NCBI GenBank assembly: GCA_002189035.1
Contig: NEEC01000004.1
Location: forward strand, 1,984,001-2,048,000
Length of the DNA stretch: 64,000 nt
Origin: Utricularia gibba
Lineage: Eukaryota; Plantae; Magnoliophyta
Reading direction: 5' to 3'
Shown: positions 1 through 64,000 of the stretch, one piece after another
Layout of the letters: each line of letters begins with the position of its first letter
Position numbering within the stretch: position 1 is the stretch's first letter
Translations under genes and position numbers: made by a program
The notes under the pieces: model-generated
Database searches by the model: none
Seen by the model: the letters and a program-made list of their open reading frames with translations, nothing else
Told to the model about the DNA's origin: nothing

Positions 1-1260
1 GTAACATCGATAATTCAATAAAACATTTTTATGAAGTAGACATTGATATTCGAGATAACGTGGTGTAAACTACACTATTAATTTTTTAATGTATTATTAA
101 GAGGCATTTGTAGTTTTTAACAGTAAGTATTTGATGAAAAAATGACACACCCAATATACAGACATCATTTATACATAAATGGAGTCTATATATTTAAAAA
201 CAAATGTATATATTGAAATATTGATGAAAGATCAAGTGAAGTCATTGTGAATTGAACAAAAAAATCAATTTTCTAGTTGGGCCCATTTTTTCTTATTTCA
301 AGCCATCAAGTATGACTCATGTTTAAGATAAACAATCAAATGATTTGATTGCTTTTTATTTGTCAACAATCCTATAGTTGTTATGCCAGTATTCAGTTAC
401 ATAATAGAATAGAAAAACTGGTCCAAGACAAACAAAAGTTTGGTATCTATCTTTTCCATTAAAACTAATTTACATTCATAAGATATAAGAAGGTTGAATT
501 CTAAGATTAGGAAATGTGAGTTAAGTTTGTGAGTATGCCTTGTAGTTGTAGTTGGATTTCCCCAAAATCCGTTCATTTTTGAGTGATTTTTTGCTCATGG
601 TTTTTTCTCTTCATAGTTTCCATGTAAATTTAGTATTGTCTTTATTTTGCATCAACACCACACAAACACAAACTTATTTTGAATTAAACACAATTCATGT
701 TAAGCTACTTCTTGATCTTTCTTTTTTGAGATTTTTTAGCTATATGCTTAAATGTAACAGTATAATATATACATGTTAGTGGCATACCCGTTGGGAGAGG
801 AACACCATATGGAATAGAGGAGATAAATACTAGGACCAGTTTTCCTTCCCCTTAAAAACCAGGATATGAATCTCCGATGGAATAGAGGAGATAGAGCCCC
901 TTGCCACTTTGCTAGGGTATTGACATGATTTGGATCGTCAAACGTACTCTTCAACATATTTCACCATTGTAGACTAACGATGGCCATATCACTTAATGTT
1001 GAAATTTCATTAATACATAAAGTCTTCACACTTAAACGCAATAGCCAATACTAGCCACTTGCACAATATTTCAAAAAAATAAGCCATGTGTGATGTGTTG
1101 CACCAAGTTCAAATCTAATTCTATAAAAAAAAAACAAAGTGGAGCAAAAGACCTTGAACTTGATCAAATAAAATTAACCTAGACACTGAAAATAAAATTA
1201 ATAATATTAGTATACCTGGTACCTAGATTGTCGTTTTGTCTGAGAGTAATATTAAGTCAA

Positions 1261-1279
1261 TGGGCCTTGACAAGGCCCA
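1261..1279. promoter_or_regulatory. Two site-II motifs upstream of DEG5
   Basis: TGGGCC at 1261-1266 and GGCCCA at 1274-1279, about 60 bp before the ATG. Short motifs, supported by position only. Confidence 0.35.
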
Positions 1280-1337
1280 ACTTCTCAAGGATGTGTATTA
1301 TCTCCCATTTAAGGCAGTAAAGGTCCGGTGCTGAGCG

Positions 1338-2932
1338 ATGGCGGGACTTCAGCTAAGCTTTCCGTGCAGGGCATTGTCTGCAAAACAACCTTGTAAAACT
1401 CAGCATTCTCCATATTCCCGTGCGTGCTTGAGCAGCTTCACCAGAAGAGCATCTCTTGTTTTTACATATTCTTGGCTCACGACATCTTTCTCGGGTTTCC
1501 ATCCATATCGGAATCTTTCATCGTTTGCTCAAGAGATAATAGATTCGGAAGAAAACAGGGGTGTTGAAATATTTGAGGTCCTCTTCTTAACTCCTTCGAA
1601 TGTCTCCATGTCCTTTATTTTTCTTCTATTGATTACCCGATTCACCAACGCCTTATTGGACTTTAGGAGAATTCATCCTCTGTTGTTTTTGTTGAAGACA
1701 TTGGGTTATCGAAATTACCCCAGAAAGGGGTTAGTATTATTGAAGAAGATGACGGTTTCAAAGTTGAGGGAACTGGTTCTGGTTTTGTCTGGGATGGATT
1801 TGGCCACATTGTGAGCTTTGTTTCTCAATGTCTTTTGATTTTTTATGTTTCCAGCCAATGTTAATTTTCAATCTCTGAAGCCCAACATCATTTTTCTAAC
1901 AGGTTACCAATTACCATGTAGTTTCCAAGCTGCTGACTGATACAACTGGCTTACGACGCTGCAAGGTCAGGCCCATTCATCGGTTGCTTCTTCATGTACC
2001 GAACTCAACTTGTTGAGTTTGGTTTCAGGTGACCCTTGTTGATTCCGGAGGCAACAAGATTACATCTGAAGCCAAAATAATCGGCTTTGATCCTGAATGC
2101 GACATTGCTGTTCTAAAGGTACATTACCAACACAATAAGGGGCATGTTCTATGTATTCTTGATCCGTATCCTTGTGGTCACAATTTGTGTGATGCAGTGC
2201 AAATGAACTTCACCTAAGATCACTTCTACTCTCATGTTAACAGGTTGACACAACAGGGTATGAGTTGAAGCCAGCAATCATCGGCTCATCTGGTGAGCTG
2301 CGAGTGGGGCAAAGCTGTTTTGCCATTGGAAATCCGTATGGATACGAGAACACCCTGACTTCAGGGGTAACTCTTATTACTCCCATTCCTTAAGTTGTGG
2401 ACAAACCAATTGCCAAATGTCTGTTCCCCGCTCGCTTGTAGAATCTCAAGTCTTCAATGTGAAATGCTGCAATGAACTGATCATCCGAAATGATTGACAT
2501 TGCTCGCATGGGGTTTAGGTTATCAGTGGACTGGGCAGAGAGATACCATCCCGAATGGTGGCGCGATTCGAGGAGCAATTCAGACTGATGCTGCTATCAA
2601 TGCTGGTAATTTCTGTTGAAACTTGCAGTTCAGGGATTCCTTGCCAATGAGGAGACGCATGGATTCATTCCATCGTTGCAGGTAACTCCGGCGGACCACT
2701 GCTCGACTCCTCCGGCCATGTCATCGGAGTCAATACCGCAACGTTCACGCGTAAAGGTGTGCCATGCTTGACATGAAACGCTTGGTTTCTGCAGAAATGA
2801 AATGGTTGGCATTTGTCATTGCATCCAGGTACGGGGATGTCCTCAGGGGTGAACTTCGCGATACCCATAGACACGGTGTTCCGGGTAGTACCTCGCTTGA
2901 TTGTGTACGGAACTCCGTCCGCAAAGAGATAA
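1338..2932 (+). CDS. DEG5: Deg/HtrA serine protease without PDZ domain (DEG5, chloroplast lumen); 8 exons; one apparent -1 frameshift
   Basis: GT-AG exons 1338-1577, 1667-1810, 1903-1965, 2029-2118, 2244-2366, 2519-2605, 2682-2756, 2829-2932. Motifs GTGSGFVWD, VTNYHVV (His), ECDIAVLK (Asp), IQTDAAIN-GNSGGPL (Ser). Ends VNFAIPIDTV..LIVYGT with no PDZ. Exon 6 is 87 nt where phase needs 88 (CCC at 2550-2552). Confidence 0.92.
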
Positions 2933-3539
2933 ATGAAGGAATCATCAATCAGGTGCACTCCCATGAGGGAGGAAAGAGCCTGCAACTCTTATCATCTGAA
3001 CCACTGAACCGAACTGAACTGACTCGGCCTTTGTTTGATCAACAGAATCATGTTGCTGAACTGAGCAGCCCATTCGACAGGATGATGGCGATGACCTCGC
3101 CGGTCAGCAGTTCAATTTAGATGTTTCTAGAATGCAATGCATTGAAAAATTCCGATTCTCAAAGAATAACAAAATGTTCAATTTTCGAAGACAAAAAGAT
3201 AGAGCATTGATGAGTACGAAATTCGATATTGAAATATCCGACTCGGTATTTAATAGATCTAGAATACTTGATTGTTTACCAAAACGGTTTAATTGTTTTT
3301 CAAAAGAATTATTATTAATCCCATTATTTGAAAACCATGTACAATATTATATTATGTCAAAATTAATTTTCATTATCAAACTCTAATGTATTCCTTAATT
3401 TCATCTATAGATTTTGAATGGGATTCTAGTTGATATGAGTGTGGAATGGCTTACATTCCATGTTATGACATTAGGGAATTTAATTCTTCAATGTTCAATG
3501 ACAACAATTTTGGCTATTAGGCCACATCGTTCAACTGAT

Positions 3540-3870
3540 GGAAGATGAGAACAGAGATTTTGAGTAGACATTCTTGAGTTTCATGATAGCATGCAAATTG
3601 AGGAGCTTTTGGAGTGAATAATTATTATTATTGAGAGTGTCTTCAAGTTTAAATAGAGGATTTCGTTCATGCTCAAAGTGGAACTCACTACAAACTAACG
3701 AAGCTGAGAAACGACAAGCTGATCAGAAGAGATACTCATGTTGAGTTCTGCACAAGGAAATGGGTTGAGGTGAGGTGATTCTGTCTAAGAAACGATATCA
3801 AACACATGTACATCGCAAGCTAATGGAAAAGAAAATTGCTCCGAGGGAGTTCCTGGATCGCATATACGCC
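3540..3870 (+). mobile_element. Degenerate Ty3/Gypsy gag relic
   Basis: Translates with stops to DILEFHDSMQIEELLE..IIIESVFKFK, resembling the gypsy gag motif DIPEF..EEFL(D/E)W..VE.(I/V)F. Confidence 0.45.
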
Positions 3871-6800
3871 AATTATTGGCTACCCTGTACCATATTCATT
3901 TTTAAAGCATTTCCAATGTCAAGCATGTGATTTCTGGACAAAACTGACGTAGGCCCATCTAATGAAAGCTCAACTGGGAATAACTAAGTAGTTTTCTTAC
4001 CAAGGTTGTTCTGTTTCTCACATTTGCAGGAAATGGAATGGTGCTTTAACTACAGTGCAATTCCATGCAAAGCTAACAGACACAACTAGCGCTTGCTTAA
4101 GTCATCGCTTCGAGTGGAAAACCAAACGACCATATGGAATAATAACACAGCACAGTAGAGGAAGAAGCAGAAGGAATTGTTGGATGATGTGGCGCACGAG
4201 GAGGAGAGCACGTAACACTTTTCGACACCACACAGGATACGGGTGTCGTTGTCGGTCCATTTTTTACATTCATCGAGGTGCAGTCATTGGCATCAATGCC
4301 ATGTGCCCCATTGGGTGGGTGCCATGCACGTGGACAACTAAATACCATACGAGTCACGTTCACAGCTACCCTCATCTCTCCGAAAATAAATGAAGCACGT
4401 GTTTGAAATAATTAATCCCGATAAACTCGAGAGTTAGGTTATATTTTCAATAACCCTTTGTTAACGAGACCTCGAGTCTGCAAACAAGTTACGGGGTGAC
4501 TTTTAGTTTTTTGGATCTTTGTGTTTCAATGATGCATTGGCGTCATTGAATTTTGCGTTCTTTCAGACAGAAATCAGGGATGGGCGGTAGCTGTCTCAAC
4601 GCAACTCCTTCTGGGGATTGTAAAATGTGAACACCAACCAGTCAGCTTGGGTCCGAGGATCTTACACTTAAGTTAAGAGGAGGGATAAAAATTAAAATTA
4701 TATAAAATAAATTATTTACACTTTATAAATTTGCTTTAGGTTGCTTCTTATTTTTAAAGTTTTCAATAACATTTTCATAACCTTATTTTTATGTAATTCC
4801 ACTTTCGATATAAATCAATAAACTATTTGTTGTAATATTGTTTTCTATATTTTACTACATAATTTTGTCTTGATAATTTTCATAGCTGAAAATGCATGTT
4901 CAACGCTAGATGTAGAAACTGGAAGAGGTATATGCAAGTACAAAAATTTATCAATCAGATAATAAGTCATATTTCTAGCACTTTATGTGATACATTGATG
5001 CAATTCAATAAATGTATGTGATCACGAGGAATGTCTACGATAAAATGTTTTAATTGAGGTTCTAATTGAAAAATCTCTTAACTAGTGAAATCTTCTGAAT
5101 TATATTTATATACCACTAGGTATATTTCTAATTGGATAAAATGATTAAAACAATTCTTGAAAATCAATGTAATCATAAGGCTTAATAGATTCATAACATT
5201 TTCATTGAATCTAAGAATTAATTCATACTAAAATATATCAATCAATAATATCTTTTATTTGTAAAATGATGTTGTCAATAACATGCATCTGCTTTATGCA
5301 AAATATATATGTATTTATTTTTGGAACATCGATTGTAGGCATACTTATTTTTTTATCAGCCCATCCTTATTAATTTAACATTAAGAAGGGACTGAAATTT
5401 AAACATTATAATTTTAAATCTTATAGACGTACAACTTATTATTATTATTTTTTTGTTATATAGGGGCTACTTTACATGCTATTTACACTTAACCGCCCCC
5501 GCCCCTGGTCCCTAACACATGGCTCCCATTGATGGGTCGGACTGACACCAAACTCTACCCCTCGCTCATGGGTTGACTGGTAACTCTTCTCTCCAATAAT
5601 TACTTAAGATGTAGCTGAGTTGAATTATATGTTTGAATATGAGTGTTTGGTTAAGTGATAGGATCAAAGAAGAAGAAAAAGCAATTCTTAGATTAAATGG
5701 TAAACAGTGCACCTGCGTTAGAGTTACGAGTCACATGGTCACTCATTTAACTGGTAGCCACTCTTGAAGACATGCTCAATGAAATAAAATGCCTTTTAAC
5801 GAGGACGGATGCACCAACGGTTGAAAATTGAGTATTTATGAAGAGGTGGGTATTTCGCATTGCTAATTGAAACTTACTTCAAATAGTTTATATGAAATGT
5901 TATCCTATTAATCTTGATGAATTTAAAAATGACTTGAACTTCACGTGCACACAAAATCTAATTTATTAGATGAGCTGTTAGGTTTTCAACACCAACATGA
6001 TTGATAAGCAAGATAAAGAACCATTTTACATGAGTGGGATAAGAAAATTCCCCCCTCCTCCCTCCCTCCTCTGATATATGTGCTATATTTGATATCCAAT
6101 CTTCCATCAATATTTAAGAAAATGATATAGCATCTTCACCCACAAACAAGCGAATTGAACACTCACAACCAGATCGAGAAATAACCTCACTCCGAGGAGA
6201 ACCCTCTAAAAAACCTAACTTGTATACTCACATTTATTTTCAATTGTAGTAGATTGCACGAGTACACTCATCATTAAAAGTTTTTCTCTAGATGCTTAGG
6301 CATCTCCATGTTCTCACAAATCACAAATGAGTTCCTCCATATTCTTCTTCTACATGTCTTCAATTAATCTTTTTTCAGACAAGACAATCATTTTTTCATC
6401 TTTGATCTAGTAATCTTAACATTAAATGGAGAAAATACGAGTAAAAACTTGTTGAAAACAAAATATTCTATCATATTAAAAGGATACTCATTAGCAAAAA
6501 TCATATGAGAATCAATTTCTTTTAATTTCGTATAATCATAATCAAAAGCTAAATAATTTTAAGTATAGAAAAAAAACACTAGTTGTAGTAAATTTTTATT
6601 TTGAATCATTCTCTTATGTTTTAAAACACAATTCACACCAAATTTATGGTTTCGTTTATTGGCAACTTAAATTGTTGTTGCAAAATTTGCATTTGTAATC
6701 TTTGAAGCATTTTTGCTGATAATTTCTTTATTCTTTCCCATACTTTAAATGTCTTTTTTATTTTTCATTTTTCAAAATATTTTTCTCCTTCCTCAGTTGA

Positions 6801-7511
6801 AGAAGTTTGTGAATTCACATCAATGCTAACAAATGTAAGTAAATAAATAAGAAACAACATCATTGCAATTTACATGAATTATAATAGTTTTATTCAACCA
6901 TAGGATTGGAGTATAATCTTAATATTTCAATGATGAAATCCACCATGATGGTGTACTATGAATAAAGTTTGAAGCTATTTGTGAAATACAAAAACTTTTG
7001 CAGCATGGTCTGGAGAATAAGTAAAGTGTTGTTCATAACCAAAACAAAAAAACAAGGATTTCCTTTGAAAATTGAGGGCTGGTAGATTATACCTGATAGT
7101 TTTAAAGAGGGATCAGTAATCTAAATTTTTTTTAGATATTTTGATTATATTATTATTAATTAAATATATAATTGATTTTATTCGATTGTTCATTCATTAA
7201 ATTAATTAAACATAGATTTAATTCGTACCCATTTATCTTATTATTTAAATAAAAATAAATAATTTTAATCAAAACTGACTACAATTCATGTTGGTCCTTA
7301 CCATCACAACTTTTCAGTTTGTGACTGTTAATAACTGGAACTCGTACGGGTGGCTACCAAATACACTGCATGTGACAACATTCAACTTGGGCTGGTTTTA
7401 ATGGCTTATTGATGGACGATAGAAAACAAAGCTGGGGGCGGACCCCTACATGGGGTCAGGCTCCCGCCCCTTGATTCTAAGCACACAAAAATAGTGAAGC
7501 TCAAAGTTCCT

Positions 7512-7517
7512 TATAAA
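7512..7517 (+). promoter_or_regulatory. Candidate TATA box of the decarboxylase-family gene
   Basis: TATAAA 43 nt upstream of the ATG at 7560. Confidence 0.4.
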
Positions 7518-7559
7518 GACAATGCATACCTCATTAGAACTCCGCGCATCGGACACGAG

Positions 7560-9116
7560 ATGGGGAGCACGCCAACTCTGGAGTCCGAGAATGGATTCGC
7601 TGGGAGTCTGAACCCGCTGGATCCGGAGGAGTTTCGTCGACAAGGCCATCTCGTCATTGATTTTCTGGCTGATTACTACAAGAATGTCGAAAAATATCCT
7701 GTTAGGAGCCAAGTCAAGCCCGGCTATCTAAAGCAACGGCTGCCGGAGACGGCGCCCTATTCACCGGAACCGATAGAGGAGATTCTGACAGATGTGAAAA
7801 AAGATATTTTACCGGGGATCACACACTGGCAGAGCCCAAATTACTTCGCTTACTTCCCTTCTAGTGGGAGCATTGCGGGGTTTCTGGGGGAAGTGTTGAG
7901 TTCTGGTTTTAATGTTGTCGGATTCAACTGGATGTCGTCGCCTGCGGCGACGGAGCTAGAGAGCATTGTCATGGATTGGCTTGGAAAAATGTTGAAGTTG
8001 CCGGAATGCTTTCTATTTTCTGGAGGGGGAGGCGGAGTTCTCCAGGGGACCACCTGTGAGGCACTTTTGTGCACGGTGGTCGCCGCCAGGGACCAGGCGT
8101 TGAAGAGGCTTGGGAGAGACTGTATCAACAAATTAGTGGTGTACGGTTCCGATCAGACTCACTCCGCATTGAACAAGGCGGCGAAGATCGCGGGGATCGA
8201 CCCTGGAAATTCTAGGGCCATTGTCACTACCAGGGAAACAGCATTCGAGTTGACTGCTGAAGCACTACGGGCTGCGATTACTGCAGATATCGAGGCTGGA
8301 CTGGTGCCACTCTTCTTCTGCGCCACCGTGGGAACCACTTCCTCCACCGCCGTCGATCCATTGGCGCCATTGTGCAAAGTTGCCAAGGAGTACGGTGTTT
8401 GGGTCCACGTCGATGCGGCGTACGCCGGGAGCATTTGCATCTGCCCAGAATTCAGGCACTTCATCGACGGCGTAGAATACGCCGATTCCTTCAGCTTCAA
8501 CGCTCATAAATGGTTCTTCACGACGCTTGACTGCTGCTGTCTCTGGATCAGAAACCCGACTTCTCTCGTAAAAGCCCTGTCTACAAACCCTGAATTCCTT
8601 CGAAACAGGGCTTCTGAAAGCCAACAAGTTGTCGATTACAAGGATTGGCAGGCGACTCTCAGTCGCCGGTTCCGATCACTGAAACTGTGGCTCGTCCTCC
8701 GCAGCTACGGCGTCGTTAATCTTCGTCGATTCCTCAGAAACCACGTGAAAATGGCTCAAAACTTCGAGCTACTCCTGGGGATGGACAAACGTTTCCAGGT
8801 CGTGGTGCCCAGAAACTTCTCCATGGTATGCTTCCGGTTTTTTCCATGCAGTGGCGATGTCCCGTTGCAGGAGGAGGATGCCAACAAGTTGAATTCGAAG
8901 CTGTTGGAGTCGATAAATGAGTCCGGTAAGATTTACATGACGCACACGGTGATCGGCGGAGTGTTCGTCATGAGATTCGCCATCGGCGCCAGCTTGACGG
9001 AGAATCGGCATATCGACTTCGCCTGGAATGTTATTCAGGAGCATGCAAACGCTGTGCTGCTACCTAACACCAAGGGTGGCACAAACGGCCATCACCATGA
9101 CGACGTGAAGATGTGA
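7560..9116 (+). CDS. Group II PLP-dependent aromatic amino acid decarboxylase family, TyDC clade, intronless, 518 aa; predicted aromatic acetaldehyde synthase
   Basis: Single open frame with [44 protein letters not shown]-lysine NAHKW (K317), STNPEFLRN (F346) and [12 protein letters not shown] (S368). First in-frame ATG is 7560; the track start at 7494 is a GTG. Confidence 0.95.
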
Positions 9117-9789
9117 AGTTGGTGTGGTACCTCCAGTTATTCCATATTTCAACATGCTTGTTATGATTTACAACACAGGTAATAGGTGGATGAAGTGCTT
9201 AGTAGAGGTTGGAATATGAAAATCATCTAATAGATGATTGATTGAGTTCAATGGTACCTCAATACATGCAAAAGTTACATGGGAAGCGACATAGAGTAGT
9301 ATTTAAATCAATTACTCAAAAAAATAAAAAAATTGGATGTTTTTTTTTGTAAATATAGGATGCTCAGTCAATATCTTAATTTTTGGTGGTATAAAACATT
9401 ACCTTTTATGAATGACGCAAGAACAAGACATAGATCTACTTTGTGAAATTTAATGTCTTTTGAGTCTTTCAAACTATTTCATTGAATGTTAGAGATAGTG
9501 ATTAGTGCAAAACTATGTATTTTTGGACAAATAATGATGGAAATTTTGTAGTAATTAGTTCAAAAATTATTGCTTGAAACTTGGAATTAGAAAGGTAGCA
9601 ATCAAACTTGGAGCACCATAGCACTTTCTGATTGCAGAACAATTAAACAAAACCTTTTTTGATAAAAATGTGTTGCATATTGAAGGATTTTGGGCTACTA
9701 GTAGATTGTAATTAGAAGTTTTGACAATATCTAACATAAGTTCTAAGAAGTCACATGTATTATGCATACTAGAAGAAAAATGATTAGGC

Positions 9790-12700
9790 AAACAAGCAAG
9801 TTTTGTCTATCTAAGAATGCTTGGTTGCTTGAGATGGGTTATTACATCCTAATGTCGGAAAGACTCATATGATCTAGATATCTGAAGTTTTAGGAGGATT
9901 AGAGGTTATTTTGTAGTATGTTCAAGGTATCAATAAAATGAATATTAACTTAGAGTCATTAGGAGTTAGAAGTTTCATTGAAAATACACTTATTGACGTT
10001 TTAGCATTGCTTTAACCAACAAGTTCTTAACAATTGGTAGATCTATCTTAAGATGTATCTCCAATAACTACTACTCCAGTGGTAGAACAATTAAAAAGTC
10101 AACTAAAGCTCTTATTCCCAACACAAGATGCAATCATACTAATTTTTATATAGATGACATATACTTATTAATTGACATATGGAGTAGATTGATACTCTAA
10201 AGTAACAATTAGATTTGGAGTTTGGTATGAAGGGCTTAGTTGCAACTAAAAGGAATGTTTTTTTCTTAACTATACTTGTTATAGTCATCAAGTGATGGAG
10301 AGGTATGGTATGAGAGACTGTAAGTCAATGTTAGTGTTAATGAACCCAACTATTAAGTTGTCAATAGATTTTTGTCCCAAAAGAGCTAATGAAAAACAAG
10401 AAATAGAGAACATGCATTTCTCCATCAATGGCATTGGTAATGTATGTTACGATGAGTATAAGGTAAGATATTGTCTATCCCATCAGTTGCATCAATAGAT
10501 ACATGTCAAATCTTGGATGCATGCATTGGAAGGATGCTAAATGACTATTGTGTATTTGAAAGTAACAACAGTGTTTTGTCATGTTTTGTAGACTTAGACT
10601 TAGCTTGGAACATAGACACAAGGAAATCAATGACATGTTTTATCATTATACTTGATGGAGTAAGGGTGACTTGGATATCTACATTACATAAATTTGTGAC
10701 TCTTTCACCAAGGGAGGTAGAGTACATAGCTTTGTCTAAAGTTGGAAAAGAAGTGATGTGACTTGATTGATTTTTAAGAGAACTTGGTCTCAAAGAGCAC
10801 AAGGTGTTTTGTGTGATAACCGAAGTTCTCTAACTTTGAATGAGAATCATATTTATCATTCAAGTACCAAGCATGTATATATTTAGTATCATTGGGTCAA
10901 TGATATGCTGAAACAAAGCATGTTTGTTTTGATGCAACTAGAAAATAATTGACTTAATGATTGATAGAAGGAAAATTCTAAAGATGTTGTATGTCTAAAG
11001 GTTTTCTATATTAAAAGATATTTATAAAATTGAATAAGTATTCTATAGGACATTCAAAAAAAAATGCAATAGTAGCAAATTCGGGTCGATTCATAGTGAG
11101 CAAGCAGTTTTTCAATTGTAAGTCCTAAGCACAAGCGAGACTAAATAGAAAATTTTAGTTGGGAAACGAGTTTCTACTCCAAAGAAATTAGTAAAAATTC
11201 AGAAAATAATATCTACACTAAAGACAAACAACATAATAAGTAAATCGGCCTGCAAGTTTAAAAGTAACAATTACACTTAATATAAAAATTAATCATGCTT
11301 AAAGGATAACCTAAATATGCTCTAGTTATTATTTTGATTCACACAGTAAAAGACACAACAAAGAAAAACATGCTAAGTTGAAAACACTCAAATAAAATGA
11401 ACGTTTAGCAGGAAATGTTAAGTGAGCTAGCAAGTTGTGAAAATGCAGAAATAAAATGCTGAAAATAAAAAATTAGTTCGGGTTTTTAAGTTAGTTTTGT
11501 GCATCAATTATCATCTTCCTCTTGTGCTGGTTGGTTCTAAAGCTTGGTGGGACAGTTCCTATTGTTTTGCTACTATTATGGGCAATGGAGGTGGTTCCAG
11601 TGTCAGTCTAGAACTATTTCTTTCACCTTCTTCACATAGGCAGATTGGTGTTTTATAGGGCTTTGAACGTTGAAGATAGGTTCCAGTGTCACGCTCGAAT
11701 TGTCCTTCATTCATCTTCTTCCTTGAAATTGGTTCAAACTTGCAGGAAAAACCTCTCCCAACATTTGAAATCTCCGTTCTTTTTCCACTCTATTGTGCAT
11801 GCCCCATGTTACGTGCCTTGGGGAGGCTTAGCTTCCTTGTTCCTTGTTTCATGTCCAATAGTCTTATCTTCTCGTGCATGTAGATGCATAGTTTTCATTT
11901 TGCCCCTAGACTAATAAATACTACATATAGTGGTCAAAATACATGGCTCAACCCAAATGGGCTGGCCGTTCATGGGCCTGAATAAATAGTAAGTTCACCT
12001 CAACAAGAAAATCAATGCAAAATAGGCTCAAAATAAGTTTTTACACAAAATAAATTTGATAACTCTAATTTTAACATTTTTACCTATTTTAACTTACTAA
12101 ATTCCTTATCTTAACATGTAAAACACCACAAATATGATTAGTTTTGACACAACATCAATGACGAAGACATTAGCCTCCTCAAGGCATAAGATGCTAATGA
12201 AGGAGACATGATTTGTGTTAAAGTATTGATCACACATTCTCTTCCAATCTGAGAGGTAGATTGTAAAAGGAAAACAAGTACACATTGCGTAGATGTGCTT
12301 ATGTTTCTCAATGAGCTAGAAGTAAAGTGATGCTACATCTTGAAATTACTTGGTTTGGATGGGTAAGTCCCATGATATGCAGCAATTATTAGAATTGCTT
12401 ACATGATGATGAATGAGAGGTGATCATTGAGGGTATGTTTTATGTCTAGATAATGTTGGGTTGAACAAATAACATAATGAAGACATAGCAAATCAAGATA
12501 ATAAATGTGATTTTGGCTCTGTAAGTAGTGTTCATTCAATATATGTTATGTTGATCCAAAGTGAACATGAAATATTGATTCTTAAAAAATTGAGTTCAAG
12601 AGGTTTCACTATGTTTTTGCCTAGTGTTTTACTTGGTTATATCATAGTGTCTTACAAATCACACCAAAGAAACCAAACACATAAATGGCAATGTCAATTA

Positions 12701-12917
12701 GGTGAACACTTTAGTTCGTTAGCATCAATCCTAATGCTTTTAGGTGTTGGTGAATTGGATGCTTCTAGCATTTAGTTCTACTCTATTTCCTAGTGGACAA
12801 GAATATATGGTTTTCTCTCTTTTGTATTGTAGTGATGCACTCTTTGAATCCTTCTTTTTAGAAACAACATATATCACAAGTTCAAGAAAACACTCGAATC
12901 CCTCTATCCAATCAACA
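9790..12917 (+). mobile_element. Degenerate Ty1/Copia element (RT, RNase H, probable PPT and 3' LTR), split by a solo LTR
   Basis: 10292-10800 reads ERYGMRDCKS, FVDLDLAWNIDTRKSMT, VTLSPREVEYIAL and FLRELG..CDN, matching decayed Copia RT/RNase H motifs. Purine tract GAGAGGTAGA at 12251-12260 precedes TG (12262); a candidate CA end is at 12917. Confidence 0.75.
10962..12157 (-). mobile_element. Solo LTR (Gypsy, Athila/Tat-like), about 1.2 kb
   Basis: TG...CA termini; flanks ATGAT (10957-10961) and ATGAC (12158-12162), a 5-bp TSD with one mismatch. Confidence 0.65.
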
Positions 12918-13269
12918 ACCACTTTGCATTATATTCATAGGGGTATTTATCTCTCCCAATTTATATTCAGTGAAAATCATTTCTTTCATTTTAATAGTAC
13001 TTTTAGTTCTCTTTTCATGTCAATATTTTTTTATTTATTTACATTTTACAATTAAAGCAAGCAAAAACTTTGATTGTTTTTTAGGAGAAATTAAACACAA
13101 AATTTTATTTGAATGCTGTAATCTTACATACATCGTCTTCAAATTTGGACTTTATCTTCTGCTTTCATTTAACAAAATAGATCTGATTAAAATTTGTTAA
13201 ATTTGCATACATCGTCTTCAATTTTCATTGCATTTTTTCTTTGCTGTAATCTTACCATTTTATGTAGAA

Positions 13270-13500
13270 ATATGGAAGGAGATAATAGCTCACACGCGAG
13301 ATGGGCTGATCCTAATCATGTAAAGAACTTCATTAAAGTTTCTATGATAAAGGTTCGTGCCGAAAATAAACCGAATAGTCACTTCAACAATGTGGATTGA
13401 CATTTTAATTCTTTGACATGTAAGAACTATTTTCGAGCTCAATTGAAAAACAATTGAGATAAGATGAAAAAAGTTTGCGATATATGGGATAAGTTGATGA
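13270..13500 (+). mobile_element. Myb/SANT-like (Harbinger ORF1-type) gene relic
   Basis: ARWADPNHVKNFIKVSMIKVRAENKPNSHFNNVDW, followed by a LKNN*DKMKK-like stretch; interrupted by stops. Confidence 0.55.
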
Positions 13501-13812
13501 AGCAAGTTGGAAATGGTTTTATGTCTAATAGTGCTATAATATCTTATTCTCATTGGAGTGATTATTTAAAAATATATTAACTTTGCTCCAAGACTTTGTT
13601 TCTATGTTACATATACTGTCCTTTAGTTGAATCGATTATATAGTGGAATTTGTAATGTAAAAATTACATTTTACAGTGTCTAATAGAGAATCCAAACATC
13701 ATTGATTTTTATAGTATTTTTATGTTAAAAATACTATGTTTTTTGCAGTGTTTCATCATAAATTATATTGTATGATTGTAATAGAACAAAGCTGCTCTGT
13801 GCTATAAGAATG

Positions 13813-14329
13813 TGATGGGGTATAAATCGATTGGGGACGATCGGATTTTGAAAGGCTGCCAAAAGGAGCCCTAACAGGATAACGTCAGTCAGCAGGCCAA
13901 TATGTGTTAGAAATTTGGCAGCGATGGCCGTCTGACACAGTCTGAAAAGCAGCTGAATTACGGTGGAATAGGCGGCCGATGTTTGAAAAGCACGGTCGCA
14001 TAGCAGGCACAAAAGTAACCGACACCTGTAGAGGCGAAGAATCGGCTAGACTGGCCTCCCCTATAAATAAAAGGAATCATGACAGGAGAAGCGATTCGAT
14101 CCCTAGCCTCCCAGTCTGTATCTTTCTCCTTCATCTCCGTTTAGTAAACATTGTCTTTAATGAGCTCTGACAACTCCGTGGTTTTTCCGCTTCACGGTGG
14201 TTTCCACGTAAAAAATCCCCGCTTACTTCTATTTTATCCAATCAAATCGAACTGACAGCAAAAAGGACACTATACCACTCGCAACCCGAATATCGGCCTA
14301 GTCCGGCATACCGATTTTCACCCGTAACA
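13813..14329 (+). mobile_element. Solo LTR, 517 bp (Tat-like Gypsy)
   Basis: TG...CA termini; perfect 5-bp TSD GAATG (13808-13812 and 14330-14334); internal CTATAAATA box; GC-richer than its flanks. Confidence 0.85.
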
Positions 14330-15440
14330 GAATGTAATACCAATTTCTCTAGAATAGCGAGAATTAATGTTTAGCAATATCTTTAGTCACTAGAGAATAT
14401 ATATCTTATATGGCAAATGAACAGCAACCATTGCATTTTTTCAAGAAGCAATATTATTCAATATAATATTGAAGACTATAAAATTACTACACATGTTGAA
14501 AACTCTCCATATGGTTGTACTCCCACTCAACAATTTAGTCAATCTAGCATATCAATATCAGTTCCAAAAGCGCTAGCAAGCAAAAGGGAGCATGTATGAA
14601 TGAATGACAACAACGTAATTGCTCAAGCATTGGAAAATGTGGCAGAAGATGTTGAATCTTCATGAGAGAAGCATTTTGGAGACCATGAGAAGGTTGAAAT
14701 TAAAAGATGTTTGGAGTTTTTGCACAACTACAATAATATAAGGTTTGCACATGAGATATATGTACATGTCATGAAAACCAAACACAACATTTGACTTATC
14801 TCAAGTATGATTATCAAATTTATTAGTATAAAATGTGGAAAAATGTCTCTTGAAGTTGGTGTTGTTTGCAAGAATAATTTATCTGAATGCTTTTTTTTTC
14901 ATTTGAAATTGATGTATTGAAGATTCGGTTCGGTTCATTTTATCATATGTATTTCGGTTCATTTGTATTGAATAGCCATTATAACTCATAATTTCTATTC
15001 AAGAATCATTTTACTCAATACATTGCATGAAGATGGGGTGCATTGTACCCCTCTTCATATTGTTTTCTTCTCTAATTATAAACTACCTAATTGCTTTGTT
15101 CCTTGTTTTATCTGTATGGTTATTTCTAAGTGATATCAAATTCCCTCATCCATATAAATCATAAGATCATTATCTATGTAGTTGTTATAAAATTCTTTCT
15201 TCCATATATACAAAAAACGTTCTCTTTTCTATAGATTATTCTAGCCAAAGAAAAGCCAAGGTAGCAAAGATCTTTTCTAAGATCATTATCTATGTAGTTT
15301 GATCCTTCTATATGTGCTTTCTCTTTTATACATTACCAACAATCAATTAGAATCTTATTCATTTGGTTTTTTTCAATGTTTTGTCAACTCTTCATTTTGG
15401 TTATCCATATTAGGAGAAGAGCATTCTGAGAGGGGCTAAT

Positions 15441-16690
15441 TGTTAAGTGTCATTTTTAAGTATTTATTATATATTATTACGTGCTAATTAAGTATTAAGT
15501 CATCCAAATTAGAAGTTATATTGATAAGTATTCTATTTTCCTAGAAAATTCTATATTTGCATTTTGTACATATTCTGTTATCTTTTTTCGTGTATTTTCA
15601 CCCAAAATATTAGGAGGTAGGCTTGGAGTGTTGAATTAGACTTGCAGTAGATCAAACACTGACGTTTTGTGCCTTTCACATGATTTGAGTTAATCGTGAG
15701 CGGAAGATTGACACCAGTAAGGATCTCTAACTTACAGCATGTCAGAGTCTACAGCAATGTTTAGGCGCTTAGTTGCACACATGGGAAAGCTAGTGGTGCA
15801 TGCAAGACAGAATGAATGATGAAAATGGAGTAGAAGAAGTTAATATACGTGGGGAGTGAATTAAAACCTACTTGGAACACTTGTTTTTGAACTTCTTTTT
15901 CACTTTTTTTTTTCACACTTGAACGTTTGATTCTTTCTCTCCACCAAGGGAGGAATAACACTACTTGTTTCATTTTCTTGTTTTCATGGTCATTCATGGC
16001 TAAACGTTTTTAGTTTTGAAAACAGATGAAGTTTCCTTGTATATCTTGAGCATCAATCTCGGTTCTTTTATGAAATTCTTCTGGATTTCGCATATTTCAC
16101 ATTGTAGTTTTTCTCTAGTCATGGTCCATGAGTAAGTCACTCCTCGTAGATTTTCATGAAGAGCACCATCTCCAACCCTACTGACTCAAGGATGATATCA
16201 AATTGTTTGTACCATGACAGTAGATGGGTAGTGACCTTGTACCCACTAATCATCATTGGCAATAGTTGGGTACACACACCAAATTCATCTTTGAAGTCAA
16301 TTGACGGCAATCTTCTTGTCCTCTCAATCGTCCAAGAGGAAATCATATGAGGCTATTCATGTGCCTCCTTGTTAATTAGAGTGCTATTCTTTTTTCCTAT
16401 AACCAGTTATTCGGAAGGAATTAGTAAAAGTTGAGGCGAGAATAGACAAAAGGAGGAAATAAAATCTAATTCCTAAGAACTACGTCCCTTAATGAAGGTT
16501 CATTACTTGCATTGTATCTTTTATTTTTATGTTTCAAAAACTCTCTTTTACAAACTCATGACAATTTGTAAAAGTTTAGTACAAAATAATTTCTACAAAA
16601 CTTAATTCTTTGAAATCGACACTTGTACTATGTTTTATTATGTTCTACGTTTTTCTAAATTAAAATTTATTGAGGAAACTACACGCAACA
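15441..16690 (+). mobile_element. Solo LTR, 1250 bp (Athila-type; same family as 42973-44319)
   Basis: Starts TGTTAAGTGTCATTT and ends GGAAACTACACGCAACA; perfect TSD CTAAT (15436-15440 and 16691-16695); both termini match the LTR at 42973-44319. Confidence 0.85.
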
Positions 16691-17539
16691 CTAATGTAAA
16701 AAAGAAAGTTAATTGCATAGATATTACAATAGTTTACATAAATAGAGAAGTATACAAGTAATATACAAACAGAGAAATATATAAAAATGAGTTTTTATGA
16801 GAAGATACAAGTGATTCAATTCATGGACATACTACCAAATTCATGGGAAATTCTGATTATTATTGATAATGTATGTGTTTAAGAGACAATTAACTTATTT
16901 TTAAATCTTTTTTTTAAATATTTTATATCAAATAATGATCAAATTTACTGAATGACTTGTCTTCAAGATACTAATATGGGAAGCTAACCAAATATTAGAA
17001 GTAAGATGTCAAATATAATAATCATGTAAAATAAGTTTAAATTTGATATCAACAAAGTTATCTTGATCTTAATCTTGTATTTTCGCCATTACTAATAGGA
17101 GTCTAACTATGGTTTGTTTAGTACGGATGAGAAGAGATGTGGCTCCTTAAGGTTTGTTCATCACCAAAATTGGGACCATGTTGCAATTGAGAGATTTGTA
17201 ACATGTGTCTTTACTAAGAGTGAAAGTGAGGTTTATTTAGAATGACTATTTAAATATAACTATAAAAAATGATTATTTTTAAATGTTTTCTTAAACCAAT
17301 TTTTATTTGATCTACCAACTTCAAACAAATAGAATTAAAACATGTTTTATGTAACTTGCTTTATGTGAAATACTTCTTTTTATTGATATTACTAATTTAT
17401 TCGTATTAATTAAATAATTTTTGAATTTTTTTTCAACTATTCTCTTCAATTCATACCTATCCCACTAATATATACATATGTTTCACTTTCAAAACCATCT
17501 TCATTTCTTTTGTTCACAAATCACAATCCACATCCATGA

Positions 17540-17760
17540 CTTTGAGATGGAGAAGTATTCATTGTCTTCTTTGAGATCATACATAGATGATGATCAATTT
17601 TCAAGAAGTAATAAAAAATTACTACAGTAATCGAGTGCGTAAGTTTTCGTGTAAAAATAGGAAGTTTATGGGAGTAGAATTATTGAAGTAGTTGTTAGAA
17701 GGCAACCCAATTAGATCTTATGGCACATTAAAGATGAGAACTCATATTTTTTTTTTATCA
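17540..17760 (+). mobile_element. PIF/Harbinger transposase 5' relic
   Basis: Degenerate LLEGNPIRSYGTLKMRTHIFF, resembling the N-terminal LL.GHP.R...FRM..HVF motif of plant Harbinger transposases. Confidence 0.45.
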
Positions 17761-18532
17761 GTTTACAATAATAAGTATGGGCTGTAGCCCCCTATATCTA
17801 AAACAAATGAATAAGTTGAAATGTTAATAAGATTTAAAATTTTAATAATTAAATTTTAGTTCTCCTTAATTTTACATTAATAAGTATGAGTTAATAAAAA
17901 AAGGATTTTATCCCCCCTAAATTAAAGTTGAAGATTTACCCCTCATATTAGCTAAGATCACAATCAACATCATCTTATTCAAGAGTATCAACATTCAAGT
18001 ATGATGTTTCTTAGTCTTATATCAACTTTTTTTTAGCTAACATACTTTTTGTGGGATAATGTTGTGTTTTGCATATTTCGTAGCATGTACAATCCATAGA
18101 TATTATTACATGAAGTTCTTAAATCTTGTTTTAAGATATTTAAGAATTGGATTTCTTAATTTCAACCTCACAATTACTCCTTCATAGATCCAATTTGATA
18201 ATCGGTACTCACGTTATTGGGAACATAGTGATGGATAGAAACTCCCATTCCTAGTATAAGGCAGCTTGTGGACACTCAATCGATTATGGATGTGACATTT
18301 GTTTGTTCAACCAATTTGGTCTCTATCCAACTAGTCTTCTTTGATGTTCATATCTTAAGTTCAACTCATCCTTCATACTTGCCCCAACATGCATGGTGCT
18401 GTCATCCCTAGCAATTGCACTCTTTGTGGGCACTTAAGGCTTGAGTTCTTGGTTCTCAATCACACTAAGTAACAATACTTAAATGTTTATGGGCTAATTT
18501 TTTACTATCTATATGAAGTTTTATTTTCGACC

Positions 18533-19821
18533 ATTTGAACTACTTTTTGAGATGAATTTTACAATAGTTGTTTTATATAAAATAATACATGTTAATCAAA
18601 TATTTAATAAAAGGTCATATTTATTGTTATAGATTGGATGCCTAAAGATAATATTGTATTATTATCATAAAACTAAATATAAAATTTTTTATGAAACATT
18701 TTATATAAACATACTCATTTTTCAGATCACTCTTTTTAAGTTATAAATCATTAGTGCTCATACATTTCCATTTCATGGAAGCTTTCCTTAAAACAAATAA
18801 CATCAATATACTTTGTATTAAACTCTTGTTTAACATGAGTTAAAACCATTACATAATAGCATGAGGGATAAAAAAATAATTTGAACTCATGTTTTAAATC
18901 ATGGAAAAAATCGTAAACTGTTTGTTCATATAATTCATGGGTTGAACAGTTTAATCATAGTTTAAATCATGATTAACTAGTTCACTTTTTTTAAAAAAAA
19001 AAAGAATTAACATTTTTTTATAAAAAAAATATCAAATCATAATTGAATGGTGTTGCCATCCCAAGCAATTGGATTTTTTCAGGGGTACTTAGCACCTTTC
19101 TTAGTTCTGAAGCGCATGAAGTAACATTACTTAATATGAGCTAATTCTTTACTATCTAAAAGTCTTTTTTTCTCGAGATCCCTAAAAAAATATCTTAAGA
19201 ATCATCCATAAAAAATACTAACATAATTCTAATAGTTGAAACACATATCGTTCGTTATTGCATTGCATCCCTCTCACGGCGTATTTAAACTACTTTTTGA
19301 GATGAGTTTTACAGTAGTTGTTTTATATGAAATCATACAATAATCACATATTTGATTAAAAAAATCATACTTGCTATTATAGATTAGATATCTAAATAAT
19401 TTTTTATTTAATACTTTACCACAATGAAATATAGGCTCATTTATCATATATATTTAATGAATTTTATGATAATAATACAATATTATGAATTATAAGTATT
19501 TTAGAATATTGTATATAAATCTAGTTAGAAAATTTTCAACTAAATCATATTCATATTTACTACAGAGCATATCAAAACGTAGTAGTAAACAAATCTTTAG
19601 TGCTCATACTTTAAAACAAATAAATAACCCATCAATATACTTTATGTTACAAATAGTATTATTACAGAGTTAAAAAAATAATCATGAAAAAATCGTAAAC
19701 TGTTTGCTCATATAATTTATGGGTTGAACAGTTTAATTATAGCTTAAATTATGATTAAACAGTTAGTTTTTAAAAAAAATTTAAATGTTTTTTATGAAAA
19801 AATATCACATCATAATTGAAT
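18533..19821. repeat. Diverged direct duplication of about 520 bp (18533-19048 and 19283-19821)
   Basis: Shared blocks CTACTTTTTGAGATGA, AAAAAATCGTAAACTGTTTG, ATGGGTTGAACAGTTTAAT and CATAATTGAAT at offsets of 750-780 bp. Confidence 0.8.
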
Positions 19822-20267
19822 TGTAGTTGAATCAAAATTAGATTATAATTTATTTTTTTCTATTTAAAATTATTCAAACTTGATCAATTCTTATTATAAA
19901 CATTGATTTGAATTCACTTCACACAAATCCCGATTTATTTCAATATCTATTGGCAGGAGGCGGGTTTAATTTTTGTCATCTACAGCCCACCCATTTTAAC
20001 ACGGGTTGCCCGTACAAGATCCACCTTTTTTTGGATTAATATCACAATGTAATAATAAGCATGAGAATCCAGCCACGTTTCACAGTGTAGAGGAGGGAAA
20101 TGGGGATTTCAGTGATCAAGAAAATTATACCAAATTCCTTGTGAAACAGCCTGCTTCACCTTATGAGTAGTAGCTCCCTTCCTGTCTCCTGATGAAGATC
20201 CTTCCCTGATGAAAGCTTAACCAGGGCTGGTTCAGAGTCTGAGATTCACGAATGGGAAAGCTGATCT

Positions 20268-22612
20268 TCATTTAGGGACGTTATGTAGTATGTTCTCGAA
20301 GCTCTGAGCATATACACTGGAGAAGGCTATCAGTGCCTCGAAAGTCTTGGGAAGGTTGGTTTTCAGGTTTCGCAGAATCATGGCTCTTGTGGCCTTTATG
20401 CAGCTTGCGTATTTCGCATTCTCATCATCCACTGATTTCTTATGAGCTTCCACTTTCGCACGCCGTAGTATTAATGGATGCTTGCCATTTGAAGCTGAAG
20501 TAGTATCATCATTTGGCAAGGTCCCTCCATACTTCATTTCCATTTCAGAAAGCGCAGTGAGCTCCCGGCCTAATCTTCTCTCTAGCTTCTCACATCTTCT
20601 GCGTATATTTTGTTCTTCTTGCAGCTGTGTCAAAATACTGCTTATAGCTGACAGCAGAGAACTAATGGCCTCAGACACCATCTGCGGATAAAACATTGCT
20701 ACACATAAGTGTTGAACTGAATATTATAGTATGACTGAGTTGTCTGAATCATATCTATAATATAAGGTCCACGACGTGGACTCAGACATATGAACCACGG
20801 TAAGAGAAGGAAAAATGTGGTGTACCATTTCGGGTAACTTGTCAAGTGTCTGCAACCATTTTTCCAGGAGTTGATGCAACATTGTCGAGTTTTTACTCCA
20901 GGGGCCATCGATATCACGAATCCCTTTTGTGAGCTTTGTCCATTCACACAGGGCCCTTATGTACTCCCGTTGAAATTTCACAAGGCTGCAAAAGTTTTGG
21001 TACCAAGAGGAAACTTCAGTTTGCAGTTGACATGCAGCCAACACTAGGTACTCGGTAGTTGGTTCAACAAATGATTCATCCACTAAATGATTCAGCTGCT
21101 GAGAAATATGATTCTGGATTCGATGACATTTATGCATGGTTCGCCACATGTGCATCATCCTGCACAAAAGCATAAGAGCATTCTGTTACTCGAATGGTTA
21201 TGGAGGACAAAAAACACTAACTTAACATGCACAATGACTCTACCCTGATGCTAGAGCAATCAGCTGAGGATGCAGTTCCTCATTTATGAGCACCAGTATG
21301 TTCGAAGAACATTGCTCAATCGATTCTTGAAGAGATAGGAGGCGAGATTCTAAACTTTCAACTGCTATGCGAGTTTTTTCAACGTTCATATCATCTTTTG
21401 CGTCTTCTTGTCTCTGCAGCAATGAAGATTTTCTGATGTACTCCATCTTAGCTACTTCTTCATCCTGTCAAACAAATACTCCGCTCAATAACAATCAGGT
21501 TAACTTTTTACAGCCCTCAATAGGTCTTAACTACCTTAATGTTTTTGTAGAGTTTCTGCTCTTCCGAGTAAAGCTTCTCAAGGGTGAGGCAATGAGCTCC
21601 CGGCTTACATGGTTCAACTTCACCAACCAGGTCTCCTTGTTCTTTTGAGTAACGAAAAGATCTTGAGGACCAATTCCAAGACAGGGCACTGAAAACTTTT
21701 GCCGAATTGCTTTTATTCCCTGAATACCAAGACAATATACAATGTCAGAAGAACAACCACATAATGAGGATATAGGAATCAAGTCAGGGCGGGTGGGGGA
21801 GTGTGGGTACCTGTGTTCACTTTAAGACTATGATGAAGAGAAATTGCACTCATGTCAATGTCGATGAAGACTGCCACATCCTTCACAGTAGCAGACGCTT
21901 TCAAGAAATAATCATCTAAGTTTTTAATGATGGAACCCAAGCTCTTCTTGCCTCTCCAGGCTACCACAGGAGCATCTTCGTTGTCCTTCATCCAGCTAGA
22001 AGTCGATGAATTATCATCGAGATGATTGATCTGCTGTCCTGAAAGCTCGGCCTGATCTTCAAAGAAAGCGCCATCTTTCTCCACTTCAGTGAATTTTCTA
22101 CATTTCTTTTCATCATCGTCTACAGACTCAACACTTGAATCATCCCAGTTCTCCCTGATCTCCTCACCATCAATATGCCCTGTATGTTCACGAGAAGCCG
22201 AACCAAAGAGTTCCCAATACTCAAAAGAAGTACCAGGGGGCGGAGGTGGAGGATGGTCAATTTCCCCATCACTTTCAATGATGTCATCATGTTCAGACTT
22301 CGTTTCTAGTGGTTTTTCAGCCGGATTCCGACTATCTGGGCTGAAGGGAGGAGGTGGTGGCGGTGATGGAGGCAAAGGTGGGGGAGGAGAGGGCGAAAAT
22401 CCTGCACCAGAAGCCGTTTCCTCGGCTTCCAAAGACTGAGATTCAGTGAACTGCCTCAGTGTAAGGCCAGTGTTTATCAATGATCTCAGATAGGCTAGCT
22501 GTGCATCAGCAAACTCCTTTCTACATCGCATCAACTGTTTCATCAACCTCTTCCGTTCCTCGCAAATTCTTAATCTTTCCCCTTTATCAACTTTCGACGC
22601 CACACAACCCAT
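20268..22612 (-). CDS. DUF630/DUF632 protein (NRG2/APSR1/REL2 family), 5 exons
   Basis: N-terminus MGCVASKVD..CEERKRLMKQL..YLRSL..TG..LRQF (DUF630), poly-Pro tract, then DUF632 motifs LDDYFLKAS, HCLTLEKLYSEEQKLY, ELHPQL, SWYQNF and VSEAI. Donors and acceptors at 21810, 21719 and onward are canonical GT-AG. Confidence 0.9.
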
Positions 22613-24758
22613 TTATCCTTTTCACACAGAGAAGAAATTTCGATAAATTTCTACCTGATTTAGAACCCTTCTCCAAATAGTCCCGCGCAATCAAAAGTCA
22701 GACGATAAGAGCGAAAATAAAGAAGCGTTTTTAATCCAATCTCAGATACGGAAAACACCCAGTATCAGTAACTACCAAAGCTTAAAAGAGCAATCCTTGG
22801 GACACGCAGCCACAACTGCAAATTGGGTCAGGGCAAAAACAACCATCTTTTGCACAAAATAGTCAACAAAACTGCCGTGTAGAATAGGAACCCTACACAG
22901 TCGAAGTACTTTTAGAACTCTGCGGCGCAATCGTACACTGTCAATTCACGCCAACGCCAAGAAACAAAGAAACACACAAACAACGGTGCAGAATGTTGCG
23001 TATTTGTAGAATGGAAGGGAAAAGCAATAGAGAAACAATAAAGGTGCAAACGAAAAGGGGAAGTAAGAGTAACTACGCTGTTCCAGTGAGCGTGAAGCTC
23101 CCAGTCTCAAGCAGCAGGATCAGAGAAATCGCAGCAATCCAAAGGAAAAAAAAAAAAAAAGGCAGCATTCCGGGCCATGGATTCCCTTTTCCCCTTCAGA
23201 AAGTAGTTGAAAAGGGAGCAATTCAACTCGCATTTTTATTTTAATTTTTAATCTTACTCCTTATTTTCAATTTAATTGCCAATTTTTGGATTTATATTAA
23301 ATAATTCAAAGAATAAAGCATCAAAATTTCACGGGCAAATTAACCGAAATTAAATGATTTAATTATAATATTTAATGAACACAGTTGCTGCATAAAGCGG
23401 CGTTGGCCCCCTTCCCCCAAAGGCGCTTTAGTCTCACTGCCGCCCTAAAGCTGCACTTCAATACATACATTTTTAGGGCAAACTACGCAGCTTTAATATA
23501 TCGTGCAAATCCACACGAACATTAAATGGTTGCACGATCAATTCAGACATCTTGTTGTCAAATTTGATTCCAATTCGGACAACATCAGACCTGATTCCCA
23601 TCACTTGGGACGATATTTAATGACGTGACGTCGCGGCTGAGTGGGTTAGATTATTTAGATTCAGATAAATATCTATCAGCGAATTCCTATGTGAAAAAAA
23701 AATAGCGCTTAGTATATGAATATAATTTATTTAAATAATATAATACTTTTATTTTTTATATCAATATTTAATACCATAGAATATATAAGAAATTACAGTT
23801 ACTCTCTTAACTTTCAAAGGAACTAGGACAAACTACGAGGATGAAGAGAATCTGCCACTAGGACAAATCTAGAGTGAAAAGAAAATAAAATAGCAGATGG
23901 AGAAGAAGGAAAAAATAATTAAAAAAAGGATAAATAAATATTTTTAAAGATAGGTATAAAAATATTCATAACATTGTCCTTTAGGAGGTGCATTTTTTTT
24001 TTCTCTGCAAACTTTCATAAATTTATCATAAACCAACACTAAAAATCGCATATCAAAACTCCTGAACCATAAAAACAACTCCTATCATTGTTTTGAAGCA
24101 CGATGGAAACATAAATTATTTAAGATAACGATTGAATTAAATTAAAATTGTTTTCAAATATAAAAAAACAAATTGGAACATAATTATAATTTAATTACAA
24201 TTAAATTCCGATTTGATATTTTATAATAAAAAAATATTTTAAAAAAATAATTCAATCACAAGTTAAACCATGATTGAACCAACTAAAGTACTCATACAAT
24301 CGATTCCGATTTAAAACATTGATTACTACTAAGAAATAAGGACGGGTAAAAACAAATAAATTCCAATAATTCAAATGAGCACGTGACGTGAATAATGCGC
24401 ACATGATTGTTGTACGTTAGGTGAGGAAAGCAGCAATGCATTATTGCAGAATCCTGCGTTGAAAACCGTCCATTGTCTGTGTAAGTGAACTGCCTTCACT
24501 CACTAGTTTTGTTAAAAAAAGAAATTAATTGTTGTTGGGTAGACCTTATTCAATTTGGCATTACCCGATCCGATCAACCGAACCTAGTTTTTCAGGTGGA
24601 GAAAAATGAACGCATTGGAAACCATTTTGTGCACGTTGTCTTAATTAAATGAGACACGTGCTTGTGATTTCATGGGATCGGCACACAGTACCTGCCTTCC
24701 TCGTCCCATAACTGGATTCATTGATTGGTTGATTGCATTTGTCTTCTCCAGGCATTGG

Positions 24759-27709
24759 CTAAGAAGGGGACACCGCGTCGCACAGCGATTTATATGCCTC
24801 CACACATTTCTTGAACTTCTCTTCTGCAGCTACCTGTTGAAGGACACCAGTTTTCCACATAATCTCCACCACTTTCAAGTAACATTTTCAGTGCAAGAAA
24901 GCATGGCCATGGAGAATCAGAGCGACAAGAGGAAAACTCAGCCATGAGTTAGAAAAAAACAGGAACAGCATAATGCACAAGTGCTACTCAAATCTCACGA
25001 TTTCACCTCTTGAAGCTTTAAAAGGAAAAAGGGAATCAGCATGCGGTAAGGACTAATGCACATGTATTAGCATTTTACTACTACACCTGTGAAGGACCGC
25101 GATGCTTGTCTGGATGCCATTTCAGAGCTGATTGCCGGAAGCTGCAATTGAACGAGGAGTTCACACAAAAACTTGTGATGTTTTTTTCTTATCATGCCGC
25201 ATTCATATATTCGAATGAGCCAAAGTATCAAGAGCAGGGGAAACACTCACGCAGCCTTGACATCTTCGATTTTCAAAGGACCAGCCCTGGGTAAACCCAG
25301 GGTTGCCCTATCAACGCATGATCCTTCATTCAAATGAATCCTACTTCTGCTGTATGCACTGTAATTCCATTCTGAAAACTTCTTCCAGTTGTAATCATTT
25401 TCGGAGGCTCTAAACGTCCACGAGAAGCCTTGTGTACCAAAAAATGGATCAGAAACTCGCTCATGGCTGCCTTCAGAATCATCGACCCTCTCTTTCTTAT
25501 GCCTACCTGAAAATTACATGAAAACGCAATCTTCCTGAATCAGAATCAAATAAATAGAAAAACAACTCCCGTAAGCACTAATATTCCATCAACTCTGCCA
25601 TTTACTCATTCAAACACAAAATATAGCATTGCACAGAAATTAACTCAGGAAACTTAAAATAGGGTGGGGAAAAAAATGCTTGGAACTCAATTGAATCGAA
25701 GTGTAAAGATGGTTGCAAGTAATATTAACAAAAGCGGTTGAAACCTACGCCTCTACATCATCAGGCACCCATAGTTTCATTTTTCCTAGCATATCCATGA
25801 GAAGCATGACAAAAAAACTGATTTTTATTGCACAGAAACATACGATTCAATTTTTTAGGTCTCCTTGCTCTATGACTGGCCTTTAACCGATACTTCTTGT
25901 GCAACTGATCCACATCATATTCTCCTATCTGCAGAAACCAATAATATAGTGAGCTAGATAGCAGTATAAACAAGAAATAGAGGATAAAACTAGCACACGG
26001 ACTATGTATCAGACTAACGGAGTTAAAAAAAAAAAAGCACAGTTAATTTAACGCTGGGATATGGGAAAAAACCACCCAAATGAAACTTTATGAAAGCATA
26101 ATTGTGCGAGAGCGCCATCATTATAAATAAATCACAAACGGTTGGCCGTGCTAGCCATTGAAACAAAGCGTTCATATTAAAAAACACTTGGTAAAGAATC
26201 AAAAGAAAACCTTCATCAAGAAAGTGGCATATCCCAATTCCTTTTTTTTTTTTTAAAGAAAAAAGAGCTTCTGAAAGCATAATCTACTACAATTGGAAAC
26301 TCAACCAGAAATCCTGAGCCATATAACTAATTTTGTATTCCTATTACAATAAAGCATAAAAATATTTAAGTGTGCGCTGAGTCACTTATTGACACACCTC
26401 AGCCATTGCGGTCGGAGTGCAACCACGATGAAGTATACTTTTAAGCACTTTTTGTGTGTTGGAACGCTTCTGTCGGACAGAATATCTGATGTAGTCCTGA
26501 ATGAAATTTCTCAACATTAGAGATATTATGCAGAAGACCAAGGTTTTGCAAACTAAAAAGCAGTTTAGCGTTAAGTTTACAAAAATTGAACTAACGATAC
26601 CCAGAAGATGCATGTAAACACAAAAGTCATTATGTAGTAGGAGAAGAATTAATTTACAGACTCAATTATCGTATCACGAGTTTTATTCTGTATTGAGTAA
26701 TCTTCTTGCTGCTTCAGTAATCTGTACCTTGATTACAGCAGAGGCGAAAGACAACATTCAATCAACAATTCTATCCTAGCTAATTCTCTTGATTGGGAAG
26801 TGAACAAAGTCATCTCAAGTCTACAACACGAACAAGAGCAGTGGATATGATATTGAAATGCAAAATAGGAGAAGTATGGATAGAGAAAAATAACAAGGTA
26901 AAAGGACATTCGGATCTAGGATTACAGAACTAAAGTATAAGCTTAGACCCTAAGCATGGGGAAATTTCTCACAGCAATAAGAGGTCCTTTTAGAGTTCAG
27001 TAACAAACGAGGTAACAAATAAAGGACACTAGTCTTAGGTTTGTAAACTGGTTAACTGGGCCACAACAACCGTTTCCAACATTATTTACAATAACGACAA
27101 TGACCCAAAAGCCCAACATAAAGAAATCAACAAGTTCATCCAACATACATTTAGGATATAAAAGTTCACGGAAAAATCAATTAACAGGATACAATCGATG
27201 AATCTCAGAATTTTTCAGTGAGCCGTTTCTGTTTATTCAAGAGGGAGATGCTTTAATTATTGAATAAAAAGTATATAATCAGGGATACTTCAAATGAGTC
27301 AGAGAGTAGGGAGATTTATCACCTTTGATTGCTGTGATTTTCCTCCGGAAACCTGCCCGCATTTTAGGAACACATTAATCTTCAAAATGAAATATCAAAA
27401 GGCACTAACATCAAGAAAGAAATTCTGCCAGCACACGATCGGTTAACTAACAGGAGGTAGTAAGTGCAATGAAATACACCTAAGAAGGAAGAAGTGGTTC
27501 TTTTATATCAAAATGCAAAAACGTAAAAGATGGCATATGAATCTTACAGAATCGAACTTTATTTTCCATTCCTCAGAAGAGCTACTGGTGGAATGGAACT
27601 TGGAGTAATACTTCATGCATACTAGAGTGGCAGCAGAACCTCTCTCCGTGAATTGAGAAATTGCGCTCCTTAGGCTCATAAAGCTCCATGATCGCCACAT
27701 TACTTGCAT
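24759..27709 (-). CDS. Chaperone with C-terminal J domain (type III DnaJ-like), 253 aa, 7 exons
   Basis: Exons 27709-27548, 27352-27323, 26496-26398, 25928-25844, 25506-25251, 25141-25087 and 24833-24759 splice in phase with GT-AG. The C-terminus reads LGLPRAGPLKIEDVKAAFRQSALKWHPDKH..AAEEKFKKCVEAYKSL, with the HPD motif. Confidence 0.88.
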
Positions 27710-29064
27710 GATGAAACATTCCTGCGGATTAAATTAATGAACAAAACTATCAATTTAAAGCTTAAGATGAGACGAAGAGTCAATCAACAATTGCTCCAAA
27801 AACATATCGGAGTAGGTCTGGTGGATATGCAACCTTAATCTTCTGATCTTCCGCCACCTCCTCTCCCAAAATGTGAAACGAAAAACAAATAAGCATTTCC
27901 ATCTCCCATCCACAAACCCATTCAAATATAAGTCAATTCATTCCCTTTTTATTCCACAAAACCCTGTTACCCCTTTTGTGTTCGCTTAACGAATCGATTT
28001 CACATACTACTTCCAACGAGAAGCTAAAACCAAAATCAGAACTTGCTAACAAAAAAGAATTTTCAAGCACAAAGCAAAATCTTTAGTCCATCAGAGAAAA
28101 TGGAAAACCTGTGTTTCTCTCTTGGCGTACCGCTGTTTTGATCACCCGGCTCGTTGAAGAAAACAAGCCAACGAGGAGACTACCAACAAAATGGAGAAAC
28201 AATTTTATGATATAAAAAGAAAAAACCCCTCGGTGTAATCCTCTCCGGCGGATCTCTGTGTTCAGTCCTTCGGTACGGGTTTATGCCCGTATTTACTTCT
28301 TTTTTGAACTTCATTCCAAGTCTTCTAATATTGTAACATTAATACAAATTTGTAGTAACATTGCCTCATTTTAAGGGTATATGTGAGGTCGGATTCTTAA
28401 CATCATATATTACTGCCACTTATTCATGAGTTGAAAAGTAAAAACACTAGAGCAGAACTGGCCCCTTACTGTGATCATCCTCGTCCTACGTCTCAACATA
28501 TTTTAATGAAGAGAGGAGGCTGTCTATCAAGGGAATGTGAGGCATATTTTCAAGGTTCGCAAAAGAGGAAGACCCCAGAAAGCTTCCACGGCCAATCAAG
28601 ATGGAGATGAAGATGAAGCCAAAAGAAGTAACGACCCCAACATAGATTTGCAAGAATCCAGGTTTCAACTTTGTGCGAGGAGAAGGAAAAGGCACTGGAG
28701 TCATTTGCCTCGTCCATTGCTCGATGCAGCCTTAGCTAGGAGAGATCCACGTAATAGCTGATATGAGGAGCATAACCGAGGCCTATCAATACATATAATC
28801 ATGGTCTAAATTGTAACCTTGACACTGTTGGAGTTCTAAGAAGCTGCTGAGACTGGAACTGGAAGATATCCCCACCTTGGTGGAGTAGGCGAGCAGCAGC
28901 AGAATAATGAAGTCCTGTTTTGACATTTAAAACCTGAACAAAGGCTTCACCAATGAGCTATTTAAAACATGCTCCTGCACTTGGGAATGGGAATATTGTA
29001 CACCAGCTCTTTACAAACATCGTAAAAGAATAGAATGCTCAAAGAAGTCTTCAATAACCAGCAT

Positions 29065-30079
29065 CTACGAAAGGGTGACGGCAGGTGAGTCCTGGTATCC
29101 CGTGATACTTGTAATTCTTATTCGTGTCATCGGCTGTTGATCAAAATACAATCCTCATGAACAAAAAATTCCAATGCACGAAATAATGAAGGCTACAAAA
29201 TGTACCTGTCGATGCCCAATGTTTCTTCTGTAGTGTTTCTTCTTCTTGTACTTGAAGACAGAAACTTTCTTGTCCAAAGTCTTCAGGAACAAAGGAAATT
29301 ATGAGTGAAAAGTAGTAACTCAAAAGGCATATTTTTCATAACTTACTTGCTCTTCAACAACTGCCTGGACAGTGGCATTGGGTACAATTGGCTTTCCGAT
29401 GTAGGTGCTAGTTTTGGTTCCGACTAGCAATACCTTGTTCAGCTTTATCTGTAAACAACTGAAGTTAATCCAGACAATACAAAGAAAAGATAGCTTTTCA
29501 GGCAACGAAATGCAGTACTTGCCTTATCATCTACATTCGCCCCTTTAAGTCTCGAAGTGTATATGAATCGCCCAGGAAAAACAATATATTGTCTTGATCC
29601 AACCTAACAAGTCGTAGCATGAACATTCAGATTCTAACACACTAGCGAAACGAAACATGGCAATTAACTAAACCTCCACTCACCATGACGACAGCGAACA
29701 CTTCCTCGCGTTGGGGCTTATCGGATTGAGCTGAGGGGTCGCTCAGCGTCTCGGTAATCTCATCCGCAGGGGCGAATCCATCTCCTGCATCGACAACTTC
29801 TGCAGCATCTCCCGTGAGGAGGATTTCGTTCTCTGGGTCGGATTCGGAGCCCACATCCTCAATTTCAGGGTCATTCAACTCGGCAGCAGCCCCAGAAGAT
29901 GCATATCTTAGGGGAGAGAAAGACGGTGAGTTACGGCGCGAGAGGAGCGAGTGCGAATGACGAGGGCCGGGAATACAAAACAGAGCGTTTCCCGAAGAAA
30001 GAAACGGAGGAGTCGGAAGCTGATCGCGAGAGAGCTTAGGCGTGAGGGCAGAAGAGCAGATTGACAGAACTGCTGCCAT
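29065..30079 (-). CDS. RPL21: 50S ribosomal protein L21, chloroplastic, 5 exons
   Basis: Exons 30079-29684, 29603-29523, 29448-29347, 29280-29206 and 29133-29065. Transit-peptide-like N-terminus, then FAVVMVGSRQYIV, KVLLVGT..TYIGKP and FKYKKKKHYRRNIGHRQP.TRIRI. Confidence 0.93.
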
Positions 30080-30619
30080 GAGGGAATCGACAATGGAGCT
30101 CAACGGCGGTCACCGGTGAGTCGTTATCCGTTTCGATCTTTTAACCCTTGATTTTGGGTTGCGCCCGATTATCCATTTTATTTTTTTCCAAAACTTTTCG
30201 GCATTTAAATATGCGGAAACATAGAAAATGAATTTTTAATCATTTTTTTTAAAAAAAGTTGAATTTATTCTTCATTATAATCATATATTTGAATTGAAAT
30301 TTTTTTATAATTGATTAAATTATATTTAATACATGTTAATAATATTTTTAAAAATAAAAATTAATGTTTAAATAGAATTATCCCTTTTAACCTAATATGA
30401 ACAAGAATTTTAAACCTCTAATTTTAAAACATTATTTTGAACATTTATTTACAAAAATTTTGTATAATGGTCCTAAAAATAGATATAAATTATTATTTTT
30501 AATTAAAGCGTAGGCCTTTTCTCTCATTTTTTATTTTTTACTATTTCATATAGTCATTTTATATTCTTCAAAATCATTATTTTTTTATAAAAGCCTAATT
30601 TTGTATTTTGCCAATCATT

Positions 30620-30707
30620 TGGGCCCTTTTGTCTGTTTTGCACTCAGCAAGTATTTCGTTATTGGGTTTGCATTTATGCTGGAGCCCGGAATGTTATTGG
30701 AGGCCCA
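30620..30707. promoter_or_regulatory. Site-II motifs upstream of RPL21
   Basis: TGGGCC at 30620-30625 and GGCCCA at 30702-30707. Such motifs are common in plant ribosomal-protein promoters, but these are short and about 550 bp from the ATG. Confidence 0.3.
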
Positions 30708-32006
30708 CACCTTTGGGTCATACCCAATGGTTGTACAACTTTTCAATTAATAAGAAAATATTAATCATCGTTTTACCACTCTTCCTCGAACTAGTAGAAC
30801 GCGTTTACTAAGATAATTTAATTACTAATTTATTTTTATTTAGATATTCACATATCATATGGTTATACATAAACTTTAAATATGTATGTATATTTAAAAT
30901 AATATCATGTTTAATAGGTGTATTAATAGATAATTTACAATAATTAATCATAAAAATTGTTAAATAAACTTTTAATTTTATTAATATTTAATTCAAAAAT
31001 TTGTTAAATAAACAAATGAAGCGTCTTTGTTTAGAATCTATTCATTACTTTATATTCTTTTATTTAGTATCTTGTTTGAAGGTGAGTTTTACAAATATTA
31101 TTATGAATACACGTATGCTTAAACATGCCTATCAAGTATAGGATGTTTGGTACTCTTTTAATATAATTCAATTTTAATCAATGGCGTTTGGTAACCAAAT
31201 TTGTACAATAAAATCCTCATTTCTTACAAGTCAAAAATTGGATTTCTACTTAAAAAACAAGATTTGACTTTAAGTAAACATTATTTTAACAGTCTGATCT
31301 TTAACTATACTAACTACGAAATATACCAATATCGGCGAACCCATTTGCTTCATTCACCGTTTACAGTGCAATTTGAAGCAAGATGAATCCTTTGGTAGTA
31401 CTGAAATTGCGTGGGTTTCCATTCCGGGAAGAGAGGTGACACATGAGTATAACTAGGCCGACATACTTCACTCTATGGACCACAACGCTACCTTAACAGT
31501 ATACGAGTTGAGTCACATGGCTTTCCCACTTGCGTGTTGGAGCATTAAAGGAGCTACCCACCCACCAAGAGCGAGCGGCTTCGGGTCCTAAACCCTTCCA
31601 GGGTCAGGTCAGGTCAGGTCTACCGTGAAGTGTGACGCAGGGGCTGAGGCAGAAGGCAACTGGTGTAGTGACGCTCCGGCTGATTGAAAATGCCTCTGGG
31701 GTGAAGATGTTGGCTTCCCATTGGACAGAAGTGCATCCATTTGCGTGTTTTTTAAAGTGTGTTTGCTCCGAGGGGCAATAGATTTAGACCACTGAAATCA
31801 AACTCAAACTCTCCCTCTCCCTCTCAGGGAAATAAATAAACTACTCAAGTGGTGAATGGAGGGATAAGCATAAGCATGCTCAGTGACTACTACTTTAATA
31901 ATGGAGGAGCGTCATGCGGGAACTCTTCGCAGCAGGAGAACCAGGGTCGTTCCCCCACCTTGTCTACTTATTTGCAGAAGTAGTCATTCGTATGTTCTCT
32001 TTTACA

Positions 32007-32692
32007 TAGAGATGTAATCGATTCGAACTGGTTCCGGTTGCAATTTAATTTCAGAATATGAGCATCCATATGTTTTTAGTTTCAAAACCATAACCGTATA
32101 GTTTTGGTTCAATTCAATATATTTGGAATTGTGGAACCGTCAATTTTGACTCGTGTATAACCGATTAAATTGATTTTCGAAATCATGAACCATTGATTTA
32201 TATTAAAATATTAACAAATTCAAAATATTAATTAAAATATGTATACAATTTAATGAATTTGACATATATTTATAATTCTATAGGTACATCCTAAATCGCT
32301 AATCATCGACAACACATCATTTTTTATAATATATTTTACAAGCATTCATATGATTCTTAAGGATGTTTAAAATCACTTATAAATATCCACGACCATTGTT
32401 AAAGTTGTCTAGAAACAGTTTTGTTAAATAAAATTGATTCCCAGACACTCATAATAGTTAGTGTGGGTGTCTCGAAATTGCATCAATAATAACTATTTGG
32501 TTTTAGTTTCGATTCAGTTCAACGGTTTCGGTTCCAATTTTGGTTTCGGTTCAGTTCAAAGTTTTGGAATCCAATTCCAAAGTGAAACTAAAATCATAAT
32601 CTACGACAAACTGCAATTTAAGAACTAACATTTCAAAATAACCATTCAGTTGCAAACCGAAACTGGATGGTTCAGAACCGATTTCATCTCTA
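32007..32692. mobile_element. hAT-family MITE, 686 bp
   Basis: TIR TAGAGATGTAATCG versus reverse complement TAGAGATGAAATCG (13/14); 8-bp TSD CTTTTACA/TTTTTACA (7/8); many subterminal GGTTC/AACCG motifs. Confidence 0.8.
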
Positions 32693-35569
32693 TTTTTACA
32701 TACTAAATTAATAATATTACATTATACGTGGCCAATTTTCTTACACAATCTTTGACACATGATCAAATTTTTAATTCATCCCCCCCTATCTCTCTATTTT
32801 ATACATATAATGCTTAAAATTAATAATGCAAGGTCTCGTCTAATTGATAGATTAAGATTATTTGAATTTAGATAAATATGAGTGTGTAGGTTTATATGAA
32901 TTTAATTTATTCGAGTAATATAACATTTTTCATTTGATATGTGTATTTAATATTATTGAGTTTATAATAAATTATAATATTATCCTCATTTTTTTACCGA
33001 CGGCACCAGCAGTGATACGTAATCGAAATCTACGAATGGCCAGGCAAGAAAAAATTAAAATAATTAATAAATAATGATATATATTTGATGGGTATATTAT
33101 ATTTAGACCACCATATCAAATTTTCAATTTTTTATAAACAAATCAACACTAAATCCCCGCACATCAAACATCCTTTAAATCCTTCTAGTACAATGAGCAC
33201 TGATGCACATTATTTGACTTTGGTTGATTATAATTTTTTGTAATGAGAAAATTACGTTAAAAAACACCAAATTTTAATATTTTGAAAAAAATAATCATTA
33301 ACTTTTAATATGAATTGTGTAATCCATCTCTATTGACAAAATCAATCTTCGAAAATTCGTTTATCTGACATAATTAATCCCCAAACTTTGACGTCGCGTA
33401 TAATTAATTTTCAAAACTTTATACTTTACACATTCAACCATTTGAATATGAAATATAATTAGTTTACTATTATTCAAAAACTAGGTACGAGTAGTTGATA
33501 ACTAATTTTATCAAAGTTTTAAATAAATAGGAACTAATAATTCCAATTGTTTTAAATAATAAAGATTATTTATATTAAATTGGTAGATACTAAAATGATG
33601 GTGATTAATTTTTTTAACCAATTTTATCACTGTATTAAAACAGTGATAATAATATTACTGGGTATTGTAATTTTCATGAATATTGAAGATCAATAGCGTC
33701 AAAGACTCTTTTTATAATGTAGGGGTGTGACCATGGCTCATTTAAAAAATTGACCACTATTAATTTTTTTATCACGCGCTGAAATAAAATTTTCACACAT
33801 AAGATGTCCACTTTTTTAATCAAGCGCGTGACAGTAAGTATTCAATAACAATTTATGGAGTTGCATGGTTTTCCCCCGACATTGAATGCCCGGGCACCGA
33901 AGCCAAAGCCAGCCGTTGATTTTTGTGCATCTTTGAATGATTGGAAGGCAGAATCTTATGCCTTGGGAATAACGCATCTCATAAATGAGACGATTTTTCA
34001 AACTTGTGATCGAGAATAGGATTTGACATTTGAATGCGCTTCAATTTAAGAATTTCAATTAACATATGTTTGATTTGTGCACCTAATAAATCTTCCTCTG
34101 TCCGTCCATTCCTCTCTCACTATTTTTTTCAAATCACCACAAAAATTTGTGTTTGTGTTTATGATGCGAGAAAAGGTGATGCCCCTAAAACGTTTCAACA
34201 CAAACACGTGTCACATCACTCGGGTTACGTGGCTTTTTGAAAACTAGACATGTGACACTAAAATTAAAATTTTAGACATAATTTATTTTTCATAAATAGT
34301 AATAGTAAAATGGTTAATTTTCAAAATAGTCCCGGATTCCGTCATCACTAGTAGGTTTTTTAATATAATTGAAAATTACAGTGTAGTAATAATTAATATA
34401 TATTTTAAAACAATTTTCAATTATTAAAAATCAGTTGTTGCAGAAAAACTGCTTTTCCATGTTGAATTAATTTTTTAAAATTGCTTTTTCGTAAAAGATA
34501 AACTTGATATAAATGATGGAATTTATTCTGCAAATAAGAATTGGTTTTACAAATATTCCTATAATGTAAAGTGAAAGGGGGTCCCCGCCCCTCTTATTCT
34601 CAAATGAACAATCAACTTCAACGGTGGTGTCGTCACTGAGTGTACTCCGGGCAGGGAGGTAGCATGCATGGTTTTTATATTATTATTATTATTTAGGCTT
34701 AATTTATTGAAATTTTCTCAAAAATTTGACGCAAAGAAGAATGTAATAACAGAGTCCCGTAGCTTACTTAGTTCTGATTCTGAAGCCGGAGCGAATCAAC
34801 CTGCTCTTTTTTCTCCCTCCCTCTGCATCGCAGCCGCACGTGTCGCGCTCTCTGGGTTCCCTTCAGAGACATTTGTTTATATTATTAGAAGATTTTGGGA
34901 TGGGTGATTTATTTATATCGAAATCTGATCCGATTTCATCTCTGTTTCTGTTTCCCAATTCGATTGCATGCCTAAATCCATAAGATTGTGCGCGAATATG
35001 TAGGGTCTTTTTGATCCTGCTCCCCTTCTGGGTCTTCTACTTCGTTCGCCGGGTCTCGGTATTTGTATGACACGACACCGATTCCGGGTCATTCATGGGT
35101 CCACACAGTCATGGATCTTGTTTCGAGTATCACGATGTGTCTGTGGTTTGTTCTTCGTCCACGCTGTTATATTCGATCCCTATTTATAAAGGCAACCGCG
35201 TAGGTATGTCTTGATTCTGCATGCCCACGATGGTATTTGGTTCGTAAATGCTTGGATTTGGGACACATATGGGCCTCTGATTTTCTTCAGGATTGAATGC
35301 AACATTGAATCCCAAAGCCGCCGGTACAACAATGGGCGTTTGAAATTTATTTTGTGTTTCATCATCATTGACTGTGTGAAAATAAAAAGCTTTTACTTTG
35401 GGATTCCCTTAACGAACCTTCCGTTGATTCTTCCCCTACTACGCCATTCATTGCTGCCACGCAACTGTATGCCATTCGGCTTTTGAAAAACGCTTTCACA
35501 CACGACTTCCTTTATTTTCTCAGTCGGCGATATTGTATTCTTCTGCAGTTAGAATACGCGCAAGTCGAA

Positions 35570-37064
35570 ATGAATATCGAGCATCGGAACGCCGACGATG
35601 CTCTGGAGTGCAGGGGTGGTGATGGGGTTGGCGATAACGCCATATACAATAGCAACAAGATTAGAGCAAGCAACGAGATTGTCCCCATCGATGCAATCGT
35701 TATACCAATACAATCAGACATTAAAGTGAGTTCCGTTTTGTCTGGTTTCTTACATTTCTTGATGGTTTACACTGACCCTGTATTTTTTTCCCCAGGTTGC
35801 CAAACAGGAGGCTCAAGCTTTGGCACACCCTACGTATCTTCTTTCTCTTGCAGTTTTTGGGATTGCAGGGGTATTATGCTCCATAACGACGTCGTTTTCC
35901 TGTTGAATTCTGTGGGTATATGTAATGTTCATGAGCGCTGATGGCAATATATGTTTTCAGGTTATGACACGATATGGCTTCAGAGTACTGTCCACACACA
36001 AAGTAGTGTATGGGCACAGGGAAGTTAGCTTTGCAAGTGACAAGAGTTTTCTCTACCCCGACCTTATATCCAACATGGTTGGATCCTTCCTCATGGGGTG
36101 GTTGGGAGTGGTTTTCAAGAAGGATATTTCGAATATCTCCGACCATCTCGCCGTCGGACTCTCGACGGGGTTTCTGGGCTGCCTCACGACTTTCAGTGGC
36201 TGGAATCAAAGCATATTGGACCTCAGTGTGGACGGCCGATGGGTCCATTCTTTCCTTTGTGTCATCATAGGTTACGACAGTATAATCATCCCCTTTTGTT
36301 ACCTTTGCAATGTTCATGATGGATGATGACAAATAAATACTTTCTCTGCAGGGCTTGTTCTCGCCGGTTTATCAATCGTACTCGGAGTGTGGACAGCAAA
36401 GATTTGCAGAAAATATATCGCAGCATACTTCAAGGCTCCTGATACCATTTGCCTCTTCACAGTAAACAAGCCCAAGTGCCTGGTGACACTTTTCACGGTG
36501 TTTCTTATTTCACTAGCAGTACTCTGGAGCGTGTTTGTAGCTCTGGAGATCACCAGCTTCAGAAAAGATGGCAACAAGGCTGAGGTACTCCTCGGAGGCC
36601 TTGTCGGCCCCTTCGGGTGTGGCTCAGATGGTACCTGTCTCGTCTGAACGGACGAGGATTCGGGAAAAACAGCAGCCTGAAATGGATGCCCTTCGGGACA
36701 CTCGCTGCTAACGTTCTTGCATCTTGCATCATGGCTGCAATGGCGATTATCAGCCAGACGGTAAGTAAAATCCAGTCACGTGTACCTTTTCCTTTTTCTT
36801 ACATGATCGATCACACACGATACGATTGGGTGTGGATGTTTTTCAGGTCAACGGAAGAGAAGTCGGCATTCTGACAGGTGGCATACAGCTGGGGCTACTG
36901 GGCTCGCTTAGCACGGTCTCAACATTCATGTCCGAGATGTATGAGATGGGAAGAACTTGTAACCCGTTAAGGCTGGTGGCGTATGCTGTAATTACGATAG
37001 TGTCCTCCTCCTCTTGGGCACCCTCATATACTCTGTGCCTTGTTGGGTCAGGAATTATAGTTAG
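35570..37064 (+). CDS. FEX: Fluoride export protein (two fused CrcB/Fluc domains), 5 coding exons, two apparent -1 frameshifts
   Basis: Exons 35570-35725, 35796-35870, 35961-36270, 36352-36760 and 36847-37064. Fluc signatures GLSTGFLGCLTTFSGWNQ and GLLGSLSTVSTFMSE; also NMVGSFLMGW, WLRWYLSRLNG and PFGTLAANV. Frames break at 36615-36617 and 37003-37014. The start codon is inferred. Confidence 0.88.
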
Positions 37065-38238
37065 TGACCAAATGTCTGTTTCGGGCTGGGCACGTGGATG
37101 CTAATTGTATGATATTATTGACCTATTGCGTAATTCAACGAACTTAATTGGCCCACTTATTTTCTAACGTTCAGATTGTGCGAATCCAATCCACCACTGC
37201 ATCCCTAGTTTGGGTGATTCGAACCATAGTTTAAATCGTGATTGAATTATATGTTTTTTTTTAATTAAAGAACCAATTATATCATGGATAATGTTACATC
37301 TCTATAAATATTGAATATGAATAATAATAATAATTTAACTGAGATATTTTCCTCGAAATTTTTCAAATTCGATAAGTTAACCACTCTAGGGAGCTGTTAT
37401 ATTTTTTAATATGTGTGTTTAAATTATATAAAATAAAATTAGTTTTAAAATTATATAAAGATAATCAATTTCTAGAGTATAAATCTAATTTTTCGAATAA
37501 CGTAAAATTATATTATAGAGTTTAATAGATTATATTATAAAGTGTAATAGATTAATTTTTTTATAAAATTTAATAAAGTGATATAAAAATATTTTGGGTA
37601 TTTAAATAATAAATTATTTATCTCATCATTTGAATCTTTAATTTTAATATAGAATGAATAAATATTAAAATCTTCAAAATCACAAAATCAATTCAATAAA
37701 TTTTTAAAATAGAGCAGGTTGTGAATATTAGAAATTCATTAATCCCTACATATACTATGTTAGATATTTAAGCGTTTCATATTGATGAATATTCAAAAAT
37801 TAAACATGGGAAAATCATAGTTTAACCATAAGTGGGTAATGATTTATTTATTTATTTTTTACTTTAGAGTGATTCAAATCAATTTAACCCTTATTATAAA
37901 CGGTTCGTGGCTCAAAACAATTCAATCGTTGTTCATTTACTGTTTTTTTAAATATAACATAGTTTAGAAAAAAAAAACATTTTTTTTCTTTTTTGTTGTG
38001 TGTTACTTTTATTAGAAAATGAAGATAGAAATACTGAAGAATGAAAACAGATTGGTGAATCGCCCATCAAATATTCAAATTTTTCACAAAATTTCTTTAT
38101 GGCTCTTGAGGTATTGATCATATGATCGTCTAGGCTACAGAACACTGCAGACACATAAGGAAGATACTCTTTTTGTAGCAAACAAAAATATGAAGTTTTG
38201 GATTATTTAAACAAAAAGCAAGATACAGACAACATATT

Positions 38239-38805
38239 TTAACAGAAGCTCCAAAGCCTGATATCACCTTCCTCAAAGGAATCCTCCATTGTATGAGAAT
38301 CCAAGAAGGAGCCATTAAGCATCATATCATAATAATTGGGAGACTCCATGTTGAACCAAGAAAGCACCTCTAGATCAACCCCACCTTCCTCCTCGGATCG
38401 CAGTCGAATCGGCGTCGGGTGCGTCGGCGAACCCGTCTCGTTCGATGAGGACGAAGAAGAAGGCTCCGGGACCAAACCCTTGTACCTGGTATCGGCAGCG
38501 GCGGCCGCGGCCACCCTCTGGATCGTCTTCGGAGACATGGCCGGTTTTTGTGGCTGTGAGCTGAGAAACTGGTCCCTTGAAGTTGGAAAATTGAGGCTTG
38601 TGGAGGAGTAGCCCTTGAGACACAAATGGGCTGCATCGTAGGCTCTGGCTGCAGCCTCCGGTGTCGAATATGACCCCAGCCATATCCTCGTCTTCTGATT
38701 TGGAGCCCTGATCTCGGAAACCCATGAGCCCCAGCTTCTCATTCTTACTCCCTTGTATTTCTTCTTCGTTTGTGCTTCCGGGGCTTTGCCTTCTCCCTTC
38801 ACCAT
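38239..38805 (-). CDS. AP2/ERF transcription factor, DREB A-5 type (ERF012/DREB26-like), intronless, 188 aa
   Basis: [46 protein letters not shown]2 domain, [13 protein letters not shown] motif, C-terminal IRLWSFC; ATG at 38805. Confidence 0.92.
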
Positions 38806-41800
38806 TGGTGGCAAGTGACTTCTCTCTTCTGGTTGATGAAGAGGCAGGATGGAAGATGGAATTTGAGTTCATTACAACGGGGTTGGCCCAATAAAAGGAG
38901 AAATCTCCATCATCTCTCCGATCTATCTATCTAACCACAGTGCAAGAAAACTAAATGCCTTTGTATTGCACATGACACTGACACGTTTTATCTGCAAGCA
39001 TGTGCCGCGAAGTTGCAGTTGAATTCCAAGCAACAAAAACACTGATTACTTGTAACACGATATTGGAGTACAGCCAAGAATTGTCTGGTTCACTGACAGC
39101 GCTCGGTCAAGACGAGCGCAGGAACGCTTCTAGCAGCCCACACCCAACAAATGTAATAATGGGCAATACATGCTTCTTTCCGAAAAAAAAAAAACAATTA
39201 AGAGTAATTTTTTTTTTTTTGCAAAAAGGGAAATGTCCTATAGAACATTTACTGAAATAATAAAATTTCATGAAAGTTAATCTGAAGAGGGCAATTATAT
39301 TTATAAGAAGGAATATTATTATGATGATGTGCAGAAGGAAAACAGCTGGCGCTTCTCTGTCCACAAAACGCGTTTGGAAATAAAACGCTCGGACAATTCA
39401 AAAGTAAATTCAGGAACGAAACCTGATAATAAACAAATAAATAAATAATAGAGCAAAATTCGAAATGTTGACTTGGTCAACGAGGAGTCATCTCCTAGGT
39501 CTGAATTAAATTGGTGCTGCACCCAAATGACATGTCCAGATAGCTTACATGGTTGATGATAGGGTAATTTTATGTCTCTATTAAATTGAATCAATCGCTT
39601 TTGCAGTGATAATGTTCACGAGAGGCCATGGGATGTGGAATTAGTTGCTTCCATCATGGTTTATGTCACCATCCTATCGTATCATGATTTATAATCAAAC
39701 GCAACTTGTTAATACCCACATTAGCTCCTAATCATATTACATATATATTGTTTTTCACTTCTTTTTTTCCTATTTAATGTAAAAAAAAAACACAAAATTA
39801 TCTGTTAAACAATCGCAATTCCAATTCCAATTTCCCTTTCATATTGAACTGCCCTTTTTGTTTACTTACTCCAAAAGTCATTAATTTATACAGCACAAAA
39901 AAATAGAACAATAAAAGCCTGTTCCATTTTCAAAGATGTTATGTTTTTCTATTTTGATTTACAGATCAAAATTTAGAATTTCAAAAATAAGAAAAAACAA
40001 GTGTAGATGAAAGCGATTATAAAAGAAAGATGATATGTATTGATTGATATTGGGGCATGGTGCATTTTCATTGAATTTGGAGTTGGAGTGCAAAGAGAAT
40101 AATTTTTTTGGCATGTAGGTGTGGCGTTGCGATCAGCCAAGATGGACAAGGGCGACTGCGAATGAATGAGCTGGCACTCGGGCACCGTACCTTTCCACTG
40201 CATCCGTACCAATTATTGCCACCTCGTGCCCATCCAAATCCGTGCAAACCTGCCTGCCACCAAATGGCTTCTTAACTCATTTTTTTAATTTGGTCATGTG
40301 CTTGAGTTGAGTCAGGTTTAATAATTTGTAATCATATTTTCAATTATTATTGAAGGAAATTGAATGCAATTATGCATTTGATTTGAATCAATTCATTGAA
40401 CCATAATTTTAAAATGCTACCCGGATGTCAAAAGAAGGCCATATGCCTTTTTTGTAATAAATTATTCGAAAATGTAATGACTGAAATGGGCAACTCAGAA
40501 GAATAGGGGATGGAGGGGACCAATTGGGCGGCAAAATGGTATGGGCTGCCTCTTCTAGGCGCATCAACAGCCTTTTAATCCAATTCAGCCATGGTGGCAT
40601 GTATGGTGGGAGAATTAAGGTCTTCTTTGGTAGAAAGTGTTATTGTATTTTAAATAATATATAGTAATTATGTATTTGTTAAGAAATTATGTTTAAGAAT
40701 ATTATGCAATATTTTGAAAAATGTTATTTTAAAATCCATGATATTTTAATCACGTTTTTTAGGGTTTATAGATCATCACAAAATAAATACAAGTCTAGAA
40801 ACATGTCTCAAGAGGAGTAATATGATAGCATAGTTGATATTGGATGTAGTACTTTGACTCCATGATATCCATTTGATGAAGATGAGAATTGTGGTTGGGA
40901 AATACTGGGGGTTTTTATTATAGGTAAAATATCTTTTACTTAATTTATTTTGTCTTGCTATGTCTTGCAAGAGTATGATGAGATTATTAAATTTATATGC
41001 TTCCTTGTTGGTTGACAGGGTTTCGTCGTAGACAGTAGAATCCTCCATGATGCACTCACAAATGAAGATGTTTTTCATGTATGTAAAGGTATGTGACATG
41101 GGTATTGTCTATTTTTACTTTATTTATGGCTTTAAAAATAGTCGAAATGAAATTGCTCTTGCAAGTGCATAATATTTATGTGACCATGAATATAGTAACA
41201 AATAATGATTTTAGCACAATATAGGAGAGTTTGTTATCATTTGAAAGAGTAGGAGTGAATTTAAACACTTCATAATGCAAATGATTATTTTAAAATGTGT
41301 CATGCTTCAACTAACTATATGATCGAAAGAGAGTGAGGTTTATTGAAAGTGAGACACAATGTTTACCAAATGTAATGTTGATGTAATGTATAAAATAATA
41401 TAATATCAATTTACAAATGAATCATATGACTCTATAAAAGATATCAACAAAGACTTCACAAATAACTACTCAATCTCATGTTTGAATGTGTTGAACATAA
41501 CTTCCTAAATGCATCTCTATTTATGGCATTTTTTTTATTTGGAACAGATTCAATGAAACAAGAGAGGAGATGAGAATGATAAACATTTAGGCCTCGTTTG
41601 TTAGGTGGGTTTAAATTAAAAGGATTTATATTATTTTATTTTATTATATCCCATAAATAATTGTTTAGAATGAAGTATGTGTTTGGTAGATAGGGTTCAA
41701 TAATATGGGATTATCAATTTTGTATGTTTGTTAGAAGTACTTATACATAGATTTTCAATACTAGAAAATATGAATTCTCTAATATACTCTTTATGTATAA

Positions 41801-42184
41801 TATAATATCTTATTATCCTATTTTGATCCCACATGTAGAAACGTGAGATTCAGATTGGGGAATTCGAAACCCTCGAGTTGTGATGTGCATGGATCTTTGG
41901 CTCATGCAACTCTGGGAGCAAGTTTGATCTATCAAAAAATTGGGTATTGGGTGATTCAACAGGTATTTTTTTCTCAAATTTGAGGCGTTTATTTCATTTG
42001 CTGGTTGAATGACCTTAACCACGTGGATTGAGCAACTGGGTGTTAGTATGTGTGATGTTTTTTGAGTAATATGGCTGTGAATTGTGCCCCTGAAACCCAT
42101 ATAATGTTGTTATACTTCTTGTGCCATATTGAGCTACATGTGTATTGTGGTTTTGTCATGGGTTGCGCACTTAGGTGTTGGTTG

Positions 42185-42972
42185 CAGAAATGGTTAGAGC
42201 AAATGTGGCTATAACAAAATGTGGGAGAAGTGGTGATAACATTAAGACCAAAAGACAGTGGAAACCTGATGAAGAGCGCTTTCTGATCCACGCTCTAAAG
42301 GATATCATTCAAGGTGGGTGGAAAGTAGAGAATGGATTCAAAGGTAATTACCTTCAAGCACTAGAGGAGGCGTTCCTCAAATTGTGTCCCGGCTCAGATA
42401 TCAAAGGCACTCCCCACATGCAATCAAAGATTCATAACTGGAAAAAAGATTACAATACCCTATCTGACTTTCTCAACAAGTCTGGTACCGGGTATGATAA
42501 CTCAACAAACACAGTAGATGCTAGTGAGGATTTGTGGGTGGAGTTCAAATAGGTATTGTTGTTCTAATATGTATGTAGTAGGTAGTTCCTATGAGATTAT
42601 TAATGTACACTTGTGGATTACATGTGCAGCACAATGAGAAGGTGTACAATTTGATGCGGTTTAAGCGTTAGCCTTACTATCCAGATTGGTGCATCATCTT
42701 TGGCAAAGATAGAGCCACTGGAGAATTTGCAGAATGTGTCCCTGATGCTGCTAATGCAACACAACAGGCTGATGACTCTATGGCTAGTTTGGAACAACCA
42801 TTGCATCTTCTTGAGTATCCTGAAGTGGAGGTTGACTCGGAAAAAAAATGGTGACCAAAGATCACATGATGCATCCTCTACATATGAAGAGTATCCCTCA
42901 TTAGGAGGGACTCCTGGAGGCCGCACAGGTAATCACACTACACCACCCGTGGTGATGAACCTAGGAAGAAGA
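42185..42972 (+). pseudogene. Harbinger ORF1 Myb/SANT-like DNA-binding protein; nonsense-mutated and interrupted by an LTR
   Basis: KRQWKPDEERFLIHAL..GWKVENGFKGNYL..SKIHNWKKDY..SGTGYD, an intron, then PYYPDWCIIFGKDRATGE. In-frame TAGs. The start position is approximate. Confidence 0.85.
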
Positions 42973-45080
42973 TGTTAAGTGCCATTTTCTTACTATTTCT
43001 TAGGTTTTTTTTATGTGTAATTGCGATTAGAAGTGTCTAATTAGGGGGTCTATAATATGAGATTTAGGTTTTTATCTAGTTTAGGGTAATTATCCTAAAT
43101 CTTGTATTGTATGTAATAATTTTACTAATTTTAATTGAGTTTTTCTAGAGGTGCACACGTGGCAGAATGTGAGAGAAAGAGGGTATCAGATGACGACAAA
43201 TTGGATCTTCCCAAGCTGACATTCCCTTGATTTCCAGAAGATTGCAGACGCCTAATCATGAGCCTTGACGTGCGGAACACGGGAGTCTCTGGCAGGTGGC
43301 ATCATTAGCATACCAGTGTCAGACGTTGCTTGCAAGTCATCCCAAGTTAACCAGAATCATAGGGACACGAAAGCTCAGACTCTCAATGAAGTTCAGTTCT
43401 GTTCAGACAAGTTTAGTTTTTCTTCAGTTTTTAGTTTTAGACTTTTGTTTCTCTCTCTAGAGGAATTTTCCTCTAGCTTCTTTCTAGAACCTTGTTTTGC
43501 TTTCTTTAGTTTGTATGGCCGTTCGAGGCTAGAAACTTTTATTTATGGGTAGGAACACTACTAGATCTATGTTTCGTTAGCTTATCTTCACATTTTCTCT
43601 GAATCCGAACGGGTTTCGTATGTCTTCGCGCGACTATGTTGTAGTCTTTCTGTAACAGTCCCCTTATTTAAGATTCATGGCTAGCTAATCACTAACCGCG
43701 GGTTTTGGAGAGGAGCAAGGTGGAGAGCACCAACTCACGCCCTTTTGGCAGGAGGAAGATTACGCTTTGTTTGTGGCCGTACCTCAGGATCAATGGACAG
43801 GTAGTGACCTCGTATCTGGACTCATTGGGTCATTGACAACACTCGGGCACACGCGCGCAATTCGGCCGTGAGGGTACGTTGGCACGACCTCTTATTCTCA
43901 CGTTCGTCCAAGGAGGAGCAACATCGGGCTTTTCCCGTACCTTCTTGCAAGAGTGTAAGAGAGGGTAGGAAATTCCTTACTCCTATAACCGGGTACTCAA
44001 GAAGACCAGAGAAAAGTGAAGACGCAATGAACATAGCTGGACAGGATTCCAAGCCCAGGAACAATTACTTTATTTAAGGTTCATCACTTATTTATTTCAG
44101 TTGTCTATTCAAAACCCCCATTGTTTTCTTACTCAAGCTTCATCATTAACGTTTCTCGCACCTTTTACTTTCTAAACCGTTTACAAATCGTGACAGTTTT
44201 ATTCGGGGTACCTCACCTTTCACTTAAAAACAACTCCCTGTGTTTGACACCCGTACTACGCTTTTGTGTTTTACGAGTTTTAAAAATATTAAAATTTGTT
44301 GTGGAAACGACACGCATCAAATTTTTGGTGCCGTTGCCGGGGAGTTGAATTTTTTTGTGTTTGGTGTTGTGTGTGTGAGTTTCGTTTTATCTTCCTTTTT
44401 GTTTTGTTGTCTTTTTCCTTTTTCTTTCTGTTTTTCTTCCCTTGTTGTTTCTTTCACTTGTTTCCGTTTCTGCTTTGTTTTTCTCTTTTTATGCAGCCAG
44501 GTCCACCAAGGGCTCGTCCAAGCCTGAGATCTTATAGAGAAGTTTTATATCCTTTGGACTAGGAGGTGGAACGAAACTTTCCAGTACTAGTTCCCACTAA
44601 CTATGGACCAGCACTACGGACCATCAAGGAGGAAATCACTGCAAATCATTCAGACCGTCCCTTATGCATCATTTTCGATGGAGAAGAAGACTATGGGCTA
44701 CGTCCTTACATATTCCAGATGCTTCCAAAGTTTGATGGAAGGGAAAATGACGACCCCAATCGTCATCTATGTGAGTTGCACACGGCTTGTGCATCCATGC
44801 GCCCCAAGGGAGCTATGGAGAATCAAGTCAAGCTTAGAGTATTTCCCTTCAGTCTTAGCGAATGAGCTTTGGAGTGGCTCTATGGACTTCCACCTTCATC
44901 TATCGCCACATGAGAGCAGATGGTTCAAAAATTCTTGGATCGCTATGCACCACTCTGAAGAGCTTCAGCCGGAAGGAGAGCCTTGACTACCATGATGCAG
45001 AGTGAAGGAGAAAACTTGCAGGAGTATTATGATCGTTTCAACCGAATCTACAACTCCTACCCTCAGCAATACTGAAGTCA
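42973..45080 (+). mobile_element. Athila-type Gypsy 5' part: LTR 42973-44319, tRNA-Asp PBS, degenerate gag
   Basis: LTR TGTTAAGTG...CACGCATCA. PBS TGGTGCCGTTGCCGGGGA (44326-44343) is complementary to the plant tRNA-Asp 3' end with one mismatch. gag reads LPKFDGRENDDPNRHL..VKLRVFPFSL..EWLYGLPP..QSEGENLQEYYDRF. No 3' LTR found. Confidence 0.88.
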
Positions 45081-45385
45081 TCTTGAGTAACCCCATAAAG
45101 CTACAGCTTTTTCTGGACAACAATAGTGCAAGACGTGAGGTTATGGTGGATGGGATTGTGAGAGGTCTATGATGTCGCTACACCTCTGTTTTTCCTTTGT
45201 TGTTTTGATCATATCCACTTATGATGTCCATGTATCATGACGATCATTTTGCTTTGCATGACAATATTACGCTTTACATGTTTGCCATGAGTAGCTGATA
45301 TCTGATTTCAGTTTGTGGTGCTGCTGGATATGTACACGGGCGTGGTTTAATCATAAACAACGCCCGTATTCCCTTGTTTAGTATA

Positions 45386-45560
45386 CCTGATCCAAATTGC
45401 TCCTAAGGGTCGAATGTTAATTAAGATTTAAAATAAATAAATATCCACTCGATCCAAAGTATACCTAAGGTTCGAAGGATAATAAAAATACTAAAATAAA
45501 AAAAGGTTCCATCCGAATCATACCTAAGGATCGAATGGTAATAAAAATATTAAATTAAGG
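45386..45560 (+). repeat. Three copies of a ~62-bp unit
   Basis: Units start at about 45386, 45448 and 45507, with core GATCC(G/A)AA..ACCTAAGG(A/T)TCGAA; same family as 47411-47650. Confidence 0.85.
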
Positions 45561-45716
45561 TATTATTTTAAATGAATATGCATATAAGAATATTTGAGAA
45601 TTTATGTTTTGTTTTTTGTAATTTATGAAGTGTATATTGAAAAACCCATGATTACAGTAGAGTGAGTAACATCATAATGTTCCGAAATTCAAACCACTGT
45701 TACATGCCATGAATGT

Positions 45717-46870
45717 TCAAGCAAGAACTTTGTAATAATCCCACATTGGGTGATTAGCATCTAACAGAGGTTGTCCAATTCGTGCATGCTTCACGAAACT
45801 CGGTATATCATTTGCTTCTAATAGACTTGAAGGAAGATGCGTATTTCTCCACACTCAGCTAACACAGCATCTCTTACATCCTGGTATGACGTCGGGAAGA
45901 AAGCGTAATCATGCTGTGACACAATAAGACCATGGCCTAAATGTCAGTAGGAAACATGCGTACCAGACCATATGATCGCAAATAGACTTAACTGGGTTTC
46001 TGATGGACTTGAACGGGGAGTCGTCAATAAGTAAGGTGTTGGTTGCATCATACCGACCCAAGAAGCCTTCATCTTACCCCCAAATCCGCGACAACTCCTT
46101 CAACACAGCAGCTTTTGACCTATTATCATGCACACGTACATGCGTTTCAGTGGTCTTCGATGCATCCCATATGAAAGCCAGCAAGGTGTCTGCATCAGGC
46201 CCAAACATGCACTTGGTGATCTCATGTAGTTGTGCACTATAGAACATAGACAGATGTTAGAGCATTAGATATCAGCACATGCTCTGCAGATTTCATGGAG
46301 TGGGATTTACGCACCCCTCGAAGACCATATACCGACATCAAAGTTTGCAAGACACCATTCGATGAACTCACGAGCAAAGGGCCTGAGGAAGACTGCCAAA
46401 CCAAAAAATCGATTGGTTGAACATGACACAGCCATGAGACAATGTTACGGTGTCTTACTATTTCTCCTATATATCACAGCGTCTTGTTTTCGATGCAACC
46501 TTTGGTACTTGACTTTGAAGACAATGTCTGCTAGCACTCCGTTGACATCCAACACAAGGAGCTTGTGCACTTGTTGCCTGGGCGATGAACTGGGGCCAAT
46601 GTATACCCATCTACTTTCATACCAATTTAGCCTTGCACGTAGTTGGGCATTCTCTTCCAGGATTTTGTCCACATCCACACTAGCAGTTGGTTGCGGGTTG
46701 TCTTCCTCCACATTTCTCCCTACATCCTGTTGTCGATCAGATGCAAATGCTAGTAACATCTCTTCCTCAATGATCACGTCGTCAGGTTTTGATCGCTCGC
46801 GTATCACTCTTCCTTGACCACACCAGAAGTGGCGAGTACCGGCAGCGTCCACCACAGGTGATGAGATCAT
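45717..46870 (-). pseudogene. HAD-superfamily NIF/FCP1-homology phosphatase, 4 exons, one in-frame stop and one -1 shift
   Basis: Exons 46870-46459, 46392-46311, 46236-45993 and 45913-45717, with GT-AG introns of 66, 74 and 79 nt in consistent phase. Motifs KLLVLDVNGVL, FLRPFAREFIEWCLANFDVGIWSS, TLLIDDSPFKSIRNP and IGQPLLDANHPMWDYY. TAA at 46074-46076; shift near 45826. Confidence 0.82.
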
Positions 46871-46909
46871 GGATGCTATACATTATCCCAATGAAGATAA
46901 ATGATACAA

Positions 46910-47180
46910 GATCAATAATCCTCCATTGATTTCAGTTGGGCCAATCACTAGATCAAGAGCAAAAATGAATCAAGAAGTGCTTAAGAGGTTATGGGCCAAT
47001 CAACCAAACTATGAGGTGTTGAGCATGGAATTCAACATTCTCAAAGTGTATCAACTTGATTAGAGAAGACCCATTACTATCAAATACATTATTATTACTA
47101 CTTTTCATCTATTTAAGAAGGCCTTACTAATTTAAACCCATAAAGGAAACATTCTGTAATTTATAATCATAAATTTTGAT
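46910..47180 (+). mobile_element. Gypsy 3'-end fragment
   Basis: PLISVGPITRSRAK motif, typical of the 3' coding end of CRM/Tekay-like elements, followed by LTR-like AT-rich sequence. Confidence 0.45.
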
Positions 47181-47189
47181 CTTGGTGTA

Positions 47190-47784
47190 TACCAGGCACT
47201 GCAAAAGTTTTGTCTTGGTGTCTACAAGACACCCCTTGTAGGCACTGCGAAACGCTGCTCTCAGTGTCTGAGAGACATGCGTCCCAGGCACTGTAGAATG
47301 CTGCTCTCGGTGTGTGGAAGACACGTTATTTTAATATTTTTACTAGCATTCGATCCTTAGGTATCGTTCAAATCGAGTGGATATTTGTTTATTTTAAATT
47401 TATATTAATGCTCGATCCAAAGTATACCTAAGGATTGAATGCTAATAAAAATATTAATATTAAAAATACACGCTCGATCCGAATCACATCTAAGGATCGA
47501 ACGCTAATAAAAATATTAAAATTGAAAATACACGCTAGATCCGAATCACAACTAAGTATCGAACGCTAATAAAAATATTAAAATTAAAAATACACGCTCG
47601 ATCCGAATCACACCTAAGGATCGAATGCTAATAAAAATATTAAAATAACGTGTCTTCCACACACTGAGAGCGGCATTCCGCAATGCTTGGGACACATGTC
47701 TCTCAGACAATGAGAGCAGTATTTTGCAGTGCCTACAAGGCGTGTCTTGTTGACACCGAGACAAAACTTTTGCGGTGCCTAGTA
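47190..47784. repeat. Fold-back: 173-bp inverted arms (47190-47362 and 47612-47784) around a 62-bp tandem array
   Basis: Manual alignment gives about 17 mismatches and no gaps. Array units start at 47411, 47473, 47535 and 47597. The arms contain a 46-bp sub-period (GGCACTG at 47195, 47241, 47287). Confidence 0.92.
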
Positions 47785-48230
47785 CATTGGTCTTCCAGGC
47801 ACCGATAGCGGCGTATTGCGGTGCTAGGAACACAATTCATCCAGGCACCGAGAGCAAATATTCAGAGTGCCTAGAATGCAATTCTTCCAATGTACATGTA
47901 GATAGTGTAGAGCATGTAATAGTTGCACCCAGACGTATGAGCCAACAGTGTGTGGAAACTTGAAGCATCCTTCAACCCTATCATATCTTTCTAGGAACTG
48001 CAAATTCTAGTTTCCAGTGACTGTATCACATTTGCTGTGACAACAATCCAGCATAAATAAGACAGTTCACCGTAGGAAATAACCCAATGTTAGAAGCAAA
48101 TCATGTCTGAAATAACTGATGTGTTTGCACAATATGAATACAACACAACGCAATGCTTATCAACTATTGGAAAATGAAATAAAATATCTTTAAGCCAAAC
48201 CAATAAAATATCAGGATTCATTAGTACACC

Positions 48231-49587
48231 TTATACCCTTCTTTGTGTGGTCTCTCTCCATTGCGCAAACATTATCTCCGCCATTGAATCCCGCCACTGT
48301 GTCCACTCCTCTGAGTTTCCTATAGAGGAAATATGTTCATCATCTTCATATTCCTGTGAATCCGGATTGCGGTACTCTTCCGGAATGACCTCTTCCCATG
48401 GATTAGTTGGCATTTCTCATCGAATAAAATTGTGAAGCAGGGCACATGCAAGTATGATACGAGTTTGCGTTTTAATAGGATAAAAACTATAACTTCGTAA
48501 AATACCCCACCTCATTTTCATTAGACTCCATGCCCTCTCAATAACATTCCTTGCAGAAGTATACCGCATGTTGAAATATTCTTTCGCATTCTATGGAGCC
48601 ATGGACCTAGCACCCCACTCTTTCAGATGGTACCAAACACCTTTGTAGGGTACTAGAAATCCCTCTGCGTTTGTGTAGCCATTATCACACAAGTAATAAT
48701 GCCCTACAAAAAAATGGAATACATGAAAGTTAGTCATAACTATGGATTTCTACACATTGTAAGCACCTACCTTTGCGTACAGTGAATGCTCTTTGTCGAC
48801 AAACTACATCTCGCAGCGCCCTGCTATCAGCAACGGATCCCTCCCAACTGGACAACAAATAGATGAACATGAGCTTATCATCATACACTCCTAGCACATT
48901 AGTGGACACGATTCCTTTACGATTCCTCCACTTTGGTTTATCCTGATTCTTGACTTTCACCTGAAAATATGAACCATCCAATGCACCCAAGCAATTCTGA
49001 AAATTAGAGCAGAAAGTTACAACATGCAGAATACACGTTGCACATCCACAACTATGAAGAAAAATCTTCTTGCATACCTCAAAAAATTTGAAGCTAGAAT
49101 TGGGATCAGAAACATCAATTGGCATAGGTGTCTTAAGTAAATTTTGGTGCAATGACAGCACCGCCGACAATACCACATTGAAATATTTGGACACTATCCA
49201 ACTGCTTTGCATGAATTCAAATTTCTGTTGCCTTGTTTTTCTGTGATGACCTAAAATACCCAAAAACAATGCAACTTCCTCTGGAACATCGACATACCTT
49301 GAAATGGTTAGTCCACCATTACTTCGAAGAACATAACATGACTTGTTGAAGACATCTGCACTTAATCGTAAGTTTTCAAGACAAGCACTCCTTGAATCAA
49401 ATAACAAGGCAGTCAAATGCTCTATTTGTCGTGGTATCTTTTCTCGGTATGAGAACCGAATTCTCCTATCGGTTGGTGTACAACAGAAATGCAACATTAT
49501 AACAATCATAACTCGCATAATACATAGATGCTGACCAACACAATGTGCCGTAGCAAGGGCAGCCAAAATAATCTTCTTTGAAACCAT
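48231..49587 (-). pseudogene. Harbinger DDE transposase (DDE_Tnp_4 type), 2 introns, in-frame stops
   Basis: CLGALDGS, WEGSVADSRAL, YYLCDNGY, ARNVIERAWSLMKMRWGIL and ACALLHNFIR; TAG at 48591-48593 and TGA at 48417-48419. Confidence 0.92.
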
Positions 49588-52500
49588 TGCAACAACCTCA
49601 ATAAGCAACGCACAATCTACTGCAATGTTCGGAAAAAAAAAAACCGACTCCATCATATGCGAAACAAAAAATAAGTACTCTTGGCTTAAATTGAAGTATG
49701 GGTTTTCGTTAAAATATCAGAATTCGAATTCACTCACCATATACCTAGAAAAACCCAACAGATTTGTGTTGAAGAGGATGAACAAATACACAGATTTAAT
49801 GTTACGAATTTTCTTATGGAGTAGAAGGGTATTATCGACCAAGTTGTATTTGTGTGAGATGGGTTTCTCAAAACCCACCTCACACGTGGGTTTTGTGAAA
49901 CTAGCAGCTGCAGGTTTAATTCGGGATAATACAAACCCTTGTGTTTTACTAAACCATCCCAACAAACACATACAACTCTTTTTACTCAAGGGTTTAGAGG
50001 GCTAAACCCACCTAACAAACGAAGCCTTAATGTTTCACCACACTTGGCTCAAAGTGATAGGATTTTACACTAAAAATATAGTATAAAAATATCAAAGGAT
50101 TATGTGTTGCTAGCCTAACACAGTCCCAAACACAATAGGCTTAAAATACTTTAATTTTTTTTAAAAAATAATTCTTCAATTATTCTCATATTCATCTCCA
50201 TTGCCTTCATACTCTACACTTTCAAATCCTAATTGTTCCTTCTTATTCTTCATTTGAACAAGATTTTGAACACTCCCCAAATTATCCTCGGATTCAAGTT
50301 TCATTAGATTAATTATCATTTTTATTCAAATTTCATATTTGAATTTCTCAAAGAAGATTTTTCTATGGAACTTTGTGAAAATATTTGCATGTTACCTACT
50401 TTATATTGAATCATAAGTTTTTTTTTTTTTGGTAGCAGCTTGAATTGCATGAAAATGCATCTGAAAATCTTCAACTTTATTGAAATGAAATGAATTTTTT
50501 GCTATCTGTGTTGCACCCTTATTGTCCATATAGAAAGTAGTAGGTTGAGATTGATTTAAATCAACTTCTTCAAACATCTTACAAAGATAATGACTAATTT
50601 GAGATAGATGAAGTAGAAATATATCTCACCTCTACTATGAACTAGACCACTACCAATTTTCTTTTCATATTTCATAAAAAAAGGTGTTTCATTGAACTAA
50701 AAAATATACTAATATGTGCTTTTACAATTTGTGTTTCCAACATAATCACTATCAAAAAAGCCTAAAATTCTTGGTTGTTCATTGTTTGAGCAGGAATAAA
50801 AGATTTCATAATCCAACGTTTTCTTGACGTAATGCATGACTTACTTGACTACTACAAAGTGAAAAACTTTCAGTCCTTTCACAAATCTGGAAAGAATATT
50901 AACACAATGGAACATATCTGGTTTGGTGTGACTAAGGTAAATCATATTACCAACAAAACTAACTTATACATGCTCACTAATAATTTTTTTCCCATCTACT
51001 TTTTTATGTAAGAAGGTTTGTTGACTATGTGAATAAAGCCTTTAAATTCAAAGAATTTTATAATTATTTCATTCTAAACTTTTGAAACCTGTTTTAGATC
51101 ATTTAGAACCTTTTTCATCCTTAATGTTTTGTATTCTTCACCTTTTTTTATAACCTTGTGGTTGTTTAGTAGATGACTTCAATGAAGACATCATTTTATG
51201 TTCATATGATGAACAAATCAGGCATAATGAGCTGCAAGATCTAAAAGCAACTTCACAATATCAAATCTAGATATAGATCTGAACATTTCACTATTATTCA
51301 CATCATATATCTATGAATATTCTTTTGTGACTAAGTTTAACTTTTTTTTTATCTATATATTGTTAGTTCTGTATTTCATTCTATAAATCCACTTTAAACC
51401 AATTGATTCAGTTGTTAGATTAGGAGATCCCTGCACAAGTTCTCATGTATCATTATTTTATAATGGAATTCATCTCATTCTGCATAGATAACCTCCACCC
51501 TTCATCTTGCACAGCTTCTTCATAGGTTGTGGGATCAATCATAACACAATAGGAGAGGACATCAACTGATAGGTCCACTGTTTGATTAATAATGTTATTT
51601 AGTTTAGTAAGTATGCTTTTTATCCTTACACTTTGATCTTGGTCTATGTCAAATGTACTTTTTGTTTCAGGATTAAAGGAGCTTGCATTATCAGATACTT
51701 GATCACTCTCAGTTTATGATGATGGCTCAAAAATATTTTCTTGAGATAAGCAGTAATTTGTGTTTTTTTTATTGTAGCCTCAGATGTGCTATCTTATTGC
51801 TCATAATTCTCCGTTTCAATTTGATTCTCATCATATCTTATTCCAATAGTTTTATTTCCTATTTCAATTTGATTCTCATCACATCTAGTGCTGCTGCATT
51901 AATGTGGAATACTAAACTATATAAGTAGTGATCCTGTTTTATAGAAGATAGCGTACTTATCTCACATTGATGATTCTCTTGGAAATTTATCTCACATCAT
52001 ATAACTTTTTGAAATTGGAAAGCATATATGAAGTTTGTCGAATGTCATCTTTAAAATCAAGAAGTTATCAGTAGAAAATCAAGAAATGAAAGTCTACCAT
52101 TACAATATACCTTGTTGAAGACCAACCAAAAAGAATTATGATGCATTAAAGTTGGTGGATCATACTTCTATTTTTATTTAGTGTCATCTAAAGATGAGAG
52201 ATTATAAACAAGTAGCAATATGGGCAAAAATGATTATGTAGACTAATTTTTATGGACGGTAAGGAAATTGGGCTAATTTGCGTTAAGTAAACACGAATGA
52301 TAAAAAGTGCTCCACGTAAGCAAGACCAAGCGAGACTCTTTTCCACTAAGTATTTTTATTTGTAGTGTGTCTATATATAATTTAGTTAGGTTTTTAATTT
52401 AATTAATAATTGTATAATTAGTTATTTTATTTTATTTTTCTATAAGTTTGTTATAATTAATAAAGAAATTTTATGTTAAAATTTTATATAATTTGATTTA

Positions 52501-52655
52501 TTTATTTTTTATTTTTATGCATTTTAATTATGTAATTTTTAAAACAAAATTTTTAGAAATTAAAATATTATAATATATTTAATTTTATTGTGATTGGATA
52601 ATAGTTTAGTATTTAATTTGTTTTAAATGATTTATTAATGCATATTCAATAATTC

Positions 52656-53724
52656 TAATGGTAATTCTGCAAGTGTACAGAAATCGTCAAAGTAATAAAA
52701 TAAGATCGTATCCACATAGAATTGTTATTGGAAATTTTTTTTTCAAAACAAAGACTTAGAAAGATTGAAAACAAAAGAAAGATTTGTTTTGAAGATAATA
52801 AGAAAACTGACCGTTATAGCATTGTCCCTTATTTTGTGAGATTATAGAATCAACCATGCCACCAGAGCCATTTCACCTCTTGTGATAACCCATGTTTTCC
52901 CCACATCTAAATCTAACCCCTACCCCTCACACCTCGAAGACAGATTAGATAGAATGTATCTTACCAACGATGTACGATTGAGCCCTTCTTCTTAGGAGCT
53001 TGAGTCCAACTTTTGATTCTCTCACACTAGCTATATGGTACGAAAGATCACGTTGGTAAAGAAAATGTTGCGAAAAACAGAATCAGACCTCAAATTAAAC
53101 GCTGGAAAACATAATAACACAGTCACACGCGCATAACTTGCACAAGCAAGGCTTCACAGCAGATACTTAGTCGCAAGCGCTCACACGTGCATGATTGACT
53201 CTAAACAACAAAAGTTGATGAAAAACGAAGGGAAAGTAATCCAAAACATGTTAGACTCGACTCTAAACCCTAATTTGACTCTTTGGTCATCCACCACTTG
53301 ACTCCCTCTTCAGGTCTTCCCATTTGGATCTTTATATAATTGTGGAGATTTGTCGGGCTTTCTTGATGGTTTCACATCAAATCTTTTATCTCAATCTTCT
53401 AAAATTTGATAAAAATCTTCTAGGATAAAATCCAAATTTTCTAAGATAAGATGCGAATCTTATCTTATCCGAGAATCTTTGACCGAGTCTTCATCCAAAT
53501 AGACCGAATATTTACCTCCATCAAAGTAGTTCGAAAATCCCTCAAATTATTCCAAATTCGTCCTGAAAAATCACAAAACACACTTTCCCTCCTAAAAGAT
53601 CAAAATGGTATGAAAGATATAAAATTCTTCTAAAAATATAAGGAAAGTGGGATAAAAAGAATGTAAAACTCATCTAAGATAGTTCTAAAAAGCACAAATA
53701 TAAGTGATACAAAATCACTTATCA
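52656..53724 (-). mobile_element. Solo LTR (Gypsy-type), about 1.07 kb
   Basis: Right end CACTTATCA (TGATAAGTG on the minus strand); AATTC flanks both sides (52651-52655 and 53725-53729). The left end could instead be 52668, which is also preceded by AATTC. Confidence 0.7.
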
Positions 53725-54279
53725 AATTCATTTATTTTAATTTTGCAAGTCAATTGATACTATAAACATTCCATTGGATTATAGTTTATTGCAAATGCAA
53801 GATCGTCATATTTCGAGTCGAATTTTGATCCATAAAGATTTGAACAATGTTTATATATTTAAGCATTGGGATAACATTTTACTGAGTTCTGAAGACTTAT
53901 CGAATTCAATATGATTACCATTTGTTAACATCATTGATAGAGAGTTGTGTCTAGAAACAAGAATATTTCATTTAGTTTATGGAAATGTAATTTTTTTTGT
54001 ATTTATTTTTTAACTATATTTCTAAAGAATATTCTAATTTTTTTTTCAATTACATTATAGAATGTATCCATTATTTGGGGATTTCAAGTGGGTGGTGATG
54101 ACATCTATATTAAAAGGACATTTAAGAATGTAAATAAATGACTATAATTTCTTGAAAATAGATTTAGATGGAGAGAGACTCCACTAAGAAGTGCAACTAA
54201 ATTTTCAATTTCCAAATGATATTCAGATATTAAGATAAAACAAAAACAATATTAGAAATCACAAAACAGATTATTCATT

Positions 54280-55960
54280 CATTTTATTTGGTATTCGAGT
54301 GCCACAATGTCAACCTCGTTCATGTTTCTCTCGACATTTATCATGATATAAGTATCATTGAATCTCATCCATCTTCTTGACCTAAATCTTATAAAACCTT
54401 ATCAGTATACTACATTTATAACAAATCCAAGGTCGATTCTCGAATGACCATTTGATTTAATGGCATTTGACACATTTTCCCACATTCCAGAGCATGAGTG
54501 CAAGGAAAATAATAGATCATCCACTTTCCACATGTACATGTTTGAACTTATAAGTCAATAATTTGTCGATTTCTCTTAGCACGTTTCCTGCTTACGATGT
54601 AAACATAACCTACAAGCTGGTCAGAATCCCAATAATACAATTGATAACGACCTGTCTTTTGTTGATGTTTATGAAACCATGAGTTCATCTTATGTATAAA
54701 CATTTATAAAAAAAATTTAAATTAGTAAAAGTAGCATAATAATGTAATTAAAAATAACATAATTTACTTTTTTATTATCATTGAAATGAGTAATCTCTTG
54801 TTGTCTTTTAATGAGCATTGTTTGAGTCCAACAGAAAATAGAATCTACAATGATGTATATGTGATATCTTTATATTTGTTTGAATATGCCATTCATGCAT
54901 TCCACTTGATTCATTGTCAAATATTCATGACGTTGCCATTATCATATGCATTTGCCCATTTATTCATGTTCCAAAATCTCCACACAATTTAACCATTATG
55001 CTGCTGATTGATAAGTCATTATTTACTTCATGTAACCTTGGAATTTCATCAAATTTGGAGTAGAACCAGCCACATATAAACAATCTTTCAGCTTCTTATT
55101 TTTTACCGAATTGTTAAAATTAGATACAAAATGTCTAAGACATCATCGATGATGAAACCTGCTAGTATTGAATGTCTCTTTAGAACTCACGGTACCGTAT
55201 ACTTGCATATCTATCGGAGATAATTGTATTAGCTTGTCGTTTAATAACAAAATAATTCAAATGCTCAATAAATCAAGAATAAAATTCATGATTTTCATCA
55301 TCCACATAGGACATATGCAACAAGTATAATATGTTCACCATCATTGTGACAAACAACAATTAATAATTTATGATCATACCTATATTCTTGAATTAGATTC
55401 AAATAATCTAATGAAATAAAAAGAGACTGCAGAAAAAAAAAGCGTAATTCACGTAAACGCTTCCAAAAATTGTTAAGATGGAGATGGGATGCTTGTAGGA
55501 GATGTTCCCTGGGAGTATGCCAACAAAACATTAGCTTCCCTTTACAATGCTTCTTACAGGTTTCTGAACATGGTGTGTTGCCTGTTTTTCCTCTGAGAAT
55601 GTTCATGACTTCCTGCAACAGACTCAGAATCGTGAACCGGTCGTACGCCATTGGGCTCGGTGAGCTGATGCATTTCAAGGTTAAAATAGTATGTAAGCAA
55701 GAGCCAAAACTAGGATGCTGCGCTGCAGATTTCAGAACCCCACGAGGATACATAATTTGTCACTCTGTTTTTTCCGCTAAGGATTCTCTGTAGTGCAACT
55801 AGACTTGTTTTTGAGTAAGGCATTGTGAATTTGAATGCTGCTTCAACAGATACCGCGAGAATACATATTGGAAACTCATGTTTCAACGCCGGCTTTCGAA
55901 GGAATCGAAAGAAAATGGATTGAGGGCCATTTTCACTGAATCGAATAACGGATGCCAAAG
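54280..55960 (-). mobile_element. Degenerate MuDR/MULE transposase
   Basis: Minus strand shows a decayed N-terminal MuDR-like segment (55710-55958), YDHKLLIVVCHNDGEHIILVAY (MULE domain), WANAYDNG..NQVECMNG and the SWIM finger CTCGKW....PCTHA (about 54490-54540). TIRs not identified. Confidence 0.78.
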
Positions 55961-56089
55961 CCCTAATTCATAATGGGTTTTCCATGAGCCCAATTTGTAC
56001 TATGGGTTTCCGTCGGCCCATTACAAATTTTTTTACATAATATAACGAAATAAATAAATATATATATCGATATTACTCTCCATAATCAT

Positions 56090-56131
56090 CACTTTTCACT
56101 TCTCACTTCTCACTTTTCACTTCTCACTTCT
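56090..56131 (+). repeat. Six 7-bp units CACTT(T/C)T, arranged as 2 x 21 bp
   Basis: CACTTTT CACTTCT CACTTCT occurs twice, ending 9 bp before the ATG at 56140. Confidence 0.9.
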
Positions 56132-56139
56132 GAGTTCTC

Positions 56140-57427
56140 ATGGATTCTCCCGCTCTTTCCTTATGCATGTTGACGTCCGAGACGTTCGAAATGTTTCGAG
56201 GGAGGCTGGATTTTTTCACCTGCGATGATTACGGTGTGCATTTGATCAGGAATCCGGTCTTGACGACTCCTGTGGTTGCAATCAGTAGGCATCGTGTTCC
56301 TCCCTTGGTGATTTTCCCGTTCGGCGTTGTGAATTATTGCGCTAAATCGTGGTTTTTATGTTAACGCAGTAGTCTCCGTTTCGAAGGGAACCAGAAAAGT
56401 CGCTTGCATTTGCCTCCCCGACGGCATGAATTTATACTGCATGTTGAAAGTGGTGAGCTTGGTCGTCAAGATGTATTCCGGGGGGTTGCTGAACAAGCCG
56501 TCCCGAAACCAATGCAAACGGATGGAACGCCCCAATCTAGCAGAGGAGGAGCCCACAACATGTATGTGGGTGAAACCTCAAACAAGCCAAGGATTAGCTG
56601 GGACGCTAAACTCCATGAAATCTTCGTGAATGCGGTCAACAAAATAGGGTTTGAGAGTAAGAAAATATTTCCGTAAAGGGTTTAGGGTTTAAGAATTTTT
56701 TATCGGAAGGATGACACAGTTTTTTGGGTTTTCAGATGCTTCACCCAAGAAAATTCTGGTAGAGATGAACGTGCCCGGACTAACACGAGAACATGTAGCG
56801 AGTCATCTACAGGTACTGCATGTTTTGAGGATGAAAACCCTGATTTTCGATCATCTGCTTTCATTCTTTTTTTAATTGTGTTGTTCTATGATCTCATTTT
56901 CAGAAATATCGGAAGCATATGACTGCAAAAAGGGTGCAGAAAAATAGAATTCTTAGTGGAAACGGTTCCACATTTATTGAGCAGCAACCCAATTCTTCAG
57001 CTCCTCCTCCATGCTCCCAAGTTGAACCGTGTGTTACTACTCCTCCAGCTGAGCAGCAGCATGCAGCACCACGTCTGGCGCAGAATCCTATTATGGATTT
57101 CAACTGTTTGCAGGAAGAACAGCATTCTCAGTCTAATGACAATACATTCGAGGCCATGTATGAGGATCAGATTCTTCCAGACATTAGTATTGCAAGGGAA
57201 TACACACTAGAGGACATTGTTGTTATGGACGGTAATCAGTTTTCCAATTTTCAAGTATACTTTTCATAATCATCAATCACAACTGATATGTATAATTGTT
57301 CGTTGTTTTCACAGAGTCGGGCGAACCATTCCTCACAGAATCAGAAGCTCCTCCCCTCCCACGTAGCACCTCATTAGAGGATGATTATGTGTGTCTAAGC
57401 CCATTATGGGAAAGTGTTGACTTCTAG
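56140..57427 (+). CDS. GARP (SHAQKYF-class) Myb transcription factor resembling type-B ARR; decayed N-terminal region with an in-frame stop; start uncertain
   Basis: KPRISWDAKLHEIFVNAVNKIGFE|NASPKKILVEMNVPGLTREHVASHLQ|KYR across GT-AG introns. Exons end at 56656, then 56736-56812, 56904-57231 and 57315-57427. TAA at 56362-56364 is in frame with the downstream exon. Confidence 0.75.
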
Positions 57428-58514
57428 TTTGATTTCAGAAAAATATCATATTTTTGTATCCATTTGTAAGATATAATAATTCAAGATTTTTAGATGATTA
57501 CAAGAGGGATCGCATAAAAATTTGTATAATTGTTATAATTTGTGTGTTTCTAGTAGAATAGGGTAGCAATACTCTTGGGGAGTTTTCCAATTAATCCTTT
57601 TAAGGAGTAGCATCCAGAAATTTGAAAGAAAATAACATTACTTTCCATTATTCATGTTAATATAAAATAAAATTACATTGATAGTAGAATATTAATTAGA
57701 TCAAATTAAAATAATATTAAAATTATATAATATCAATAATATGTAAACATAGCGTTTTTAACATTTATAATAAAATACTGAAATCATATGATATTTAAAT
57801 AATGATCATCATTTAAAAATAATCGATATAAATATTTGATAATTATTTTTCATATACTCTTATAGTAAATCAATACACAAAATAAAAAAAATAATTATTT
57901 GTTCAAAATCATTATATCCAATGATTTCAAATCATATTCTTTAAACCAAAAATATTTTCTTTTGTATTTGTTTAGAATAATAGACTGCATCCAATAATTT
58001 TCGAACGTCATATAAAATAATAAGTAGTGCCCACATGTTTTAGATGTTGATTTGAATAACAAGCCGAGTCGAGGTGATATGTTACTACTAGATACATATT
58101 ACAAATTATTTCAAAACATGTATAATGCAATAGAGTGATATAGTTTTGATTTACAAAATAAGAGATCGAGAACTGAAGCATTACAGAAAATATTTCCGTG
58201 ATAAATGTATATATTTAAATGGGATATATTCATTTAGTATTTTATTCAAAAATATATTTGAAAAATTATTTTAGATCGATTAGATCATTAAACGATATAT
58301 CAAAGAATACTTTTGGATGAAATAAAATAATTTGAAATCATTTAGTGTAATAGTTTAGAATAAATATTTATGTATTTTTTGGAATTTTTTGAATATTGCA
58401 ATACATGGAGAATAATTATTTAATATTTATATCGATGTTTATTTTGTATATTTAAATTTCATAATTTTGTAATCAATCATAAGCGATATATGTTCTTGAT
58501 CACTGCTTTAATAG

Positions 58515-59300
58515 AGTCAAGTGAGTCATTCCTCTCGAAATCATAAGCTCTTCCCCTACCATGCAACACTAAACTAGAGGATGAATATGTGTGTTTATGG
58601 TCATTATGGGGAAACATTGACTTTGAGGCCATCCATCAAGATCAAAATTCTCCATTATTAGACGTTAGTGTTCCACATCAATATACACTCAAGACTATAG
58701 ATGTTCTTATCAACTGTAAGTAGTCCTCTAATTTCTAAGTATACCTCTCCTGATCATCACTCATAACCCATGTGTGTTCTTGTTGGTTATTGTTACAGAG
58801 TACAGCGATACATTCCTCCCGGACCTAGAAGCACTTCCCCTATCATGCAACACCCTATTAGAGGATAAGTTTGTATGCCTAAGTGCTTTATGGGGAAGTA
58901 CTGACTTCAAGCCCATGCATTAAGATCAGAATTCTACATACAAGATAGTGTGCTAGGTATATATGATCAAAGAATATAGATACTCTAATCAATGGTAAGT
59001 AGTCATCTAATTTCCAAGTATATCTTTTGTGATCATCATTCATAATTCATGTGTATTCTTGTTTATTGCTTTTACACAGTCTAGCAAGCCATTACTCTCG
59101 AAACCAGAAGCTCTTCTTCTACCATGCGGTACCCTATTAACGAATGAGTATTTGTACCTAAACCCATTATGGGGAAGTATTGACTTCTAGTTCGATTTCA
59201 GAAATTTGTTATATTTTTTTTTACATTTTTCGTATACAATAATTCGATATTGTTAGATTGATTGATTACACGAGGGATTGCACAGGGAATTGTATAATTT
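58515..59300 (+). pseudogene. Three tandem exon-intron copies of the GARP gene 3' exon module plus a 3' UTR copy
   Basis: Copies start at 58515, 58799 and about 59078, with motif E..PFL..SEA.PLP..T.LED.YVCL..LWG..DF. The last copy continues TTCTAG..GATTTCAGAAA as at 57422-57440. Stops are present in copies 1 and 2. Confidence 0.8.
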
Positions 59301-59693
59301 TCGTATCAGATTTTTTTAGCATATTTTTGACATATATACATTCATAAAATACTTTAGTTTCCATTTTTTTGTTCAACAAAACCGTATATTTGTTTATTAT
59401 ATTCACATATTATTTTTAATCTATTAGTACAAATTTATTTACTAAAATTAAAAAAAAAGAATTAATGAAAATGTAACATTGTAACATTAATAAAAAATAA
59501 GAATTTCTAATTTACAATAATAATTAAATTATGATTATAAAATAAACTTTTAGTATATGATCAATTGAATCTTTTGTAATTTTAAAAACCAAAGTACATC
59601 ATAATAACATATTGTATACTATTGAAATAAATTGTATTTATGTGATAATATCTCAAAAGTAATTTACACATGACATTAATAATATTATCAATG

Positions 59694-59698
<5 letters not shown>

Positions 59699-59729
<31 letters not shown>
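59699..59729. repeat. (AT)n microsatellite
   Basis: About 15 uninterrupted AT units. Confidence 0.95.
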
Positions 59730-59731
<2 letters not shown>

Positions 59732-59749
59732 GATTTTCGCCATTAACAA

Positions 59750-59875
59750 ATATAAAAGATATAAAATTAATTTAGAAACATAGGAAAAATGAGATAAAAA
59801 TGATGTAAAACTCATCTAAGTGAATAATAAAAAACATAAATATAAGATATAAAATCATTTATCACTAATATCTCA
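59750..59875 (-). mobile_element. LTR terminal fragment related to 53620-53724
   Basis: Shares AAAGATATAAAATT, ATGTAAAACTCATCTAAG and AAATATAAG..AAAATCA(C/T)TTATCA with the end of the solo LTR. Confidence 0.6.
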
Positions 59876-60429
59876 TAATAGCATCGATTCTCGATTCAAC
59901 TCTCGAATCGATGTATGAAGAAAATATGATATTATCAACACTAATATTTCATATTTACACTAACTACTAAGAAACCTGAAGAAACATGGAAAATAAACGA
60001 AGAATGTTACCAAACTCAAATCCAAAATCAAGTTATCTTCTTCATTTTACTATTATCGATCTTGTTTCTTCCCAAACCTTCCTAATAAATTTTCCTCTTG
60101 AAGATGAAGCACCTATTAGAAGAAATTCTTCTTCCCTTTTCCAAATGCCACATATTTATCAAAGCATTGTCATGCTTTCTAATGCAATAGCTTTTCAATG
60201 TGGACTTACAAAATGGGCTTGACATCAACCCATATTACTTTGGGGTTTGGTAATCAATATGGATCTCAGCTCATATTACCAATTCATTCAAGTGATAAAT
60301 ATTTGATTAATTTTAACCAATTTATGATTCAAATTTAAAGATATACTAGAATCTATCAAAAATTTGAATCACCAACATTTCGAAAAATCCCTAATTCTTT
60401 TATGTGTATGACTTATTAGATTCATTTGT

Positions 60430-60790
60430 AATTAGTAATAAGAAACGAGAAATCTTATTTTTCTAATAAAAACTTTATTTGATGATATTTTATTGTTATA
60501 TTTATTAAGATAATATAGACTACCTTGTATCAAATCATATGCAATGAATTCATTCGCAAAATATATCATATATATATTTTTAGCAAAATGAAACTCATAT
60601 CCTATCTTAGTCAAACTAAAAATAGAGATAATGTTCTGATAGGCATCCAGTAAATGCAAAACATCTTTTAACAACAAAACAAAGTCATCAAATGTCACCA
60701 AAACCTGATCCTAAGGACACATCAGAAACACTTGCCCTGTTTCCCATCAATTGCAATGACCCTCGATCAATCTTAGTATGCACATATGTA
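60430..60790 (-). mobile_element. Ty1/Copia pol relic (protease to GAG-pre-integrase region)
   Basis: LLLKDVLHLLDAYQNIISIFSLTKIGYEFHF..GSLYYL matches the decayed Copia motif L.L..VL.VP....NLIS...L...GY.F.F...LY.L. Confidence 0.65.
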
Positions 60791-61952
60791 ACAATATAAG
60801 AATTAACATCGATATCTAATACTTAAGTGAGTGATGAGATATCGACACATTCCATCTATTTTTCACTATTTTTTTCAAGATAAAAATTAAATATTTCTTC
60901 TTCTTAGGTTTCTATTAACATTTGAATTTTTTTAGTGACATCTTCATCATTTATATTATGATGTTAATTTTTTATTTCATTCTACTCTTTCTTACATTTG
61001 AATCATATATAATATATATTGTAAATAACAATTTAAGAGAGTGAGATAGAAGAACGGATAGGAATCTTCGACATTCCAAATTTTTAATATACCATACACA
61101 AAAGCTTATATAATAAGATGTATGGGTAGTGTAGACATGGTGATAAGCTTGAGCAAGGAAGGGGAAGTACTCGGGAGTGGGTAGGTATTAATAAAGAAAA
61201 TGGAGCACCCGCTTGGGTAGATAAATAGGTGAATTAATTATTTCTTGATTAAAATAAATAATAATTAAATATTTTCAAATAAAAAAACATCTAAATTCTT
61301 TTTTTAAAATTTATATATTAAATATCTAATAAATTTAAATAAATTATATTTATATATCAAACATAAATTACTTTTTAAATACTTAAAATATATGTACATA
61401 AAGCTAAATACTTTAAATTTAGATTAACATCCTACACGGCTCTTAACTATTTGTAGACTTTTTTTTTGAAGTTAAATGGTTCGGTAACAAAAGTGCATCG
61501 CTAAACCTTTTTTAAAAGCAGGAGGTGTTCCAAAAAGACACCAATACGCACAGCTGGTAGCGTTGTGTGTCCGAATGTGTGTTGTAAGAAATTGATGACC
61601 ATATCGGATATATGTGGGATTTCGTGGACCTTCTGAAAAACTCACTTCGTATCACCGGAGGGGATTCATTCGCTGCGGCGACACAGCGATTCACTGTATG
61701 TGTTAGTTTCTGTCATTTTCTTTCGCTGCGTTACCCTCTAGGTGCCTGGGAGTCTATCCGTAAGCTCACTCAGTGATGATAAGCGCGGCGGGATGGGATG
61801 TTAATGTATTGTTGGGAATTTGGGTGACTGGAGAGGAATGTTGGATTGAATGCGTTTTTCTTAAGCTTGATTTGTTGTTGGGAATGTGTTGGTTCAGTGA
61901 TGCGCTACGCTAATTTTCTTGTGCTTTTCGAACCATGCAGAGTCTTTGAAGG

Positions 61953-64000
61953 ATGGGTCCTTACTTTGCTGGTTTAATCATTCCGCTCGTGCTTACGGCT
62001 ATTCTTCGTAACAAGAAAAAGGATCAAAAAAGAGGCGTGCCAGTGGATGCTGGTGTGGAGCCAGGATATGCAATTAGAAACTCCAGATTTCCGAAACCAG
62101 TGGAATCGGCGTGGGAAGGTGTCACAACACTAGCTGAACTGTTTGAGCAGTCATGCAAGAAATATTCCAACTTGAGATTTCTGGGAACTCGGGAAATAAT
62201 TGCTAGAGAAGTGGAAGTTGTTGATGGAAGATCATTTGAAAAACTTCATCTTGGAGACTATAAATGGTTGAGTTATGGACAAGCATTTGAGGCCGTGTGT
62301 AACTTTGCCTCTGGTTTAGTCAATCTTGGGCATCAAAGGGGAGAACGAGCAGCAATCTTTGCTGATACGCGTGAAGAATGGTTCATCGCTCTGCAGGTAT
62401 ATTTGGCAGGTTTAGTTCTGAAGTTTGTTTATTATTTTTTAAGTGTAAAGCGATCTCCTCTGAAACCCTGACCTTCATTTTCACCTTTCTTCTCACTCAA
62501 AAGATTGTGCAAATTGAAGATATCTGATATTTTGTAATCAGGGTTGCTTCAGGCGCAACATCACTGTTGTCACCATATACGCATCGCTTGGGGAAGACGC
62601 TCTTTGTCATTCATTTAATGAGGTCATCTTCCTCTATAAGTTTTTCTACTTTTCGATACCCTTTTGCTGTCAGCTAAAGCTGTCCGATGTGTTCTCTAGA
62701 CGGAGGTCACTACAGTGATTTGTGGGTACAAGGAGCTGAAGAAAGTAGCAAATATTTGTGGGCAGCTTGATACTTTGAAGCATGTAATTTGTATGGATGA
62801 TGAGTTTCAGTCTGATTCTTCATTGCTGGCTGGAATAAGCAATTGGACTGTAGTTTCCATGAACAATGTGGAGAAAATGGGACGTGAGAATCCAGTGGAC
62901 CCAGATTTACCTATTGCTGCTGATGTTGCTGTGATAATGTACACAAGTGGCAGCACTGGTATGCCTAAGGTCCGTATACATAAGTTAAAATATGAAATCA
63001 TTTCGCAAACTTCTCTTTTCTTTATTTGGTCAGTTAATGTTTTCAGTAATAATTTTTTTTATTCGATTGTATGACTTTTGGTTTTTTATTCATACAGGGT
63101 GTGATGATGACTCATCTTAATGTTTTATCAACGGCATCAGCTGTAATGACCCTAGTTCCAGGGCTAAGAACTGATGATGTTTACTTGGCATACTTGCCAC
63201 TAGCTCACATTCTTGAGTTGGCAGCAGAGGTATGGAATTAGGGAGGAAAACTAATTATTCTCTAGCTCTAAGATTCTGATCCATGTCTTCTGTGGATCAT
63301 GTTTTGTGATATGTTTTCTTTAACTGCAGAATTTTGCAGTGGGCATAGGATGCTCTATAGGGTATGGTTCTCCATTAACTATAACTGATACTTCAAATAA
63401 GATAAAAAAGGGAACCAAGGGGGATGCTACTGTATTGAGACCAACGCTTCTGGCCGCTGTGCCAGCAATTCTTGATCGGGTTCGAGATGGTGTTCGCAAA
63501 AAGGTTTCTTTTGTTTCCTATGAAATTTTTGAGACTTTCTATTTTCATAACTGGAATGTAATTCATCAATGTTGATACCTCATGTTTATTAAATTTCAGG
63601 TAGATGCCACAGGTGGATTGTCAAAGAAGTTGTTTGATTTGGCTTATAATCGTCGTCTCTCAGCAATAAATGGCAGTTGGTTTGGATCATGGGGATTAGA
63701 GAAGCTATTTTGGAACTTCTTGGTGTTCAGAAAAATTCAAGCAATTTTGGGTAGTCGTATCCGTTTGATTCTGTCAGGAGGTGCTCCTCTATCTGGCGAT
63801 AGTCAAAGATTTATTAACATCTGTTTCAGGTTTGTGTGCCCTTTAATCTAGCATTGATGGGAATATCTTATGGTCTGTTGAATCAGAACACGTCTGTTCA
63901 CATAGATAGAGATTCCCAGTTCATGTTTCTACTTTTTTCTGATTGCAACTGACCTGCCTTATTTTTTTCAACTACTCATGTACTCTTCTCAGTGCCCCAA
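61953..64000 (+). CDS. LACS9: Long-chain acyl-CoA synthetase, LACS9-like, 5' part only
   Basis: [48 protein letters not shown]-binding [29 protein letters not shown] and LSGGAPLS over many GT-AG exons; continues beyond the window. Separation from LACS8 rests on the short N-terminus. Confidence 0.88.

Follow-up and report, generated by a model that had tools for sequence, protein, structure and literature searches.

Utricularia gibba carries an intact gene of the tyrosine decarboxylase (TyDC) clade in which the catalytic tyrosine of the large loop is replaced by phenylalanine, and we consider it likely that the product is a functional enzyme, most likely a 4-hydroxyphenylacetaldehyde synthase (4HPAAS) of separate origin. 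The gene is transcribed and under purifying selection. It lies in the 64-kb stretch of DNA that we analyzed as a whole (hereafter, the window), and the features that define it are as follows:

7560–9116, plus strand: coding sequence, free of introns, for a 518-aa protein of the family of aromatic amino acid decarboxylases (AAADs), with its stop codon at 9114–9116 (open reading frame, Pfam match, and match to the structure 6eem)
7860–7862, plus strand: codon of Ser101, the equivalent of Ser101 of Papaver somniferum TyDC (PsTyDC) (alignment)
8160–8162, plus strand: codon of His201, the small-loop catalytic histidine in the motif SDQTH, which is retained (alignment; invariant in 115 of 115 relatives)
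8508–8510, plus strand: AAA codon of Lys317, the PLP-binding lysine in the motif NAHKW (translation; invariant in all 115 aligned relatives)
8595–8597, plus strand: TTC codon of Phe346, at the position that the catalytic tyrosine occupies in the large loop (Tyr350 of PsTyDC) (translation, alignment, and four sequencing runs)
8661–8663, plus strand: AGT codon of Ser368, the residue that specifies phenolic (Ser) versus indolic (Gly) substrates (alignment)

The open reading frame spans positions 7494–9116 of the plus strand, and translation from its first ATG, at 7560, gives the 518-aa product. Residues 54–427 match the Pfam domain PF00282 (Pyridoxal_deC) almost end to end (E = 3.2e-112; profile positions 1–374 of 375). 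Among solved structures, the best match is the P. somniferum tyrosine/DOPA decarboxylase 6eem (853 bits, E = 6e-256, residues 1–500), followed by 6liu (840 bits), the Catharanthus tryptophan-type enzyme CrTDC (6eew; 677 bits), the Arabidopsis aldehyde synthase AtPAAS (6eei; about 671 bits), and Rhodiola 4HPAAS (Rr4HPAAS, 6eeq; 590 bits). The crystal structure 6eem aligns without gaps through the active-site region, which fixes the residue correspondences; the alignments are likewise free of gaps over the interval from Lys317 to Phe346. Phe346 is situated within STNPEFLRN, 29 residues C-terminal to Lys317. In HMMER alignments, it stands opposite the tyrosine of STSPEYLKN in 6eem (Tyr350 by the chain numbering of that entry), opposite the tyrosine of STNPEYLRN in 6liu, and opposite the phenylalanine of STNPEFLKN in 6eei. 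An initial annotation, made from the letters of the window, had described the TTC codon, the loop motif and its distance from the PLP lysine, the retained SDQTH histidine, and the length of the protein in the same terms, and its statement that the site corresponds to Tyr350 of the Papaver enzyme agrees with both the 6eem alignment and the chain numbering.

All three hallmarks of the plant AAAD family are present in the protein, namely the PF00282 domain, the NAHK lysine, and the SDQTH histidine. The large-loop tyrosine that characterizes a canonical tyrosine/DOPA decarboxylase (EC 4.1.1.25) is absent, and the residue found in its place, phenylalanine, is the one that characterizes large-loop aldehyde synthases. 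A second class of aldehyde synthases, to which EgPAAS and the insect AAS belong, is defined by a change from His to Asn in the small loop; the retained His201 places the U. gibba protein outside of that class. With phenylalanine at the large-loop position, the gene does not belong under the plain TyDC label.

The phenylalanine codon is constant in independent data. We mapped contigs of other sequencing runs on positions 7300–9400; as these are assembler contigs, from which rare variants are dropped, they report on the common allele only. Contigs (not raw reads) of four runs from four studies, two of DNA and two of RNA, span positions 8595–8597 and show no letter other than those of TTC, as the initial annotation had read the codon. 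Across the same four runs, 26 other sites of the coding sequence differ from the window, and the contigs are therefore not copies of the assembly. The RNA contigs span positions 7556–9150. In the orthologs, the corresponding codon is TAT in Genlisea, Sesamum, and Penstemon and TAC in Abeliophyllum.

Branch-wise dN/dS ratios were unusable, as synonymous sites are saturated in all Lamiales pairs; the ratio of approximately 0.05 obtained against Genlisea is accordingly one with saturated dS. We measured constraint instead by codon-position identities, by counts of synonymous and non-synonymous differences within the species, and by a relative-rate test. In comparisons with the orthologs of Genlisea, Sesamum, Abeliophyllum, and Penstemon, first codon positions are 79–82 per cent identical, second positions 90–91 per cent, and third positions 38–48 per cent. 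The differences between accessions in the coding sequence are mostly synonymous (22 of 26, with 4 non-synonymous). At positions that are at least 93 per cent conserved among 114 relatives, the protein departs from the consensus four times, always mildly (V330I, K331R, K350R, and E413Q). The relative-rate test against Genlisea counted 37 versus 29 unique changes (P-value = 0.33), that is, no acceleration. We also note that third positions are only 38–50 per cent identical in all Lamiales ortholog pairs, even between Sesamum and Penstemon, a saturation above that expected between families of a single order. Errors of assembly or sequencing at the codon, or decay of the gene into a pseudogene, were considered and set aside as having a negligible probability: the same TTC recurs in the contigs of four runs and four studies, including haplotypes that differ at 22 other sites of the coding sequence, the frame is open for 518 codons, and the ratio of synonymous to non-synonymous differences is 22:4.

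In a collection of 5.8 billion sequences, the closest proteins are annotated as tyrosine decarboxylases of Lamiales (75–80 per cent identity), and they come from Sesamum, Rehmannia, Abeliophyllum, Perilla, Orobanche, Primulina, Fraxinus, Genlisea, and others. Exact-sequence look-ups did not return the protein itself from the collections searched, and a homolog search with residues 290–420 alone, aimed at fragments from other Utricularia, returned nothing closer than 83 per cent. All 19 of the closest orthologs read STYPEYLRN, with tyrosine at the catalytic site. In the loop column of 115 aligned relatives, tyrosine is found in 90 sequences, phenylalanine in 19, and cysteine in 6. To place the gene, we reconstructed a tree of 43 sequences in IQ-TREE under the LG+C20 PMSF model, from which the loop columns were excluded to keep the trait itself from shaping the topology. 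In this tree, the U. gibba protein is nested in a Lamiales-specific TyDC clade (support 100/100), as sister to a gene of Genlisea aurea that retains the tyrosine (support 98/90). The Genlisea locus has other neighbors, none of which occurs within the window, and the orthology thus has no support from position. The initial annotation had assigned the enzyme to the TyDC clade, and the assignment, in the clade scheme of Torrens-Spence et al., is borne out by this nesting and by the bit scores, which are higher for PsTyDC than for CrTDC, AtPAAS, and Rr4HPAAS. Ser368 (equivalent to PsTyDC Ser372), at the phenolic-versus-indolic specificity position, and Ser101 are both present.

These relationships suggest that the phenylalanine apparently arose in the U. 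gibba lineage after its split from the Genlisea ortholog. Such changes are common in the family: on a tree of 115 sequences, at least 12 Tyr/Phe changes are required among 109 sequences, and they fall in groups labeled Rosa/Argentina, Pyrus, Acer/Dipteronia/Pistacia, Fagus/Quercus, Reevesia, Macadamia, Perilla, and others. Phenylalanine-type genes of Lamiaceae, two from Perilla (P0040 and P0101) and one from a Logan assembly (P0095), form a clade of their own, and their sister genes are tyrosine-type. The origin of the phenylalanine in U. gibba that is best supported by the trees, although not proven, is separate from those of the Lamiaceae genes, of the rosid groups, and of the aldehyde synthases of the basal paralog clade.

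Between the PLP lysine and Phe346, the protein has accumulated further changes:

8517–8588, plus strand: stretch with six further lineage-unique changes (L320F, V330I, K331R, D332N, A335S, and Y343N; codon alignment and rate test)

Together with Y346F, these make up 7 of the 37 lineage-unique changes and fall within 27 residues. The combination of F320, N343, and F346 is also found in the Lamiaceae phenylalanine-type genes, and L320F, Y343N, and Y346F are each one base away from the codon of Genlisea or Abeliophyllum. Position 320 changes often across the family, and Pyrus has Y343 alongside F346. Because the stretch was chosen after the data had been seen, we treat the clustering as only a lead and not as evidence of co-adaptation.

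The chemistry that would follow from the substitution has been worked out in related enzymes. After decarboxylation, the large-loop tyrosine, helped by the small-loop histidine, donates a proton to the quinonoid's C-alpha carbanion; when phenylalanine is there instead, the carbanion attacks molecular oxygen, and a peroxide intermediate breaks down to an aromatic acetaldehyde plus ammonia and hydrogen peroxide (bioRxiv 10.1101/404970). In yeast and in vitro, PsTyDC with the Y350F change yields only tyrosol or 4HPAA, and the change has been called "necessary and sufficient" (bioRxiv 10.1101/404970). By this mechanism, the loss of the proton-donating tyrosine from the large loop of an otherwise functional, PLP-dependent enzyme of the TyDC clade would leave the C-alpha carbanion of the substrate–PLP aldimine unprotonated after decarboxylation; the carbanion would react with oxygen, and the resulting peroxide intermediate would give an aromatic acetaldehyde together with ammonia and hydrogen peroxide. 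The predicted product is 4-hydroxyphenylacetaldehyde (or DOPAL), which reductases could convert into tyrosol or hydroxytyrosol for phenylethanoid glycosides. Judging from the published mutants and homologs, from which we infer all three, this activity, substrate, and pathway are the most likely ones.

As to the substrate, Ser101 of PsTyDC forms a hydrogen bond to the substrate's p-hydroxyl (bioRxiv 10.1101/404970), and serine versus glycine at the specificity position distinguishes enzymes of phenolic and indolic substrates (PMC11751479, PMC6770214). The context of Ser368 is TLSRRF, to be compared with ALSRRF in PsTyDC (Ser372) and ATGRKF in CrTDC. Since both serines are kept, the preferred substrate is predicted to be L-tyrosine, possibly L-DOPA; the preference between the two cannot be read from the sequence, and the olive enzyme OeAAS, for example, is strictly DOPA-specific (PMC6770214). 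As U. gibba belongs to Lamiales, phenylethanoid glycosides of the tyrosol, salidroside, and verbascoside type are a plausible sink for the aldehyde. Of the fates that the initial annotation had proposed, tyrosol and salidroside thus remain plausible, whereas benzylisoquinoline alkaloids are not a plausible product in this order.

The enzymes most comparable to the U. gibba protein are two laboratory mutants, CtTyDC Y347F of Cistanche tubulosa and PsTyDC Y350F, which are TyDC-clade enzymes with the same change from Tyr to Phe at the same loop position. Wild-type CtTyDC is a genuine tyrosine decarboxylase, and its Y347F mutant gives 4-HPAA and peroxide (PMC11751479); the PsTyDC mutant makes 4-HPAA as well, peroxide having been shown for CtTyDC. 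Orthologs from Orobanche, a member of the same family as Cistanche, belong to the clade of the U. gibba protein and are 76–78 per cent identical to it. Unlike the two engineered changes, the one in U. gibba occurs naturally in every accession sampled and is maintained by selection, and it is joined by the six other lineage-unique changes that lie between the PLP lysine and the phenylalanine of the loop. The characterized members of the clade, the TyDCs of Rehmannia and Cistanche, are decarboxylases that feed a route of TyDC plus amine oxidase (for Cistanche, PMC11751479).

Natural aldehyde synthases offer further parallels. Parsley 4HPAAS (PcAAS) was first annotated as a TyDC, but later work showed that it is a 4-hydroxyphenylacetaldehyde synthase whose physiological substrate is tyrosine (PMC10363510, PMC6770214); unlike the U. 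gibba gene, it comes from Apiales, and it was left out of our trees. AtPAAS, Rr4HPAAS, and OeAAS have phenylalanine at the large-loop position and the chemistry that we predict for U. gibba, but they belong to the basal paralog clade, and AtPAAS additionally has glycine where the U. gibba protein has Ser368 and PSNSS in place of PSSGS. OeAAS is a characterized aldehyde synthase of a Lamiales plant, yet it falls within the basal clade and is approximately 60 per cent identical to an olive TyDC (PMC6770214). Petunia PAAS (P0151) and relatives from Solanaceae and Ericales are, like the U. gibba protein, members of the TyDC clade that have lost the catalytic tyrosine, but they have valine (as in Petunia PAAS) or cysteine in its place and SDQTHF instead of SDQTHS, and they fall outside of the Lamiales clade. 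Cysteine at the loop (STNPECLRN) combined with SDQTHF was observed in six sequences (P0100, P0118, P0030, P0071, P0072, and P0093, labeled as Nicotiana, Capsicum, Nyssa, Vaccinium, Rhododendron, and Bertholletia) and makes up a third class of replacement beside phenylalanine. The Lamiaceae phenylalanine-type proteins P0040, P0101, and P0095, none of which has to our knowledge been characterized, are in the same Lamiales clade as the U. gibba protein and share with it STNPEFLRN, F320, T334, N394, and Q413; they nevertheless group apart from it with full support, and the sisters of their clade are the tyrosine-type genes of Perilla (P0079) and Phlomoides (P0099).

This resemblance to the Lamiaceae genes raises an alternative history, in which the phenylalanine would not be of separate origin. 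The U. gibba gene would instead descend from an older Lamiales paralog lineage with the loop motif STNPE, the ancestor also of the Lamiaceae phenylalanine-type genes, and its placement with Genlisea would be due to long-branch attraction. The end branches of both genes are indeed long (0.38 for U. gibba and 0.27 for Genlisea in the 43-sequence tree), F320, N343, I475, and I485 are common to the U. gibba protein and the STNPE lineage, and T334, N394, and Q413 are common to it and the phenylalanine-type members of that lineage. We compared the likelihoods of constrained trees. A tree in which the U. gibba gene and the Lamiaceae phenylalanine-type genes alone form one clade costs 51 lnL units and is rejected (AU test; P-value = 0.003), but a tree in which it joins all five genes of the Lamiaceae clade lowers the likelihood by only 7.8 lnL units and is not rejected (AU test; P-value = 0.27), and the latter tree can be explained with equal parsimony by a single gain and a later reversal or by two gains. 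It is because this second tree is tolerated that we call a separate origin best supported rather than proven. Against the shared older lineage, the sister relationship with Genlisea was recovered under a site-heterogeneous model in the absence of the loop columns, the protein matches the main tyrosine-type clade at 17 of 24 lineage-discriminating positions, and it has eight rare residues in common with Genlisea versus two with the Lamiaceae paralog clade. We therefore regard the older shared lineage as improbable, and the independent origin that the initial annotation had suggested as possible is the history toward which the tree, by its placement of the gene beside a tyrosine-type Genlisea sequence, points.

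Doubt about function takes two other forms. The enzyme might still act mainly as a tyrosine/DOPA decarboxylase, or be bifunctional, if another group or a bound water molecule donated the C-alpha proton, so that the amine stayed a major product. His201 and the remainder of the active site are unaltered, and the fold can give a mixed output of amine and aldehyde, as does PsTyDC with the H205N change (bioRxiv 10.1101/404970). However, the same Tyr-to-Phe change moved the product to aldehyde in both PsTyDC (exclusively) and CtTyDC (bioRxiv 10.1101/404970, PMC11751479), and the characterized natural enzymes with phenylalanine (AtPAAS, Rr4HPAAS, and that of parsley) are aldehyde synthases, which leaves a persisting decarboxylase with little probability. 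The protein might alternatively have little or no activity on aromatic amino acids, or have shifted to another substrate, and be conserved for a role other than the synthesis of 4HPAA or DOPAL. Cistanche provides a precedent in CtAAS, an aldehyde synthase predicted from its sequence that is inactive on tyrosine or tryptophan both in vitro and in planta (PMC11751479); the residue rule hence does not guarantee activity, and some doubt remains. The clustering of seven lineage-unique changes from Lys317 to Phe346 could be read in the same direction. Purifying selection is nonetheless strong both within and between species, the residues of the PLP site and the substrate site are all kept, the few changes at conserved positions are mild, and the protein is 70–80 per cent identical to active enzymes, and we give a weak, inactive, or diverted enzyme a very small probability. 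An aldehyde synthase that acts on tyrosine, or possibly DOPA, is in our judgment the likely reading of the gene.

The remainder of the window contains the following features:

9150–9152, no strand: break, 34 nt past the stop codon, at which contigs of three other runs depart from the window (loose contig ends at 9150 and 9152)
20268–22612, minus strand: DUF630/DUF632 gene in at least three open reading frame pieces (domain match; looks ordinary)
38239–38814, minus strand: open reading frame with an AP2/ERF domain (domain match; looks ordinary)
42175–42552: Myb/SANT-like (PF12776) open reading frame (domain match)
48730–49656: open reading frame with a weak match to DDE_Tnp_4 (domain match)
61953–63074, plus strand: two AMP-binding enzyme (PF00501) open reading frames, which are probably exons of a gene for an acyl-activating enzyme or CoA ligase

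No second AAAD copy was found within the 64-kb window, and the surroundings of the gene give no sign of a biosynthetic cluster. A connection to a 4CL gene by way of the first AMP-binding exon (61953–62468) was dropped, as a search of the PDB with that exon gave no match. The Myb/SANT pieces and the Harbinger-like transposase at 42–50 kb form a pair that is typical of PIF/Harbinger transposons. Just downstream of the decarboxylase-family gene, an open reading frame at 10471–10761 resembles the C-terminal part of a Ty1/copia polyprotein and is presumably a retrotransposon remnant. At the break, contigs of two RNA runs (X2 and X5) and one DNA run (X6) agree with the window as far as position 9150 and then continue with other sequence, which has no match anywhere in the window, and another X6 contig matches positions 9152–9385 with a different left flank. 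The accessions probably differ here in their 3' UTR by an insertion, a deletion, or a transposon.

The switch from Tyr to Phe is already known and recurrent in plants, and published work covers its mechanism, the residue that predicts it, and its sporadic, separate origins in the TyDC clade. What is new here is modest and establishes no new principle: a Lamiales TyDC ortholog with a naturally occurring change from Tyr to Phe that selection maintains, and that by the placement of the gene appears to have arisen in the bladderwort lineage after the split from Genlisea. A more far-reaching scenario is tentative, and we think it rather unlikely. In this plant, whose genome is very compact, the tyrosine-type TyDC that in other Lamiales serves together with an amine oxidase in the synthesis of 4-HPAA may have been turned into a one-step aldehyde synthase by a single substitution and then tuned by the changes between Lys317 and Phe346; a two-enzyme route would thereby have collapsed into one, and the tyramine synthesis of this clade would have been lost. 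The gene is also the naturally occurring equivalent of two engineered enzymes, CtTyDC Y347F and PsTyDC Y350F, which are used in the production of tyrosol, salidroside, and norcoclaurine, and is a ready candidate part for such work. For the family, it would add one dated and apparently separate case to the recurrent switch, in a clade whose characterized members are true decarboxylases. For U. gibba, annotation of the gene would read tyrosine decarboxylase although an aldehyde is most likely made, which would alter the reconstruction of pathways in this plant.
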